Part shown: positions 1-64,000 of the stretch, piece after piece
Layout: each line of letters opens with the position of its first letter
Numbering within the stretch: the stretch's first letter is position 1
Assembly: GCF_004010195.1 (NCBI RefSeq)
Contig: NC_057752.1
Span: forward strand, 12,156,923-12,220,922
From: Chiloscyllium plagiosum
Lineage: Eukaryota
Direction of reading: 5' to 3'
Length of the DNA stretch: 64,000 nucleotides
Made by a program: the position numbers and the translations under genes
The notes under the pieces: model-generated
Told to the model about the DNA's origin: nothing
Seen by the model: the letters and a program-made list of their open reading frames with translations, nothing else
The model's database searches: none

Positions 1-372
1 CTGGACTTCAATATCATTCCTTAGGCTGCTATTCAAAGGTTGTGAAATCACATCCCACCAGGGTCGATTTTCAGTTCAATTTTTTGAAAAAACCTTCTTC
101 TCTGTTTTTGGTTGCTGTTCAGTCCCACGCTCCTGGAGAAGGAGCACGCAGTGTCCACCAACACCCTGGAGCTGTTCAGGGAGAGGTGGGCACCGCAGGG
201 AGTGGCTACTCTACTTTGGACAGGGAAATAATCCCTGCCCTCCCCTTCACTGTTTGATCACACAGCATTGCCCTTTGATGTGAAGGGCACTGCTTGCCAC
301 TGGCCACTCGGGTGTTTCCTTTCTTCCTGGTAGTGGAAATTGAATAAAGGTTCATACACCTTGATAAAAAAA
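1..372 (+). mobile_element. tRNA-Arg-headed / Tx1-tailed non-autonomous retroelement, copy 1 (cut by window start, internal deletion)
   Basis: 1-66 matches the 3' part of an intron-containing tRNA-Arg(TCT) (ggacttc..intron..attcaaaggttgtg..atcccaccagggtcg). The rest matches the Tx1 ORF2 C-terminus/3'UTR seen at 6830-7300 and 39260-39673, ending in AATAAA and an A-tract. Confidence 0.75.
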
Positions 373-509
373 ATAAACAAACAGGAGTGTCAGATATCCT
401 GTTCACTCTGAGAGCTGGCTCTGAGGGAGCTGGATTAGTGTCAAGGACTTCCACGTGTAAATAAAGGGTGACTTGGTGACGGGATACCGGCCTCTGCAGA
501 GGTATTTCA
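373..509 (+). mobile_element. 3' half of short Gypsy-type LTR (from TATA region to terminal CA)
   Basis: Homologous to LTR copies at 20719-20944 (-), 31891-32043 and 58588-58808; contains AATAAA and ends in ..tttCA. Confidence 0.75.
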
Positions 510-1657
510 CTCCCCATAACCCTTTGATCCCATTACTCATCAAGAATCCATCTATCTCTGTCTTAAATACACTCAATGACTTGGCCTCCACAGTCCCCTG
601 TGGCAATGATTTTCACAGATTCTCCACCTTCTGGCTGAAGAAATTCCTCCTCATCTCAGCTCTGAAGGGTCGTCCCTTCACTCTGAGGCTGTGCCCTCTC
701 CTGCTGGTGAAAATACCTTCTCCACATCCACTCTATCCAGGCCTCTCAGTATTCTGACAGGTTTCAGTCAGATCCCCCCTCATCCATCTAAACTCCATCG
801 CGTACAGACCCAGAGTCCTCCACCGCTCCTCATATGACAAGCCCTTTGTCCCCGGGATCTTCCTTATAAACTTCGTCTAGGCCCTCTCCAAGGCCAGCAC
901 ATCCTTCCTTAGATACAAGGCCCTAAACTGCTCACAATATTCCAAATGGAGTCTGACCAGAGCCCTATTCAGCCTCAATAGTACATCTCTGCTCTTGGAT
1001 TCTAGCCCTCTTGAAATAACTCTTAACATTGCATTAGCCTTCCTAATTGCCAACTAAACCTGCACATTAACCTTAAGAGAATCCTGAACTCGACTTCCAA
1101 GTCCCTTTGTGCTTCAGATTTCTGAAGCCTTTGCCCCATTCAGAAAATAGTCTACATCTCTATTCTTCCTACCAAACAACATAACCTCACACTTTCCTAC
1201 ATTGTATTCCATCTGCCACTCCTTTGTCTGCTCTCTCAGCCTGTCCAAGTCCTTTTGCAACTCCCCACTTCCTCAACTCTATCTGTCATAGAGTCATAGA
1301 GATGTACAGCATGGAAACAGACCCTTCGGTCCAACCTGTCCATGCCGACCAGATATCCCAACCCAATCTAGTCCCACCTGCCAGCACCCGGCCCATATCC
1401 CTCCAAATCCTTCCTATTCATATACCCATCCAAATGCCTCTTAAATGTTGCAATTGTACCAGCCTTCACCACTTCCTCTGGCAGCTTGTTCCATACACGT
1501 GCCACCCTCTGTGTGAAAATGTTGCCCCTGAGGTCTCTTTTATTTCTTTTCCCTCTCACCTTAAACCTATGCACCTCTAGTTCTGGTCTCCCCGATCCCA
1601 GGGAAAAGACTTTGCCTATTTACCCTATCCATGCCCCTCATAATTTTGTAAACCTCT
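510..1657 (-). mobile_element. CR1 LINE 3' fragments (two adjacent copies; second 1285-1657)
   Basis: Minus-strand ORF2 C-terminal motifs (FTQRVARVWNKLPEEVV, FKTEIDGFL) and a short-repeat tail. Confidence 0.85.
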
Positions 1658-1925
1658 ATCGCTCCTGTACTCCATGTTCTCGAATGGGAGAGAGAGAGAG
1701 AGAGACCCTGCTGCAGGGGCCCATCGAGTCGGCCGTTCGGTCACGGGTGACCAACCTCGGGCCTGCTGAGGTTCCATTGCGTCCTGCTCGGCCGCTCGCC
1801 GTCGTTGCTAGGTAACGGTCGGCTCCCCACCCTCCCTGATTTCCCGTTTGGCAGCGGGACTAACCTCCCCAACACCCCCCTCCCCAGTTTTCACCTCTCT
1901 CCCACCCCCTCTTTCGCTCTGGCAG

Positions 1926-2075
1926 CTGGTCGCCAACGCTGTGGTGTTCACCTGTGGGATCCTGGTGGGGGCCTACCAGAAACACCTGATGGACCGGGCC
2001 CTCCGCAAGACCTTCGAGGACACCCTCAACTGCGTCAAGTCCCACCTCAAACTGGAGCACGAGAAGAAGCAGCAG
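1926..2075 (+). CDS. Internal exon of membrane adenylate cyclase, ADCY2/4/7 subgroup (closest to ADCY4/ADCY2); end of M1 domain into coiled coil before C1a
   Basis: Pyrimidine tract + cag acceptor at 1923-1925, GTGAG donor at 2076, 150 bp, phase 0/0. Encodes LVANAVVFTCGILVGAYQKHLMDRALRKTFEDTLNCVKSHLKLEHEKKQQ, matching the ADCY2/4 segment just before ERLLLS. Confidence 0.9.
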
Positions 2076-2167
2076 GTGAGGCGGTGGGTGGGTGAGCTGG
2101 TGGGTGGGGGCCCGCGGCCCACTTGGAGTCAGGCTTCGGGCCTCGCCGCGACCTCCGACCTCCCTCA

Positions 2168-2585
2168 CTAACCGGGCCTAGTCGCGATCTCTGCCACTCT
2201 CCGGCCCCACTCCCCCGATAACCGGGCCTAGTCGCAATCTCTGACATCCTCCGGCCCCACTCCCCCGCTAACCGGGCCTAGTCGCAATCTCTGACATCCT
2301 CCAGCCCCACTCCCCTGCTAACCGGGCCTAGTCGCGATCTCTGACATCCTCCAGCCCCACTCTCCCGCTAACCGGGTCTAGTCGCGATCTCTGACATACT
2401 CCGGCCCCACTCCCCCGCTAACCGGGTCTAGTCGCGATCTCTGACACACTACGGCCCCACTCCCCTGCTAACCGGGCCTAGTCACGATCTCTGACACTGT
2501 CCGGCACGACTCCCCAGCTAACCGGGCCTAGTCGCAATCTCTGACATCCTCCGGCCCCACTCCCCTGCTAACCGGGCCTAGTCGC
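2168..2585. repeat. 50-bp GC-rich minisatellite, about 8 copies, runs into gap
   Basis: Unit taaccgggcctagtcgcgatctctgacatcctccggccccactcccccgc recurs at 2169, 2219, 2269 and so on. Confidence 0.95.
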
Positions 2586-5500
2586 NNNNNNNNNNNNNNN
2601 NNNNNNNNNNNNNNNNNNNNNNNNNNNNNNNNNNNNNNNNNNNNNNNNNNNNNNNNNNNNNNNNNNNNNNNNNNNNNNNNNNNNNNNNNNNNNNNNNNNN
2701 NNNNNNNNNNNNNNNNNNNNNNNNNNNNNNNNNNNNNNNNNNNNNNNNNNNNNNNNNNNNNNNNNNNNNNNNNNNNNNNNNNNNNNNNNNNNNNNNTATA
2801 TCTTTCCCCTCTCACCCTAAACCTATGCCCTCTAGTTCTGGACTCCCTGACTCCAGGGAAAAGGCTTTGTCTATTTATCCATCCATGCCCCTCATAATTT
2901 TGTAAACCTCTATAAGATCACCCCTCAGCCTCCGACGCTCCAGGGAAATCAGCCCCAGCCTGTTTAGCCTCTCCCTGTAGCTCAGATCCTCCAATCCCTG
3001 ATCAGGTCCTGGGGATTTATCTACTTTTAACCGTTTTAAGACGTCCAGCACTTCCTCCTTTGTAATCTGGACATTTTGCAAGATGTCACCATCTATTTCC
3101 CTACAGTCTATATCTTCCATATCCTTTTCCACAGTAAATACTGATGCAAAATACTCATTTAGTATCTCCCCCATTTTCTGCGGCTCCACACAAAGGTCAC
3201 CTTGCTGATCTTTGAGGGGCTTTATTCTCTCCCTAGTTACCCTTTTGTCCTTAATATATTTGTAAAAACCCTTTGGATTCTCCTTAATTCTATTGGCCAA
3301 AGCTATCTCATGTCCCCTTTTTGCCCTCCTGATTTCCCTCTTAAGTATACTCCTATTTCCTTTATACTCTTCTAAGGATTCATTCGATCTCTCCTGTCTA
3401 TACCTGACAAACGCTTCCCTCTTTTTCTTAACCAAACCCTCAATTTCTTTAGTCATCCAGCATTCCCTGTACCTACCCTTTCACCCTGACAGGATTATAC
3501 TTTCTCTGGATTCTTGTTATCTCATTTCTGAAGGCTTCCCAATTTCCTGTGAACATCTGCCCCCAATCAGCTTTCGAAAGTTCTTGCCTAATACCATCAA
3601 AATTGGCCTTTCTCCAATTTAGAACTTCAACTTTTAGATCTGGCCTATCCTTTTCCATCACTATTTAAAATCTAACAGAATTATGGTCGCTGGCCCCAAA
3701 GTGCTCCCCCGTTGATACCTCAGTTACCTGCCCTGCCTTATTTCCCAAGAGTAGGTCAGGTTTTGCACCTTCTCTAGTAGGTACACAGACTGAATCAGAA
3801 AATTGTCTTGTTTGTACTTAACAAATTCCTCTCCGTCTGTACCCTTAACACTATGTCAGCCTTAGTCTATGTTTGAAAAGTTAAAATCCCCTACCATAAC
3901 CACCCAATTATTCTTACAGATAGCTGAGATCTCCTTACAAGTTTGTTTCTCAATTTCCCTCTGACTATTAGGGGGTCTATTATACAATCGCAATAAGCTT
4001 ATCATCTCTTTCTTATTTCTCAGTCCCACCCAAATAACTTCCCTGGATGTATTTCTGGGAATATCCTCCCTCAGCACAGCTGTAATGCTATCCCTTATCA
4101 AAAATGCCACCCACTCCCCCCCCCACCTCTCTTGCCTCCCTTTCTATCCTTCATGTAGCATTTGTATCCTGGAACATTAAGCTGCCAGTCCTGCCCATCC
4201 CTGAGCCATGTTTCTGTAATTGCTATGATATCCCAGTCCCATGTTCTTAACCATGCCCTGAGTTCACCTGCCTTCCCTGTTAGCCCCCTTGCATTGAAAT
4301 AAATGCAGTTTAATTTATCAGTCCTACCTTGTCCCTGCCTGCCCTGACTGTTTGACTCACTTCTGTTCTCAGCTGTACCGGTCTCAGATCGATCTCTTTC
4401 CTCAGTTTCTCCCTGGGTCCCACCGCCCCCCCACCTTACTAGTCTAAATCCTCCCAATCAGCTCGAGCAAACCTCCCTGCCAGTATATTAGTCCCCTTCC
4501 AATTTAGGTGCAATCTATCCTTCTTGCACAGGTCACTTGTACCCCAAAAGAGATTCTAATGATCCAAATATGTGAATCCTTCTCCCATACACCAGCTCCT
4601 CAGCCATGCATTCATCTGCTCTATCCTCCTATTCCTACCCTCACTAGCTCGTAGCGCTGGGAGTAATCCAGATATTACTACCCTTGAGGACCTCCTTTTT
4701 AAATTTCTGCCTAACTCTCTATAATCTCCCTTCAGAATCTCAACCTTTTCCCTTCCAGTGTCGTTGGTTCCAATGTGGACAATGACCTCCTGCTGGCCCC
4801 TCTCCCCCGTGAGAATATTCTGCACCCTCTCTAAGACATCCTTGATACTGGCACCAGGGAAACAAGACACCATTCTGCTTTTTCTCTGCTGGCCACAGAA
4901 ACGTCTGTTTGTACCTCGGACTACAGAATCCCCTTACACAATTGAACTCTTGGAACCCCTCGTTGCATTAGAGCCAGTCTTAATACCAGAAACTTAGCTG
5001 CTTGTGCTACGTTCCCCTGAGAATCCATCACCCCCTACATTTTCCAAAACAGCATACCTGTTTGAAATGGGTATATCCACAAAAGACCCCTGTACTAGCT
5101 GCCTACCTCTCTTACCTTTCCTGGAGTTAACCCATCTATGTGACTGTATCTGAGACTTTCCCCCCTTCCTATAACTGCCATCCATCACATACTGTTGCTG
5201 TTGCAAATTCCTCATTGCTTCTATCTGTCTCTCCAACCGATCCACTCGATCTGATAAGATTCGCAGCCAACAGCATTTATGGCAGATATAATCCGCAGTA
5301 ACCCTTAAACTCTCTTTAAACTCCCACATCTGACAAGAAGTACAGATCACTCTATTAAAGGCCATTTTTGCTCCTTCACAAATTACAGACCCAGAAATTA
5401 ACACCGTCTTATTCCTCTACAAACACTGCCCCAGGTTAAATTAATAGTTATGGCTTATATTTTAAGTTTAATCAAGAGACATACCTCCAAAAACATCTAA

Positions 5501-5840
5501 TCAAGAAAGAACCCACTCTACTCACTACTGTAGATTCTCTGTGTACCACACGTAAAACAACAATTAACTTATCTGATTCTGTGTTGTGAACTTCGCCCAA
5601 ACCGGTTCCTCCAAGATTAGTTGTGAAATTCACTGTTTGTTAATTTTCCCAGATGTACTCCGATGTCCAACGATACATGAATTCAAAAACAGCAAAGGCA
5701 GTAACTGTGCAGGTTCTCTCTCTCTCTCTCTCTCCTGCACTGACCTCACCATGAGCTTCCTTTGTCTGCTCTTCTCCCTTTTAAAGCTGCTGTTGTTTTG
5801 ACTTTTTTTTCCCAATGTTCCAAAACAATGCAATAGCTTA

Positions 5841-6125
5841 TAAAAATCACACAACACCAGGTTATAGTCCAACAGGTTTAATTGGAAGCACACTAGCTTT
5901 TGGAGCGATGCGCCTTCATCAGGTGATAGTGGATAATTTCAGTTACATCACACTGTAAATATTTGCTATAAATTCCGTGTGTTAGGATCGAGCCCTCCAC
6001 TATCACCTGATGACGGAGCGTCGCTCCGAAAGCTAGTGTGCTTCCAATTAAACCTGTTGGACTATAACCTGGTGGTGTGTGATTTTTAACTTTGTACACC
6101 CCAGTGCAACACCGGCATCTCCAAA
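5841..6125 (+). mobile_element. Penelope-like pseudo-LTR with inverted 5' partial copy, inserted in CR1 5' region
   Basis: Inverted arms 5841-5933 and 5996-6088; carries a hammerhead core. Confidence 0.7.
6004..6038 (+). ncRNA. Minimal type I hammerhead ribozyme motif
   Basis: CAC-CTGATGA-c-GGAGC-gtc-GCTCC-GAAA-GCTA-GTG: core, 5-bp stem II, palindromic AGCT stem III, CAC/GTG stem I. Confidence 0.7.
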
Positions 6126-6249
6126 AGCATATAAAAGAGTAATTGCTGCTCCTGGAATTTGAGGAAATCACCTCCAGCACCTAAAATACCTCAAAAAAGG
6201 AGCAGCTGTTACAGCCAGAAATTTTTCCCGTCCTCCATCTTGGATTACC

Positions 6250-6670
6250 CAGAATCTTCTCCTTTCTTTGTGCCATCTGTAAACAATGCAACCATACTCT
6301 TAATTCCTTCATCCAGATCATTAATATGTAACGTGAATAGTTGTGGCCCTGATGCTAATCCCCTGTGGAACTCCACTAGCCACTGGCTCCATCCTGAAAA
6401 CGATCCCTTTATGCCCACTCTCTGCCTTCCATCAGTCAGCCAATCCTCTATCCACGCTAGTACCTTACCCCTCACACCAGGGGCTCCTGTCTTATTTAGC
6501 AGCCTCCTGTACAGAAACGTGTCAAAGGCCTTCTGGAAATCAAAACAGGTCACGTCCATTGGATCCCTTTTGTCTAACCTGCTCATTACCTCCTCAAAGA
6601 ATTCCATCAGATCTGTCAGGCGTGACCACCCCTTGATGAAGCCATGCTGACTCAGCCCTATTTTACAATG
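6250..6670 (-). mobile_element. CR1 RT fragment
   Basis: QHGFIKG..DFQKAFD..WIEDWLTDGRQRVGI motifs. Confidence 0.85.
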
Positions 6671-6733
6671 TAGTTCATGTACTCCGCAAAAAAAAGCAAG
6701 AAAAAGAAAAAAAAAGAACAGAAGCGTAAGCGC

Positions 6734-7440
6734 GGCTCTGTGACGCAATTGAAAGCGCACTGGACTTCAATATCATTCCTCAGGCTGCTTTTCAAAAGTT
6801 GTGAATTCACATCCCACCAGATTTTCAGTTAAATTTTTCTTAAAAACTTTCTTCCCTGTTTTGGGTTGCTGTTCAGTCCCACGCTCCTGATTTTTGGGTA
6901 CCTGGTATGGAGGGGGGAGGGCAAGTCTGAAGACCTCCTCGTGGGTCTGTTCCTGGGCCTGGCCAAACTGGCCATCAACAGGTCCAGGCAGCGGGCCGTG
7001 GAGGGGGTCGTTAGGGCTGACTGCCTGTTCCTCTTCCGCGGGTATGTCAGAGACCGGGTGTTTCTGGAGAAGGAGCACGCGGTGTCCACCAACACCCTTA
7101 AGCTGTTCAGGGAGAGGTGGGCACCGCAGGGAGTGGAGTGCTTTATTTCCCCCTCCAACTCTATTTTAATCCCTGCCGTCCCTTTCACTGTTTGATCACG
7201 CAGCACTGCCTTTGATGTAAAGGGCATTGCTTGTCACTGGCCACCCGGGTATCTCTTTTTTTCATGGTGGTGGAAATTGAATAAAGATTTGTACACCTTG
7301 TGTCTTTCGCTGTGTCTGACACCTGCACACACACAACATGGGTGCTGGGGAAAAATAAGCATTACTGCAGTTAGGCAGTAATGTGGACAAAAAAAAATTT
7401 TAAAAATAAGCTAGAGTGTCAGACATTCTGTTAAAAAAAA
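6734..7440 (+). mobile_element. tRNA-Arg-headed / Tx1-tailed non-autonomous retroelement, copy 2
   Basis: 6734-6820 is a degenerate intron-containing tRNA-Arg(TCT). It is followed by the Tx1 ORF2 C-terminus (LLVGLFLGLAKLAINRSRQR), a 3'UTR, an A-tract, a short LTR-derived piece and a second A-tract. Confidence 0.8.
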
Positions 7441-7449
7441 GAATAGATG

Positions 7450-10308
7450 CGCGAGTCAGGAACTTGCTGGAAGGTACTAAATTGGAGAGAAAGCAGATTA
7501 CATCAGTGTTAGGCAGGAGCTAGAGGGTAGGAGAAAGTGAGGTCTGCAGATGCTGGAGATCAGAGTCGAGAGTGTGTTGCTGGAAAAGCACAGCAGGTCA
7601 GGCAGCATCAGGAGCTAGAGGGTGCTAATTGGGAGGAGCTGTTACTGGGTAAGTCCACATTTGACATGTGGGAGTTGTTTAAAGACCTGCTAATCAAAGT
7701 TCAGGACTGGCATGTTCCAGTAGGAGCAAGGACAAGGATAGCAAGGTAAGGGACCCTTGGATAACAAGGGAGGCTGTGAATTTAGTCAAAGGGAAAGAAG
7801 TATATGCAAAATTTAGGAAGCTAAAATCGGACAGGGCCCATGAGGAATATCGAGAAAGTAGGAAAGAACTCAAGCAGGGAATCAGGAGAGCAAGAAGGGG
7901 CCATGAAATGACCTTGGCAAGTAGGGTTAAAGAGAATCCCAAGGCATTCTGTACATATATTAAAAACAAGAGGATAACTCCGGAGAAGGTAGGACCACTC
8001 AAGAATAAAGGAGGGAACTTGTGCCTGGAGGCAGAGGATGTGGCTGAGATTTAAAATGAGTACTTTGCATCGGTACTCACCAGGAGAAGGATGTGGGGGT
8101 TAGTGAGATTAGTGTGGAGCATGTGAATATGCTAGGGCATTTTGAGATCAAGGAAGATGTGGTGTTGTATCTCTTGAAGAGTATTAACATGGATAAGTTT
8201 CCAGGGCCCAATGGTATCTACACCAGGTTAGTGAGAGAGGCAAGAGAGGAGATTGCTGGGGTCTTGACCAAGATCTTTGTACCCTTGCTAGCCACTGGAG
8301 AGGTGGACTGGCAAGTTGCTAATGTTGTTCCTCTGTTCAAGAAGGGAAATGGAGATAATCCAGGAAACTATAGACGAGTAAGTCTCACATCGATGGCTGG
8401 GAAGCCATTAGAGACAATTCTTAGGGATAGGATTTACGCGCATTTGGAAAAGTATAGCTGAATTAGGGACAGTCAGCATGGCTTTGTGCAGTGCAGGTCA
8501 TGCCTTACTAACTTGATTACATTTTTCAAGGAGGAGATGAAGATGATGGATGAGGGTAGAGCAGTGAATTTTAGTAAAGCTTTCAACAAGGTCATTCATG
8601 GTAGGCTCATCCCGAAGATTAAGACGCATGGGATCCATGGTGACTTGGCCACGTGGATTCAGAATTGGCTTGCCTACAGAAGGTAGAGGGTAGTGGTGGA
8701 AGGGTGCTTTTCTGGCTGGAGGTCCATGACTTACTTGAAAGTGGAGTCTCAGGTAGACAGGATAGTGAAGAAGGTGTTTGGTATGCTTTCCTTTATTGGT
8801 CAGAGTATTGAGTATAGGAGTTGGGAAGTCATGTTGTGGCTGTACAAGATATTGGTTAGGCCACTTTTGCAATTTTAGTCTCCCTCCTAGAAGAAGGATG
8901 TTGTGAAATTTGAAAGGGTTCAGTAAATATTTACAAGGATGTTGCCAGGGTTGGAGGATTTGAGCTATAGGGGGAGGCTGAACAGGCTGGGGCTCTTTTC
9001 CCTGGAGCGTCAGACTGAAGGGTGACCTTATAGAGGGATTTATTTTGCAAAGAGGTTTATAAAATTATGAGGGGCATGGATAGGGTAAATAGACAAGGTC
9101 TTTTCCCTGGGGTGGGAGTCCAGAACTAGAGGGCATAGGTTTAAGGTGAGAGGGGAAGAAAAGGGACATATGGGGCAACTTTTTCACACAAAGGGTGATG
9201 CATATATGGAATAAGCTGCCAGAGGAAGTGGTGGAGACTGGTACAATGACATCATTTAAAAGGCATCTGGATGGGCAGATGAATAGGAAGGGGTCAGAGG
9301 GATATGGGCCGGGTGCTGGCAAATGGGACTAGATTAATTTAGGATACCTAGTCAGCACGGACGAGTTGGAGTGAAAGATCTGTTTCCATGCTGTACGTCT
9401 CTTTGACTCTAGTGGTGTTCTGCAGGGATCTGTATTGGGACCTCTCCTGTTTGTGCTGTATACCTAAATGACTTGGATGAAATTGGAGTTGTGGATAGTG
9501 TAGAAGGTTGTCAAAGGATACAATGGATCAGTTGCAAATATGGGTGGGGAAATGGCAGATGGAGTTGAATCCGGGTAAAGTGTGAGGTGCTGCACTTTGG
9601 GAGATCAAATATTAAGGAAAAGTATACAGTTAATGGCAGTACACTGAACAGCATTGATGTACAGAAGGATCAAGTCCATAGCTCCCTGACAATGGCCACA
9701 CAAGTAGATAGGGTGGTAAAGGAGGCATATGGCGTGCTTACCTTTATTGGTCGGGGAATTAAGTACAAGAGTCAGGATGCCATGTTGCAGCTTTGTAAAG
9801 CTTTGGTTAGACCACGCTTAGAGTATTGCATTCACTCCAGTTGCCACATTACAGGAAGGATGTGGAAGCTTGAGGGAGGGTGCAGAAGAGGTCTACCAGG
9901 ATGCTGCCTGGATTAAAGGGTATGAGCTATTAGCAGAGGCTAGAGGAGACTTAGGGGAAAGAAGTCTATAAAATTATGAGATGCATAGATAGGGTTGATG
10001 GTGATAATCTCTTTCCCAGAGTTGAAATATCAATTGGAGGCATGCAGTTAAGGTGAGTGGGGGAAAGTTCCAAGGAGGGGCACCATTTTCTACACAGTAG
10101 GAGTGTGGAATGCACTGCCAGGGGTGGTGGCTGAGGCAGATACGATAGGTGCTTTTAAGCAACTTTTAGATAAGCACATGAATAAGCAAGGAACAGAGGG
10201 TTATGGACCAAGGGCAGGCAGAAGGGATTAGTTTAATTTGGCATCATGTTCAGCACAACATCGTGGGCCGAAGGACCTGTTCCTATGCTGTACAGTTCTA
10301 TGCTCTAA
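7450..10308 (+). mobile_element. Decayed CR1 with nested CR1 3' fragment (about 8728-9410) and short Penelope repeat piece (about 7530-7610)
   Basis: Fragmented ORF2 motifs (KENPKAF, NPGNYR, FSKAF, VRPRLEYC) and 3' tails. Confidence 0.85.
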
Positions 10309-10329
10309 GTACCTCAGGGTTAAATACCA

Positions 10330-11620
10330 TCCGCCATTGGTCTACCCATCTGACCAACCTATCTGTATCTTCCTACAACTTAACCATCTTCTTCACTGTT
10401 AATCACTACCAATCTTGATTTGGTCTGCAAATTTGCTTAGTATTCCCCCCAGATTTCCATCCAAATCATTTATATGCATAACAAACAATCAGGGTCCCGG
10501 TACTGATCCTTGAGGTACACCGCTGGATACTAGCCTCTAGTCACTCAACTTGTACCACTGCCCTTTGTGTCCTATTTCTAAGCCAGTTTCCGATTCATCT
10601 CACCTAGTTTCCCAGAATTCCATGTGCTTTAACTTTCTCAATCAGTCTCCCATGTGGGACCTTGTCAAAGGCTTTGCTAAAATCCATATAAACTACTTCA
10701 ACTTAAATCCCTCATCCACACACTTAATCACATTTTCAAAAAAATTCTAACAAATTTGTTAGGCATGACCTCCCTCTGACAAAAACATGCTGACTTCCCT
10801 AATAAACCCGTGCCTTTCCAAGTGGGCATTAATTCACTCCTTCAGAATTTTCTCCAATAGTTTCCCTACCACTGACGTGAGACTCACCAGTCTGTTATTT
10901 CCTGGTTCATCTCTACCACCTTTCTGAAAAAGTGGAACAACTTTAGCCATCCTCCAGTTCTGTGGCACATCCCCCATGGCCAGAGAGGGATTAAAAATTT
11001 GTGTCAGAGCCCCTGCAATTTTCTGTCTTGTGTCCCACAGCAGTCTGCGATGCAATTCATCCGCGCCAGAGGAATTGTGTGTTTTTCAGTCCAACAGAGC
11101 CTCTAATACCTCCCCATTTCCTTTGTCAAACTGTACAAGTTCCTCACAGTCCCTTTTCCTGAATTCCGTTCCTATGTTCTCCTTTTCCAGCGTGAAGACC
11201 AAAGAGAAGTATTTATTCAACACCCTTACAAGATCCTGTGGCTTCATACACAGGTTGGTCTCTTGGTCCCTAATGGGCCCTATTCTTTCCCTATTCTTCC
11301 CCTTAATGTATTTATAAAATCTCTTAGGATTCTCCATGATCCTGTTTGCAAGTCCTTTCTCATGCCCCCTTTTTGCTCTTCTAATTGCCTTAAGGTCCCT
11401 CCTGCATTTTCTGTATTCCTCTAGGGCCGCAGCTGAATTGTTCCCTTTGGCCTTGCTAAAAGTCCTCTTCTTCGTCTTATTTATCTGACTCTTAACTGTC
11501 CTAGTAATCCAGGGTTCTCTGAACCTATTGTCCCTACATTTAATTCTAAAGGGTACATATTGGACCTGTACTCTCCCCAGCTCTTTTTTGAATGCCCCCC
11601 CCCATGCGCTGCTGTAGATT
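10330..11620 (-). mobile_element. CR1 ORF2 fragment
   Basis: ENPKRFYKYIK, SLTSVVGKLLE motifs. Confidence 0.85.
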
Positions 11621-12242
11621 CCACCTCCACTGGAGGTGCTGACTTTCAGATGTGACATTGATAAACAGAAAAGGCCTTAGTTTAACAATATAATAGCAAA
11701 GCATTCCATGGAATAGTCACAAATGGATTCATATCTGAAAATATCCACACAGCAAGCTCCTGATCTTAAGGCAGTTAGGAGGGGCTAGATGCTTCTCTAT
11801 TTCACTGAGTCATTCGTCATTGTTTTCACATGTCTAGCTGGAGGCTGGTAATGGTGCCAGTGGCAGGGCAGACCACTTATTCACCTTTCCAACAAAGAAA
11901 AATTGTGTGGGCCTATACAGGGAGACGCTTCTAACAAGCAAGGACAATGCAAATAAATCATATTTGCTGCTGTTAACATGGAAGTATTATTTTATGAAAG
12001 ACCACAAATAGACAAGACAGGGTGCAAGAGAGAAAACGTTAAATAAAAATGGGGTTAGAATAGGTAGGTGCTTGTTTTTGACCAGCACAGACTTGATGGA
12101 GCAAAGGACCGTTTTCTGTGCTGTAGACCTTTATGCCTCTTGTCACAGTAACAGATGAGAGAGAGAGCAAAAGCTTGCAGGGGAGGGTAAGCATACATGA
12201 AGAAAAGGAATAATGGAAGTGGGTGGGGATGCGATGGCGACA

Positions 12243-12641
12243 GAGAACATAGACATAGAATATAGAACATAGAACAGTACAGCACAGAACAGGCCCTTCA
12301 GCCCACAATGTTGTGCCGACCGTTGATCCTCATGTATTCACCCTCAAATTTCTGTGACCATATGCATGTCCAGTAGTCTCTTAAATATCCCCAATGACCT
12401 TGCTTCCACAACTGCTGCTGGCAACACATTCCATGCTCTCACAACTCTCTGTGTAAAGAACCCGCCTCTGACATCCCCTCTATACTTTCCTCCAACCAGC
12501 TTAAAACTATGACCCCTCGTGTTAGCCATTTCTGCCCTGGGAAATAGTCTCTGGCTATCGACTCTTTCTATGCCTCTCATTAACTTGTATACCTCAATTA
12601 GGTCCCCTCTCCTCCTCCTTTTCTCCAATGAAAAAAGTCCG
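12243..12641 (-). mobile_element. CR1 3' end with (ATAGAAC)n tail on plus strand
   Basis: RRRGDLIEVYK..FFTQRVVRAWN; tandem tail at about 12245-12275. Confidence 0.9.
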
Positions 12642-13196
12642 AGAAGGGCATACCTGTACGCAACAGAGTGAAGGCAAGATAAAGGGAGGATGATAGACAG
12701 TGAGAGGAAAGCAGAAAAGCGAAATTAATGATGTTAAGCATACAAGTAAGACATTTTCATTTAAAAGATGGCAGTAATTATTGGTTCCGTTGACCCTCAA
12801 ATCTAGTCTCGGATGCATTACACTTTTAAGCATCCAATATCCTCCAAAGGCAAGAGAGAATTGCCACACGAAAAGTTCAACTGAATGGGTTAGAATGTAA
12901 GATACCCAAATCAGTAAGAGGTGAAGAGACTTAGCAGCCTGGATCTTCGCCAGTATTTAATGTGTTGTACTTACTAACCAGTAAACATTTTGCAATTTGA
13001 TAATTATTGAATGAGTAATTGCTGTAACACTTCCCCAGTCTTCTAGGAAATTGAATGCCATCCAGAAAAGAAGTCAGAGTTAAAGTAGTGCCATAAATAA
13101 TTTGCCGTGCACAAGTGCAAGTCTTTCATTGAACATCCTTGAATTTAAGCCAACTGCTGTTACAATATACTCTGTGACAGTCTCAAATTGCACTAT

Positions 13197-13535
13197 CATG
13201 GAATCCCTACAGTGCAGAAAGAGGCTATTCAGCTCATCAAGTCCACACCGACCCTCCAAGCAGCATTTCACCCAGACCCACCATCCCACCCTATCCCCAT
13301 AACCCTGCATTTACCATGGCTCATTCATCTAGCCTGCACACCCCGGGACACAATGGGGCAATTTCGCATGGTGCATCCACCTAGCCTCCTTGGATTGTGT
13401 TAACAAACTGGTACTCCCAGCAGAAACCCACACAGACAGGCGAAGAACGTGCAAACTCCACACAGTCACCCCAGGCTGGAATCAAACCTGTGTCACTGGT
13501 GCTGTGAGGCAGCAGTGCTAATCCTTGTGCCACTG
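13197..13535 (-). mobile_element. HE1-type tRNA-derived V-SINE
   Basis: Reverse complement of the SINE at 43720-44035 (tRNA head, V-domain gtggagtttgcac..gggtttc). Confidence 0.8.
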
Positions 13536-14199
13536 TAAACGTTATTTTTTGCAGAAATCTGCAGAATAAGTGCGGTTGGCAAAGTAAATATGACAAGCCT
13601 CAGGCTAGTTTACTGGTTCTTGCTGGAGAAGACAAAAATTGCCTTCAGTATAAAATGTAGTGAAGATTTATGGAAATTTCTGCAGAACTCAGACTTGCAG
13701 TAACCTGTTACCCTATGCTCCCAGTCATGAAGAATTGAAGAATTAGTTTATGCATGACTAGGAGAAGTTAACAGACTTAATCTGTGGAGATGCAGGGAAC
13801 ACACACTAGTTCTCTGCAAATTGGATAAGTGAATCTAATGTTGAATAATTGTCAAAAAATCTAATTTTCTTTCTTACTGATTTGCATATATCAGTGTTGA
13901 GCTACACTCCAGCAGTGCTGTATAATATTGGTAGCAACATATTAGTCAGTACAAAGCATTAAAGCAGTAGACTTCATAATCATAGCTGTGATTCTCAAAC
14001 GGTAAAATTCTGACCTTGGGACCGACGAGCATAAGTTTGGTGTTCCGCAAAGAAGATGTAATGAGTCAATAGGGAAGGTTGCTATTGTGAATTCCCTCAG
14101 CTGGAACAGGCAAGCAAGGTCCAAAACAGAGAAAGTTGTCTGTTGATCTCGCATCTGATAATGGTACCTGGCATGGTGGCACCAAGAAGCAAAGATAGA

Positions 14200-15190
14200 A
14201 TAATAAAGAGTTTTTACAACATGAAATAAGGCCTTTCCACCCATTGTGTCCATGCCATTGATCAAACATCCAACCATTCTAATCCCATTTTATAGCACTT
14301 GTATGCTTTAACGTTCCAAGTGTTCATCTAAATAGTTCTTAAATGTCTTTAGAATTCCTGACTCTACTACCCTTTCAGACAATGCATTCCAGATACCCAC
14401 AATCCTATGGAAGCAAAACGGTTTCCTCAAATCCCCTCTAAATCTCTTACTCATGACCTGAAAACTGTGTTCCCTGGATCTTGACCCCTCAAGTTAGAGA
14501 AAACATTTCTCCTTGTCTATGTTTCTCAGAACAACTCCGATCTCTCCTGAGTCTTCTCTGTTCTAAAGAAAACAACTCCAACCTACCTAGTCTCTCTTCA
14601 TAGCTGAATCACTCCAGCTCAGACAGCACCCTGGGGGATCTCTTCTGCACCCTCTCAAATGCAATCACATTTTTCTATAGCTTGGCAACCAGAACTGCAC
14701 ACAGCCCTCCAGCTGTGGCTATACAGCTGCATCATCACCTCCTTGCTCTTGTACTCAATGCCTTCGAGGATCTATGGACACGCACACCAAGGTCCTTCTG
14801 ATCCCCTGTACTTCCTAGGATCCTACCATTCAATATGCACTCTCTTGCTTTGTTAGTCCTCCCAAAATGCACCACTTTACACTTTTTATGATTAAATTCC
14901 ATTTGACACTACGCAGCCCATCTGAGCAGCCCATCTATATTGTCCTGTAGTCTAAGGCTTTCCTCCTTGCTATTTACCACACCACCAATTTAGGGGTCAT
15001 CTGTGATCTAACTGATTATACCTCGTACATTCATGTGTAGATCATTAATGTACATAACAAACAGCAACAAGCCCAACACCAGACCCTGTGGTATGCCAAT
15101 GGACATAGTCTTCCAGTCCAAAAAACACCGACTGAGCACCACCCTCTGCTTCCTGCCATTCAGCCAATTTGGATCCAGTTTGACAAATTT
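14200..15190 (-). mobile_element. Decayed CR1 3' portion
   Basis: NWLNGRKQRVV..GIPQGLVLG motif and 3' ORF2 remnants. Confidence 0.75.
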
Positions 15191-15596
15191 CATTTCAAAC
15201 TTCAAGACACAGTTAAGCAGCTAAAATGGAACATAAGGGCCACTTGCTGATCTCTCTTGAATGCTTGATCCAATGCAGCTCAGCTAAGACATCCAAAACT
15301 GAATTGGACTGAATACAGATTAAGCAGTGAGTGGAGAATATGGTTAGAAAATGACAATGAAATGAAACTTTTCTTCCTTTGTTCAAACTTAAATTCTTGC
15401 AAATGCAATCTTCAATGAGAACTGACATTACCAATCTTGAATTAAATTGTGGCAATGGTAACGACTCCCTCACTGCATTCGAATTTACTTCTCCGGAACC
15501 ATTTTTTGGTAAATACGGTACTTCAACATAGTTTAAAATCTCATTTTGATTCGTTCTTCATGACAGTAGATGACTACCACTTACTCAGTAACATAG

Positions 15597-18500
15597 GTGT
15601 TGGGTGTCTTGAAAAATATTAAGGCTGCTAAATCCTCAGGATCTGGTGGGATCTATCCCAGGATACTGAAAGAGGCAAGGAAGGAGATTGCTGAGGCCTT
15701 GACAGAGACCTTTATATTTTCTTTAGCCACAGGCGAGGTTCCAGAAGACTCGAGAATGGCCAATGTTATTCCTTTATTTAAGAAGGGCAATAGGGATAAT
15801 CCAGGATTTGATTTGATTTGCTATATTGCACTCTCATGTACCTAAGTACTGTGAAAAGCTTTGTTTGTGAGCAGTACAGGCTGATTTCAGGGTGCATGGA
15901 CAGAATGAGGAACACAGGTTACACTGCACAGGTGCGCGAAGCAAGATCAACCGTTTCTTATGGTCCTGGGCACAGTAGTTGCTACACTAGGCCATTATGC
16001 ATCCAGACAGTCTGCTTTCTGTGGTGCATCTGTGTTGGTGAGGGACCTTGTGGACACGCTGAATTTCCTGAGCTGCCTGAGTAAGAAGAGGCGTTGTTGT
16101 GTCTTCTTGACCATCGCATGTACATGGAAAGTCCAGGACAGACTGTCAGTTATTGCCACTCTGAGGAACTTGACACGCTCAACCCTCTCAACCTCTACTC
16201 TGTTGATGTGTTCTCCTCCTTCCTTCCTGAAGTCAATGCTCAGTTCTTTAGTTTGGCCGACATTGAGAGAGAGGTTGTTCTGATTGCACCATGTCACCAA
16301 GCCCTCTATCTCCTTCCTGTATTCTGACTCCCTGTTGTTTGATATCCATCCTACCATGGTGCTGTCATCAACAAACTTGTAGATGGCATTCATTCCGAAT
16401 TTAGTTATGCAGTCGTGGGTGTCCAGGGAGTACAGTAGGAGGCTGAGATCGCATCCTTGGGGGCCTCCAGTGCTGACTGTTATTGTGCAGGAAGTGCTGT
16501 TGTCTATCCTCACTGATTGCAGTCTGTGGGTCGGGAAGCTGAGGATCCAAGTGCAGAGGGTGGAGCTGACACCGAGGTCTCAGAGTTTTGGGATCAGTCT
16601 GGAGGGGATCATGGTGTTGAAGGCAGTGCTGCAGTCAATGAGCAGGAGTCTGATGTAGGTGCCCTTGTTGTCCAGATGTTCCAGGCAGGAGTGCAGGGCC
16701 AGGGAAATGGAGTCCCCTATAGACTTGTTACATGGGTAGGCAAATTGCAGGGCATCAAAGCAGGCTAGGAGACTCGAGGCGATGTGGGCCATGATCAGCC
16801 TCTCGAAGCACTTCATGGTTATGGAGGTCAGAGCCACAGGGCAGCAGTCATTAAGGCACATTGCATGTGCTTTCTTAGGTACTGGGATGATGGTGGTCTT
16901 CTTGAAGCAGGTGGGGACTGTGGCTTGAAGGAGGGAGAGGTTGAAGACATCAGTGAATACCTCTGCCAGCTGGTCTGCACAGGATCTAAGTGCATGGCCA
17001 GAAACACTGTTTGGGCCCGTCGCTTTCCTCGGGTTTCCTCTCAGGAAGACTGAGCTGATGTCTGCAGCAGTGACGGAGGGAACAGGTACGTCTGGGGCTG
17101 TTAGGGCAGGTGACAGCACGCCACTGGCATTCTGCTTTGACCTAGCATAGCAAGTATTGAGTGCATCAGTGTCTTTGTCCACTATGTTGCTCTGCTTCAT
17201 TTTGTATCCCACAGGCGGCAGAGGTCTATACGGTTGGTTTGGACCTCTAACTTGATCCGGTACTGCCTCTTGGCATCTCTAATGGCTTTACAAAAGTAAT
17301 AAATGGATTTTCTGTATAGGTCTGGGTCGTCCACATTGCATGCCTCATCTTCAGTAGGCAGTGGATTTCCCAGTTCATCCAAGGTTTACAGTTGAAGAAC
17401 AACGGATTGACTTCTTTGGTCCTCCATGCAGCCCTCTACGCATTTGCTAATGAAGTTTGTGACGGTGGTGGCGTACCTGTCTAGGTTTTAAGCTGCGTAC
17501 TCGAATATGGTCCAGTCCACCAATTCCAAGCAGTCCCAGAGCCACTCTTCTGCTGGCCCAGATCAGCATTGCATTACTTTCTGCGAAGGATCCTCCCATT
17601 TCAGCTTCTGCTTGGAAGCTGGAAGGAGGAACACAGCATTGTGATCTGATTTTCCAAAGTGTGGATGGTTTAGGGAGCACTGGAAGTTATAAGCCAGTGA
17701 GTCTTATGTCAGCGGTAGGGAAATTATTGGAGAAAATCCTTCAGGACAGTGTTTGCTCACATTTAGAGAAGAATGGACTTATTAAGGATGGTCCGCATGG
17801 CTTTATGTGGGAGAGGTCCTAGTTCACAAATGTGGTTGAGTTTTTTGAGGAAGTGACAAAGATGATTGACAAGGGTAGGGCAGTGGATGTAATCGACATG
17901 GAATTCACTAAAGCATTTGACAGAGTCCCTCAATGTAGGTTGGCCCAGAAGATTAAGTCACACAGGATCCATGAAGAGTTGGTAAGTTGGATAAAATTGC
18001 TTGGTCATAGAAGACACAATAGTTGTGGAGGGGATGTGACTAGTGGCATTTGTAATACATATAAATGATTTGGATGAAAATTCTAGGTGGTCTGATTAGT
18101 AATTTTGCAGACAATGTAAAAATTGGTAGAGTTGTCGACAATGAGGAAGATCGTTAAAGGATACAACAGGATATAGATCAGTTGGAAAATTGGGCAGAGG
18201 ATGGCAGATGGAGTTTAATCTGGACAAATGTGTTTTGGAAGGTCAAATACAAGAAGAAAGTATACAGGAAATGGCAGGACCCTTAGGAGCATTGATATAC
18301 AGAGGGATCTTGGGGTGCAAGTCCATAGCTCCCCTGAAAGTGTCAGCACAAGTGGATGAGGTGGTAAAGAAGGCGTACAGCCTGCTTGCCCTCGTTGGTT
18401 GGAGCACTGAGTATAAAAGTTGACAAGTCATGCTGCAGCTGTATACAACATTAGTTCGGCCACATTTGGAGGACTGTACACAGTTCTGGTCGCCACACTA

Positions 18501-18999
18501 TACGTGGAGGCTTTGGAGAAGGTGCAAACGAGGTTTACCAGGATGTTGCGTGGATTGGTGTGTATTAGCTAGAAGGAGAGGTTGGACGGACTTGGATTGT
18601 TTTCACCAGAGGCTATGGGGCGACTTGATAGAAGTATATAAAATTATTGAGGGCATGAATAGGGTGGAAATTTAGAGTCTTTTCCCAGGATGGAAATGTC
18701 AAATACTAGGGGGTAAAGGTTTAAGATGGGAAGGGGACAGTTAAAGAGATGTGTGAGGCAAGATTTTTTTACACAGAGTGCAGTAGGTACCTGGAATGCA
18801 CTGCCAGTGGAAATGGTAGAAGCAGATACAAGTGCAATGTTTAAGAGGCATTCAGACAGACACAAGAGCAGGCAGGGAATAAAGGGATGCAGACCATGTG
18901 GAGGCAGATGGGATTAGTTTAGACTGGTATCATGGTCGGCGCAAACACTGTGGGTCAAAGGCCCTGTTTCTGTGCTATACTACACTATGTTTTAAGTTC
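15597..18999 (+). mobile_element. CR1 ORF2 3' half, split by insertion at 15806-17680
   Basis: KGNRDNPG stops at about 15805 and resumes (YKPVSL) at about 17681; continues to the 3' tail. Confidence 0.85.
15806..17680 (-). mobile_element. Rex1/Babar-type LINE, 5'-truncated RT
   Basis: [56 protein letters not shown]; (TCAAA)n tail at about 15806-15820. Confidence 0.8.
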
Positions 19000-19012
19000 T
19001 AAAGTATCTTAC

Positions 19013-19164
19013 CTGAAGAAGCCTTTACAGCCTTCACAGGTCATGGCATTGAAATGGAAACCAGTCGCTTTGTCCCCACAAACGCCACAGATCCGTGGGC
19101 AATTTCTATCAAATTCATCATCTTCAGGCTGATACGCGGACGAGCTCACTGCCATCTGATCCAT
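19013..19164 (-). CDS. VDR: Vitamin D receptor (NR1I1), first coding exon (exon 19013-19178): short A/B region and first zinc finger
   Basis: Encodes [51 protein letters not shown] (human [49 protein letters not shown]). Acceptor cttcttttttgcag at 19179 and above, phase-2 donor AG/gtaaga at 19012. Too short for the ORF track. Confidence 0.97.
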
Positions 19165-20718
19165 TTCTGCACTTGATACTGCAAAAAAGAAGATACAAGA
19201 ATGTATTTTAATGTTTTACACTAAAATTATGAATTATCAATAAAATGTAGTTCTAAGTCAGAGTATCTTTAATAATAAAGTGCACTGCACTTGGGGCACT
19301 GTCCTGTGTCTTGCTGGTAGCTGCTAAAATACAGCTCCCTTTATAGGAATAATCCAGAGATGATTTAGGAAAGATCTTCACTACACTTAGCATGACCATT
19401 CTGATGGCTGGAAAATTCTGAGGCTTCTTTGCAGGGCCAATTCGAGTTGGAAACCATACTGTCCCAAATAGAATAAGTATTCAGTTACAGATATTCTGAT
19501 TAGCCTGTCAGAGATATTCCAACATCCCTCTGGAGCAGGTGGAATTTGAATCTATGCGTTCGAATTCAGAGGGGATTACTGTATCAGAACATTCTCAGAA
19601 TCACTGAATTATTACAATGCTGAAGACCATTCAGCCCTCTGTATTATGTGGACTGACTGAATGAGCATCACAGTGCCATTCTGCTGCCTTCTTCTATAGA
19701 CCTGTACCTTTTTTGTTCAATTGTCTAACGCCCTTTGAATACGTAGATGTAATCTCCACACTCTCAAGAAGTGCATTCCAGAACTTAACCTCTTGATGTG
19801 TGATACAATTTTTTTTTCATATCATTGTTGTTTCTTTTATGAACTACTTTAAATCTATGCTCTCTGGTTCTTGACCCTATTTACTTTGCCCAAACGTCTC
19901 ATGCTTTTGAACACTTCAATCGGATCTCCACAGCCTTCTCTTCAAGGAGCATAATCCCAACTTCATTTTTTATTCATTTGCAGAATATGGGTTTCATCGG
20001 ACCAGCATTCATTTACCAGCTCTGGTTGCCTGCTGAGGGAGGGAATTCCAGGATTTTGACTCAGCTTCACTGAGGAAATGGAAATATATTTGCAAGGCAC
20101 AATCATGACTGGCTTGGAGGGGAAAGTGCAGGTGGTGGTGTTTCCACGATTCTGCTTCCCTTGTCTTTCAGATGGTAGTGGTAATGCGTTTGAAAGGTGC
20201 TGTCTTTGGAAATTTCTGTAATTCTTCATGATGAAATTCCGTATTCCTGGAACCATTCTCTTAAATCTCATTTGAACTCTCTCTAATGCCCCACATCAAG
20301 CCTAAAGCGTGGTGCTCAGAACTGGATGCAAATTGCCAGCTGAGGCTGAACTAGTGCCTTCCATAAGTTCAGCGTAATCTCTTTGTCTTGTAGTCAATGT
20401 ATCTACCAATAAAGCCTCAGACACTGCATGGTTAATTAACTGCTCTCTCAACCTGTCCTGCTACTTCTAATGACTTTTGCATATATACACCCAGGTCTCT
20501 ATGTTCTTACACCTTTTTTTACAGTAGTACCTTTTATATTATATTGTCTCTCCTTGTACTCTCAACCAAAATGTGTCATCACCCTAAACCTCCCCCCAAT
20601 CCCTCAATTATCTGGCAATACCTAATTTTGGGAGCTTGGCTGGAATATTCCCATAGGCAAGTGATAGAATTGGAGTTGGGAAAACACACTGTCAAAAGGC
20701 AGCTTAAATAAAGAAGAG

Positions 20719-20944
20719 TAAAGTAACCCCACAGAGGCTGGTATCCCATCACCAAATCATCTTTTATTTACATATGGACAGTCCTTGACTTTCACACTGC
20801 CTCTTCAGAGTCAGATCTTACAGTGTCAGTATCTCTAACACTCCTGTTAGAATCTGTCAGCCAGGGCTCCCTGATTGGATCAGATTAATAGAATATGAAT
20901 TCCCTGATTGGGGCTAAGAGATCCACCTGGCTGACCTCATTATA
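20719..20944 (-). mobile_element. Solo Gypsy-type LTR, uninterrupted and degenerate
   Basis: Reverse complement aligns with both halves of the LTR (caatcagggagccctggctgacaga, aacaggagtgttagag, gtaaataaaag, gataccagcctctg). Confidence 0.75.
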
Positions 20945-23904
20945 ATCATTGCAAATAAGTTTTCTTGAGTCTCTCGCATTTTAGATTTCCAAGCGTGATG
21001 TTGATACTTTCATACAGCAGGACTGAGAAACATAAGAAATACATTCTTTCAAGTGAACTTAAAGTTCAGATACCTTTTCCTTAGTTACATGAGGGTTTGT
21101 CCTCGTTTAAGGCAAGTGGGTTCTCTTTTGGTAGGCATGTGGATGCTCACAGTTTCATTGTGTGCCCATTACTGTTTCTTCATTTGCTTTGTCCATTTAT
21201 TTTTCTCTTCCCTTAGGTCATTCTACAATATTCCTTACCACACAGGTTTAGGGTGATGACACATTTTGGTTGAGAGTACAAGGAGAGACAATATAATATT
21301 CCACATTAATCCTTGGACAATTCCTATGCTTAGTGCTCAGTACCAAGGATGAAGGCTTGACAGTTTGTTCAAATTCATAAATGTCTCTTTGTAAGCAGTG
21401 GCTAGCCATGTTAGTCACTGTTTACCACCTAATTTGTTACTGCTTAACGTTGTTGCAATGTATAAACAGGTCCAAGCCTTTTAATTAACAGCACAGCAAT
21501 CTACACAATCTGAGACACGTAGGATCTGTTTAATTCCATCTGTTGCAAACTGATCTTAGGAAGATTGAGGACATACACTGAAAACTAATATGGAAGGTAC
21601 ATCATATCGTGGAGTGCTAATGATCTAACTTGCATGACATGAATAACTCATGAGGGCAAAGTTTAAATGACTTATACAGATGCACAGGAGAAGCATGAAG
21701 AAATTGATCTCTAGCTCCCATATTTATGACTTTCCCTATGTCAACAGCTGGTACTGAATATTTGCCCCACAGAGGCAGGAAAAAGTGGGGAGTCTCTACC
21801 CAGACCAGCAGGAAGTATGTTTGCTGAAGCAGTGTGGAGGTTCATGGATTGAGAATGGAGAAGACCATCCAACTCTTGTGCATCCAGCAGGGCTCAGGCC
21901 TTTGAGCACATGAACTCCTCAGTAGACAGTAGACAATTTCTTGGAGAGCCATATGCAGCAGCCTGCAAAGTGCAGGCAGGAACTCCATATGATTCCCACA
22001 GGATGGGTGCTATGTTACGTAGCCTTGAATGGGCAGTGCATGAGCAGAGAGATCTTTGGAGTCGATGCCAGTTGTACCTCATCTGCTCCACTCCTCCAGC
22101 CATCTGCAGGGTTAGGAAAGAGATAAGGATATCATGGAGGATGATGTGGCACCCCTCAAAGGACACCATCATCATCCACTCACTGGAGCCCAGTGACAGA
22201 GTCTAGCCTTACATTGGCACCAGTGCAGCAGCTTCTGGACATGCCATCGGGGGCACCTTCAGGGTGAGGATGGCTGCCATGTGAAGCTCAGCCACAGGCA
22301 CATTTTTTGAGGCCACAAAGAGGAAGCATCATGTAAAAATGGCCAAGAATGGAGGCCACTGAATCAGGCAGATTACTGGGTGGGTCACTGAGGTGTGTTC
22401 TTACAGTTTCTACCTACTGTTTTCCTCTGTTTGTATTAATTATAACGTGGAGGTAGTCTGAGACACCTATGCTAAAACACGTGGAATGCACAACCAGGAA
22501 TCTCTAATCACTTACTATCATGGAAGGAGCACCTCCTGACTCCTCAAAGCCTGTCCACTTTGAGGCACAAGTCAGGAGTCTAATAGAATACTTCCCACTT
22601 GCCTGGATGGGGGCAGCTCCAACAACACTCAAAGAAATTGACTGGGAAACTGAAGATTCTGATGGGCAGAATAAAGCAACCCACTTGATGGGTACTATAT
22701 TCACTAGAATTTTCTGCCATCCTCTCTTGTGAGAGGACAAACCTTTGCTGCAATGTACTTCCACAGATATCAGTTTCATTCCAGCATCTTAAACATTCTT
22801 CACACCTGTCTTGAGGTGGATGACGGCAGACTATGAAACTAAAGAAATATCACAGACATGTCTCACTGATAACTCCAGGGCTTTGAGTTGATCTTTCCCG
22901 TTCCTAACAGATAGGCATTGTAGCATGCTCACAGTTGCTCCAGCGAAGATCAGGACAGGAAATGTCATGTACAAAGGTTTCTGTAGGGAACATTTCAACT
23001 GCATCTGGAGAGGCATGAATGAATGATATGTAACAGAGCCAGCCGGCTGGTGAGGGCGGGGGCGTGTCTTTTCTACACCAGCAACTTGCAAGAACTAAAC
23101 AAGATGGGGTCTTAATTTCTTCAACTCAGAAGCATGATTATTCAAACACCACAGAACTCATGTCAGTATATCACATGCAAATTGGTTTCCATTTCTCTCT
23201 ATTCTCTCCTGAGGTGCAAGATCAAAATGGAACACATTAGAACAGCAACTCAGAGCTGAACCTTTAATTCCATGACAACTCCTCAAAGCAGGAGATTCTG
23301 GAAATGTATTGTTGAAAGCAATGTTACTATTTAGTGCCTTGTTGTTGCATGCTAAAATGTAAAGATTTTGTTTCACTAAATTATTTCACAAAATTTGGTT
23401 CTATATTTGAGTCAAAGTATCCATGATACCAGCTCAATAATGTAATCCCTTGCTTCAGAAATTTCTAAAATTGGAGAAATTGGTAAAGAGTGAGAGAGCA
23501 GAAATGCTGCAAGTAACCAGATGGGACAAACTATATATAGCATCAAGTTTGCTTATAAAAGTGTGATGAAAGCCCATATTGTTCATTGATTACATAACTT
23601 TCTGGCCAATGTGTAAGTCAATGTATGCGCTGTGAATCCTGATTCAATACGGATAGGAAGGATTTAAGAGGAATATTGCCCAAATACTGACAAATGGTAC
23701 TAGGTCAGATTGTGATGTCAGTCAGCGCAGACAAGTTGGACCAGAGAGTCTGCTTTTGTGCTGTATGACTTGATAGAAGCTATAGCAGAATCATGTTCTA
23801 GATGCCTGATGTCTTGTGTGGGATGGAAGAAAAACTGTTACACTGGTATACTTTACTGCTGCAATAAATGTCACAATTTTTAAAAAAATGGCTCTTTACC
23901 GTTC

Positions 23905-24195
23905 AGTCATAAAATCCCTACAGTCCAAAAGAGGTCATTTGGCCCATCAAGTCTGCACCTACCCTCTGAAGAGATTCCCACCCAGACCCACCTCCCCCTG
24001 TATCCCTGCATTAACCATGGCTAATCCACCGAGCCTACACATCCTTGGACACCACAGAGCAATTTAGCATGACCAATCCACATAACCCACACATTTTTGG
24101 ACTGTTGAAGAAAACCGGAGCACCCAGAGGAAACCTACACAGACACAGGGAGAACATGCAAACTCCACACAGCTAACCATTGAGCCACCATGCCA
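23905..24195 (-). mobile_element. HE1-type SINE
   Basis: aaaccggagcacccagaggaaacc..gcaaactccacacag V-domain, reverse orientation. Confidence 0.75.
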
Positions 24196-24779
24196 ACCAA
24201 TCGTTAGTGCGGTTGTATTTAGAAAGTGATGACTTCTACAGGATTATTTTTGAATACGACCCATTGTCTTCAGAACGTCTGTCAGTTAGCGAAATGGTCC
24301 ATTTGTTTGGGATATCTTTTGTTTGTGGATAGTAATGCTCACCTGCAGCTCTTGCTATTACTGGATTGGGAAATCTGTTTGGGTGAGAGCTGAATGCTAT
24401 TTTTGGAAATTTGCCAGTGAACTTCAACATTTTGTGCCTTTGGAGCTTTGGACAGTTGAAGTTTCATCACCTCGTCTGTTCTTTGAGCATATTGGATTTA
24501 GCATGTACATGTGAGCTCATAGTTGACATAATTGCAAACTGAGCATTCAGCATAGATTACTAGCAGACCGACTTGGAATAAAGTACAATACACATTCAGC
24601 TGACTTGACTGTTAAAAGAATAAAAATCAGGTGAAATTTTGTTTTGATGTTGTCGTTATTTGCACTGTTTTATTTACTGATCATAACAAAGATAGATTAC
24701 CTGAAATAAATGGTCTGTATTCTTCGGCTGATATGAACATTGCAGATAGGTTTGGGCACATGCCCTCACACTCCAATAT

Positions 24780-27040
24780 CATATCAAAATTTGAATCAAT
24801 TAAGGTAGTAACAGCAGAACACTTGGATCTGATCCAGCAGAGTTAGCAATGGCTTTACAATAGGGAAATTGTGTCTGACTAATCTATTAGAGTTTTTCAA
24901 GGAAGTCTCAACCAGATTTGATAGCGGGGAACCAGTAATGTGTTACAGTTGGACTTCCAGAACGCATTCGACAGGTACCTCACTAAACATCAAGTCATAA
25001 AAATAAGAGCCCATATTGTTGGAGGTAGTATATTGGCATGGAAAAAAGGACAGGCCAATGGGTAGGAAACAGTGAGTGGGGATAAGAAGTTCTTTTTCAG
25101 GCTGGCAACCCATGCGCACTGGGGTTCCACAGGGATTCAGTGCTGGGACCACAACTAATATTCATGACTTAGAGGAAAGAAGCAAACGTACTGCAGCCCA
25201 ATTTGCAGATAGAGTCATAGAGATGTACAGCACGGAAACAGACCCTTCGGTCCAATCCGTCCATGCTGACCAGATATTCCAACCCAATCTAGTCCCACCT
25301 GCCAGCACCCGGCCCATATCCCTCCAAACCTTTCCTATTCATATACCCATCCAAATGCCTCTTAAATGTTGCAATTGTACCAGCCTCCACCATTTCCTCT
25401 GGCAGCTCTGACACAAAAATAGGTGAAAAGGCAGGTTGTGAGAGAGATACAAATTGTTTACAGAGAGATATTGATATGTTAAGTAAGTGGACAAAAAGTT
25501 GGCCAATGGAGTGTCATGTGGGAAAATATGAAGTTGTTTGGTTTGGAAGGGAGAACAAAAGAAATTTACAGGGCAGCACAGAGGTTAGCACAGCTGCCTC
25601 ACAGCGCCTAGGACCCAGGTTCGATTTCTGCTTTGGGCGACTGTCTGTGTGGAGTTTGCACATTCTCCTCGTGTTTGCGTGAGTTTCTTCCGGGTTCTTC
25701 GGTTTCCTCCCACAATCCAAAGATTTGCAGGTTGGTTGGATTGCTTATGCTAAATTGCCCAGGGACTTGTATATTAGGTTGATTAGCTTTGGGAAATGCG
25801 TATTACAGGAATAAGTTAATGGGGTGGGATGCTCTTGAAAGGGTTGGTGTGGACGCGATGGGCTAAATGGCTTCCTCCCACATTGTAAGGATTCTATTAA
25901 TAATATTATTTAAATAGAGGAAAACAGCAACACAAAGAGACTTGGGGATATTTGAGCATGAAATACCAAAAACACACGTGCAGCAGGGAATCAGGAAGGC
26001 TTATGGAATGTTGGCCCTTATTCCAAGGGAGTTGGAGTATAAGAGTAGGGAAGTCTTACTGCAACTGTACAAGGTGCTGGTGAGACCACACCTGGAACAC
26101 TGTGAGCAGCTCTGGTCCCTTATTTAAGGAAAGATATCATTTCATTGGAGGCAGTTCAGAGAAGGTTCACTAAGGTGATCCCCAGTATGGAAGGATTGTC
26201 CTATGAGCAAAGGTTAATTGGATTGGGACTCTACTCACTGGAGTTTTGAAGAATGAGAGGCGACTTCATTGAAATATATCGGATTTTTAAGGGGCTTCAC
26301 ACAGTAAATGCTGTGAAGATGATTCCCCTTATGGGAGAGTCTAAGACTAGAAGCCGTAGTCTCAGAATAAATGGGCATCAATTTAAGACTGAGATGAAGA
26401 GGAATTTCTTTGCTCAGAGGGGTGAGTGTCTTTGGAACTTCTTGCCACAGAGAGCTGTGGGGCCAGAGTACTGGTATATATTTAAGGCTCAAATAGATAG
26501 TTTCTTGATCAGTAGAAGATTCAACGGTTATAGGGAAAGAGCAGGAAATGGGACGTGAGGAATGTTGGATCTGCCATGAGTCTGTTGAACGGGGGAGCAG
26601 GTGCCTGAGGGCCAAACAACCTACTCTGGTCCTATTTCTCATGGTCTTATAAAAAGTAGTTGGCCTGAATAATTCCAGTTATGAGCTTGAGTCATAGAGC
26701 TGTACAACATGGTCCAACTTGTCCATGCCGACCAGATATCCTAAATAAATCTAGTCCCATTTGCCAGCACTTGGTCCATATGCCTCTAAACCCTTCATAA
26801 TCATATACCCATCCAGATGCCTTTTATATGTTGCAATTGTACCAGCCTCCACAACTTCCTCTGGCAGCTCATCCCATACAAGTACCACCCTCTGTGTGAA
26901 AACGTTGCACCTTAGATCCTTTTACAATCTTTCCCCTCTCACCTTAAACCTACACCCTCTAGTTTTGGACTCTCCCACACCAGGGAAAAGACCCTGGCTA
27001 TTTACCCTATCCAAGCCTATGATTTTATAAACTGCTATAA
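24780..27040. mobile_element. CR1 (+) with nested CR1 3' ends (-; about 25207-25408 and 26688-27040) and HE1 SINE (+; about 25570-25898)
   Basis: RT motifs GVPQG and VRPHLE; 3'-end sequence matching 1285-1657; V-SINE sequence. Confidence 0.8.
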
Positions 27041-27132
27041 ACGTCCTTCCAGTCTACTCATTTTGGCAAGGCAGTGGTTGTGCAGAATTAACAAAACAAG
27101 AGATTTTTGACTGTGTACAGCACAACCACACA

Positions 27133-27900
27133 TGTAAAAGAAATATTTCCAGATGGGTTCATTCAACTCTGTAGCAGCTTCCTGACTGCTAAAACACAGA
27201 TAGATTGCTAACTTGGCCAAACAACAAGGGATGCTGGGTACATTGGCCAAATAAAATTCTGAAGTCACAAAAGCCACACAGCAGACACACTGTAAACACA
27301 GAAGCCAGTTGCTAATGATATTAGCATAATGTAAAAGGCAACAGTTATTCTGGTCAGACATACCCCCAACAACTTATCCAATAACCGAAGGATAGCTCAG
27401 ACAGAAAGGCACCAGGTCTTGCTACACAGAGAAGCTAACAGCAGCATGCCATTTAAACAATTGACTCTTGTTTTAAACTATTAAGTATATCTCCCTGATT
27501 GGCCAGAACTATAGAAAGTTCCAGAAAACCATCCAAAAGATATAAAAGCAGAGTTCACCTGCAAACCTCTCTCGGAACCGCTCTTGAAATGGTCTGAGAC
27601 CTTCTGAGGAGACTAGCTGACCATCCAGAGAAAGAGGAAGGAAGCAGCTTCGCAGACCCAGAGAGACAGACTGCGCAAATCTATAAGAGACTTGGGAAGT
27701 ATTGTAACCTTAAAGGGCCAAATAGTATTAAAGATTAGTTTAGTATTCAAGATTATTGTAACTTTGTTCCTAATAAAGTTTGGACTGTTTTATATTGGTA
27801 TCAGCCTGTGGTCGCATTGATTTGACTGCTTCGGTCTTGTAGGACACCTGGGCACATGCATTCATAATATTCTGATCAGAGTTGTCTCAGACAGACAACA
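27133..27900 (+). mobile_element. Candidate solo LTR of a second family (about 770 bp)
   Basis: TGT..ACA ends, TATAAAAG near 27541, AATAAA near 27772, flanks acaca/actca. Single copy, so not confirmed. Confidence 0.4.
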
Positions 27901-28409
27901 ACTCAAAGTTACTGAGCTTGAGAACTGGTTGGAAGCACTCTGCACCGTAATGGGAGTGTGGAGACAGGATACCTTCAATACAGACATTATAGGAGGTGGT
28001 CACTCACATGTGGATGGAGAGTAAGAGAAAGGAGGCTGATGGGTGGTAATCTACCAGACCACAAACTCAGCAGGAGGAAATCATGAGCAGCAACACAAAG
28101 TAAGCAATTATTCTAAGATATAACGAAGACAGAATAAATGTTTGTTGCAGATATATAATAATAGAGGTCAATTCAACTGTGAGAGAATCTCAGAAAGACA
28201 GCATTCTTACTATTTCACACTTTCCTGGTCAGCCTCCCATCATACAGCATCCATAAACTTCAGCTGACCTGAAACCCTCCTCCCTGTATCCTTACTCATT
28301 GCCCACCCAGCACTCTGTATTCACTGATCTATATTGGCAGCTGATCCAGCAAGGCAATGATTTTGAAATTTTCATCCTTTTATTCCAGTCTCTCCACAGC
28401 CTTGCACTT

Positions 28410-30692
28410 AGATCTCTCAGTCGGAGAGCATTTCAGGAACAGTGACCACAACTGCCTCACCTTTACCATAGCCGTGGAAAGGGATAGGAACAGACAGTAT
28501 GGGAAGGTATTTAATTGGGGGAGGGGAAATTATACTGCTGTTAGACAGGAGCTGTGGAGTATAAGTTGGGAACAATTGCTCTGCAGGAAATGCACAACAG
28601 AAACGGGGAGAACTGTTTAAGGAGAACTTGTTGAGAGTGTTGGATAACTTTGTCCCACTGAGAGGCAAGGAATGGTAAGGTGAAGGAGCTTTGGATGACA
28701 AAAGCAGAAGAGCTTCTCGTCAAGAGGAAGAAGGAAGCTTACTTAAGGTTGAGGAAGCAAGGATCTAGTACAGCTTTAGATGAATACAGAGTAGCTAGGA
28801 AAGAACTTAAAGATGGACTGAGAAGAGCATGGGGCGAGACACGAAAAAACTTGCGGGGGCGGGGGGGGCAAGGATTAGGGAAAACCCAAAGGCCACATGT
28901 ACATGAGGAATAAGAGAATGATCAAAGAGAGGGCAGGGCCAATCAGGGACAGAGGAGGGAACTTGTGCCTGGAGTCTGAAGAGGTAGGGGAGGCCCTAAA
29001 TGTGTTTTTTTGCCTCAGTATTCACGAGAGAGAGGGACCTTGTTGATAGTGAGAACATCGTTGAGTAGGTTAATAGTCTTGAACAGATTGATATTAAAGA
29101 AGTGGATGTGCTGGGAATTCTGAGAAGCATCACAATAGATAAGTCCCCAGGGCCGGACCAGATATATCCAAGGTGACTACAGGAAGCGAGGGATGAGATT
29201 GCTGTGCCTCTGGCAATAATCTTTGCATCCTCACTCTCCACGGGAGTAGTACGGGATGATTGGAGAGAAGTGAATGTTGTTCCTCTGTTCAAGAAAGGGA
29301 ATAGGGAAACCCCTGGCAATTACAGACCAGTCAGTCTTACATCTATGGTAAGCAAGGTACTGGAAAGGATTCTGAGGGAAAGGATTTATGACTATTTGGA
29401 AAAATATAGTTTGATTAAAGATAGTTAGCATGTCTTTGTGAGGGGCAGGTCATGCCTTACAAGCCTGAGTTCTTTGAGGATGTTACGAGACAAGGGGATG
29501 AAGGTTGAGCAGTGGATGTGGTGTAAATGGGCTTCAGTAAGGTATTTGATAATGCTCCCCACAGTAGGTTCATCCAGAAAGTTAGGAGGTATGGGATACA
29601 GGGAAATTTGGCTGTCTGGATACAGAATTTGCTGGGCGAAAGAAGACAGTGAGTGGTAGTGGATGGAAAGTATTCCGCCTGGAGGTCGGTGTCCAGTGGT
29701 GTCCCGCAGGGATCTGCTCTTGGGCCTCTGCTCTTTGTAGTTTTTATAAATGACTTGGATGAAGAAGTGGAAGGGTGTGTTAGTAAATTTGCCAATGACA
29801 CAAAGGTCAGTGGCGTTGTAGATAGTGTTGAGGGCGGTTACAGGCTACAACAAGACATTGACAGGATGCAGAGCTGGGCTGAGAAGTGGCAGATGCAGCT
29901 CAACCTGGATAAATGCGAAGTGATTAATTTTGGGAAGGTCAAATTTGAATGCTGAATACAGGATTAAAGACAGGATTCTAGGCAGTGTGGAGGAACAACA
30001 GGATGTTGGGGTCCACATACATAGATCACTCAAAGTTGCCACCCAAGTTAATAGGGTTATTAAGAAGGCGTATGGTGTGTTGGCTTTCACTAACAGGGGG
30101 ATTGAGTTTAAGACCCGCAAGGTTATGCTGCAGCTCTAATAAAACCCTGGTTAGACCACACTTGGAATATTGTATTCAGTTCTGGTCGCCTCTTTATAGG
30201 AAGGATGTAGATGCTTTACAGAGGGTAGAGAGGAGATTTACCAGGACGCTGCGTGGATTGGAGGGCTTGTCGTATGAAGAGAGGTTGAGGGAGTTAGGGC
30301 TTTTCACACTGGAGAGAAGGAAGAGAGCTGAGTTGATGGAGGTGTACAAGGTAATGAGAGGCATAAATAGAGTAGATAGTCAAAGACTTTTCCCCAGGGC
30401 AGAAATGGCTGTCACGAGGGGTCATAACTTTAAGGTGATTGGAGCAAGGTTTTGGGGAGATGTCAGAGGTAGGTTCTTTATGCAGAGAGTGGTGGGTGTG
30501 TGGAATGCACAGCCAGCGGTGGTAGTAGAGTCAGAGACGTTCGGGACATTTAAGCAACTGCTGGACAAGCACATGGACGGCAGTAAATTGAGGCGTGTGT
30601 AGGTTAGGTTGATCTTCGAGTAGGATAAATGCTCAGTACAACATTGTGGGCCAAAGGACCTTTACAGTTCTGTGCTGTTCTATATTCTATAT
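28410..30692 (+). mobile_element. 5'-truncated CR1 (end of APE through RT and 3' tail)
   Basis: NSDHN, PGNYRPVSLTS, GVPQGSALGPLLF, KFANDTK, VRPHLEYC. Confidence 0.9.
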
Positions 30693-31890
30693 CTATAACA
30701 TCATTCAGTCCCAAATCCTATGAAATCCTTCTGCTCCACCAATTCTGGTTTCTTGCATATCCCAAATTTAATCACCCTACCTTCATTGGCACGGGCCCTC
30801 AGCTCTGGAATTCCCTAAACCTCTTTACCTCTCACTTTCTTTAAGAAGCTCCTTAAAAGATACCCATGACCAGCTTTTTGTCTTCTGCCCTGATATCTCT
30901 TTTGGTGGTTTGATATTTCAATTCTGTTTGAGAATGCTTCTGTGAAGTGCCTTCAAACACCTTTTTGTGAATGCATGATATAAACACAATTTGTTCTTAA
31001 TATTGCCTGTCAAATCAGATCCAAATCAGGCAGTGAGACAGAAACAAAAACATTTTTTATAAAGAAAAGCCAGCCTGTTTAGACAAGTTACAACACCTCT
31101 CTGAGGCCATGGCATCCTCAGGGATGCTACCATCGCGCCACCAGACCCACAAGAGACCCTTTCTTAAATTTGAAAGCAAGCTGTTTGGATACTTTATGAT
31201 GCACCTCTGCAGCAGGTGGGACTTCAACCTGGAGCTTCTGGTCCAGATGTAGGGACAGTTCAGCCCTCAGGATTGGGTGATGAGCTCCCTCAGACCCACT
31301 TCAATATGAGAGGGTAAACAGTTCAAGATCCAGCCTTCAGGTATCTCTGAAAATGAAACTAAAACCGGACTAAACTACTAAAGTGAAGAAAAAAACTGAG
31401 GTAAAAGGGCCACGAATCCCCAACATATAGATACCCATTCCCTACTGGAAAATGAAGAACTTTGTGCAGAAAGTACACTCCCAGATTTTTATTCTCAAGT
31501 GAATGAGTACACGGGGAAAAGGAAGAATAAATGCAATGAAATCCATATGAATTCATTCATATTAGTTTACAAAATCATTACTCATAGCATGGTCAAACAA
31601 AACTTGAGTGTTGCTGGAAAAAGACACATTTTATCCAAGCTTTCTGTCTTAAATTCATTTCGCAAGAATATATATTCAAGGGGAAACCAAATATTTATAC
31701 TGCCTGAGTGTGTTGATTGGTTGGCAGGTGGACTCTGATTGGTAAAAAGATTTGCCATAGGGAATGCATCCACTAATGCTGACTAACATTTAACAGCCAG
31801 GTTTTGTGAATATTACAAAAAAAAGGCATGTGGCCTCTGATTGGTCAGGACATTACCCTGAGAAATGAACCAGTGAAAGGCTGTTGTGAT

Positions 31891-32043
31891 TGTAACGAGG
31901 CCAGCCAGATGGAACTCACAAAATATGAGTTCTCTGATTGCGGCTATTCACCTGATGCAATCAGGGAGCCCTGGCTGACAGATATAAACTGAAATGTCAG
32001 AGGTTCTGTTCACTCTGAGAGCTGGAGCAGTGTCCAGGACTCT
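31891..32043 (+). mobile_element. 5' part of short Gypsy-type LTR heading a retroelement array
   Basis: Starts TGTAACGAGG, aligns to 58588-58808; TATAAA at 31983-31988. Confidence 0.8.
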
Positions 32044-33999
32044 CAAATTTGTGTTAGAGAGGGGGACTGACTCCAAGCTGACTGCCCACATCCAGTTTTT
32101 GGATTAGTGGTGCTGGAAGAGCACAGCAGTTCAGGCAGCATCCGAGGAGCAGCAAAATCGACGTTTCGGGCAAAAGCCCTTCATCAGGAATAAAGGCAGA
32201 GAGCCTGAAGCGTGGAGAGATAAGCTAGAGGACGGTGGGGGTGGGTAAAATGTAGCATGGAGTACAATGGGTGAGTGGGGGAGCGGGGATGAAGGTGAGT
32301 ACGCTCCTGTTGGTTTCTGGAGGAAATCTGATTCCTGAACTGGCTGAACCATATAGCCAGTTTATTAACTGGCATTCCTTTTTATTGAGGACTGACTTCT
32401 AAACTGATTTAAACAGTCAGTGTTACAGGTGTAACTCTGTTCTCATTAGGGGATTGTTGTTTCACTGGCTGGTTACAGCCTGTGTGTTACTCCTTTCTCT
32501 CCTTTTTACTTTTGAAAAAAGGACAATGTGGATTTTATGGTAGGGCTTAGCCCTTGGACTCTAGTTTCCTTTGTTTTTTTGTATGTGTCTTCATTGTTTT
32601 TGGTGTTTAGACTGAGCCCTTGTGGAAGACATACATTTTACCAGGGGAGCTGTTCCTGTGGGGAGGCCGAGCCCTGGGACTGGGCCTCTGAAGATTGAAC
32701 ACCTGTCTGTGTACTGGGAGGTGAGCACTTGCTGTATCCTGGAGTTTTGGGGAAGATTTTGCCTTCAGGAGTGGACCAAAAACCCCTGTGTTAACTGCAC
32801 CTTTAAAATGTACTGTTCCTGTGAGTGGCCCTGGCTCTCCAAAGATGTGCCAGGACTCTATGGAGGCTGAACACCTGTGTGCTGTGGGGTGTGCATTTGC
32901 TGCCTTTGGGAGCGGACTCTGCAGTTTGGAGTGGACTCCATTTTGGACAATGCATGCTGTAAACTGGAGTGGACTCTGTTCCTGAGAATGGACTCTGTAT
33001 TCTAAAGACTCTATATCTGGATTCTGTGAGTACCAGAAAGGACTCTGTGTTTTTTGATAATTAACTGTATCGCATTGTTTGTTGCGTCTACCACCTGCAC
33101 TGTCTCGCATGCCCCTCGGTCTGGCAGGCCTTACTGTGAGCTGGGGAGCTCATGGGTCGTCCTGAAAGCTGTCACCCCGAGAGCCGGAGGGTGGGTAGGT
33201 CATCCTGTGAACCTGAAGGTTGGTAGGCTGTCCCAAAAGCCGGAGGGTGGGTAGGCCACCCTGATGCCAGTTGCCCCGAGAGCCAGATGGTGGGTAGGCC
33301 GTTCTGAGCGCTGTCGTCCCGAGAAGGGGTGATCAGGACGGGCTGTCCTAGAGGTGGTCGGAAGGTGTGTCAGGGTGGTCCACTGGCCAGACGGCACATC
33401 GGGGTGGGTGAGAGCCCAATGGTACATAGGGGCAGACCGAGAGCCAAAGGTGGGTAGCTGTCCTCAGTGCTGTCACCCCGGGCAGGTACCGGGGCGGGCT
33501 GCCCCAGAGGTGGTCGAAAGCTGCTGAGGGTGGTTAGTGAAGCCGGAAGGTGGGTAGGCCGTCCTGACCACTGTCACCCCGGGCGCGTACCGGGGTGGGC
33601 TGTCCTAGAGGCAGTCGGAAGGTGTGTCAGGGCGGACCGAGAACTGGAAGGGGCATGGGGTGGACCGAGAGCCGGAAGATGTGTAGGAGTGGGCTGCCAT
33701 AGAGTGGTCGGAAGGTGGGAGGGACGGGGGCTTGCTGGGTGTGTATTGTATGCAGTTTGTTTTGTGACTGGATTGTCTTTTTATGTACAAATGCCATTGT
33801 TGCTGTCTTGTCATGCTTGAAACTGGGATTTGGGGTTTGTCCTCATTTCCCTGTAAACTGGTTGAACGGTACACAGTTTGGGGCATGGTTTTGCTGCTCC
33901 TCTCCCTTGTAGAATTGCTGTCTCTTGTATACAGCTGTAAATCTTGACTGTTTATATAAACTGTTTTGTAATTGTTTAATAAAATTTAAAAAACAAAAT
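32044..33999 (+). mobile_element. Non-coding non-autonomous element, array unit 1 (contains Penelope piece about 32096-32297 and GC-rich degenerate repeats about 33160-33720)
   Basis: 5' and 3' regions homologous to unit 2; ends in AATAAA plus A-rich tail; flanked by a 59-bp direct repeat of LTR sequence. Confidence 0.7.
32160..32187 (-). ncRNA. Minimal hammerhead ribozyme motif in Penelope repeat
   Basis: Minus strand reads CTGATGA-a-GGGC-tttt-GCCC-GAAA-CGTC. Confidence 0.6.
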
Positions 34000-34058
34000 T
34001 AAACTGAAATTTCAGAGGGTCTGTTCACTCTGAGAGCTGGAGCAGTGTCCAGAACTCT

Positions 34059-35826
34059 CAAATTTGTGTTAGAGAGGGGGACTGACTCCAAGCTGACTGC
34101 CCACATCCAGTGTGTACCGCTCCTGTTGGTTTCTGGAGGAAACCTGATTCCTGAACTGGCTGAACCATATAGCCAGTTTATTAACTGGCATTCCTTTTTA
34201 TTGAGGACTGACTTCTAAACTGATTTAAACAGTCAGTGTTACAGGTGTAACTCCGTTCTCATTAGTTACTCTTTTCCCTTCTCCTTTGAGAAAAGGATAA
34301 TGTTGATTTTGTGGCAGGGCTTAGCCCATGCACTCTGGTTTTCTTAGTTTCGAAGGTGTTTTCACTTTTTTGGCGTTTGGACTGGGCCTCTCTGAAAATA
34401 CGCCTTTCCAGATGAGCTGTTCCTGTATGGTTAGGCCTCTGTAAAGACTGAATATCTGTGTGTGCAGGGAGGTGAGCAATTGCTGCCTTTGCGAATGGAC
34501 CAAACCCTTGTGAGTTAACTACGCCTTTACAGTGTACTGAGTTCCTGGGAGTGGGCCTGGTTCACCAAGGATGGGCCAGGACTCCATGGAGACTGAACAC
34601 CTGTATGTGCTGCAGGGAGTGCATTCGCTGCCTTCGGATGTGGACTCTGTCTTGGTACTGGAAACTGTATTGCGAGGGCTTTGTGAATTCTGTTAATCTA
34701 TGTGGATTTTGTAATTAATTGTGTTCAAGTGCAGGCCAGAGTGGGCTGGTCAGTACGTGGAGTGGCTGGGAGCTGGAGGGTTGATGACCAGCCTTGGGGA
34801 AAGCAGGCTGGGGTGGAGGTGTCTGTTAGCACGCAGGGTGGCTGGTGGCTAGGCAGCCAAAAGCGTGCCTGTAGGAAAGCTGGGCAGGGGTGTGGCAGCC
34901 AATACACAGGCTGGCTGGAGGCCAAAGGGTTGATGACCAGCCTGGAGGAAAGCAGGCCAGGAGGAGCCTGTCGGTATGTGGGGTGGGCGGGGCAAGGCAA
35001 CTGATAGCATCCTCTCAGGAAAGCTGGTATACGGCAGGCTGGTCAATATGTGGGGAGGTTGAGCCAAGCAGCAGACGGCAGCCTGTAGGAAGGCCGACCG
35101 AGGGAGGACTGGTCAGTGCACAAGGTGGCTGGGAGTTAGACAGCCAATAGCCGGTCTGAAGGTACGCTGGCCCGGAGAAAGGGTCAGTCAGTACACAGGG
35201 AGGCCGGGTGCTGTAAGACCAACAGGCTGACTGTACAAAAGCAAGTCGGGGTGTTTTGGTTAGTATGTGGGGTGACCAGGAGCCAGTGACTGATGACTAT
35301 GCCGAAAGAAAGTTGGCTGGGGAGGGTCAGTCTGTAAGCAGGGCGGCCAGAGACAGAGGCTGACAAACAGCTCGTAGGAAAGCGACCTGGGGTAGTCCGG
35401 TCAGCAGGCGAGATGACGGGGAGCTGGGTGGTTAATCGACCAGCCTGGAGAAAAGTGGGCCTGGGGAGGGTCAGTCAGTTCGCAGGGCGGCCAGAGACCT
35501 GAAGGCTGACAACTGTCCTGCAGGAAGGCTAGCCAAGGATGGTCTGATCAGTATGTGGTGTGGACCGGTGTCCGGTATCTTTATTTTAGCTATATTGGGT
35601 CTGTGCTCTATGTACTGTTTGTCTTTTGATTGCACTGTCTTGTCTGTGTTTGTTACTGTTACCTTTGACTGAAAGTGGAACTTGAGGTTTGTCCTCATCT
35701 CCTTGAAAACTGGTTGAATGGTGGGGTTTGGCTTTGCGGCCCCTTCCGTGTATATAGTGGGATTTTTGTGAACTGCTGCTTTTGGTTTATTGTTAACTGT
35801 ATTTTGTACTGTTTAATAAAATAAAA
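34059..35826 (+). mobile_element. Non-coding non-autonomous element, array unit 2
   Basis: Same 5' start caaatttgtgttagagagggggactgactcc as unit 1, shared 3' motif gtttgtcctcat..aaactggttgaa, AATAAA/A tail; different central GC-rich repeat. Confidence 0.7.
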
Positions 35827-35898
35827 ATAAACCGAAGTGTCAGTGGTTCTGCTCACTCAGTTGGCTCTGAGTGAGCTGGTTCAGTGTCCAAGACACAC

Positions 35899-38800
35899 CA
35901 TTTTGTGTCAGGGAGGGGACTAACTATGTGCTGGCTGCCCATATACAGTCTGCACTGTGAAGAGGGGGAGAGTTTTTTTCTTTTTCCCCTTGTCCAGGGA
36001 AGACTTTTACCTTCAGTTTTTCTTTCGTTTTGTTGTTTTGTGCTTTTTCATTTTATTTGAACTGGTTGGCTGCACAGAGCCACCACCATTGTTGCTGCTG
36101 CCTGGGCCCCACAGACACCTGGGCCTGCCTCCCCTACTGCTGCCTGGGCCTCGCCAACACCTGGGACTGTTGCTGCTGTTACTGGCTGGGCCTAACCCAT
36201 CTGTTGTTGCCAGGGCCCACCAATACCTAGGACTGCTGCTGCTACTACCCTAGCCTCCATGTCGTGACCGCCATCACCTAAGGCCCACACAGAGGAAGAA
36301 CACCTGGGGTTGCCCAGCAGCACACTATGGTGAGCCCAAGAGCACCAGGTCCTAGCCGCACCTATACCAGGATAGCCGCTACCTTCGGCTCGGCTGCACC
36401 AGCCGCAGCTGTGAATACTTCCCCTTCAGGCACCTAACTAAACACCTGATGGTTAAGGCCTATCCTCACCCAAACATGACCATAGAGGCTTGCAGTAAGG
36501 CCATGGCTAGTGTGGTCGGCCTGCTAGCATAGTCTGGCCAGACACTCACCCTCCTCCCCGCCAGAGGATGAGGAGGCACAAGCAGCCCTTGGCATGGACC
36601 CGCTGTGGGGCTTTTGATGGCATATTGGGCTGAGTGGGGGAGTGCAGAGTGGGTATTGTGGTGGCACCTGTGACTGCCGGTGTGGGCTGGGCACCCTTCT
36701 GGGTGGGGCAGTTTTTTTCTAATGTGCCCCACCTCATGGCACAGGTGACACCGCACACTGTCCAGAAGATGCGGTAGGCCACGCCCTTTGTGGAGGAGGG
36801 TAAAGGAGCCCTCAGTGACCTCCTCCTGGGCCAGGCAAATAAACACCTGGCACCGGAAGGAGTACACGTGCTTGAGGGCGGGATTCTTCAGACCGAACAG
36901 GAGCGGTTGCACACCTGACTGAACTTCCCCCAGTGCTTGAAGGTGGGGGGAGAAGGAACTCAGGGCGGGACATTAGAGATCATGATCCGCTGGGCCGTGA
37001 CCTCCAATGGGTGGACAGGGAGGAATGTCCTGCCCACAGTAAGCCCCCTCTGCATGGCCACATGGACCGCCTGCTCGGTCTTCAGGAAAGATATGTCGCT
37101 GCAGCCGGATGTACGGGAAAGCCAATGGCTAGCAGGCCGACCACACTAGCCATGGCCTTACGGCAAGCCTCCATGGTCATGTTTGGGTGAGGATAGGCCT
37201 TAACCACCGGGATTCATTTTGTAAGTTCTGGGCCGGCTGGAGAAGGAAGCAGGGAGGCTTCCCCTCCCTGAGGCTATGGTGGGACGTGTGCAAGGCTCAC
37301 GTCCGCATTTTCTGTCAGGAGTATGCGAGGGGTTCAACAAACAAGCGGAAATCCTGGATCAAGGAGTTGGAGAAGGAGGTATTAACCTGGAGTCACGTCG
37401 CGGTGAGCATGATGTGGGTCTGGGCGGGGGGGTGTGCTGCAGCTCAGCCCGGAGGATGCCAGAAGGTTTAACACTCCTGTCATTTTAGAGGACCTGACCG
37501 GCACCCTCTACTGGCTCTCGAGGGGCAAGTCCCCGGTGCTGGATGGGCTGACTGTGGAGTTCTTCAGAGTGTTCAGGGACGTCCTGGAGAGTGACTACGC
37601 ACAGGTCCTGGGGGAGTGTCTCACTGCTGGAGAGCTGCCCCTTTCGTGGTGCATGGCGGTCATTGTCCTGCTACTGACGGGAACCTTTGTTCTTTGAAGA
37701 ACTGGTGTCCGGTCTTCTTCCTCTGCACAGACTACAAAATTTTCACCAGGGCGTTGTCCTCTTACCTGGCTTCCATGCTGGCCCACATGATTCACCCGGA
37801 CCAGTCCTACTCAGTCCCAGGCCAGAGGATACACGACAACATCCACCTGGTCTGGGACCTGATCCATCTGTCGACGGGCTGGTCTGCCGAGCGCCTTCCT
37901 GTCTCTCGACCAGGAGAAGGCGTTCGACAGGGTCGATCACGAGTACCTGCTCGGGACTCTGTAGGCATTCGGGTTCGGGACGCAGTTCGTCGCCCGGATC
38001 CGACTTTTGTACACTGTCGCAGAGTGTCTGGTTAAAGTTAACGGGTCCCTGACGGCGCGCCTTCACTTCGGGAGAGGAGTGCATCAAGGCTGCCCCCTGT
38101 CCGGCCAGCTGTATTCCCTGTGCGTGCAGCCTTTACTGCGCCTCTTGCGGAGGAGGTTGTCGGGGCTGGTTCTGCGCGGCGCGGGCACGGGGGTGGTCCT
38201 CTCGGCCTACGCTTTCACCGACCCGGCTGACCTGGGGAGGATGTGTGAGTGCCAGGCCGTGTACTTTGGTCCCTCCTCCTGGCTTTGTCGCTGACATCCG
38301 GAGAACATTGGTTCACTTCTTCTTCTGAGACAGAAAGATGCACTGGGTCGCTGCGCAGGTTCTGAGTCTCCCTATTGAGGTGGGTGGTCAGTCGCTGGCG
38401 TGTGTTTGCAACCAGGTGGTAACTTTCCGCCTTCAGACCTTGCAGCGATACCTTTATGATGAACCTCCTTCTAGGTGGTGCACCCTAGGAACGTATATTT
38501 TCCACCAAGTGCATAACCTCAACCACAACGCGCAACTCCTGTTCATCGACTGTGACGGTTTGGAGGTCGCTCTCAGGACGCTGCCTATCTTTAACCAGGA
38601 CCTGATCACAGTCTGGAACATGGTTGAATCGCATCGTACCTACCCTCCAGCAGGAGTAGCGGCTGTCATCAGGGAGCCATTGCTCAGGAATCCGAACCTC
38701 CGTACTCGCGGGTTTGTGTGGCTGTCAGAAAGGAAGGCTGGGCTGGGTAGGGACATAGTGGCAGGGCAGGACTGCCATTCGACGCCTTAAACCAACGGTG

Positions 38801-39673
38801 CTCGGACCCAACATCATGTATCCAGTTGGAGGATGCTCAGGTGTGCAGTGGAATCCCATCTACACTTAACCCTGCCCTGATGGAATTTCACATTGTTCCC
38901 AAGTTCCCGTACATCCCCTAGGAGCCTGTGCCCCACAACCTAAGCCGCCTCCGGAATTTTAGTTTTGCCCCCTTTGAGGACATAAAACGGTGAGCTCTGT
39001 ATCGACTGCTACTGCACACTGTCCACCCAATTCCCCTCATCCCCCATTTGCCACCGGGCGGTGGGGATCCCCAGTGGAGGGCTCTCTACGCGAGAGTCTT
39101 CCCCCTCTCTCTTGGGGATCTGGGGTGGAGGGTGCTGCACGCAGCAGTCCCCTGCAACCGCAGATTGCGGTGGTTCACGGACTCCCAGCCCAACTGCTTG
39201 TCGGTGGTGCTGTGGAGTCTGTAGACCATGTATATATTTAATTTTCTTAAAGATTTTCTCCTGTTTTTGGTTGCACTTCAGTCCCACGCTCCTGATCTTT
39301 GGGCACCCTGTGCGGTGGAGGGAGGGCAGGTCTGAAGACCTCCTCGTGGGTCTGCTCCTGGGCCTGGCCAAACTGGCCACCAACAGGTCCAGGCAGCGGG
39401 CCGTGGAGGGGGTCGTTAAGGCCGACTGCCTGCCCCTCTTCCGCGGTTACGTTAGAGCCCGGGTGTCCTTGGAGAAGGAGCACGCGGCGTCGACCAACAC
39501 CCTGGAGTTGTTCAGGGAGAGGTGGGCGCCGCAGGGAGTGGAGTGCATCATTTCTCCCTCCAACTCTATTTTGATTTAGTCCCCACCCACCCCTTCACTG
39601 TTTTGATCACACAGCACTGTCCCTTGCTGTGAAGGGCAGTGTTTGTCACTGCCCACCCGGGTGTTTTCCTATC
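35899..39673 (+). mobile_element. Tx1-clade (L1 group) LINE, decayed and rearranged, array unit 3
   Basis: ORF1 zinc knuckle (CHLCHEVGHI) in an inverted block. ORF2: WWDVCK, GKSPVLDGLTVEFF, DYKIF, HPDQSY, QEKAFDRV, GVHQGCPLSGQLY and C-terminal LLLGLAKLA. The 3'UTR runs into a gap. Confidence 0.85.
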
Positions 39674-39963
39674 NNNNNNNNNNNNNNNNNNNNNNNNNNN
39701 NNNNNNNNNNNNNNNNNNNNNNNNNNNNNNNNNNNNNNNNNNNNNNNNNNNNNNNNNNNNNNNNNNNNNNNNNNNNNNNNNNNNNNNNNNNNNNNNNNNN
39801 NNNNNNNNNNNNNNNNNNNNNNNNNNNNNNNNCACTACATGGCAAGCCTGACTGATAATCCGAAATTGGTTGACAGCATAATTCCTCACATTTTTAGGAT
39901 TATCCAGCAAGGATAAGGATTAGCATTATAGGCTAATAAATGAAATGTTAAAAACATAAATAA

Positions 39964-40987
39964 ACATTCTTGGCACCATGGAAAAGGTTGTGGAAATACT
40001 GTTCAGCAAAGACTGTTTTTGATAAACGTGCAACAGTTAAACAATGATTCAAGGAGCACACCTGTGTATAAACCTGGAGAAATGGGAGAGGATTAGACCT
40101 GAAGACTTACATTGCACCGTTAATGCTGATAAATGTTAAATGATACATTTTGGGAGGGAGAGTGAGATGACAAAGTAAATGCGAAATAGCAAAGTTGGAA
40201 AAAATAGTGTATCGATAAATGGGCTTCAGAAACACAATTTCAAACAGAGAGGGCACAAGTTGATAAGGATGTGGTATCCTCAATTTTATAACTCTCGATG
40301 CAAGAATACCAGAGCAAGAAATAATAAAATTAACCCTGCACAAATCATTGGTCAGACCAAAGCCTAAGTATGAAGGATCACAATAAAAGCTGGGAATTTT
40401 TAATTTAACAGAGAGGATATCTGGGAGACAGGTTCACAAACTTGAGGAATTTTGACAAGGTAAATAAGGTAAGGTAAATCTCCACTTTCCTCAGCACGCG
40501 CAGTACCTCTGCACGTAAATATTACCTTAAAAGATGCTATGGATTAGCTACCAGCTAATTGCTGAAGTGTGCACCCAGCTGCTTAATGCTTTCCTCAGCC
40601 AATCCAAAAAGGCCACATAAAACATGCACAACATGCAAACTCATTCAAGGTCACAGGCCTGCCGACCAAACAAGGACTGGAGAACTTAAGAGAAGGCTTG
40701 TATTTGTATGGGCAGTCTTCATGCTGGATTGGGAAAATCAATTTGTTTACAAAGCCCACTGTACAATCATGAAAGCGCAAAGAGTCATCAAAATGCAGGT
40801 TACACAATACTGTTCTGAAGGTGTGCAGGTTTACATTCTTGGCACCATGGAAAAGGTTGTGGAAATACTGTTCAGCAAAGACTGTTTTTGATAAACGTGC
40901 AACAGTTAAACAATGATTCAAGGAGCACACCTGTGTATAAACCTGGAGAAATGGGAGAGGATTAGACCTGAAGACTTACATTGCACC
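39964..40987 (+). repeat. 155-bp direct duplication (39964-40118 and 40833-40987)
   Basis: acattcttggcaccatgg...acttacattgcacc occurs twice, apparently identical. Confidence 0.9.
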
Positions 40988-41719
40988 ATCAACATACGAT
41001 AAACACCCCATATGAAAAGCATTCCAAGAACATATAGCCAAAAGACCAGTCAATTTATAATTCCACACCTGTGGAAATAACCACAGGCAACTATGTCTCT
41101 GCAGAATCAACTCTCAAGTGACAACTATGGAACTAGGATAATCATCTTCAGGGATTTAGTTACGGCTGTGACAAGTTAGATCATTTTCACATCACAGAGA
41201 CAAGGATTTTCTGTTATTTCTGACTACAGAATTGTGCTTGTGTCTTTAGAATCTAATATTCTGTGAATAAACAGAAAACGTATTTCATGCCTCTGATCAT
41301 GCAGAAATGCCACACTATTTAAATTGTTTCTGGACAACCTGAAAGTTAACCTTTTTGCCGTGTGTAGTGAAGCAAAGCATAACACGACATGTGGCCCACA
41401 CAATTCTTAGTATAGAAGGAATGAAATACAAAGTATTTGACCGCAGCACATTATTAACAGCGAAAGAATGCATGAACAGTTTACAAATTATGAGGAAGAG
41501 CTGCATCCGGTCAACGTTGCCTACATACTTCAAGTTGCAAGTCTATCTAAACTGCAATCAATTTTCCTTCCATGATTACCTGAATCAAGTCAGCAATTGT
41601 CAAAGGATTCAGCTAAATTTGTATTTATTTCTCGAGTCCATCCCAAGAAGCATTGTATTAACAGTCAAGACATCAAAATGGGAAGAAATCATTTGGAGGT
41701 AAAACTACACCCTCTCATG

Positions 41720-42405
41720 ATTGACCCCTCAACCAAGGGGGAACAGCAGCTCTCTATTCACCCTGTCTGAACCCTCAATCTTATTCACCTCAATCATGTC
41801 CCTCCTCAGTCTTCTCTGCTCTAAAAACAACAATCCAAATCTATCAAGTCTCCCCTTATAGTTCAATTTCTCCATCCCAGGTAACACCCTGGTGAACCTC
41901 CTCTGAACCCCCCTCTGCTGCGATCGCATCCTTCCTGTAGTGAGGTGACCCGACCTGCACACAGTGCTCCAGCTGGGGCCTGACCAATGCTCTGTACAAC
42001 TCTGGTATTATCTCTTTGCTCGTATATTCTGCGCCATGACTGATGAAAGCAAATGTCTCACATGTGCTCTTAACTCTCCTATTCAAGTGGTCTTCCAACT
42101 TCAGAGATCTATGAATAATTACCTCAAGACCCCTCTGTTCCTCTGAGCTGCCCCAGTCTCCTGCCATTCATTAAATATTCCCTCAACTTGTTTCTTCTTC
42201 CAAAGTGCATCACCTCTCATTTATTAGGGTAAAATAGCATCTGCCACTGGTCTGCCCATCTGACCAAGCCATCTATATCTTCCCGTAACCTACAACCATC
42301 TTCTTCATCATTAACCACTCTACCAACCTTGGTGTCATCAGCAAATTTGCTTAACATTCCACCCACATTTTCATCTAAATCATTAATATATATGAAACAA
42401 ATAAA
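41720..42405 (-). mobile_element. CR1 3' fragment
   Basis: SKFADDTKVG, LVRPQLEHC. Confidence 0.85.
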
Positions 42406-43184
42406 CATCTCTCTCTCCAATGAGTTGCAGTAACTGAAATAACTCACCTATGAAATGTACACAGGGTTGCACTTCAGGCTCTTTCAGTTGGAAGGCAGCA
42501 AAAAAGTATTATGGTACATTACATTTGTGCTAACTTCCACTTCAAATCATTCCAGCGGTTTTTACAATCATCAATAGAGGAAGAAGTAACTGAATTCAGA
42601 TTACTGAAGATCATCGACCAAAATCAAAACCGCACTGCCAAAGACAGCACTGCAGTTTCATAAATGTACCACTAGCCTCTCAAGCTAGAGTGCATAGGGA
42701 CTCAAGTAGTTGGGGGAAGGAGCACTGGGAAGAAAGGTGTTACAGTGACGTTCTGGAAAATATTCACCTGGGAAAATGCAAATATGAACACAACTGGCTT
42801 GCCACATGCTGCATAGGTTAAAATGTATTTTCCCTTACTAATGATTGACTAACTCTAACTTCTGGGTGTTTTAGTTGTGACATTATGCACAGAAAGACAA
42901 ACTTTGAATTTGAAACAAATCTGAAAGATTTGTGAAGTGGCACATTTTGGTCATGAATATTCTACGTGCATCCATGTGCATTAGTCAATAATTTCTAAGA
43001 GACCACATATTTTTCATTTTTGGGACTATAAACTAAAATGGAAGTTGGACTGTGATATAACTGAAATACCAGGAGAAATTTACAACTTGAAAATCAAATA
43101 TGGGATATTGTTGAGCTGTGCAATACAATGTTGCTTTTTGGAAGGAGGGAGAATTTGAGACTGAAAGGCACCGAGAATCTTTTG

Positions 43185-43656
43185 AGTCTGCATTCATCCC
43201 TTGTGGTTGGAGGGTTCCTAGGCGGAAGATGAGGCGCTCTTCCTCCAGGCGTCGTGTTGCCAGGGTCTGGCGATGGAGGAGGCCAAGGACCTGCATGTCC
43301 TTGGCGGAGTGGGAAGGGGAGTTAAAAGTGTTCAGCCAAGGGCGGTTGGGTTGGTTGGTGCGGGTGTCCCAGAGGTGTTCTCTGAAACTTTTTAAGAACA
43401 GTAGAGGTCCTTAAACAGAAGAGTGCCTCTTCTTCCGCCTAGGAACCCTCCAACCACAAGGGATGAATGCAGACTCAAAAGATTCTCGGTGCCTTTCAGT
43501 CTCAAATTCTCCCTCCTACTCTCCTCATTCCTGAAGAAGGGCTCATGCCCGAAACGTCGATTCTCCTGCTCCTTGGATGCTGCCTGACCTGCTGCGCTTT
43601 TCCAGCAACACATTTTTCAGCTCTGATCTCCAGCATCTGCAGTCCTCACTTTCTCC
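43185..43656. mobile_element. Penelope-like remnants: ORF C-terminus (-, about 43185-43390) and pseudo-LTR (+, about 43510-43656)
   Basis: RRLEEERLIFRLGTLQPQGMN is the typical end of a Penelope GIY-YIG ORF; pseudo-LTR carries a hammerhead core. Confidence 0.75.
43529..43560 (+). ncRNA. Minimal hammerhead ribozyme motif
   Basis: CTGAAGA-a-GGGC-tcat-GCCC-GAAA-CGTC; palindromic ACGT stem III; weak stem I. Confidence 0.6.
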
Positions 43657-43719
43657 GAGATCTAATAAGTGTCTTGTACAAGTTCAACATCCCCTCCCTG
43701 TTCTTGTACTCTATGCCCT

Positions 43720-44035
43720 GGGCAGCATGGTGGCTCAATGGTTAGCACTGCTGCCTCACAGCGCCAGGGACCCGGGTTCAATTCCCAGCTCGGGCAACTG
43801 TTTGTGTGGAGTTTGCGCGTTCTCCCCATGTCTGCGTGGGTTTCCTCCAGGTGCTCCGGTTTCCTCCCACAGTCCAAAGATGTGCAGGTTAGGTGAATTG
43901 GTCATGCTAAATTGCCCGTAGTGTTACGAGCATTAGGCGAATGGGTCTGGGTGGGTTACTCTTCGGAGGGTCAGTGTGAACTTGTTGGGCCAAAGGGCCT
44001 GTTTCCACACTGTAGGGAATCTAATCTAATCTCAT
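43720..44035 (+). mobile_element. HE1-type V-SINE, near full length
   Basis: A box tggctcaatgg, B box ggttcaattcc, V-domain, CR1-like tail ending (aatct)n. Confidence 0.85.
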
Positions 44036-45035
44036 CATACAACCCAAGATACTGTATGCTTTGCTTACTGCTCTCTCTACCTATCCTGCCACCTTCAAAC
44101 GAGGAGATGTTAGAACAAATGACCCATGTTTATTCAAAGAGGTAAGCAAAAAGGTTTAGGAAGATAACTTCAGATCTTTGGACTTAGCAACTGAAGGCAT
44201 AGCCACTAAAATCAGGGATGGTTAAGAGCCCAGAATTGGAAGAGCAAAGAGATCTCTGAGGGTTGTAGGGTTAGAGCAGATTATAGAAGTAGAGAAGGGT
44301 GAGGCCATGAAGGGATTTGAAAGCAAGGATGAGAATTTTAAAATACAGCTAATATAAGTCTGCAAGTATAGGAATGAAGGGAGAAAAATACTTGATGTGA
44401 GCTAGATTAGATAGAGCAGAATTTGGATAAACTCAAGTTTACACGGGCTCGTAGGTGGAATCCAAAAAACGGCACGAAGCCAGTTACCTCCTCCTCTACT
44501 CACTTAGGCTGATCTGATTGCATCCTTTCCTATTCACTTTGATTTCTCAATAAAAGCATTAAAAGACTAATCTGAATTACAGTTAAAACTTTGCACAGCT
44601 TTCCCTGGAACGTATGCTCACATACTATAATCACTCAAAGTACATACCAGTAAGTGGCATCTGGTTTATGGAAACATTCTGTTAAAGGCAAATTAGGTTC
44701 ACTAGGAATTCATACTCTACATACTTTAATGGGAAAATTGTTGGTTTCGAGAAAAGTTCAGACAGAGGTTTCTTGGTTTATGGAATCAGTTCTTGGCAAC
44801 TGCTCAAATTGGAATAGCACAGAAAATTCACAGATGGAAGCAGTTTAAACAAAAGTCTCATTTGCATGTATCTAAATGACTGCAGTGAGCCTCCACAAGC
44901 GATCAGAGAGACTTAGGTACAAACATGTTCAGCCAGCATGGTTTGATTTACAGAATATTGCCACATTTTGTAGATTGCTCTCAACAGATGCAAGGTTATG
45001 ATAAAACAAGGTAACAATTTTAGAACTCTGGGAAA

Positions 45036-45052
45036 AGGTCAGAATTAGTTCA
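45036..45052 (+). promoter_or_regulatory. Consensus DR5 nuclear-receptor element (RAR/RXR type)
   Basis: AGGTCA-gaatt-AGTTCA in non-repetitive sequence 26 kb 5' of the VDR start exon; motif match only. Confidence 0.35.
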
Positions 45053-45647
45053 CACACTTGTGTGTTTGCTTCAAGTGAAGTTCCAGACTAGGGCATACAA
45101 TCTAAAACTTGAACAGATAATCGATCCCTTACAAAGACTTGAAGTCTCCTAAAGTTGAGAATCAGAGTTGTTACTTCAAATTGTAACACCAAGATAAACC
45201 TGCTCACTTTTCAAATCAAGTTTTTGATTAGACAAGGTCATGGGTTGGGATGACATCAGAACACAGACAAAACTTGAGTATTGATGGAAAAAAAAATGAA
45301 TTTTGTCTTTCACTAATCAGAACAATTCACCAGAAAAACCAAAAAGGAAAGAACTGTATAAGAGAACCATGCTAAAACTTTGTCTCCTGATTCTAGAGTC
45401 ACCAGTGGAGGGAACATCCTACTTATATCCACACTATAAACATTTTGCAATTTTTAATGGGATCACCTCTCATTCTTTGAAACTCGAGAGAATGGAGACC
45501 CTGTTTCTTCAAACCCTCCTCAGGATATTGGAATAAGACAATTCCAATATCCTGGGGATTAATATGGTGAACCTCCATTGCAATCTCACTAGGATAAATA
45601 TATCCTTCCTTAGATAAAAGGGACCAAAACTGTCCACAATACTCCAG

Positions 45648-47100
45648 ATAGAATCATAGAGACGTACAGCATGGAAAGACCCTTTGATCCAACCCGTCCA
45701 TGCCATCCAGATAGCCTAACCTAATTCAGTCCCATTTGCCAGCACTTGGCCCATATCCCTCTAAACCCTTCCTATTCATGTGCTCATCCGGATGCCTTTT
45801 AAATTTTGCAATTGTACCAGCCTCCACCACTTCCTCTGGCAGCTCATTCCATACACGCACCACCCTCTGTGTGAAAAAGTTGCCCCTTTTATATCTTTCC
45901 CTTCTCACCCTAAACCTATGTCCTCTAGTTCTGGACTCACCCACCCCAGGGAAATGACTTTGTCTATTTATCCTATCCATGCCCCTCATGATTTTATAAA
46001 CCTCTATAAGGTCACCCCTCAGACTCCAATGTTCCAGGGAAAACAGCCCCAACCTATTTAGCCTCTCCCTATAGCTCAAACCCTTCCACCCTGGCAACAT
46101 CATTGTAAATCTTTTCTGAACCCTTTCAAGTTTCACAACATCCTTCCAATAAGAGGGAGACCAGAATTGCACACAATATTCCAAAAGTGGCCTAACCAAT
46201 ATCCTGTACAGCCGCAACATGAAATATTTGTCTCATCGATAGTCACAGGTGAGGTGCTAAAGACTGGAGATTGGCTAACATGGTGCCACTATTTTAAAAA
46301 GTTGGTAAGGAAAAGCCAGGGAACTATACACCAGTGAATCTGACATCAGTGGTGGGCAACTTGTTGGAGGAAATCCTGAGGGACAGGATTTACATGTATT
46401 TGGAAAGGCAAGGACTGATTAGGGACAGTCAACATGGCTTTGTGCATGGCAAGTCATGTCTCATGAACTTAATTGAGTGTTTTGAAGTAGCAACAAAGAG
46501 GATTGATGAGGGCAGAGCGCTGGACGTGAGTAAGATGTTCAACAAGTTTCCTCATGGTAGGCTGGTTAGCAAGGTTAGATCACATGGAATACAGGGAGAA
46601 CTAGCCATTTGGATACAGAACTGGCTCAAAGGTAGAAGACAGAGGGTGGTGGTGGAGGGTTGTTTTTCAGACTGGAGGCCTGTGACCAGTGGAGTGCCAC
46701 AAGGATCAGTGCTGGGTCCACTACTTTTTGTCATTTATATATATGATTTGGATGTGAACATAGGAGGTATAGTTAGTAAGTTTACAGATGACACCAAAAT
46801 CGGAGGTGTAGTGGACAGCAAAAAAGGTTACCTCAGAGTACCATGGGATCCTGATCAGATGGGCCAATGGGCTGAGGAGTGGCAGATGGAGTTTAATTTA
46901 GATAAATGTGAGGTGCTGCATTTTGGAAAGGCAAATCAGGGCAGGATTTATAGCCTTAATGGTAAGGTCCTGAACAAAGAGACCTTGGAGAGCAGGTTCA
47001 TAGCTCCTTGAAAGTGGAGACGCAGATAGATAGGATAGTGAAGGCGGCGTTTGGTATGCTTTCCTTTACTGGTCAGAGTATTGAGCACAGCAGGTGGGAG
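45648..47100. mobile_element. CR1 with inverted 5' segment (3' end on minus 45648-46221; upstream part on plus 46237-47100)
   Basis: The plus piece ends at ..caggtgggag, immediately before the atgttgcggctgtacagg where the minus piece begins in element coordinates. Confidence 0.8.
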
Positions 47101-47915
47101 GTTCTTAAAATATTTGCCCTTGCCTGTCGACCATCAAACCTTTGATTGTATTTTCCCAAACCACCATCACCAATTTGTTCCTCATACCTTCATAGTTGGT
47201 TGAAGTTTAAAATTCTAATTTCAGAATGAACAATATCACATTCACGCTTAATGTAAAATTCTATCATATTATGGCTATTATTTCCCAAAGATTTATTTAG
47301 AGCAAGGTCATTAGTTAGTCCTTTCTCAATACACAACATTAACTTCAAAATAGCTTTATCTCTAGCTGATTCTTCAATGCATTCGTGCTGACACGGTTTA
47401 CCCGGTATATATGTAAATTGAAACACCTTATACTGAGCCACATTTTAGGCCACTAAACCATGGTGGTAAACAATTCCCATAAATGTTTCCTGCCCTTTGC
47501 TGTTTTTAGCTTTACGAACTAATTCTACATCTTAATCCTCTCACTAATATACTGATCTTATCCATTATTCAGAGTACTACCACATTTCCTTTTCCCTTCC
47601 TAATTATTGATAAAATTTCTCAAATATTCCATTCCAGGTCTTATTTATCCTATAACTAAGGCCGAAAATGGCAACTTAAATCATATTTACTTCCCTCAAT
47701 TTGTGCTTTTAAATCTTTTACTTTGTTATGAATGTTGCAAGCATTCAGAGTGCCCTTAACATTCTGGCAAGTTTGATTTAGTTGACATACATAACTTGCA
47801 TAGTTGATGAGAAGGAAAAATAAAAAATTTGCTTTCACATAGATTTATGTAAAACTTCATGTTCTACTCTGAGTAGCTAATAGAGCTCAACTCCTATGGA
47901 AAAAGGTAATCAAAC

Positions 47916-49430
47916 ATTCATTCATGGGACACTGGCTTCACTGGCATTATTGCCCATCCATAGTTGCCCTTGAGAAAGTGATAGCGAGCTGTCTTCTTGA
48001 ATCGCTGCAGTCCATGTGCTATAGGTACATCGACAATGCTGTGAGGGAGATCGTGCCACGATTTTGATCGGGAACAGCGATATACTTTCAAGTCAGGATG
48101 GTGAATAGTTTGGAGAGGAACTTGCGGATGGTACCAGCTGTACAAAACTCTGGTGCGGCCGCACTTGGAGTATTGTGTACAGTTCTGGTCACCGCATTAT
48201 AAAAAGGATGTGGAAGCTTTGGAAAGGGTGCAGAGGAGATTTACTAGCATGTTGCCTGGTATGGAGGGAAGGTCTTACGAGGAAGGGCTGAGGGACTTGA
48301 GGCTGTTCTCGTCAGAGAGAAGAAGGTTGAGAGGTGACTTAATAGAGACATACAAGATAATCAGAAGGTTAGATAGGGTGGACAGTGAGAGCCTTTTTCC
48401 AAGTACGGGAATGGCAAACACGAGGGGACACAACTTTAAAGTGAGGGGAGATAGGTATGAGACAGATGTCAGAGGTAGTTTCTTTACTCAGAGAGTAGTA
48501 AGAGTATGGAATGCTTTGCCTACGACGGTAGTAGATTTGCCAAGTTTAAGTGCATTTAAGTCATCATTGGACAGGCATATGGACATACATGGAATAGTGT
48601 AGGTGGGATGGGCTTCAGGTTGGTATGACAGGGTGGTGCAACATCGAGAGCCGAAGGGCCTGGACTGTGCTGTAGTGTTCTATGTTCTATGGTGTTCCCA
48701 TATATCTGCTGCCCTTGTTCTTTGACATTGCAGTGGTCATGGTTTTGGAAGGTACTGTTGAAGGAGCCTCGGTCAATTTATACAGTACATCTTGCAGATA
48801 GTACACACAGCTGCGACTGAACATTGGTGAGGGAGGGAGTGAATGTTGGTGGATGTAGTGTCAATCAAGCGAGCTGCTTTGTCCTGGATGGTATCAAGCT
48901 TATTAAGAGTTATTCTCATTCAGGCAAGTGGAGAGTTTCCTATACTTGTGCCTTGTAGATAGTAGACAGGCTTTGGGGAGTCAGGAAGCGAGTTACTTGC
49001 TGCAGTATTCCTAGCCTCTGACCCGCTCTTGTAGCCACAATACTTATATGGATAGTCCAGTATGATTTCTGGTCAATGATAACCCCTAGGATATTGATAG
49101 TGGAGGGGAACTAGGTGATGGTAATGCCACTGAACATTATGGGGTAGTGGTTACATTCTCTCTGGTTGGAGATGATTTTTATGACGCATGTGCAGCTCAA
49201 GCTTGGATATTCTCCAGCTCTTGATGCAGTTAGATGTGGAATGCTTCTGTATCTGAGTCATTGCGAATGGTGCTGAAAATTATGCAATCAAATGCAAGCA
49301 ACCCACTCCAACCTTCTAATGTGAGCAAGGTCATTGATGAAACAGATGAAAACGTTTGGACCTAAGACATACCCAGAGGAACCTCTGCAGAGATGTCATG
49401 AAGTTGGAACATTTGACTTTCAACAACTAT
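47916..49430. mobile_element. Old minus-strand LINE (L2/CR1 group) interrupted by a CR1 3' fragment (+, about 48133-48690)
   Basis: CR1 ORF VRPHLEYCVQFW with (ttctatg)n tail; flanks are continuous (gatggt..ggtgttccca) and resemble about 19960-20215. Confidence 0.7.
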
Positions 49431-50664
49431 GTTTCATGATTTTCACAAGCAGCGCGTTGAGAATCTCACTAGATACCAGGGAAGTGCCAATTGACAGGGA
49501 TTAACTGGGAGACAGTAAGGACTGCTGGAAGTCAGAGTCAATAGATGTGAAGCGGGAAGAGCATAGCAGGTCAGACAGTATCGGAGGAGCAGGAAAGTCA
49601 ACGTTTCCGGCCAAAACTCTTTGTCAGGACTTTCATGCTCTTCAGATGTTGTCGGACCTGCTGTGCTCTCCCATCTTCACATCTATTGACAGGGATTAAC
49701 GCTTGATGGTACCAATCAATTCTTTAACATTCAGTCGCCTATTTTGTCAAACTCGCCAAACAAGCTAGACATCAGGAAAACTTTACATCGAAACCAGAAC
49801 AGATAACTGGGAACTTCAGCTCGCCGCTTGCTCTGGATGACCTCCATGTTGGACACTAGGCACCAACAGCTCATGGCAAGGTCCATTGAGACCAGCCATG
49901 TGCACCCCATATCCATGGACATTGGCATCCAACATGTGCCACCTTCTGAGAACCTGTATGGAATATTCCAATCCACTTACAGGAAGCTTCTGCACTTTAA
50001 TGCAGCACCTGCGATTATCATTGTAAGGTTGCAGCTCCGCTAATGAACTGGACAAGGTTGCATCTCCAGCCCCTTTGGTCACTGTCACTCACTTTGACCC
50101 TACTTCGATGCTAACAGCATCTCTTCCTTGCATTGTTTTGCCTTGCCCCTAAGCCAGAGATTCCAGGCTCATATCAGTTCTATCTTGCCATGCCATTTAA
50201 TGCATGCACAAAGCCAGGAAGATTGTCATTTTCATGAGCAGGCCTCCCCTCAGGGGTCCTAGTAGAGTAAGTCAAGGCAGCACAGAAACCAGTCCAGCCC
50301 CTGCTTGAGACAGTCAGACTCAAGATTCTCTCCTCATAACGGATAAAGAGCTGAACAATGGGTGGTCTTGACTCTTTCTACCCTACTGAGAGTTTTTTCC
50401 TCACGGAATGAGAAAGAGGCAGGTATAACGGAAAACAAAAGTTGTCTATCACTATTAGTGCAGGTGGAGAGGTGTCTCGAGCGAGTAAATAGACAAGTCA
50501 GAGGGCATGCAGGATTAGTGGTGTTCAGGGTTGGAGTAAGTGAAGATGAATGGGGAAGATGTTGCAAGCAATAACAAGAATGGCAGAACATGAATTTTGG
50601 TAGGTGGTGGGTATAGTAATAGAGATAGAGTGAGTGCGAGTTATCAAACAGAAGATGGTGGTAC

Positions 50665-50856
50665 TTATGCTAGTGAAGCTGTTGTCCAGACAGCGGAGAC
50701 TGCTTTAACTTGGGTGGTAACCTGAGACCAGGTTGATATGGTCAGGTGTCTTAGCCTCCATTGTGGTTTCAGGGGGAAGAGGAAGTTCTGCCTGTGCACC
50801 ACCTTGTCCAGACAGACCTCCAGGAAGTGGGGTACAGATTTCCTCTTATTTGCCAT
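50665..50856 (-). pseudogene. Possible Myb/SANT-like (Harbinger-associated) ORF remnant
   Basis: KRKSVPHF..V..R..LF..W..V...V.AVS pattern resembles trihelix Myb/SANT-like domains; degenerate. Confidence 0.35.
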
Positions 50857-52149
50857 GCCCAGATCAAATGTCAGGAACTATGCAGGGCTCCAGATTGACA
50901 GTGCTTCCCTGCATCCACAACAGGCTTTTAAAGATAGCATAGTTGCAAGGGTCTGTAGGATATCCAGCGCACAGCAAGTTGTTCTGAGAATGGCATGTAA
51001 TAAGACGGGGTGAAAATCAGATTTGTGACAGACTATAGAGATGGGATAGGTAATTAAGGATGTAGGTCTGGTAAGATGGGGCAAGAGAACTTGCTAGGTC
51101 TCACAGCGAGAAACCCTCCAAAAAAAAACTCAACACAATTCAGATGTTTCAAACATGTAAGATTCAGCTCCTACTTTTAATTGTCTTAATTAAAAGCTGC
51201 CCCTTCTATTTCGAATTGCAGCCCACAAATTACACTTTGACTGAAAACCCAACTTATAAGCAAAATTAGACTTGTTTAGCTGACACTTACTTCCACTGCA
51301 GGTACTTGTAGTTTTCCAAATCACTGTGTCCTTTAATATCTTAGGAATCCTACAAGCCATATGCTATTATAAAAACTTAAGAATTCAAGTAGATCCCACC
51401 AGTGTTGTAAAGTCAATTCTTAATAGGAGCCAAATCAGTACGAATATACTTTAGAAAGGCCAGTTGCATTCACAACATTTGACCAGGATTCTATAGAAAG
51501 TTTATGCTTTCATTTTAGGGTGTGCCTGTGTAGTGTAGTGTTTAAGGCCAAGTACAATCCCCACATTTATTTCCATAAAAATCGGCCATTTTGTATATAT
51601 CGAGGCTGATACCTGGGATGAAGGGTTGACTTATGAAGAATGGCTAAATGGTTATGCCTTTATTCATAAAAATGAGAGATGATCTTAAATGATTTCAAGA
51701 AGAGGTGGGTGGATTTGTCAAATATCAGGGATTTAAAGGCTGTGAAGAGCTGACACAAACAAAGGAGTTGAGGCCTAGAGCAAATTAGCCATGCTCTTAT
51801 GAATTGGCAGGGAATGTTTGAGGGGCCGAATGGCCTCCTCCTGATCCTATTTCTCATGTTCTTATGTGCGCGCCAGCCGAAAAAGAACTACTGGATGAAT
51901 TTACCATGCCTGCCTGGAACTTTAGAGCAGCAGGGGATAATGTAATTGGGTGGGATGCAAAAATTCAGTTTCTGGTGGTGTTTACGTTTTGCTGTTAAAT
52001 TCTCAGAGCTTTGGAGACAGGTCATTTTTGCATCTATTAGCATGCCATGAATATTTATTAACATCCCAGCCTGCTGCAATTGTGTTCAAAGTTGCAACCT
52101 TGTTTGGGAAAAAAAAACAGAAAACATGTACATTCACACACCCAACTAC

Positions 52150-54215
52150 TGTATATATATGAGATCCACGCTCAGTGCCCTGCGCAGCCATACGCATACT
52201 CTCGACCTCTCCCTCCATCAGCACTGCACTCAACCTGTTTGTTGAGAACTGTCGACGTGACATCAGTCAATTTAACTTCTCTGCTACCCACCTCACCTAT
52301 TCAAACCCATCTCCCTGTAAACAGACTGCACTCCATGCTCTCAGACCCAACCCTGGCTTCATACTCAAGGCTGCAGCCAAGGGTGGTGTTGTTGTTGTTG
52401 CCTGATTGACTGACCTCTACATTGCACAGGGTCACAGACACCTCTTCCTATCTCCCCCTGATCATGACCCCACCATGGAAACCAGGCTATTGTGTTTACG
52501 ATGGTCACTAATCTCATCTTATTTGGGGATCTCCTCCCCCACAGCCTCCAAGCTCATAGCCTGTTTCTACTTTCTTCCCAATTCCACAAACAGGACTGCC
52601 CAGAAAGAACCATTGTTTATGCCTGCTTCTGCTCCACAAAACTTATTTCTTCCTTCCTTGACTCCGTTTTTCCTCTCCCCCTGTCCAGTCCCCCTCCACG
52701 TACATCCGCAATTCTTCTGATACTTTAAGTCAGTTTCAGAATTTTCAGTTTACAGCCTCCAGCTGCCTACTTTTCATCAGGGACCTAGAATCCCTCTACA
52801 TGTCCATCCCCCATCAGTTTAGTCTTAGATCTTCACTTCTTCCTGGAAAGGAGGCTTGAACCGTCCTGAACCACCACCACCACCCTGTTACATCTAACTC
52901 ATCTTCTCCTCATTTTGGACAACCTCTCATGTAACTCCTCTCACTTTCTTCAGATCAAAGGTATAGCCGTAGGTACCCACACGGCACCATTACACCTGTC
53001 TCTTTGTGGAGTATGTGGCACATTCCTTGTTTTCAATGCTACTCAGGTCCTTTCTCCAGTACTTACTCCACACTTCTAGTGCTTCTTGTAAAGGTTCCAT
53101 TCCATTCTCCCAGTTTCTCTGTTGCATCTATTCTGACGATGCCATCTTCTGCAGGGGTCCTTTGTAAAACTTGGTCACAGGCTGGGGGCATTGCTGGCTA
53201 GGTCAACATTTAATTGCCCACAGGGCAGTTTAAGGGGCTAACCATGTTGCTGTGGGTCTGGAGTCAAATGTAGGCCAGACCATGCAAAGCTGGCAGCTTT
53301 CCTCTCTCAAGGACATTAACGAATCAGGTGGGTTTTTACAACAATGGTCAACATTGTGGTTAGCACTGCTGCCTCACAGCACCAGGGTCCCAGGTTCGAT
53401 TCTAGCCTCGGGTGACTTGTCTGTGTGGAGTTTGCACATTCTCCCCGTGTCTGCGTGGGTTTCCTCCAGGTGCTCCAGTTTCCTCCCATAGTCCAAAGAT
53501 GTGCAGGTTAGGGTGAATTGGCCATGCTAAATTGCCCATAGTCTTAGGTGCATTAGTCAGAGGGAAATGGGTCTGGGTGGGTTACTCTTCGGAGGGTTGG
53601 TGTGAACTGGTCGGGCCGAATGGCCTGTTTCCACACTGTAGGGAATCTAATCATTAAACTCAATGGCAGATATTTGTCGAATTCAAATTCCACCATCTGG
53701 AATGATGGGATTTGAACCCGGGTCCCCAGAACATTGGGTCCCTGGATTAACAATCTAGTAGCATTATCACGAGACTGTCGCGGCCCCTTGAAACACCCAC
53801 CTTTTTCCTCCACCAAGGATTCCCACCACCGTGGTTGACAAGGCTCTTAGCAGAGTCCGATCCATTTCCCACACTTCTGCTCTCTCCCCTCCACTGATGG
53901 AGGACCACGGAGTCTCTCTTTCCACCCCACCAGCCTCCACGTCCAAAGGACCATAAGCCACCATCTCTGCAACCTCCAGCAGGATGCCAGCATCAGACAC
54001 ATATTCCCCTCCCCTCCCTTGTCAGCATTTTGCATTCTCTCTGGGCTCCATCTCCACCTGTCTGCTCACTCCTTTTCCCCCTCATTAGCATATTTACCAC
54101 CTTTTCCTAGCTACGATCAGTCCTGAAGAAGGGTTACTGGACTCAAAGCATTAACTCTGCCTTCTCTCCACAGATGCTGCGAGATTTGCTAAGTTTCTCC
54201 AGCAATTTCTGTTTT
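52150..54215 (+). mobile_element. Decayed Penelope-like element with nested SINEs (HE1 about 53355-53655)
   Basis: ILKAAAKGGVVVV (KxADKG motif), QIKGIAVGT RT motif, degenerate pseudo-LTR at about 54115-54215. Confidence 0.6.
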
Positions 54216-56591
54216 TTGTTTCTCCAGAACCTTAGCCTGGGCCTCTGGATAACTAGTCCAGCAACATCACCAGTGTATCTCAACACAGTTTTACGGTGCC
54301 AATGGTGCTACACTGATATTTGCAATGAAGTGACTGACACACTTTGAGCATGAGGCATATGATGGAGAGGCTCAATACCCAACCTCCTGTGTAATAGTCC
54401 TCTACAGTGGCAACCTTACAATACTAACTCTCATTCATTGAAGCATGAGGTATTGAGTAGACAGTAGGATGTATACAGTTAGAGTGCAACGGATCTTCTT
54501 TTGGAGCAATGGAGTTAGTTTTCTTGACCTACACATGAACACGGACCTCCGCAGCCATCTCTATCCAGGCTGCCTTCATCAGCTGGGATTGGTTCTTGTT
54601 GCCATCCATAGGGAAGAAACATACCTTCCTTCTTGGACAGCCTCAGTAGAACCTTGAGGGAGATGTTGCTAAAGCGTGATGCCATTTTTTGCCTGGTCTC
54701 TGACATCTTCAGTGGTGAGGCAAAGGGGATGGTGGGGAAGAGTGATGAGCTGAGATTGAGTGATGCTCCTGGATTGCAGAGAGTTAAGTGGGTGTCTTTT
54801 AAATATGGAGGGTGGAAGGTCCCAATGGGTCTCAGATATTCCTGCCCATAACGTTTGGTGTTTTATGGGTGCATATGGGATGATAAGAGCATAGAGTGTA
54901 AGCATTCAAGAAAACTTGTGTCGCCCCACAGCATAGGTCCCTTTTGGCCTCTGCCTAAAACTTCAAGCATTAATTTTACATGCAACACAGATGTCAAGTT
55001 CATTTGCAGCAATGATTTGCACTGAATTTCAGAGCACACTTGCACTTACACTGGAAGGGACTGAGTGTCCTGTAGGAAAAGGAGGACCAGAGGAGGGAGT
55101 TATGAGAGTATGGGTAAAGTGTTGCATGAAAATATCCATCATGAATTGAAACTGGTTACTTTGAATCTCTTAGGTATTCAGTTACCATTGTGGCACCCAA
55201 AACTTTTACCGAGAGTATATAAAGAATGGGTCAAAGGGTTATTTAATCAAGTGGGTTACAAAATTGAAGGGGAAAAACAGGAAGTGCACAAGTTTGGCAG
55301 GAGATGCTGCAGGCATTTATGGTGCAGGCATTTCTACAGTTAATGGCCTAGACATCAGTGTTATATGTGATTGATTTTCAATCAATTCACTTCTCAAGTT
55401 AACAGGTATATTAAGATGCAATGAATGAGAATACTAAACTGTGTATTCAGGCGGGGGCACAACTAAAAATGCTACATTTCACGTCGCTAATGTCGTAGAA
55501 TCACATACCCGATGTGATTAACAAGTTAACAAAGGAAGCAGAAAAGAGCGGTCAACATCAGATAAATGTAACTTTGTGTAGTATATATGGCAATTGGATG
55601 TTAGATGAACATTTGGAAGAAATAAAGGATTTTTTTGAGAAAGGCACACAGGTTATATGCTAAGGTTCAGAAAAATAATCAGAGAATCAAGACAGATTCT
55701 AAAACATTAAGGAACATTCTTGGCAGGATGACTTCTGGAACTGGGGGAGTAGTATAAACACAACTGCATGGGTTCACATTATTTCACATCCTGTAATCCT
55801 GTTAAGACATGATAATCTTAAAAGCTGCAATGCGTGAAGCACAATGTTTATTATTCTATTACTCTTGCAATTTATTTACTGATCATTGTTCTGTAATTCA
55901 CTTATTGGTTTGCTTATATCTGTACCGCATAATGAAATGGTGCATCATTTTAAGTTGTGCACGGTGTAGCAACTCAGCTTGGATATAAATTGATATGATG
56001 GGAAGTAGCTAATTACTAAAAATATTACTAAATCTTAAAAGTAATGAACAAAGAAGAGGGGCTGCGATACTGTAAACTTCAAACCTTTGATAACTTAATG
56101 GATTGAAATAATAAACAATAACTGTCTGGTATAAACTGTTTCCCGAGATGAAAAGGGCAAAGAGAAACTGTTATAAAGGAATTAAAAGCATCATGCAAAT
56201 TAACCATCTCTGGGAAGAAACAACATAAACAATCAGTTTCCTGGGAGAGAAGAGATAACAACTGCGTGATAATCTGTTCCCTCATGACAAATGGACAATT
56301 AAGTCTGCCAGCAGAAGGGATGTCCTGATGTAAAGGAGGTAAATGCAGGAACAGCTTTGCTTTAAATGGACAGCTAACCCCCAATATAACAAAGAACAGG
56401 GGAGCTACTTCTGATAAAGAAGACAAGCTCCAGACTTGAGGTTTCCAGAAATGTAATCAATGTTGAGGATGAAAAATTCTATTGAGTCATCAATAATGTC
56501 ACAGCACAAACTTGAAAGAGAGAAAATTACTTAAGAATCCAATACCAGAACAAGTCTGTAGCAGAACTTCAAAAGGACAACACTGCACAAT

Positions 56592-56905
56592 CATAGAATC
56601 CCTACAGTGTGAAAACAGACCCTTCGGCCTAACAAGTCCAGACTGATCCTCGAAAGAGTAACCCACCCAGACGCATTCCCCCTACTCTAATATCCCACAT
56701 TTACCCATGACTAATGCACCTAACCTACACATCCCTAAACACTATGGGCAAGTTCCCATGACCAATCCACCCCAACCTGCTCATCTTTGAATTGTGGGAG
56801 GAAACCAGAGCACCCGGAGGAAACCCACAAAGACATGGAGAGAATGTACAAACTCCATACAGACAGTCGCCTGAGGCTGGAATCGAACCTGGGTCCCTAG
56901 CTGCC
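56592..56905 (-). mobile_element. HE1-type SINE
   Basis: Reverse V-SINE sequence with tail. Confidence 0.8.
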
Positions 56906-57149
56906 CATAAGGATTGAATTCTGGACACTTCTAGAGCCAGACTGCTTTCAAGTGGAATCCTAGCCAGATTCCACCATTAAATTGGGTAATAGCCAAGTTG
57001 GGTTGAGAGGATTAACCTACTTACTTGAGTGGTCTTATTTTAGTTGCTACATGCAATAAAGTTTAAATTGTTGTTTCAGCATTTGATGGTCTTTGAGGTT
57101 GTTTAATAAGTAGCTGAATTAAAGGTAACTTGTAGTGAGTTTACCTACA

Positions 57150-58808
57150 ACACTGACTGTTCCATTAGGGGTACCACCTGGTAATGGAAAGCAGTCATGA
57201 CACTGAATTTTCTGAACATGCTACCGGTCACAGCTAACATTTTAGACTCTGGACACAAAGATCCCATCCTTCCTAAAGTAAAATAATTGGTATTAATTGG
57301 GGAAGCAAAAGGGTCGTCGCAGCTCGAATTAAAGCCTTTTTGGACCTGAAGGGACCAGCTCACGATAGAGGATGGCATATTGTTATGGGGAGTAAGGCCA
57401 TTGTCAAATACTGGCTGAACTCCACTGGGGCCATCCAGAGATCTCAAAAATGAAGATGTTGGCAAGGAGTTATGTCTGATCACCAGCCTTGGATGCTGAC
57501 ATAGTGGCATTGGTGTAACAGTGCCCAGAGTGTCAACAAGGACAATAGTTACTGCCATCAGCTTCCCTGCATCCCTGGGAATGGCTGGGTAAACCTTAGA
57601 CTCAGTTGCATGTCGACTATGCAGGTCTTTTCATGGGTTCAATGTTCTTAGTCATTGTAGGTGCCTACTCAAAGTGGTTGGACATGTATAGGGTCCATGC
57701 ATCAAACACTGCAGCAACGAGAGGAAGTCACATGCATCTTTTGCAACAGACGGAGTCCCAGAGATATTGGTCACAGATAACTAAATAGGTATTGGCCATC
57801 GTTTACCAGCAGGGACTTTAATTACTTCTTAAAAGTCAAATGAGATTTGACATATTAGACAGTTCCATATCACTCATCATCCAATGACCTAGCAGAAAGC
57901 ACAGTCCAAACTTTGAAGGTTGAACTGAAGAAACAACCTATAGCCTCAACAGATACCAAGTTGTCATGGTTCTTGTTTGATTATGGAACCACCCCACATG
58001 CAATGACAGGGATAGCAGTGGCAGAGCTGCTAATGGGTAGAAGACTCCACCCTAGGTTAAGTCTGATCTTCCTGGACCTGAGGGTGGTGAAGCGGCATCA
58101 GAAACGTCAATGCCAGGCACAAGACTCCACCAAGTGAGACAAGTTGTTACAGGGGACAAAGTTTAGTGCAGGAATCATGTAAATGGGTAAGAAGCATGAT
58201 CAACATGAGATCTGGAGCAGTGACTTCTGATGGTTACATAGATGTGACTGCCCCGATGTGGACCATTTGAAATCTGGAGGAAAACCTGCCCTGTCCCTTG
58301 AAGCCTTCAGAAATACTTCAGTGAAACATTGATTCATCGTCTCCATCAAACGTTGAATTAGAGATGGACATGACAAAAGTAGCCACCTTGATGCTTCTGC
58401 CTCCGGAAGAAGGAAGTGAAAGTCTATTGAGACATTCCAGGTGCAAGAGGTGAACTGCCATTTGTTACCCGCCATGTTGGATTCCGATTTGGAGGAACCT
58501 GACCCGGTGGTAAAACAGCCTAGGAGCCTCTCAAAGGAATCGGATTGTCCGGTATCCGTGGACTCAGAGAGAAAGGGACGTAGGGACTGTAATGAGATCA
58601 GCCAGCTGGACCTTAGAGAATCAGAGTTCCCTGATTGGGACTGTTAATCTGATGCAATCAGGGAGACCTGGCTGACACAAAAGGATAAATGTCAGGGCTA
58701 TTGAACCGGAATGCCTGACTCAAGAGAGGCAGTGCTATTGTCAATGGCTATACACTTGTGAAGAAAGGTTGACTGGTGAATAATGCCAGCCTCAGAAGTG
58801 TTATATCA
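57150..58808 (+). mobile_element. Gypsy LTR retrotransposon 3' part: integrase remnant, PPT, 3' LTR (58588-58808)
   Basis: HVDYAGLFMGSMFLVIVGAYSKW, AELLMGRRL; purine tract agagagaaagggacgtagggac directly before TGTAATGAG...TATCA. Confidence 0.8.
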
Positions 58809-59696
58809 CACAACTTCCAGCAACTGATGAAGGGAAACAAATAGGCCCTCTTCAGGCTTGAAATGCTATCATATAGAGCAAAACACAGTTTTTTTCCCTT
58901 ACACAAGTCTGATGGCATCTCCTCTGATGACATTCACACCTCCGAACACTTCAGCTACGTAGGAGCCAATCACACAGTTGTTGGCTAGCAGGAGGCCTTT
59001 ATCGTCGATAGTCTGTGGGCTACTTGTTGCTGACCTAATCTCTGTCAGACATACCCTTTGGCTCCATCATATCAGTAACTAGACCTTCCCCACTGCTTGA
59101 ATCAACAGCTGTGTAAACAGCACCTACAATGAGGGTCAGGTGAACTTGCTTCTGAAAAATGCAGCAATCCTTCAACAATCCTTGGCTTTTAAACTAGTCC
59201 TTTGCCTATTTCCAACTTCAATCAAAAACACAAAAAAAAACAAGATATGGTCCTTGTACTATACTTTTATTTATTCTTTCAAGGGATGTAGGCATCATTG
59301 AAATAATATATTGGCCCTCTCCAACTGCCTTTGAGAACTGCTGCAATCCATATGAACATACAAAAGGAAGAAGAGTAGGCCATTTGAGAATCCCAAGCCA
59401 CTTAAGAGGATCATACTGTTTGGTTTACATCTACCCCTGATAATCGTAGATTCTTGTTTGGCAAAGGAATCAATCTATCTCTGCCTTAAAAGTATTCAAT
59501 GACCCTATTACCACTGCCTTGTAAAACAGGGAGTTCAAAAATCACATGACCCTCCTTTGGTGTCAGTATGTACCATATATCTATATAGCAATATATATTA
59601 TAATATATCAATAATATTAGATATATATAATATAGATATAGTAATGTAGCTTCACCTCAAGGTGATGCGAGGCTTGGAGAGGAACTTGCAGGCACT

Positions 59697-60241
59697 GGTC
59701 ATAGTCATAGAGTCATGGAGATGTACAGCACGGAAACAGACCCTTCGGTCCAACCCGTCCATGCCGACCAGATATCCCAACCCAATCTAGTCCCACCTGC
59801 CAGCACCCGGCCCATATCCCTCCAAACTCTTCCTATTCATATACCCATCCAAATGCCTCTTAAATGTTGCAATTGTACCAGTCTNNNNNNNNNNNNNNNN
59901 NNNNNNNNNNNNNNNNNNNNNNNNNNNNNNNNNNNNNNNNNNNNNNNNNNNNNNNNNNNNNNNNNNNNNNNNNNNNNNNNNNNNNNNNNNNNNNNNNNNN
60001 NNNNNNNNNNNNNNNNNNNNNNNNNNNNNNNNNNNNNNNNNNNNNNNNNNNNNNNNNNNNNNNNNNNNNNNNNNNNNNNNNNNNNNNNNNNNNNNNNNNN
60101 NNNNNNNNNNNNNNNNNNNNNNNNNNNNNNNNNNNNNNNNNNNNNNNNNNNNNNNNNNNNNNNNNGAGCTATGAACCTGCACTCCAAGGTCTCTTTGTTC
60201 AGCAACACTCCCTAGGACCTTACCATTAAGTGTATAAGTCC
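59697..60241 (-). mobile_element. CR1 3' end spanning a gap
   Basis: Same 3' sequence as 1285-1460; CR1 sequence continues after the gap. Confidence 0.8.
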
Positions 60242-62134
60242 TTTCCCACGTGTCTGCTGCTCTTGTCCTTTTAAGGGATAGAGATTGTGGGTTTGGAAAG
60301 AGCTGTTAAAACAGCCTTGTTGAGTTACTGCAATGAATGTTATAGATGCTACACACTGCTGGCATTGTGTGCTAGTGGTGTACACAGTGAGCATTGGAAG
60401 GTGGTGGACATGGTGCTGATGAAGCAGCCAGCTTTTTTCCTGGATGGTGTTGAGCTTCTTAAGTGTTGTTGGAGCTGCACTCATCTAGCAAGTGGAGGCA
60501 AGGGGGTGGGGGACAGAATCTCATTAGAAACCTATAAAATTATAACAGGACCAGACAGGTTAGATGTCAGAAGGATGTTCCCGCTGGTCCAGCACCAGGT
60601 CATAATTTAAGGCTAAGGAGTTGTTGGCCGGGGGCTGCTCACACATAAAAACAGCAAGCTTGTAAACTGAAGTTACCTGAGCTCCAGCCACTGGTTTGAA
60701 CCAGTTGAGCCCTGATGATGACATAAGGTGCAAGTCCTTATTTGGAGGAAGAATAATGAAGTAATCCTAAGGGTGTCCTTGGAGTGAGCCTGTAGTGGGA
60801 AGACACCAGCGCTCAGATGAGCTGAGAGCCAAAAAGAACAAGACACCACAATTCAGGAAGATAAGGAAAAAGGATAGGAATCAAAGATTTCAGTGTGCCA
60901 TCAGCAAGAACTTTGGAGAGCAATCTTTGTGAAGTGGAACCCCATACTTGAAAGTGTGGAGAAGACACCCCAGACCTGGGAGAAGTGCCCAGCCAGCGTA
61001 ATCTTCTATTGTTGGGTAACAGCTTTTATTTTGCTGACTGCTCAGAGAGAGCATCTTTCAAAAGCTAATGGGATTCAGGTTTAAATTTTAGCCTTGTTTG
61101 AATTGCATACTTGCTCTTAACCTTCTTCGAACCAAACGGTGTGAGTTGTATGTCTGTTTTAACTTAACTAACAAAGGTAGTCATTAGTAAATATGAATTT
61201 GACTCTTTTCCTCTTTGTACTGAGCTAATAATTGCTGTTTAGGGAGTTAACAGGCAACAGGGTAAACCTTTTGGGACTGAGATGCGGAGAAATGTCTTCA
61301 CCCAGAGCATAGTGAGCCTGAATTCACTGCCACACAAAGTGGTTGAGGCCAAAACAAGGTGTTTGCAGGGAGGGAGTAGATTTAGTTCTTATGGCTAAAC
61401 GGATCAAGGGATTGGGGGGGAGGGGAGAAGAGGTAGGATAAAAAAAGGTACTGAGCTCAATGATCAGCCATGAACTCGAGGGGTTGAATGGCCTACTCCC
61501 GCTTCTATGTTCCCACTTCTCTTAATTTATCTGTATAGTGATTGTATCTTTCACAATTAAGTGACGACATTTATGACAATTTGGGAGCAGAGAAACAAAA
61601 TTAGTTAGACTTTAATGATTCCTGTCCCAGTAAATATGGAGGCATTGAGAAACACAAAATTAAGGAGGACAGTTATTATGTGATAAGCTGACAAAAACTT
61701 CAATTTTTAAGTGTGAACATTGAAACCTATAATGGAGAAAAGATCAACAATGATATGTGCATTCAGACATCTGATTGTATCATAAAACCTATACGCTCCA
61801 GTGTATGGCATTGTTCTGAAGTCAGATTTCACAAGGACAGTATAGAAAAGAAAGTTTCTGCTGCTGGAGGTGGATGGGTATCACCTTTTTACCCAAAATT
61901 CTAACTATTACACACTATGTAATTCCTTGGTGCAAAAAAATCCAAACAGGTCAAACTCAATTTCTCTGAAGTCTGCAAACTGGATTCCAAAATGAAATGC
62001 CTGGTTTACCTTCTGCGTGAAATTGCTTGAGTTATTCTTTCATCAAAAGCCAGAGGCATTGCATTCCTACATGACAACCAAACCTCCAGTTTGTTGAATT
62101 TGTTCACACCACTCCTAAATCCAAAAAAAGAGCA

Positions 62135-62350
62135 CTTTTATCGCATTATTCATGGCCACCAAATGCCTCAAAGCACTTCACAGTCAATGCAATAACACTT
62201 AATATTCTCTGCTGTAATTCAGGAAATACATCAACTAATTTTGCACACAGCAAACTCTCACAGATAACTATGTGATCATGACCTGAAAATCTGCTCTTTG
62301 TGGCGTTAGTTGAGCAATAAAATTTGGTCTGGACACCAGGTTTAACCCCT
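62135..62350 (-). mobile_element. Deu-domain SINE remnant (AmnSINE1/SacSINE1-like)
   Basis: aagcacttcacagtcaatg..aattttgcacacagcaaactctcaca..ggacaccagg resembles the reverse complement of the Deu domain and tail. Confidence 0.6.
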
Positions 62351-62789
62351 TTTCCATCAACAGTATTGTATTCGCAGAAAAACTTACTACAAGCCGACAA
62401 ACTTCTGTAACTATTGTCACGTGTACTCAAGTTTAGGAATACAGGAGTACAGTGAAAAGTGTACAAAATCACCATTCTCCGTCACCATCTTGGTTACAAA
62501 AAACAGAACTTAAAAAAACCCAGCAGAAATAAAAGAAACAGAGCCAAAAAGGAAAGAAAAATGTCCAGATATTAAAGTCCCAACTCAACAAAGGTTTATG
62601 GAGTGCTCAGCTTCCTATGCAGGTACCCAGGCCTAACTGTAGCCTGTAGCCCTTTACTGACTTAGATCACCAGAAGCTTTGCCAGCGCTGCCGCCACCGA
62701 TCGCAGGGAGGATCACAGGGATGTGTGTCACATTTATTTTGACGTCTCCACCTTCAGTACTAGATCTTCTGAATGCCCTTTTCCCCTCA

Positions 62790-63480
62790 TTCATGGCATG
62801 AGGTCTACAGTCAACAATAATGCCCTTAACCTTGCAATTTGCTTACCAGCGCAACAGCTCTCTAGCCTTACACTCATCCCTGTAACATCTGGATATTAAG
62901 GATACCAGTGTCTGGCTTCTAATTATTGACAAGCAACACCAAAACACTATAATCCCAACCAAACTAATCTCCAAATTCCAAGACCCTGGTCTCTGATCCA
63001 CCCTTTGCACCTGGATCCTCGACTTCCTGACCCACAGACTGCAAATCAATGAAGATAGACGATAGTACCTCTTCCATGATAATCTTGAATACTGGTACCC
63101 CACAAGGATGTGTACTCAGTCCCCTACTGGACTCTCTGTACACTCATGACTGTGCGGCCAAATTTCATCTGAACGTCATTTACAGGTTTGCTGGCGACAC
63201 CGCCATTGTAGGCTGGATATGAAACAATGATGAGTCAGAGTACAGGAAAGAGATAGAGTCCTTGGTGGCATGGTATAAAGGTAACAATCTCTCCCTCAAC
63301 GTGAACAAACCTAAAGAGCTGATCATCGACTTTAGGAAGTAAGGAGGAGGACGCGCCATTATCTACATCAATGGAGCTGAAGTGGAGATGGTAGAGAGCA
63401 TCAAGTTCCTAGGAGTAATGATCACCAACAATCTGCCCTGGACCACCCACGTTAATGCAATGGTCAAGAAGGCACAACGG
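62790..63480 (+). mobile_element. Rex1/Babar-type RT fragment
   Basis: TGTPQGCVLSPLL..THDC, VESIKFLGVMITNNLPW..VKKAQ; same family type as 15806-17680. Confidence 0.8.
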
Positions 63481-64000
63481 GGGGATCCAAGATGGCGGCG
63501 ACCCAGCAAGTCTGAGTCTATAGTGCTCCTCCCAAGACTTGGGCAAAGTGGGTCACCCACCCCTACCACACTCACCAAATCATTTAAAATAGTTTTTACT
63601 TAATGTAATTAGTTGTTTAGTATTGAATTTAAAGAATTTAATCTCCAGTAAAAATGACTAAAAGGAAGGGAGCTCTCAGCAGGCAGGAACTCCTCCCCAA
63701 CCCTCTCCGGCTGCAGCAGAGGCGTCCACAGCCGCCCCGGGGGACTTACCTACGGTGGCGAGCCTCGTGGAAATAATCTCTAAACTCGATGTGAAGATTG
63801 ACACTTTTATTGAAGAATCCCGAAGCCGATGGGACTCACTCTCAGCCACGCTGCAAAAGCACGTCTGAGACTTCAAGGAAATCGAGCGCCAAGTCGGAGG
63901 GGCAGAGCTAAAGACCGCGACCTCCGAAACTACAGCACAATCGGCTGTGGATCGGGTCCGACTCTCGAACAGCGAGTCCGGACCTTAGGGAATTACATTG
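63481..64000 (+). mobile_element. Probable L1-clade LINE 5' end (5'UTR and start of ORF1)
   Basis: Abrupt start ggggatccAAGATGGCG (YY1-type motif), ATG at about 63654 followed by CpG-rich coiled-coil-like coding sequence. Confidence 0.55.

What the first reader, a model, noticed from the sequence alone, without database searches (positions are those of the whole stretch)
6734..7440. SINE-like chimera: intron-retaining tRNA-Arg(TCT) head fused to a Tx1 3' end
Seen: ggctctgtgacgcaattgaaagcgcactggacttcaa-[tatcattcctcaggctgct]-tttcaaaagttgtgaattcacatcccaccag aligns to vertebrate tRNA-Arg(TCT) genes including an intron of about 19 nt. It is joined to about 450 bp of Tx1 ORF2 end and 3'UTR. A second copy with the same junction is at 1-372, so the chimera has amplified. 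Both copies share a TCT-to-TCA anticodon change and a damaged B box. Inference: it arose from a genomic or unspliced tRNA gene and is mobilised by Tx1. Tx1-dependent, intron-retaining tRNA heads are unusual.
Basis: partly seen in the sequence, partly recalled or inferred. Interest (0 to 1): 0.75.

Follow-up and report, generated by a model that had tools for sequence, protein, structure and literature searches.

The report
Unspliced tRNA fused to shark LINE
A decayed arginine-tRNA sequence with its intron still in place is fused to the tail of a LINE jumping gene twice within 7 kb of a shark genome; it is likely a one-off retrocopy of an unspliced tRNA that was later duplicated nearby, not a spreading SINE family.

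Summary
Window 6734-6820 is a decayed tRNA-Arg(TCT) with a 19-nt intron after position 37. A 14-nt non-LINE trailer follows, joined through a T-run to about 555 nt of LINE ORF2 end and 3'UTR. Copy 1 (1-380) has the same intron and junction. Both share a TCA anticodon, a broken B box and rare LINE substitutions, so they descend from one chimera that had already decayed.

The SINE reading is not supported. The B box was dead before the copies split, and T4-T6 runs follow the head. In each of two same-species runs only one assembled contig covered the intron. That test missed copy 1 itself, so a few more copies are not excluded. The copies lay about 1.35 kb apart before a later insertion.

Best reading: a U6/L1-type chimeric retrocopy of a primary pre-tRNA, copied once locally. 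None of the 21 human tRNA/L1 chimeras listed keeps an intron. The scan had noted this genome's Tx1 targeting of LTRs before, but not this chimera.

The parts
6688..6717 (+). A-rich tract before copy 2, likely the tail of an earlier insertion; no LINE body or LTR left half beside it. Its first 9 nt (A8G) recur at 7433-7441.
6718..6730 (+). Target-like 13-mer (10/13 to the word after copy 1); candidate 5' target-site duplication
6731..6733 (+). 3 nt between the target-like word and tRNA position 1; candidate pre-tRNA leader (inferred)
6734..6770 (+). tRNA-Arg(TCT) 5' exon, 32/37 to L014; anticodon reads TCA; two A-box changes (linear 10 and 17)
6771..6789 (+). 19-nt tRNA intron after position 37
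6790..6820 (+). tRNA 3' exon, 24/31; B box broken (G53A, A58C); last 5 nt deleted
6821..6838 (+). Non-LINE trailer with T4 at 6822 and T5 at 6834-6838; the second T-run overlaps the LINE start at 6835
   Evidence: (loose ends at 6835)
6835..7388 (+). 5'-truncated Tx1-like LINE: ORF2 C-terminus to about 7170, then 3'UTR with AATAAA at 7280 and a predicted 10-bp terminal hairpin at 7359-7384 (z -2.69)
7389..7409 (+). Decayed A-tail
7410..7432 (+). Target-like word (10/13) plus 10 nt of LTR-like right half, then an A8 run and a sense CR1-like LINE
1..66 (+). Copy 1 head: end of 5' exon (1-11), intron (12-30), complete 3' exon (31-66); 5' end outside the window
67..85 (+). Copy 1 trailer with T4 at 68 and T6 at 80
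81..363 (+). Copy 1 LINE part: 177-nt deletion at a CTG repeat after 135, altered ORF end, stops 15 nt after AATAAA (343)
364..509 (+). Copy 1 A-tail (364-380), then target word and LTR-like right half ending in CA at 509
510..6690 (-). One old antisense CR1-like LINE (510-1284 and 6255-6690) split by 4.97 kb of later material; it is the spacer between the two copies
37800..39674 (+). Longer, headless copy of the same LINE family with an RT domain, used as outgroup; ends in an assembly gap

Best explanation
A decayed, intron-containing tRNA-Arg sequence is joined through a T-run to a 5'-truncated LINE tail in two neighbouring copies; it likely arose once, when an unprocessed tRNA transcript was copied together with the LINE RNA, and was likely duplicated once nearby rather than spreading as a SINE. 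Step 1 (inferred): Pol III made a primary transcript with a short leader, the intron and a 14-nt trailer, reading through the first T4 and ending in oligo-U at the second T-run. Step 2 (inferred, by analogy with U6/L1): during target-primed reverse transcription at the LTR TATA-side target, the LINE enzyme switched from a 5'-truncated LINE RNA onto that oligo-U end, or copied an already ligated RNA. Step 3 (shown from shared changes): the insertion decayed by roughly 5%, losing anticodon and B box. Step 4 (inferred): the decayed unit was copied once over about 1.35 kb. I favour DNA-templated local copying, with copy 1 at the original LTR site and copy 2 a transplanted block that took the upstream A-tract and 23 nt of LTR with it. 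I put that route at about 55% against a read-through RNA route. Both copies are likely inert.
For: Full-length sense head with intron and trailer. Headless LINE contigs diverge upstream of 6835 in 3 of 3 DNA runs (8, 10 and 6 loose ends), so 6821-6834 is not LINE and the junction is a shared T-run. Target-like 13-mers flank copy 2, the 5' one ending 3 nt before tRNA position 1. Of 25 window sites within 3 mismatches of the target word, 4 have 12 or more A in the 20 nt upstream, and 3 of these 4 border the two copies (the 381 site is the query itself). Copy 2 differs from the contig majority at 13 of 126 positions (6835-6960). Copy 1 shares 3 of the 6 in its span (6853, 6870, 6871). At 6870 in X5 all depth except that of copy 2's own contig carries the majority letter (33754.4 of 33760.6). 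In the 3' part copy 1 = copy 2 against the 39-kb copy at 17 of 167 sites, against 7 of 123 expected from that copy's own branch (P 0.015). Over 6770-6824 depth equals a single contig in X1 (15.3) and X5 (6.28) and is 0 in X8, another species. The CR1-like pieces at 510-1284 and 6255-6690 are contiguous when set on 3 other CR1-like copies in the window. No LTR left half or LINE tail lies near copy 2's A-tract, and no LTR remainder follows it within 12.5 kb.
Against: The read test did not recover copy 1 in X1 (84% read) or X5, so its positive control failed. The tool also drops human-like contigs without notice. The two words flanking copy 2 match each other at only 7 of 13, below the roughly 80% expected (P 0.03), so the TSD is suggestive only. 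The DNA-copy route needs three later deletions in copy 1. Copy 1's end 15 nt after AATAAA, and copy 2's A8 run 22 nt after an AATAAA-like word with a 9-nt direct repeat at both ends, also fit RNA-mediated copying. The source tRNA gene was not found. The outgroup may belong to another subfamily, which would inflate the shared-site count.
Confidence: 0.65

Rival explanations
1. Low-copy retroposon family (proto-SINE): the dead-promoter chimera is transcribed by Pol II from the LTR promoter it sits beside, polyadenylated at AATAAA and re-inserted by the LINE enzyme, like crocodilian SINEU.
For: Both copies end in A-tails followed by the target word. They end at different points, each close behind an AATAAA or AATAAA-like word. 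Kojima proposes transcription from flanking target DNA for SINEU (PMC4494074 section 18). Copy 1 was invisible to the read test, so others may be too.
Against: No third copy was seen in 3 DNA runs or in the scan's notes. A retrocopy landing about 1.35 kb from its source is very unlikely unless copies are many (inference).
Confidence: 0.2
2. A genomic tRNA-Arg gene or pseudogene with a 5'-truncated LINE inserted just behind its terminator; intron retention is then trivial and no pre-tRNA was copied.
For: Intron and trailer are what genomic DNA would show. The TSD pair is weak (7/13).
Against: What follows the LINE tail is the LTR-type target, not a continuation of tRNA flank. An A-tract plus target-like word sits 3 nt before position 1 (about 2e-4 such sites per base). 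No other tRNA gene was called in the 64 kb at default score.
Confidence: 0.08
3. Copy 1 is a separate, ordinary LINE insertion in an LTR that later gained the head from copy 2 by gene conversion or template switching.
For: It explains proximity, the different 3' end and the 177-nt gap at a 3-nt repeat in one step.
Against: Divergence between the copies is not detectably uneven along the element (4/61, 7/69, 3/73, 17/133; chi-square P 0.18). Their 3' parts are closer to each other than either is to the 39-kb copy.
Confidence: 0.05
4. A true Pol III SINE family with an intron-retaining tRNA head and many copies.
For: tRNA head plus LINE 3' tail is SINE2 architecture, and the shared junction occurs twice.
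Against: The B box is broken in the common ancestor and T4-T6 runs follow the head. One contig per run covers the intron while the LINE tail draws summed depths of 1e4-1e5.
Confidence: 0.02

Closest known systems
U6/L1 chimeric retrocopies (Doucet et al. 2015, PMC4476161, sections 6 and 10 read; Moldovan et al. 2019, PMC6789731, passages read)
   Same: Full-length Pol III RNA in sense orientation, ending in a T-run joined to a 5'-truncated LINE, with an A-tail. Such chimeras occur with several LINE clades.
   Different: The small RNA here is an unspliced pre-tRNA. U6 ligation by RtcB needs a 2',3'-cyclic phosphate, which a primary pre-tRNA end is not known to carry (recalled), so template switching is the likelier route here.
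Human tRNA/LINE-1 chimeras (Law and Burns, PMC11838501 passages; PMC13174262 passages and all 21 rows of the tRNA sheet in supplement 3)
   Same: tRNA sequence at the 5' end of a LINE, from one insertion event. One locus is tRNA-Arg-AGA in sense orientation.
   Different: By my count of the rows, 16 of 21 are antisense. Of 5 sense rows, two are near-full-length tRNA-Glu (one with an LTR piece between) and three are 5' halves (Tyr 1-37, Tyr 1-35, Arg-AGA 1-38) with the L1 starting 0-7 nt later. None shows intron plus 3' exon. The shark copy keeps intron, 3' exon and trailer.
Pre-tRNA retropseudogenes (Schmitz et al. 2004; not held, seen only as cited in PMC4476161)
   Same: Retrocopies of tRNA precursors made by LINE machinery are already in print.
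   Different: That paper's title class is tailless, without a LINE body. I could not check whether intron-bearing cases are described.
SINEU and Tx1-Mar of crocodilians (Kojima 2015, PMC4494074, sections 15 and 18 and passages read)
   Same: Small-RNA head, Tx1 partner with transposon targets (two families prefer LTR elements), internal oligo-T that rules out Pol III transcription.
   Different: SINEU are multi-copy families with U1/U2 heads. Here the head is a tRNA and only two neighbouring copies are seen.

Membership tests
tRNA-headed SINE (SINE2) | Head derived from a tRNA gene | tested here: met
tRNA-headed SINE (SINE2) | Intact A and B boxes in the source copy | tested here: not met
   G53A and A58C are shared by both copies; copy 1 adds T54A. 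Box consensus is recalled.
tRNA-headed SINE (SINE2) | No Pol III terminator inside the element | tested here: not met
   T4 and T5-6 runs within 20 nt of the head in both copies; 7 runs of T4 or more behind the head in copy 2
tRNA-headed SINE (SINE2) | LINE-derived 3' tail | tested here: met
tRNA-headed SINE (SINE2) | Many dispersed copies | tested here: not met
   One contig over the intron in each of 2 same-species runs. Copy 1 was missed, so a handful of copies is not excluded; no genome was held.
Small-RNA/LINE chimeric retrocopy (U6/L1 type) | Full-length small RNA in sense orientation directly 5' of a truncated LINE | tested here: met
Small-RNA/LINE chimeric retrocopy (U6/L1 type) | Junction at the oligo-U end of a Pol III transcript | tested here: inconclusive
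   The junction lies in a T5-6 run 14 nt past the tRNA end, but the source gene's terminator was not seen
Small-RNA/LINE chimeric retrocopy (U6/L1 type) | One target-site duplication around both parts | tested here: inconclusive
   Target-like words at 6718 and 7410, each 10/13 to the 381 word but 7/13 to each other
Small-RNA/LINE chimeric retrocopy (U6/L1 type) | A-tail at the 3' end | tested here: met
   7389-7409 and 364-380
Tx1 group of L1-clade LINEs (tail donor) | ORF2 with endonuclease and reverse transcriptase | tested here: met
   The tail aligns to the C-terminus of P0112 (PF03372 + PF00078); the 39-kb copy has an RVT_1 hit below the curated cut-off
Tx1 group of L1-clade LINEs (tail donor) | RT phylogeny groups with named Tx1 elements | not tested
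   No named Tx1 reference came back. The label Tx1 is recalled and follows earlier scan notes.
Tx1 group of L1-clade LINEs (tail donor) | Sequence-specific target | tested here: inconclusive
   Both copies end at the same LTR-like word, and a further A-tail does so at 35831. These are few sites and not independent.

The most novel reading that the evidence does not exclude
A proto-SINE caught at birth. An unspliced pre-tRNA was captured by a target-specific Tx1 LINE and parked beside an LTR TATA box. It lost its Pol III promoter and still made further retrocopies from the borrowed LTR promoter, giving a small dispersed family whose head keeps a tRNA intron. The failed recovery of copy 1 in the read test leaves room for several unseen copies.
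Probability: 0.2. Interest if true: 0.55.

Novelty: new variant of a known kind. Interest (0 to 1): 0.3.

Why it matters
It is a fossil suggesting that a LINE enzyme can pick up a complete nuclear pre-tRNA, before leader trimming, trailer removal and splicing, and place it at the 5' end of a LINE tail. This is the founding step long proposed for tRNA-headed SINEs. The likely failure is also visible: a primary transcript brings its own Pol III terminator, so the new unit cannot be transcribed through. The catalogued human sense-oriented case for the same isotype keeps only the 5' exon, so the shark copy points to a different capture point. It gives a simple testable question: across shark genomes, how often do LINE chimeras carry whole pre-tRNAs as against 5' exons? 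As a single decayed locus it has no evident function.

Tried and rejected
No whole genome was held, so no genome-wide copy count or source-gene search was possible. ARAGORN with relaxed scores gave only spurious calls. Folding the head gave no signal (z -0.58 and -0.66).

Expression: no RNA holder was listed. In one poly(A) single-cell run read to about 2 in 100, no read lay on 6737-6824. This says nothing on expression. X8 (another species, 89% read) has no contig on the intron or the left flank; I do not treat that as a date.

Both copies as 5' and 3' LTR of one LTR element: rejected, because there is no LTR left half before copy 2 (score 19, against 88 for a true left half). The 177-nt gap as a spliced intron: rejected, as no register gives GT-AG ends (read). 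Assembly duplicate or allele: rejected, 31 mismatches in 336 aligned bases, several indels and different flanks. Host-gene read-through from the adenylate cyclase gene: not relied on, since only one exon lies in the window.

Pfam found nothing in the tail peptide. Paper searches for a described intron-retaining tRNA head or Tx1-tailed tRNA SINE (listings only) showed none. The library lacks most subscription papers and Repbase, and Schmitz 2004 was not held.

Full report
Setting. The window is repeat-rich vertebrate DNA. An exon at 1923-2075 is 51/51 identical to a protein named adenylate cyclase type 2-like of Chiloscyllium punctatum, so the source is a bamboo shark or close kin. No whole genome was held, which limits every copy-number statement below.

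The head. Rfam's tRNA model covers 6734-6825 end to end at 19.5 bits, under the gathering score of 29, with 21 nt left unmodelled in the anticodon loop. A wider search and ARAGORN missed it. A degenerate pattern from the head fetched 20 loci. ARAGORN of them tRNA-Arg(TCT), and 8 have 12-19-nt introns after position 37. Against L014, copy 2 has 32/37 and 24/31 exon identities and copy 1 has 9/11 and 29/36. The alignment scores are 83.6 and 54.0, against a best of 40.7 in 700 background tiles. The intron is 19 nt in both copies. Seven exon changes are shared: T27C, T36A (anticodon now TCA), G52A, G53A, G57A, A58C and G59A. G59A may be a natural variant, since several fetched genes have A there. 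G53 and A58 are core B-box positions (recalled).

The junction and tail. The frame 6836-7174 aligns to the last 110 residues of a 1306-aa turtle endonuclease/RT protein. A longer headless copy of the family lies at about 37.8-39.7 kb. No named Tx1 reference came back, so 'Tx1' is a recalled label that agrees with earlier scan notes. In all 3 DNA runs laid, ordinary LINE contigs leave the stretch at 6835 with a different upstream sequence. So 6821-6834 is not LINE. It looks like a tRNA 3' trailer, with T4 near its start and a T5-6 run at its end that overlaps the LINE's first T4. Copy 2 keeps the whole 3'UTR, with a predicted terminal hairpin (z -2.69) and an A-tail.

Insertion site. Copy 1's tail is followed by a 13-nt word and an LTR-like right half that ends in CA against a cut CR1-like 3'UTR (LTR and CR1 labels are recalled or). 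Similar words stand at 7410 and at 6718, the latter after an A-tract and 3 nt before tRNA position 1. Of 25 sites within 3 mismatches, 4 follow an A-rich stretch, and 3 of those border the two copies. The two words around copy 2 agree at only 7 of 13 (P 0.03 if 80% is expected), so one TSD around head and tail is likely but not shown.

One origin. The copies differ at 31 of 336 aligned bases, with no detectable unevenness (P 0.18). Copy 2 differs from the contig majority at 13 of 126 positions, and copy 1 shares 3 of the 6 within its span, including a two-base change almost absent from other contigs. In the 3' part the two agree against the 39-kb copy at 17 of 167 sites (P 0.015 against that copy's own rate of 7/123), though subfamily structure could inflate this. 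The chimera therefore formed once, decayed, and only then became two.

Not a spreading SINE. The promoter was already broken in the common ancestor, and T-runs follow the head at once. Kojima uses the same oligo-T argument against Pol III transcription of SINEU (PMC4494074 section 18). Over 6770-6824 the laid depth equals one contig in X1 (15.3; 84% read) and X5 (6.28; whole), and is zero in X8, another species. The LINE bins draw 1e4-1e5 summed depth (summed depth is not a copy number). The test therefore speaks against dozens or more copies but not against a handful.

Former neighbours. The antisense CR1-like pieces at 510-1284 and 6255-6690 are contiguous when placed on three other CR1-like copies in the window. 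Removing the 4.97 kb between them leaves the chimeras about 1.35 kb apart. Copy 2 has no LTR left half or LINE body before its A-tract and no LTR remainder within 12.5 kb after it. This suggests a block lifted from a stack like copy 1's site. Proximity favours DNA-templated copying. Two features fit an RNA route instead: copy 1 stops 15 nt after AATAAA, and copy 2's LTR stub ends in A8 with a 9-nt direct repeat at both outer ends. These are low-complexity signals, and I leave the route at about 55 to 45.

Comparison. The structure works like a U6/L1 chimera: a whole Pol III RNA in sense, joined at a T-run to a truncated LINE (PMC4476161 sections 6 and 10; PMC6789731 passages). Pre-tRNA retropseudogenes are cited there; the primary paper was not held. 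Human tRNA/L1 chimeras number 21 (PMC11838501 and PMC13174262 passages). In the supplement's 21 rows I count 16 antisense and 5 sense. The sense Tyr and Arg-AGA rows stop at positions 35-38, and none shows an intron with the 3' exon. PMC3747384 was seen as passages. Eight searches (listings only) showed no intron-retaining tRNA head, but Repbase and most subscription papers are outside the library.

Verdict. The feature is real. It fails three SINE membership tests. It meets two of the four features of a small-RNA/LINE chimeric retrocopy, with the other two inconclusive. It is a new variant of a known kind, of modest interest (0.3). A low-copy Pol II-driven family remains possible (0.2) and would be settled by one genome-wide search.

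Noticed in passing
window 1660-2585: A single adenylate cyclase exon (1923-2075, 51/51 to P0159), with a CpG-rich upstream stretch and a 50-bp tandem array, lies beside an N gap inside material that splits an old CR1-like LINE. No other exon of the protein is in the 64 kb. Possible misjoin or transposed exon.
   Followed up: partly
window 6800-6811: Five shared T-arm changes turn the B-box region into a perfect 12-nt palindrome in copy 2, suggesting quasi-palindrome template-switch mutation. The window has 16 such palindromes in all, so chance is not excluded.
   Followed up: partly
PMC13174262 supplement 3, tRNA sheet: The three sense-oriented half-tRNA/L1 chimeras in human are Tyr, Tyr and Arg-AGA, isotypes with intron-bearing genes (recalled), and end at positions 35-38. 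This would fit ligation of a spliced-off 5' exon to L1 RNA; I did not see this remarked in the passages read.
   Followed up: no
window 33987-34111 and 35813-35900: Other A-tailed 3' ends, unlike this LINE's tail, also stop at LTR-like target words, suggesting a second family with a related target.
   Followed up: no
window 20720-20945 (-) and about 31890-32100 (+): Short solo-LTR-like repeats with the target word uninterrupted, usable as empty-site references.
   Followed up: partly
window 5841-6104: A fold-back repeat with long inverted arms; it gave a sub-threshold MIR6140 hit at 5890-6039 (44.2 bits against gathering 140). Probably a MITE-like element.
   Followed up: no
window 3000-6254 (-): A long antisense LINE-like stretch forms most of the 4.97 kb that separates the two halves of the old CR1-like copy.
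   Followed up: no

Follow-up and report, generated by a model that had tools for sequence, protein, structure and literature searches.

Background

Preference for LTR retrotransposons has been published for two crocodilian Tx1 families, Tx1-8_Crp and Tx1-4_AMi (Kojima 2015, PMC4494074), contrary to the initial annotation of the DNA studied here, in which targeting of a Gypsy LTR was presented as not known to have been described. Tx1 homing to LTR elements is already known, and what is reported below is a variant of it and not a new principle. The type of LTR and the position within it are unnamed in the main text of PMC4494074, the supplements of which may show both; here a Gypsy LTR is entered at its TATA box in sense orientation, and the two cases are compared by description.

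The Tx1-Mar and SINEU elements of crocodilians resemble the present system in that an autonomous Tx1 and non-autonomous partners, with no 3' end in common, use the same target. They too are often in tandem, with repeated 5' additions, and transcription from the flanking target has been proposed (PMC4494074). Their target is a Mariner DNA transposon, however, and not a Gypsy LTR, and SINEU are shorter than 500 bp with U1/U2 heads, whereas the partner found here is 1.8 kb long and has a head like the R region of the target LTR. Tx1L of Xenopus laevis, which inserts in Tx1D (as cited in PMC4494074), is likewise an APE-type LINE aimed at another transposon. The Tx1L target is a piggyBac-type DNA transposon, unlike the LTR here, and the sequence comparison with Tx1L covers the hairpin loop only (PDB 2v0r).

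R2, which inserts in 28S rDNA, has no promoter of its own and its RNA carries target sequence, the cDNA of which has been proposed to anneal to the target and so to generate uniform 5' junctions (PMC3774820). This is similar to what is proposed below, although R2 relies on a restriction-like endonuclease, Pol I co-transcription and a ribozyme, in place of the APE endonuclease and predicted Pol II core promoter seen here, and has its homology upstream of the nick rather than downstream. Neither the LTR TATA-box site nor the 1.8-kb partner is named in the literature found, Repbase, Dfam and most subscription papers being outside the search.

Organisation of the array

The window, meaning the whole 64,000-nucleotide stretch of Chiloscyllium plagiosum DNA that was analysed, contains the 5' part of an LTR and three head-to-tail units, as initially annotated. 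Each unit stands behind an LTR segment that opens at the TATA box (31983/31985-32043, 34000-34058 and 35827-35897), and in each of the first two units the A-tail continues into this segment. The LTR itself starts at 31882, with TG, and not at 31891. Of the three Tx1 elements claimed, unit 3 is a Tx1-like LINE, although broken; units 1 and 2 have no LINE coding similarity. The LTR segment described as the same in all three cases is alike in the first two and clearly different in the third. An uninterrupted LTR, earlier placed at 20719-20944, and an integrase piece with an LTR, earlier given as the parent Gypsy at 57150-58808, are also present. The features are as follows.

31882..31982, plus strand: 5' part (U3) of a Gypsy LTR, starting with TG (from the sequence; 81% identical, in 93 bp, to the LTR that follows the integrase at 58585)
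31983..31988, plus strand: TATA box and insertion site, where A-tails join (sequence and junction census)
31983..32043, plus strand: LTR segment 1 (leader), with the TATA box and a predicted initiator A at 32012 (+30, by motif prediction), ending before the LTR AATAAA
32044..33999, plus strand: unit 1, non-autonomous and ORF-less, without coding similarity, with an LTR-like head, AATAAA at 33978 and an A-tail
32097..32294, no strand assigned: later insertion of another abundant repeat within unit 1 (gap in the unit 1/unit 2 alignment; 88% to 43527-43611)
34000..34058, plus strand: LTR segment 2, 97% like segment 1 and with the same internal deletion (sequence comparison)
34059..35826, plus strand: unit 2, of the same non-autonomous family as unit 1 (alignment, tblastn)
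35827..35897, plus strand: LTR segment 3, of another variant that is ~72% like the first two segments (sequence comparison)
35898..39673, plus strand: unit 3, a decayed L1-group (Tx1-like) LINE (tblastn, domain searches)
39674..39832, no strand: assembly gap (sequence) hiding the LINE tail and presumably also the right LTR half
20716..20949 (approximate ends), minus strand: uninterrupted LTR of the target family (sequence comparison)
57100..58808, plus strand: broken Gypsy integrase region with a purine tract and a 3' LTR (~58576-58808) (61% over 71 aa to the integrase stretch of locus L117)

Together with their leaders, units 1 and 2 are 97-98% alike over the first ~270 aligned bases and ~70-85% over the next 600. 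No LTR piece was found in 39831-44000, behind unit 3 and the gap.

Five LTR pieces are present in this 64 kb, compared with none in 184 kb from 19 other contigs, a local enrichment. Other repeats in the window are a tandem array of a 50-bp unit (2160-2585, 8.5 copies, 90% matches), which runs into a gap, and a perfect 56-bp inverted repeat around the uninterrupted LTR (20536-20591 and 21244-21299). A 155-bp perfect direct repeat (39964-40118 and 40833-40987) and a 100-bp inverted repeat of 98% identity (43143-43242 and 43418-43517) are possibly assembly artefacts.

The target LTR

The loci L110 and L121, in which both LTRs surround Gypsy-type coding remains, place the target in the Ty3/Gypsy group. 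Pfam matches are to rve in L121 (E 3e-9) and to RVT_1 in L162 (E 1e-10), and RT-like stretches precede the integrase, which is the Gypsy order; the window's own Gypsy piece gives a weak match (rve_3, E 0.08). The LTR contains CCAAT, a TATA box and, counting from the first T of that box, an initiator-like motif whose A falls at +30 and AATAAA at approximately +80. The initiator, assigned by its consensus, marks a predicted start site. A second LTR subfamily differs in R, and both subfamilies are targeted.

The LINE and its partner

Unit 3 has an ORF1 start (36311-36521), a reverse transcriptase (RT) region (37435-38265) and an ORF2 stop at 39579, its 3' UTR entering the gap. It is rearranged, with 36684-37211 inverted and the endonuclease part missing, and retains the RT; all five LINE ORF1/ORF2 relatives are matched by tblastn. 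Younger copies, 95-97% alike in ORF2, encode both APE endonuclease and RT. Pfam Exo_endo_phos and RVT_1 in loci L215/L216 show an ORF2 with an N-terminal APE endonuclease, as in the L1 group, and the PDB matches of the LINE proteins are all to L1 ORF2 or endonuclease. A putative CCHC-type ORF1 (C-x2-C-x4-H-x4-C) is seen in the translations of L216 and L217, though without a Pfam match. Poly(A) tail, 5' truncation and target duplication, which are expected of the Tx1/L1 group, are all present in the family. The closest proteins, ~50-58% identical, are turtle and sturgeon sequences that carry no family name, and the L1 chimera with the Tx1L hairpin loop (PDB 2v0r) scores 69 bits against 66.6 for plain L1, a weak difference. 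Since no named Tx1 sequence is among the protein relatives returned, the LINE is presumably of the Tx1 clade by its architecture.

Long open frames of up to 1771 aa were found, and in all three copies inspected they are inflated by assembly gaps. The three younger copies inspected run into gaps and carry frame breaks, and none was seen intact. Part of the element's own 3' UTR stands at the start of the young full-length copies at L216:1186-1420 and L217:800-930, and behind it is what is left of the LTR leader.

Units 1 and 2 belong to an abundant protein-less family of 1.8 kb, the head of which resembles the R region of the LTR and for which 2493 candidate 3' ends were found. Neither unit has a tblastn match to the five LINE ORF1/ORF2 relatives, and ~50 bp of the head are in common with unit 3, the 3' ends being different. 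Because no 3' end is common to partner and LINE, it is from the shared site that the LINE is taken to carry the partner. The units are not SINEs, given their length of 1.8 kb (SINEs are below ~500 bp), the lack of an Rfam match in L031 or L134 and the lack of a tRNA in the window. Nor are they an internally deleted LINE or HAL1, as they have only the ~50 bp of head in common with the LINE and no tblastn match, or a TRIM or LARD, as they have AATAAA with an A-tail and many 5' truncations with short duplications. A different LINE family outside those sampled may be their parent. Some partner heads contain an inner copy of the CAAT-TATA core of the LTR, similar to tandem promoter monomers (L158 near 999, L170 near 992 and 3050, L049 near 2940). 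Partner copies that consist of the head alone (100-250 bp) and carry A-tails are also inserted at the site (L116:520-620 and L168:961-1200).

Targeting across the genome

Genome-wide counts refer to the 3.56-Gb genome. LTR pieces in the same orientation lie within 1.5 kb of 22 out of 27 tailed LINE top matches (29 were examined outside the window, two of them without a detected tail) and of 22 out of 29 partner top matches, these sets being the best matches and not a random sample. No LTR match was found in 184 kb of gap-free control DNA (20 arbitrary 10-kb stretches). The proposal that the TATA box of a Gypsy LTR is targeted, made from this window, is therefore supported across the genome, and LTR pieces adjoin most of the sampled ends, which are thus not mainly in unrelated flanks. 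A non-LTR family has been regarded as target-specific when one sequence type makes up >20% of its flanks (PMC4494074); the shares given here exceed this for LINE and partner.

The 3' ends followed by the LTR motif have also been counted. There are 1167 exact LINE 3' ends, of which 226 have the exact 8-nt site within 2-30 nt. A looser motif within ~60 nt gives 602 matches, with some ends counted twice, against 92 for a permuted motif. In a hand count on contig C1, the looser motif is present at 28 of the 47 LINE 3' ends (2/47 for the permuted motif) and absent from the remaining 19 (~40%). The motif count at the LINE tails of the top matches (15/27) is too low, the tail locator having begun too early in several rows, and the LTR count is relied upon instead. 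The motif with a single mismatch stands behind 8 of 188 ordinary A-runs. Seen from the LTR side, a search with U3 alone gives 29 top LTR matches, 9 of which have an interruption at the site. Neither motif nor LTR is present at 3/27 LINE and 5/29 partner top matches, which indicates a strong preference and no absolute rule. Genome-wide targeting of the LTR TATA-box site is very probably real.

Independent insertions and copies of cellular RNAs

The set of truncated junctions was drawn from 89 U3 ends, 51 of which were flagged; 8 full type-2 heads were left out, leaving 43. In 25 of these 43, the junction ends 13-16 nt from the TATA start. The left duplication matches the right half of its own locus at 7.84 out of 10 positions and those of other loci at 6.65 (permutation p 0.0002), in the 25 of 36 cases that were usable (for the other 11 no U3 anchor or right half was found by the script). 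These locus-specific duplications show that the truncated copies inserted independently. Copies differ in dozens of truncation points and tail lengths, and in the proviruses L110 and L121 the array is in the 5' LTR only, the 3' LTR being clean.

Cellular RNAs are found at the same site. A full 5S rRNA copy (Rfam E 2e-14; L015:809-1020) lies right behind the site motif within an array; joined to it are an LTR leader, which runs from the initiator position predicted, a short head of the LINE and an A-tail. At the end of another array, L002:1982-2346 is a processed copy of a ribosomal protein mRNA (Pfam Ribosomal_S8), again right behind the motif; it is presumably of RPS15A, with the pyrimidine-rich 5' start of that mRNA. 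The repeats at or next to the motif at L083:700, L108:1700 and L117:215-500 are presumably tRNA-headed and SINE-like. Duplication from a single ancestor cannot yield this combination of locus-specific duplications, arrays confined to the 5' LTR and copies of cellular RNAs at the same site, so that segmental duplication of one ancestral insertion fails as a general account.

Two further junctions in the window involve the following copies.

1..511, plus strand: tRNA-headed truncated LINE copy with its tail at 372, then the right LTR half (373-511)
6712..7430, plus strand: sister of the copy above, which shares its 5' junction and is not within an LTR; ~25 bp of LTR segment follow

The copy at 1..511 begins ~50 bp upstream of the window, behind a U3. 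The initial annotation regarded the junctions at 372/373 and ~7407 as independent, which is correct in relation to the main array and not in relation to each other. The two copies have a duplication variant, a tRNA fragment and a truncation point in common, and their tRNA-headed 5' junction is matched over its full length in only these two of 29 genome matches. Sharing one unique 5' junction, they have one origin and count once.

The leader segment

The origin of the repeated 60-75 bp LTR segment was assessed in 13 type-1 full-length leaders from 10 loci, a set outside which the window's own leaders fall. With zone limits set after the alignments had been viewed, leader identity to the right half of the same locus is 0.80 against 0.70 for other loci at +6..16 (p 0.003) and 0.85 against 0.68 at +17..29 (p 0.0002). 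At +30..55 (p 0.18) and +56..77 (p 0.85) there is no own-locus excess, and the leaders resemble each other (0.83). A gap-free sliding comparison gives an own-versus-other difference of 0.13-0.19, which drops to 0.06 or less from +26..33 on. Single loci are target-like to +50 or beyond (L111, L112 and L118). From these alignments the segment appears to be target-derived to ~+29 and element-derived thereafter, with the switch at the predicted initiator. It is not one long target duplication, since the match to its own LTR ends near +30, nor is it wholly element, which the match up to ~+29 rules out. A switch at +29/+30 suggests transcription from the LTR promoter together with homology-guided joining of the 5' end, as proposed for R2.

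Type-2 heads are element-derived from +13 in all five first-in-array cases with a visible right half in subfamily-1 LTRs (L160, L162, L168, L169 and L174), and this switch is 15 nt upstream of the type-2 predicted start. They do not fit a joining at the initiator and require read-through RNAs that include the TATA region, an added assumption; such RNAs could come from arrays and from heads that contain an inner copy of CAAT-TATA.

A near-identical 5' block, as in units 1 and 2, is not a general rule for array neighbours. Of the 10 other pairs listed, 3 show raised 5' identity, a level that is also found in some unrelated pairs. A 350-bp block in L114:520-900 is 100% identical to one in unit 2 of L115, at loci 4.9 Mb apart that are otherwise 88-98% alike, and may be due to conversion or assembly collapse.

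Of two single-cell RNA runs with the same species label, one has 200 family-level reads (none 99% alike) and the other none, with no start or end peak and too few reads to place a start site. No RNA record among the listed sequences carries the elements.

Proposed mechanism and alternatives

The preferred reading, with a probability of roughly 0.7, is that a Tx1-like LINE and its partner sit at the LTR TATA box in the direction of the LTR, likely through the enzymes of the LINE, and that full-length copies likely use the LTR promoter. Judging from the junctions, the endonuclease would nick the TATA box on the bottom strand, and reverse transcription would be primed by the poly(A) tail. The duplication in truncated copies reaches 13-16 nt past the TATA box and rebuilds the insertion site, by which arrays may grow. 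The RNA of a full-length copy would begin at the LTR initiator (~+30) and would therefore carry LTR sequence at its 5' end. The cDNA end could then pair with the same sequence of the target LTR, so that TATA, initiator and leader are rebuilt in front of the incoming copy. The partner and some cellular RNAs would be carried in trans to the same site. In the window, unit 1 is likely to have been joined through pairing with a resident unit 2, which would explain the 270-bp block common to both.

It may be instead that targeting is real and the elements have their own promoter or depend upon upstream read-through, from arrays or from proviral RNA through the 3' LTR, with the leader a long duplication or passive carry-over and the LTR initiator unused. 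This is unlikely, though it is the alternative to be taken most seriously. The origin of type-2 heads from +13, the inner CAAT-TATA copy in some partner heads (L158 and L170), the young LINEs L216 and L217, which open with part of their own 3' UTR, and the private changes from +17 common to L114 and L115 unit 2 all fit with it. Against it, the own-versus-other signal stops at ~+30, the leader is kept in all but one of 18 type-1 rows, heads consist of LTR R-like sequence and one short L015 copy begins at the initiator position. The possibility that the LINE merely prefers a short A-rich motif, offered by the LTR and by earlier insertions, with the LTR a hot spot rather than a dedicated target, is improbable. 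Many 3' ends are indeed followed by the motif and then by another truncated unit instead of an LTR, and some have neither; yet LTR pieces flank 44 of the 56 tailed top matches and none of the 184 kb, free motifs behind ordinary A-runs are seldom used and heads are built from LTR sequence.

Least probable, and very much so, is copying at the DNA level of one or a few old insertions, whether through replication of the Gypsy element, segmental duplication or gene conversion of LTRs. The common origin of the 372 and 7407 copies, the identical block in L114 and L115 and the near-identical block in units 1 and 2 are what such copying would generate, and it may still explain single blocks of this kind. 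For the system as a whole it is largely refuted by the variety of truncation points and tail lengths, the locus-specific duplications, the restriction of arrays to one of the two LTRs of a provirus, the targeting of both LTR subfamilies and the presence of cellular RNAs at the site.

The preferred reading can be extended, tentatively and at slightly less than even odds, to that of a promoter parasite. The LINE would cut LTR promoters between TATA and start, by homology rebuild the promoter in front of each full-length copy and have bred its non-coding partner from captured leaders. Thousands of LTRs would become landing pads, with carried RNAs, cellular mRNAs included, placed directly under a Pol II promoter, and the Gypsy provirus would lose its own transcript.

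Implications

If true, the strategy of R2, with no promoter of its own, a target-derived leader and homology-guided 5' joining, would reach beyond rDNA, to a core promoter of Pol II that is dispersed. The elements would offer thousands of natural copies in which to test LINE 5'-end joining, a poorly understood step, as well as a naturally occurring APE endonuclease whose target is short and defined. They would also provide a route by which retrocopies are born beside a promoter and by which one transposon disables another.
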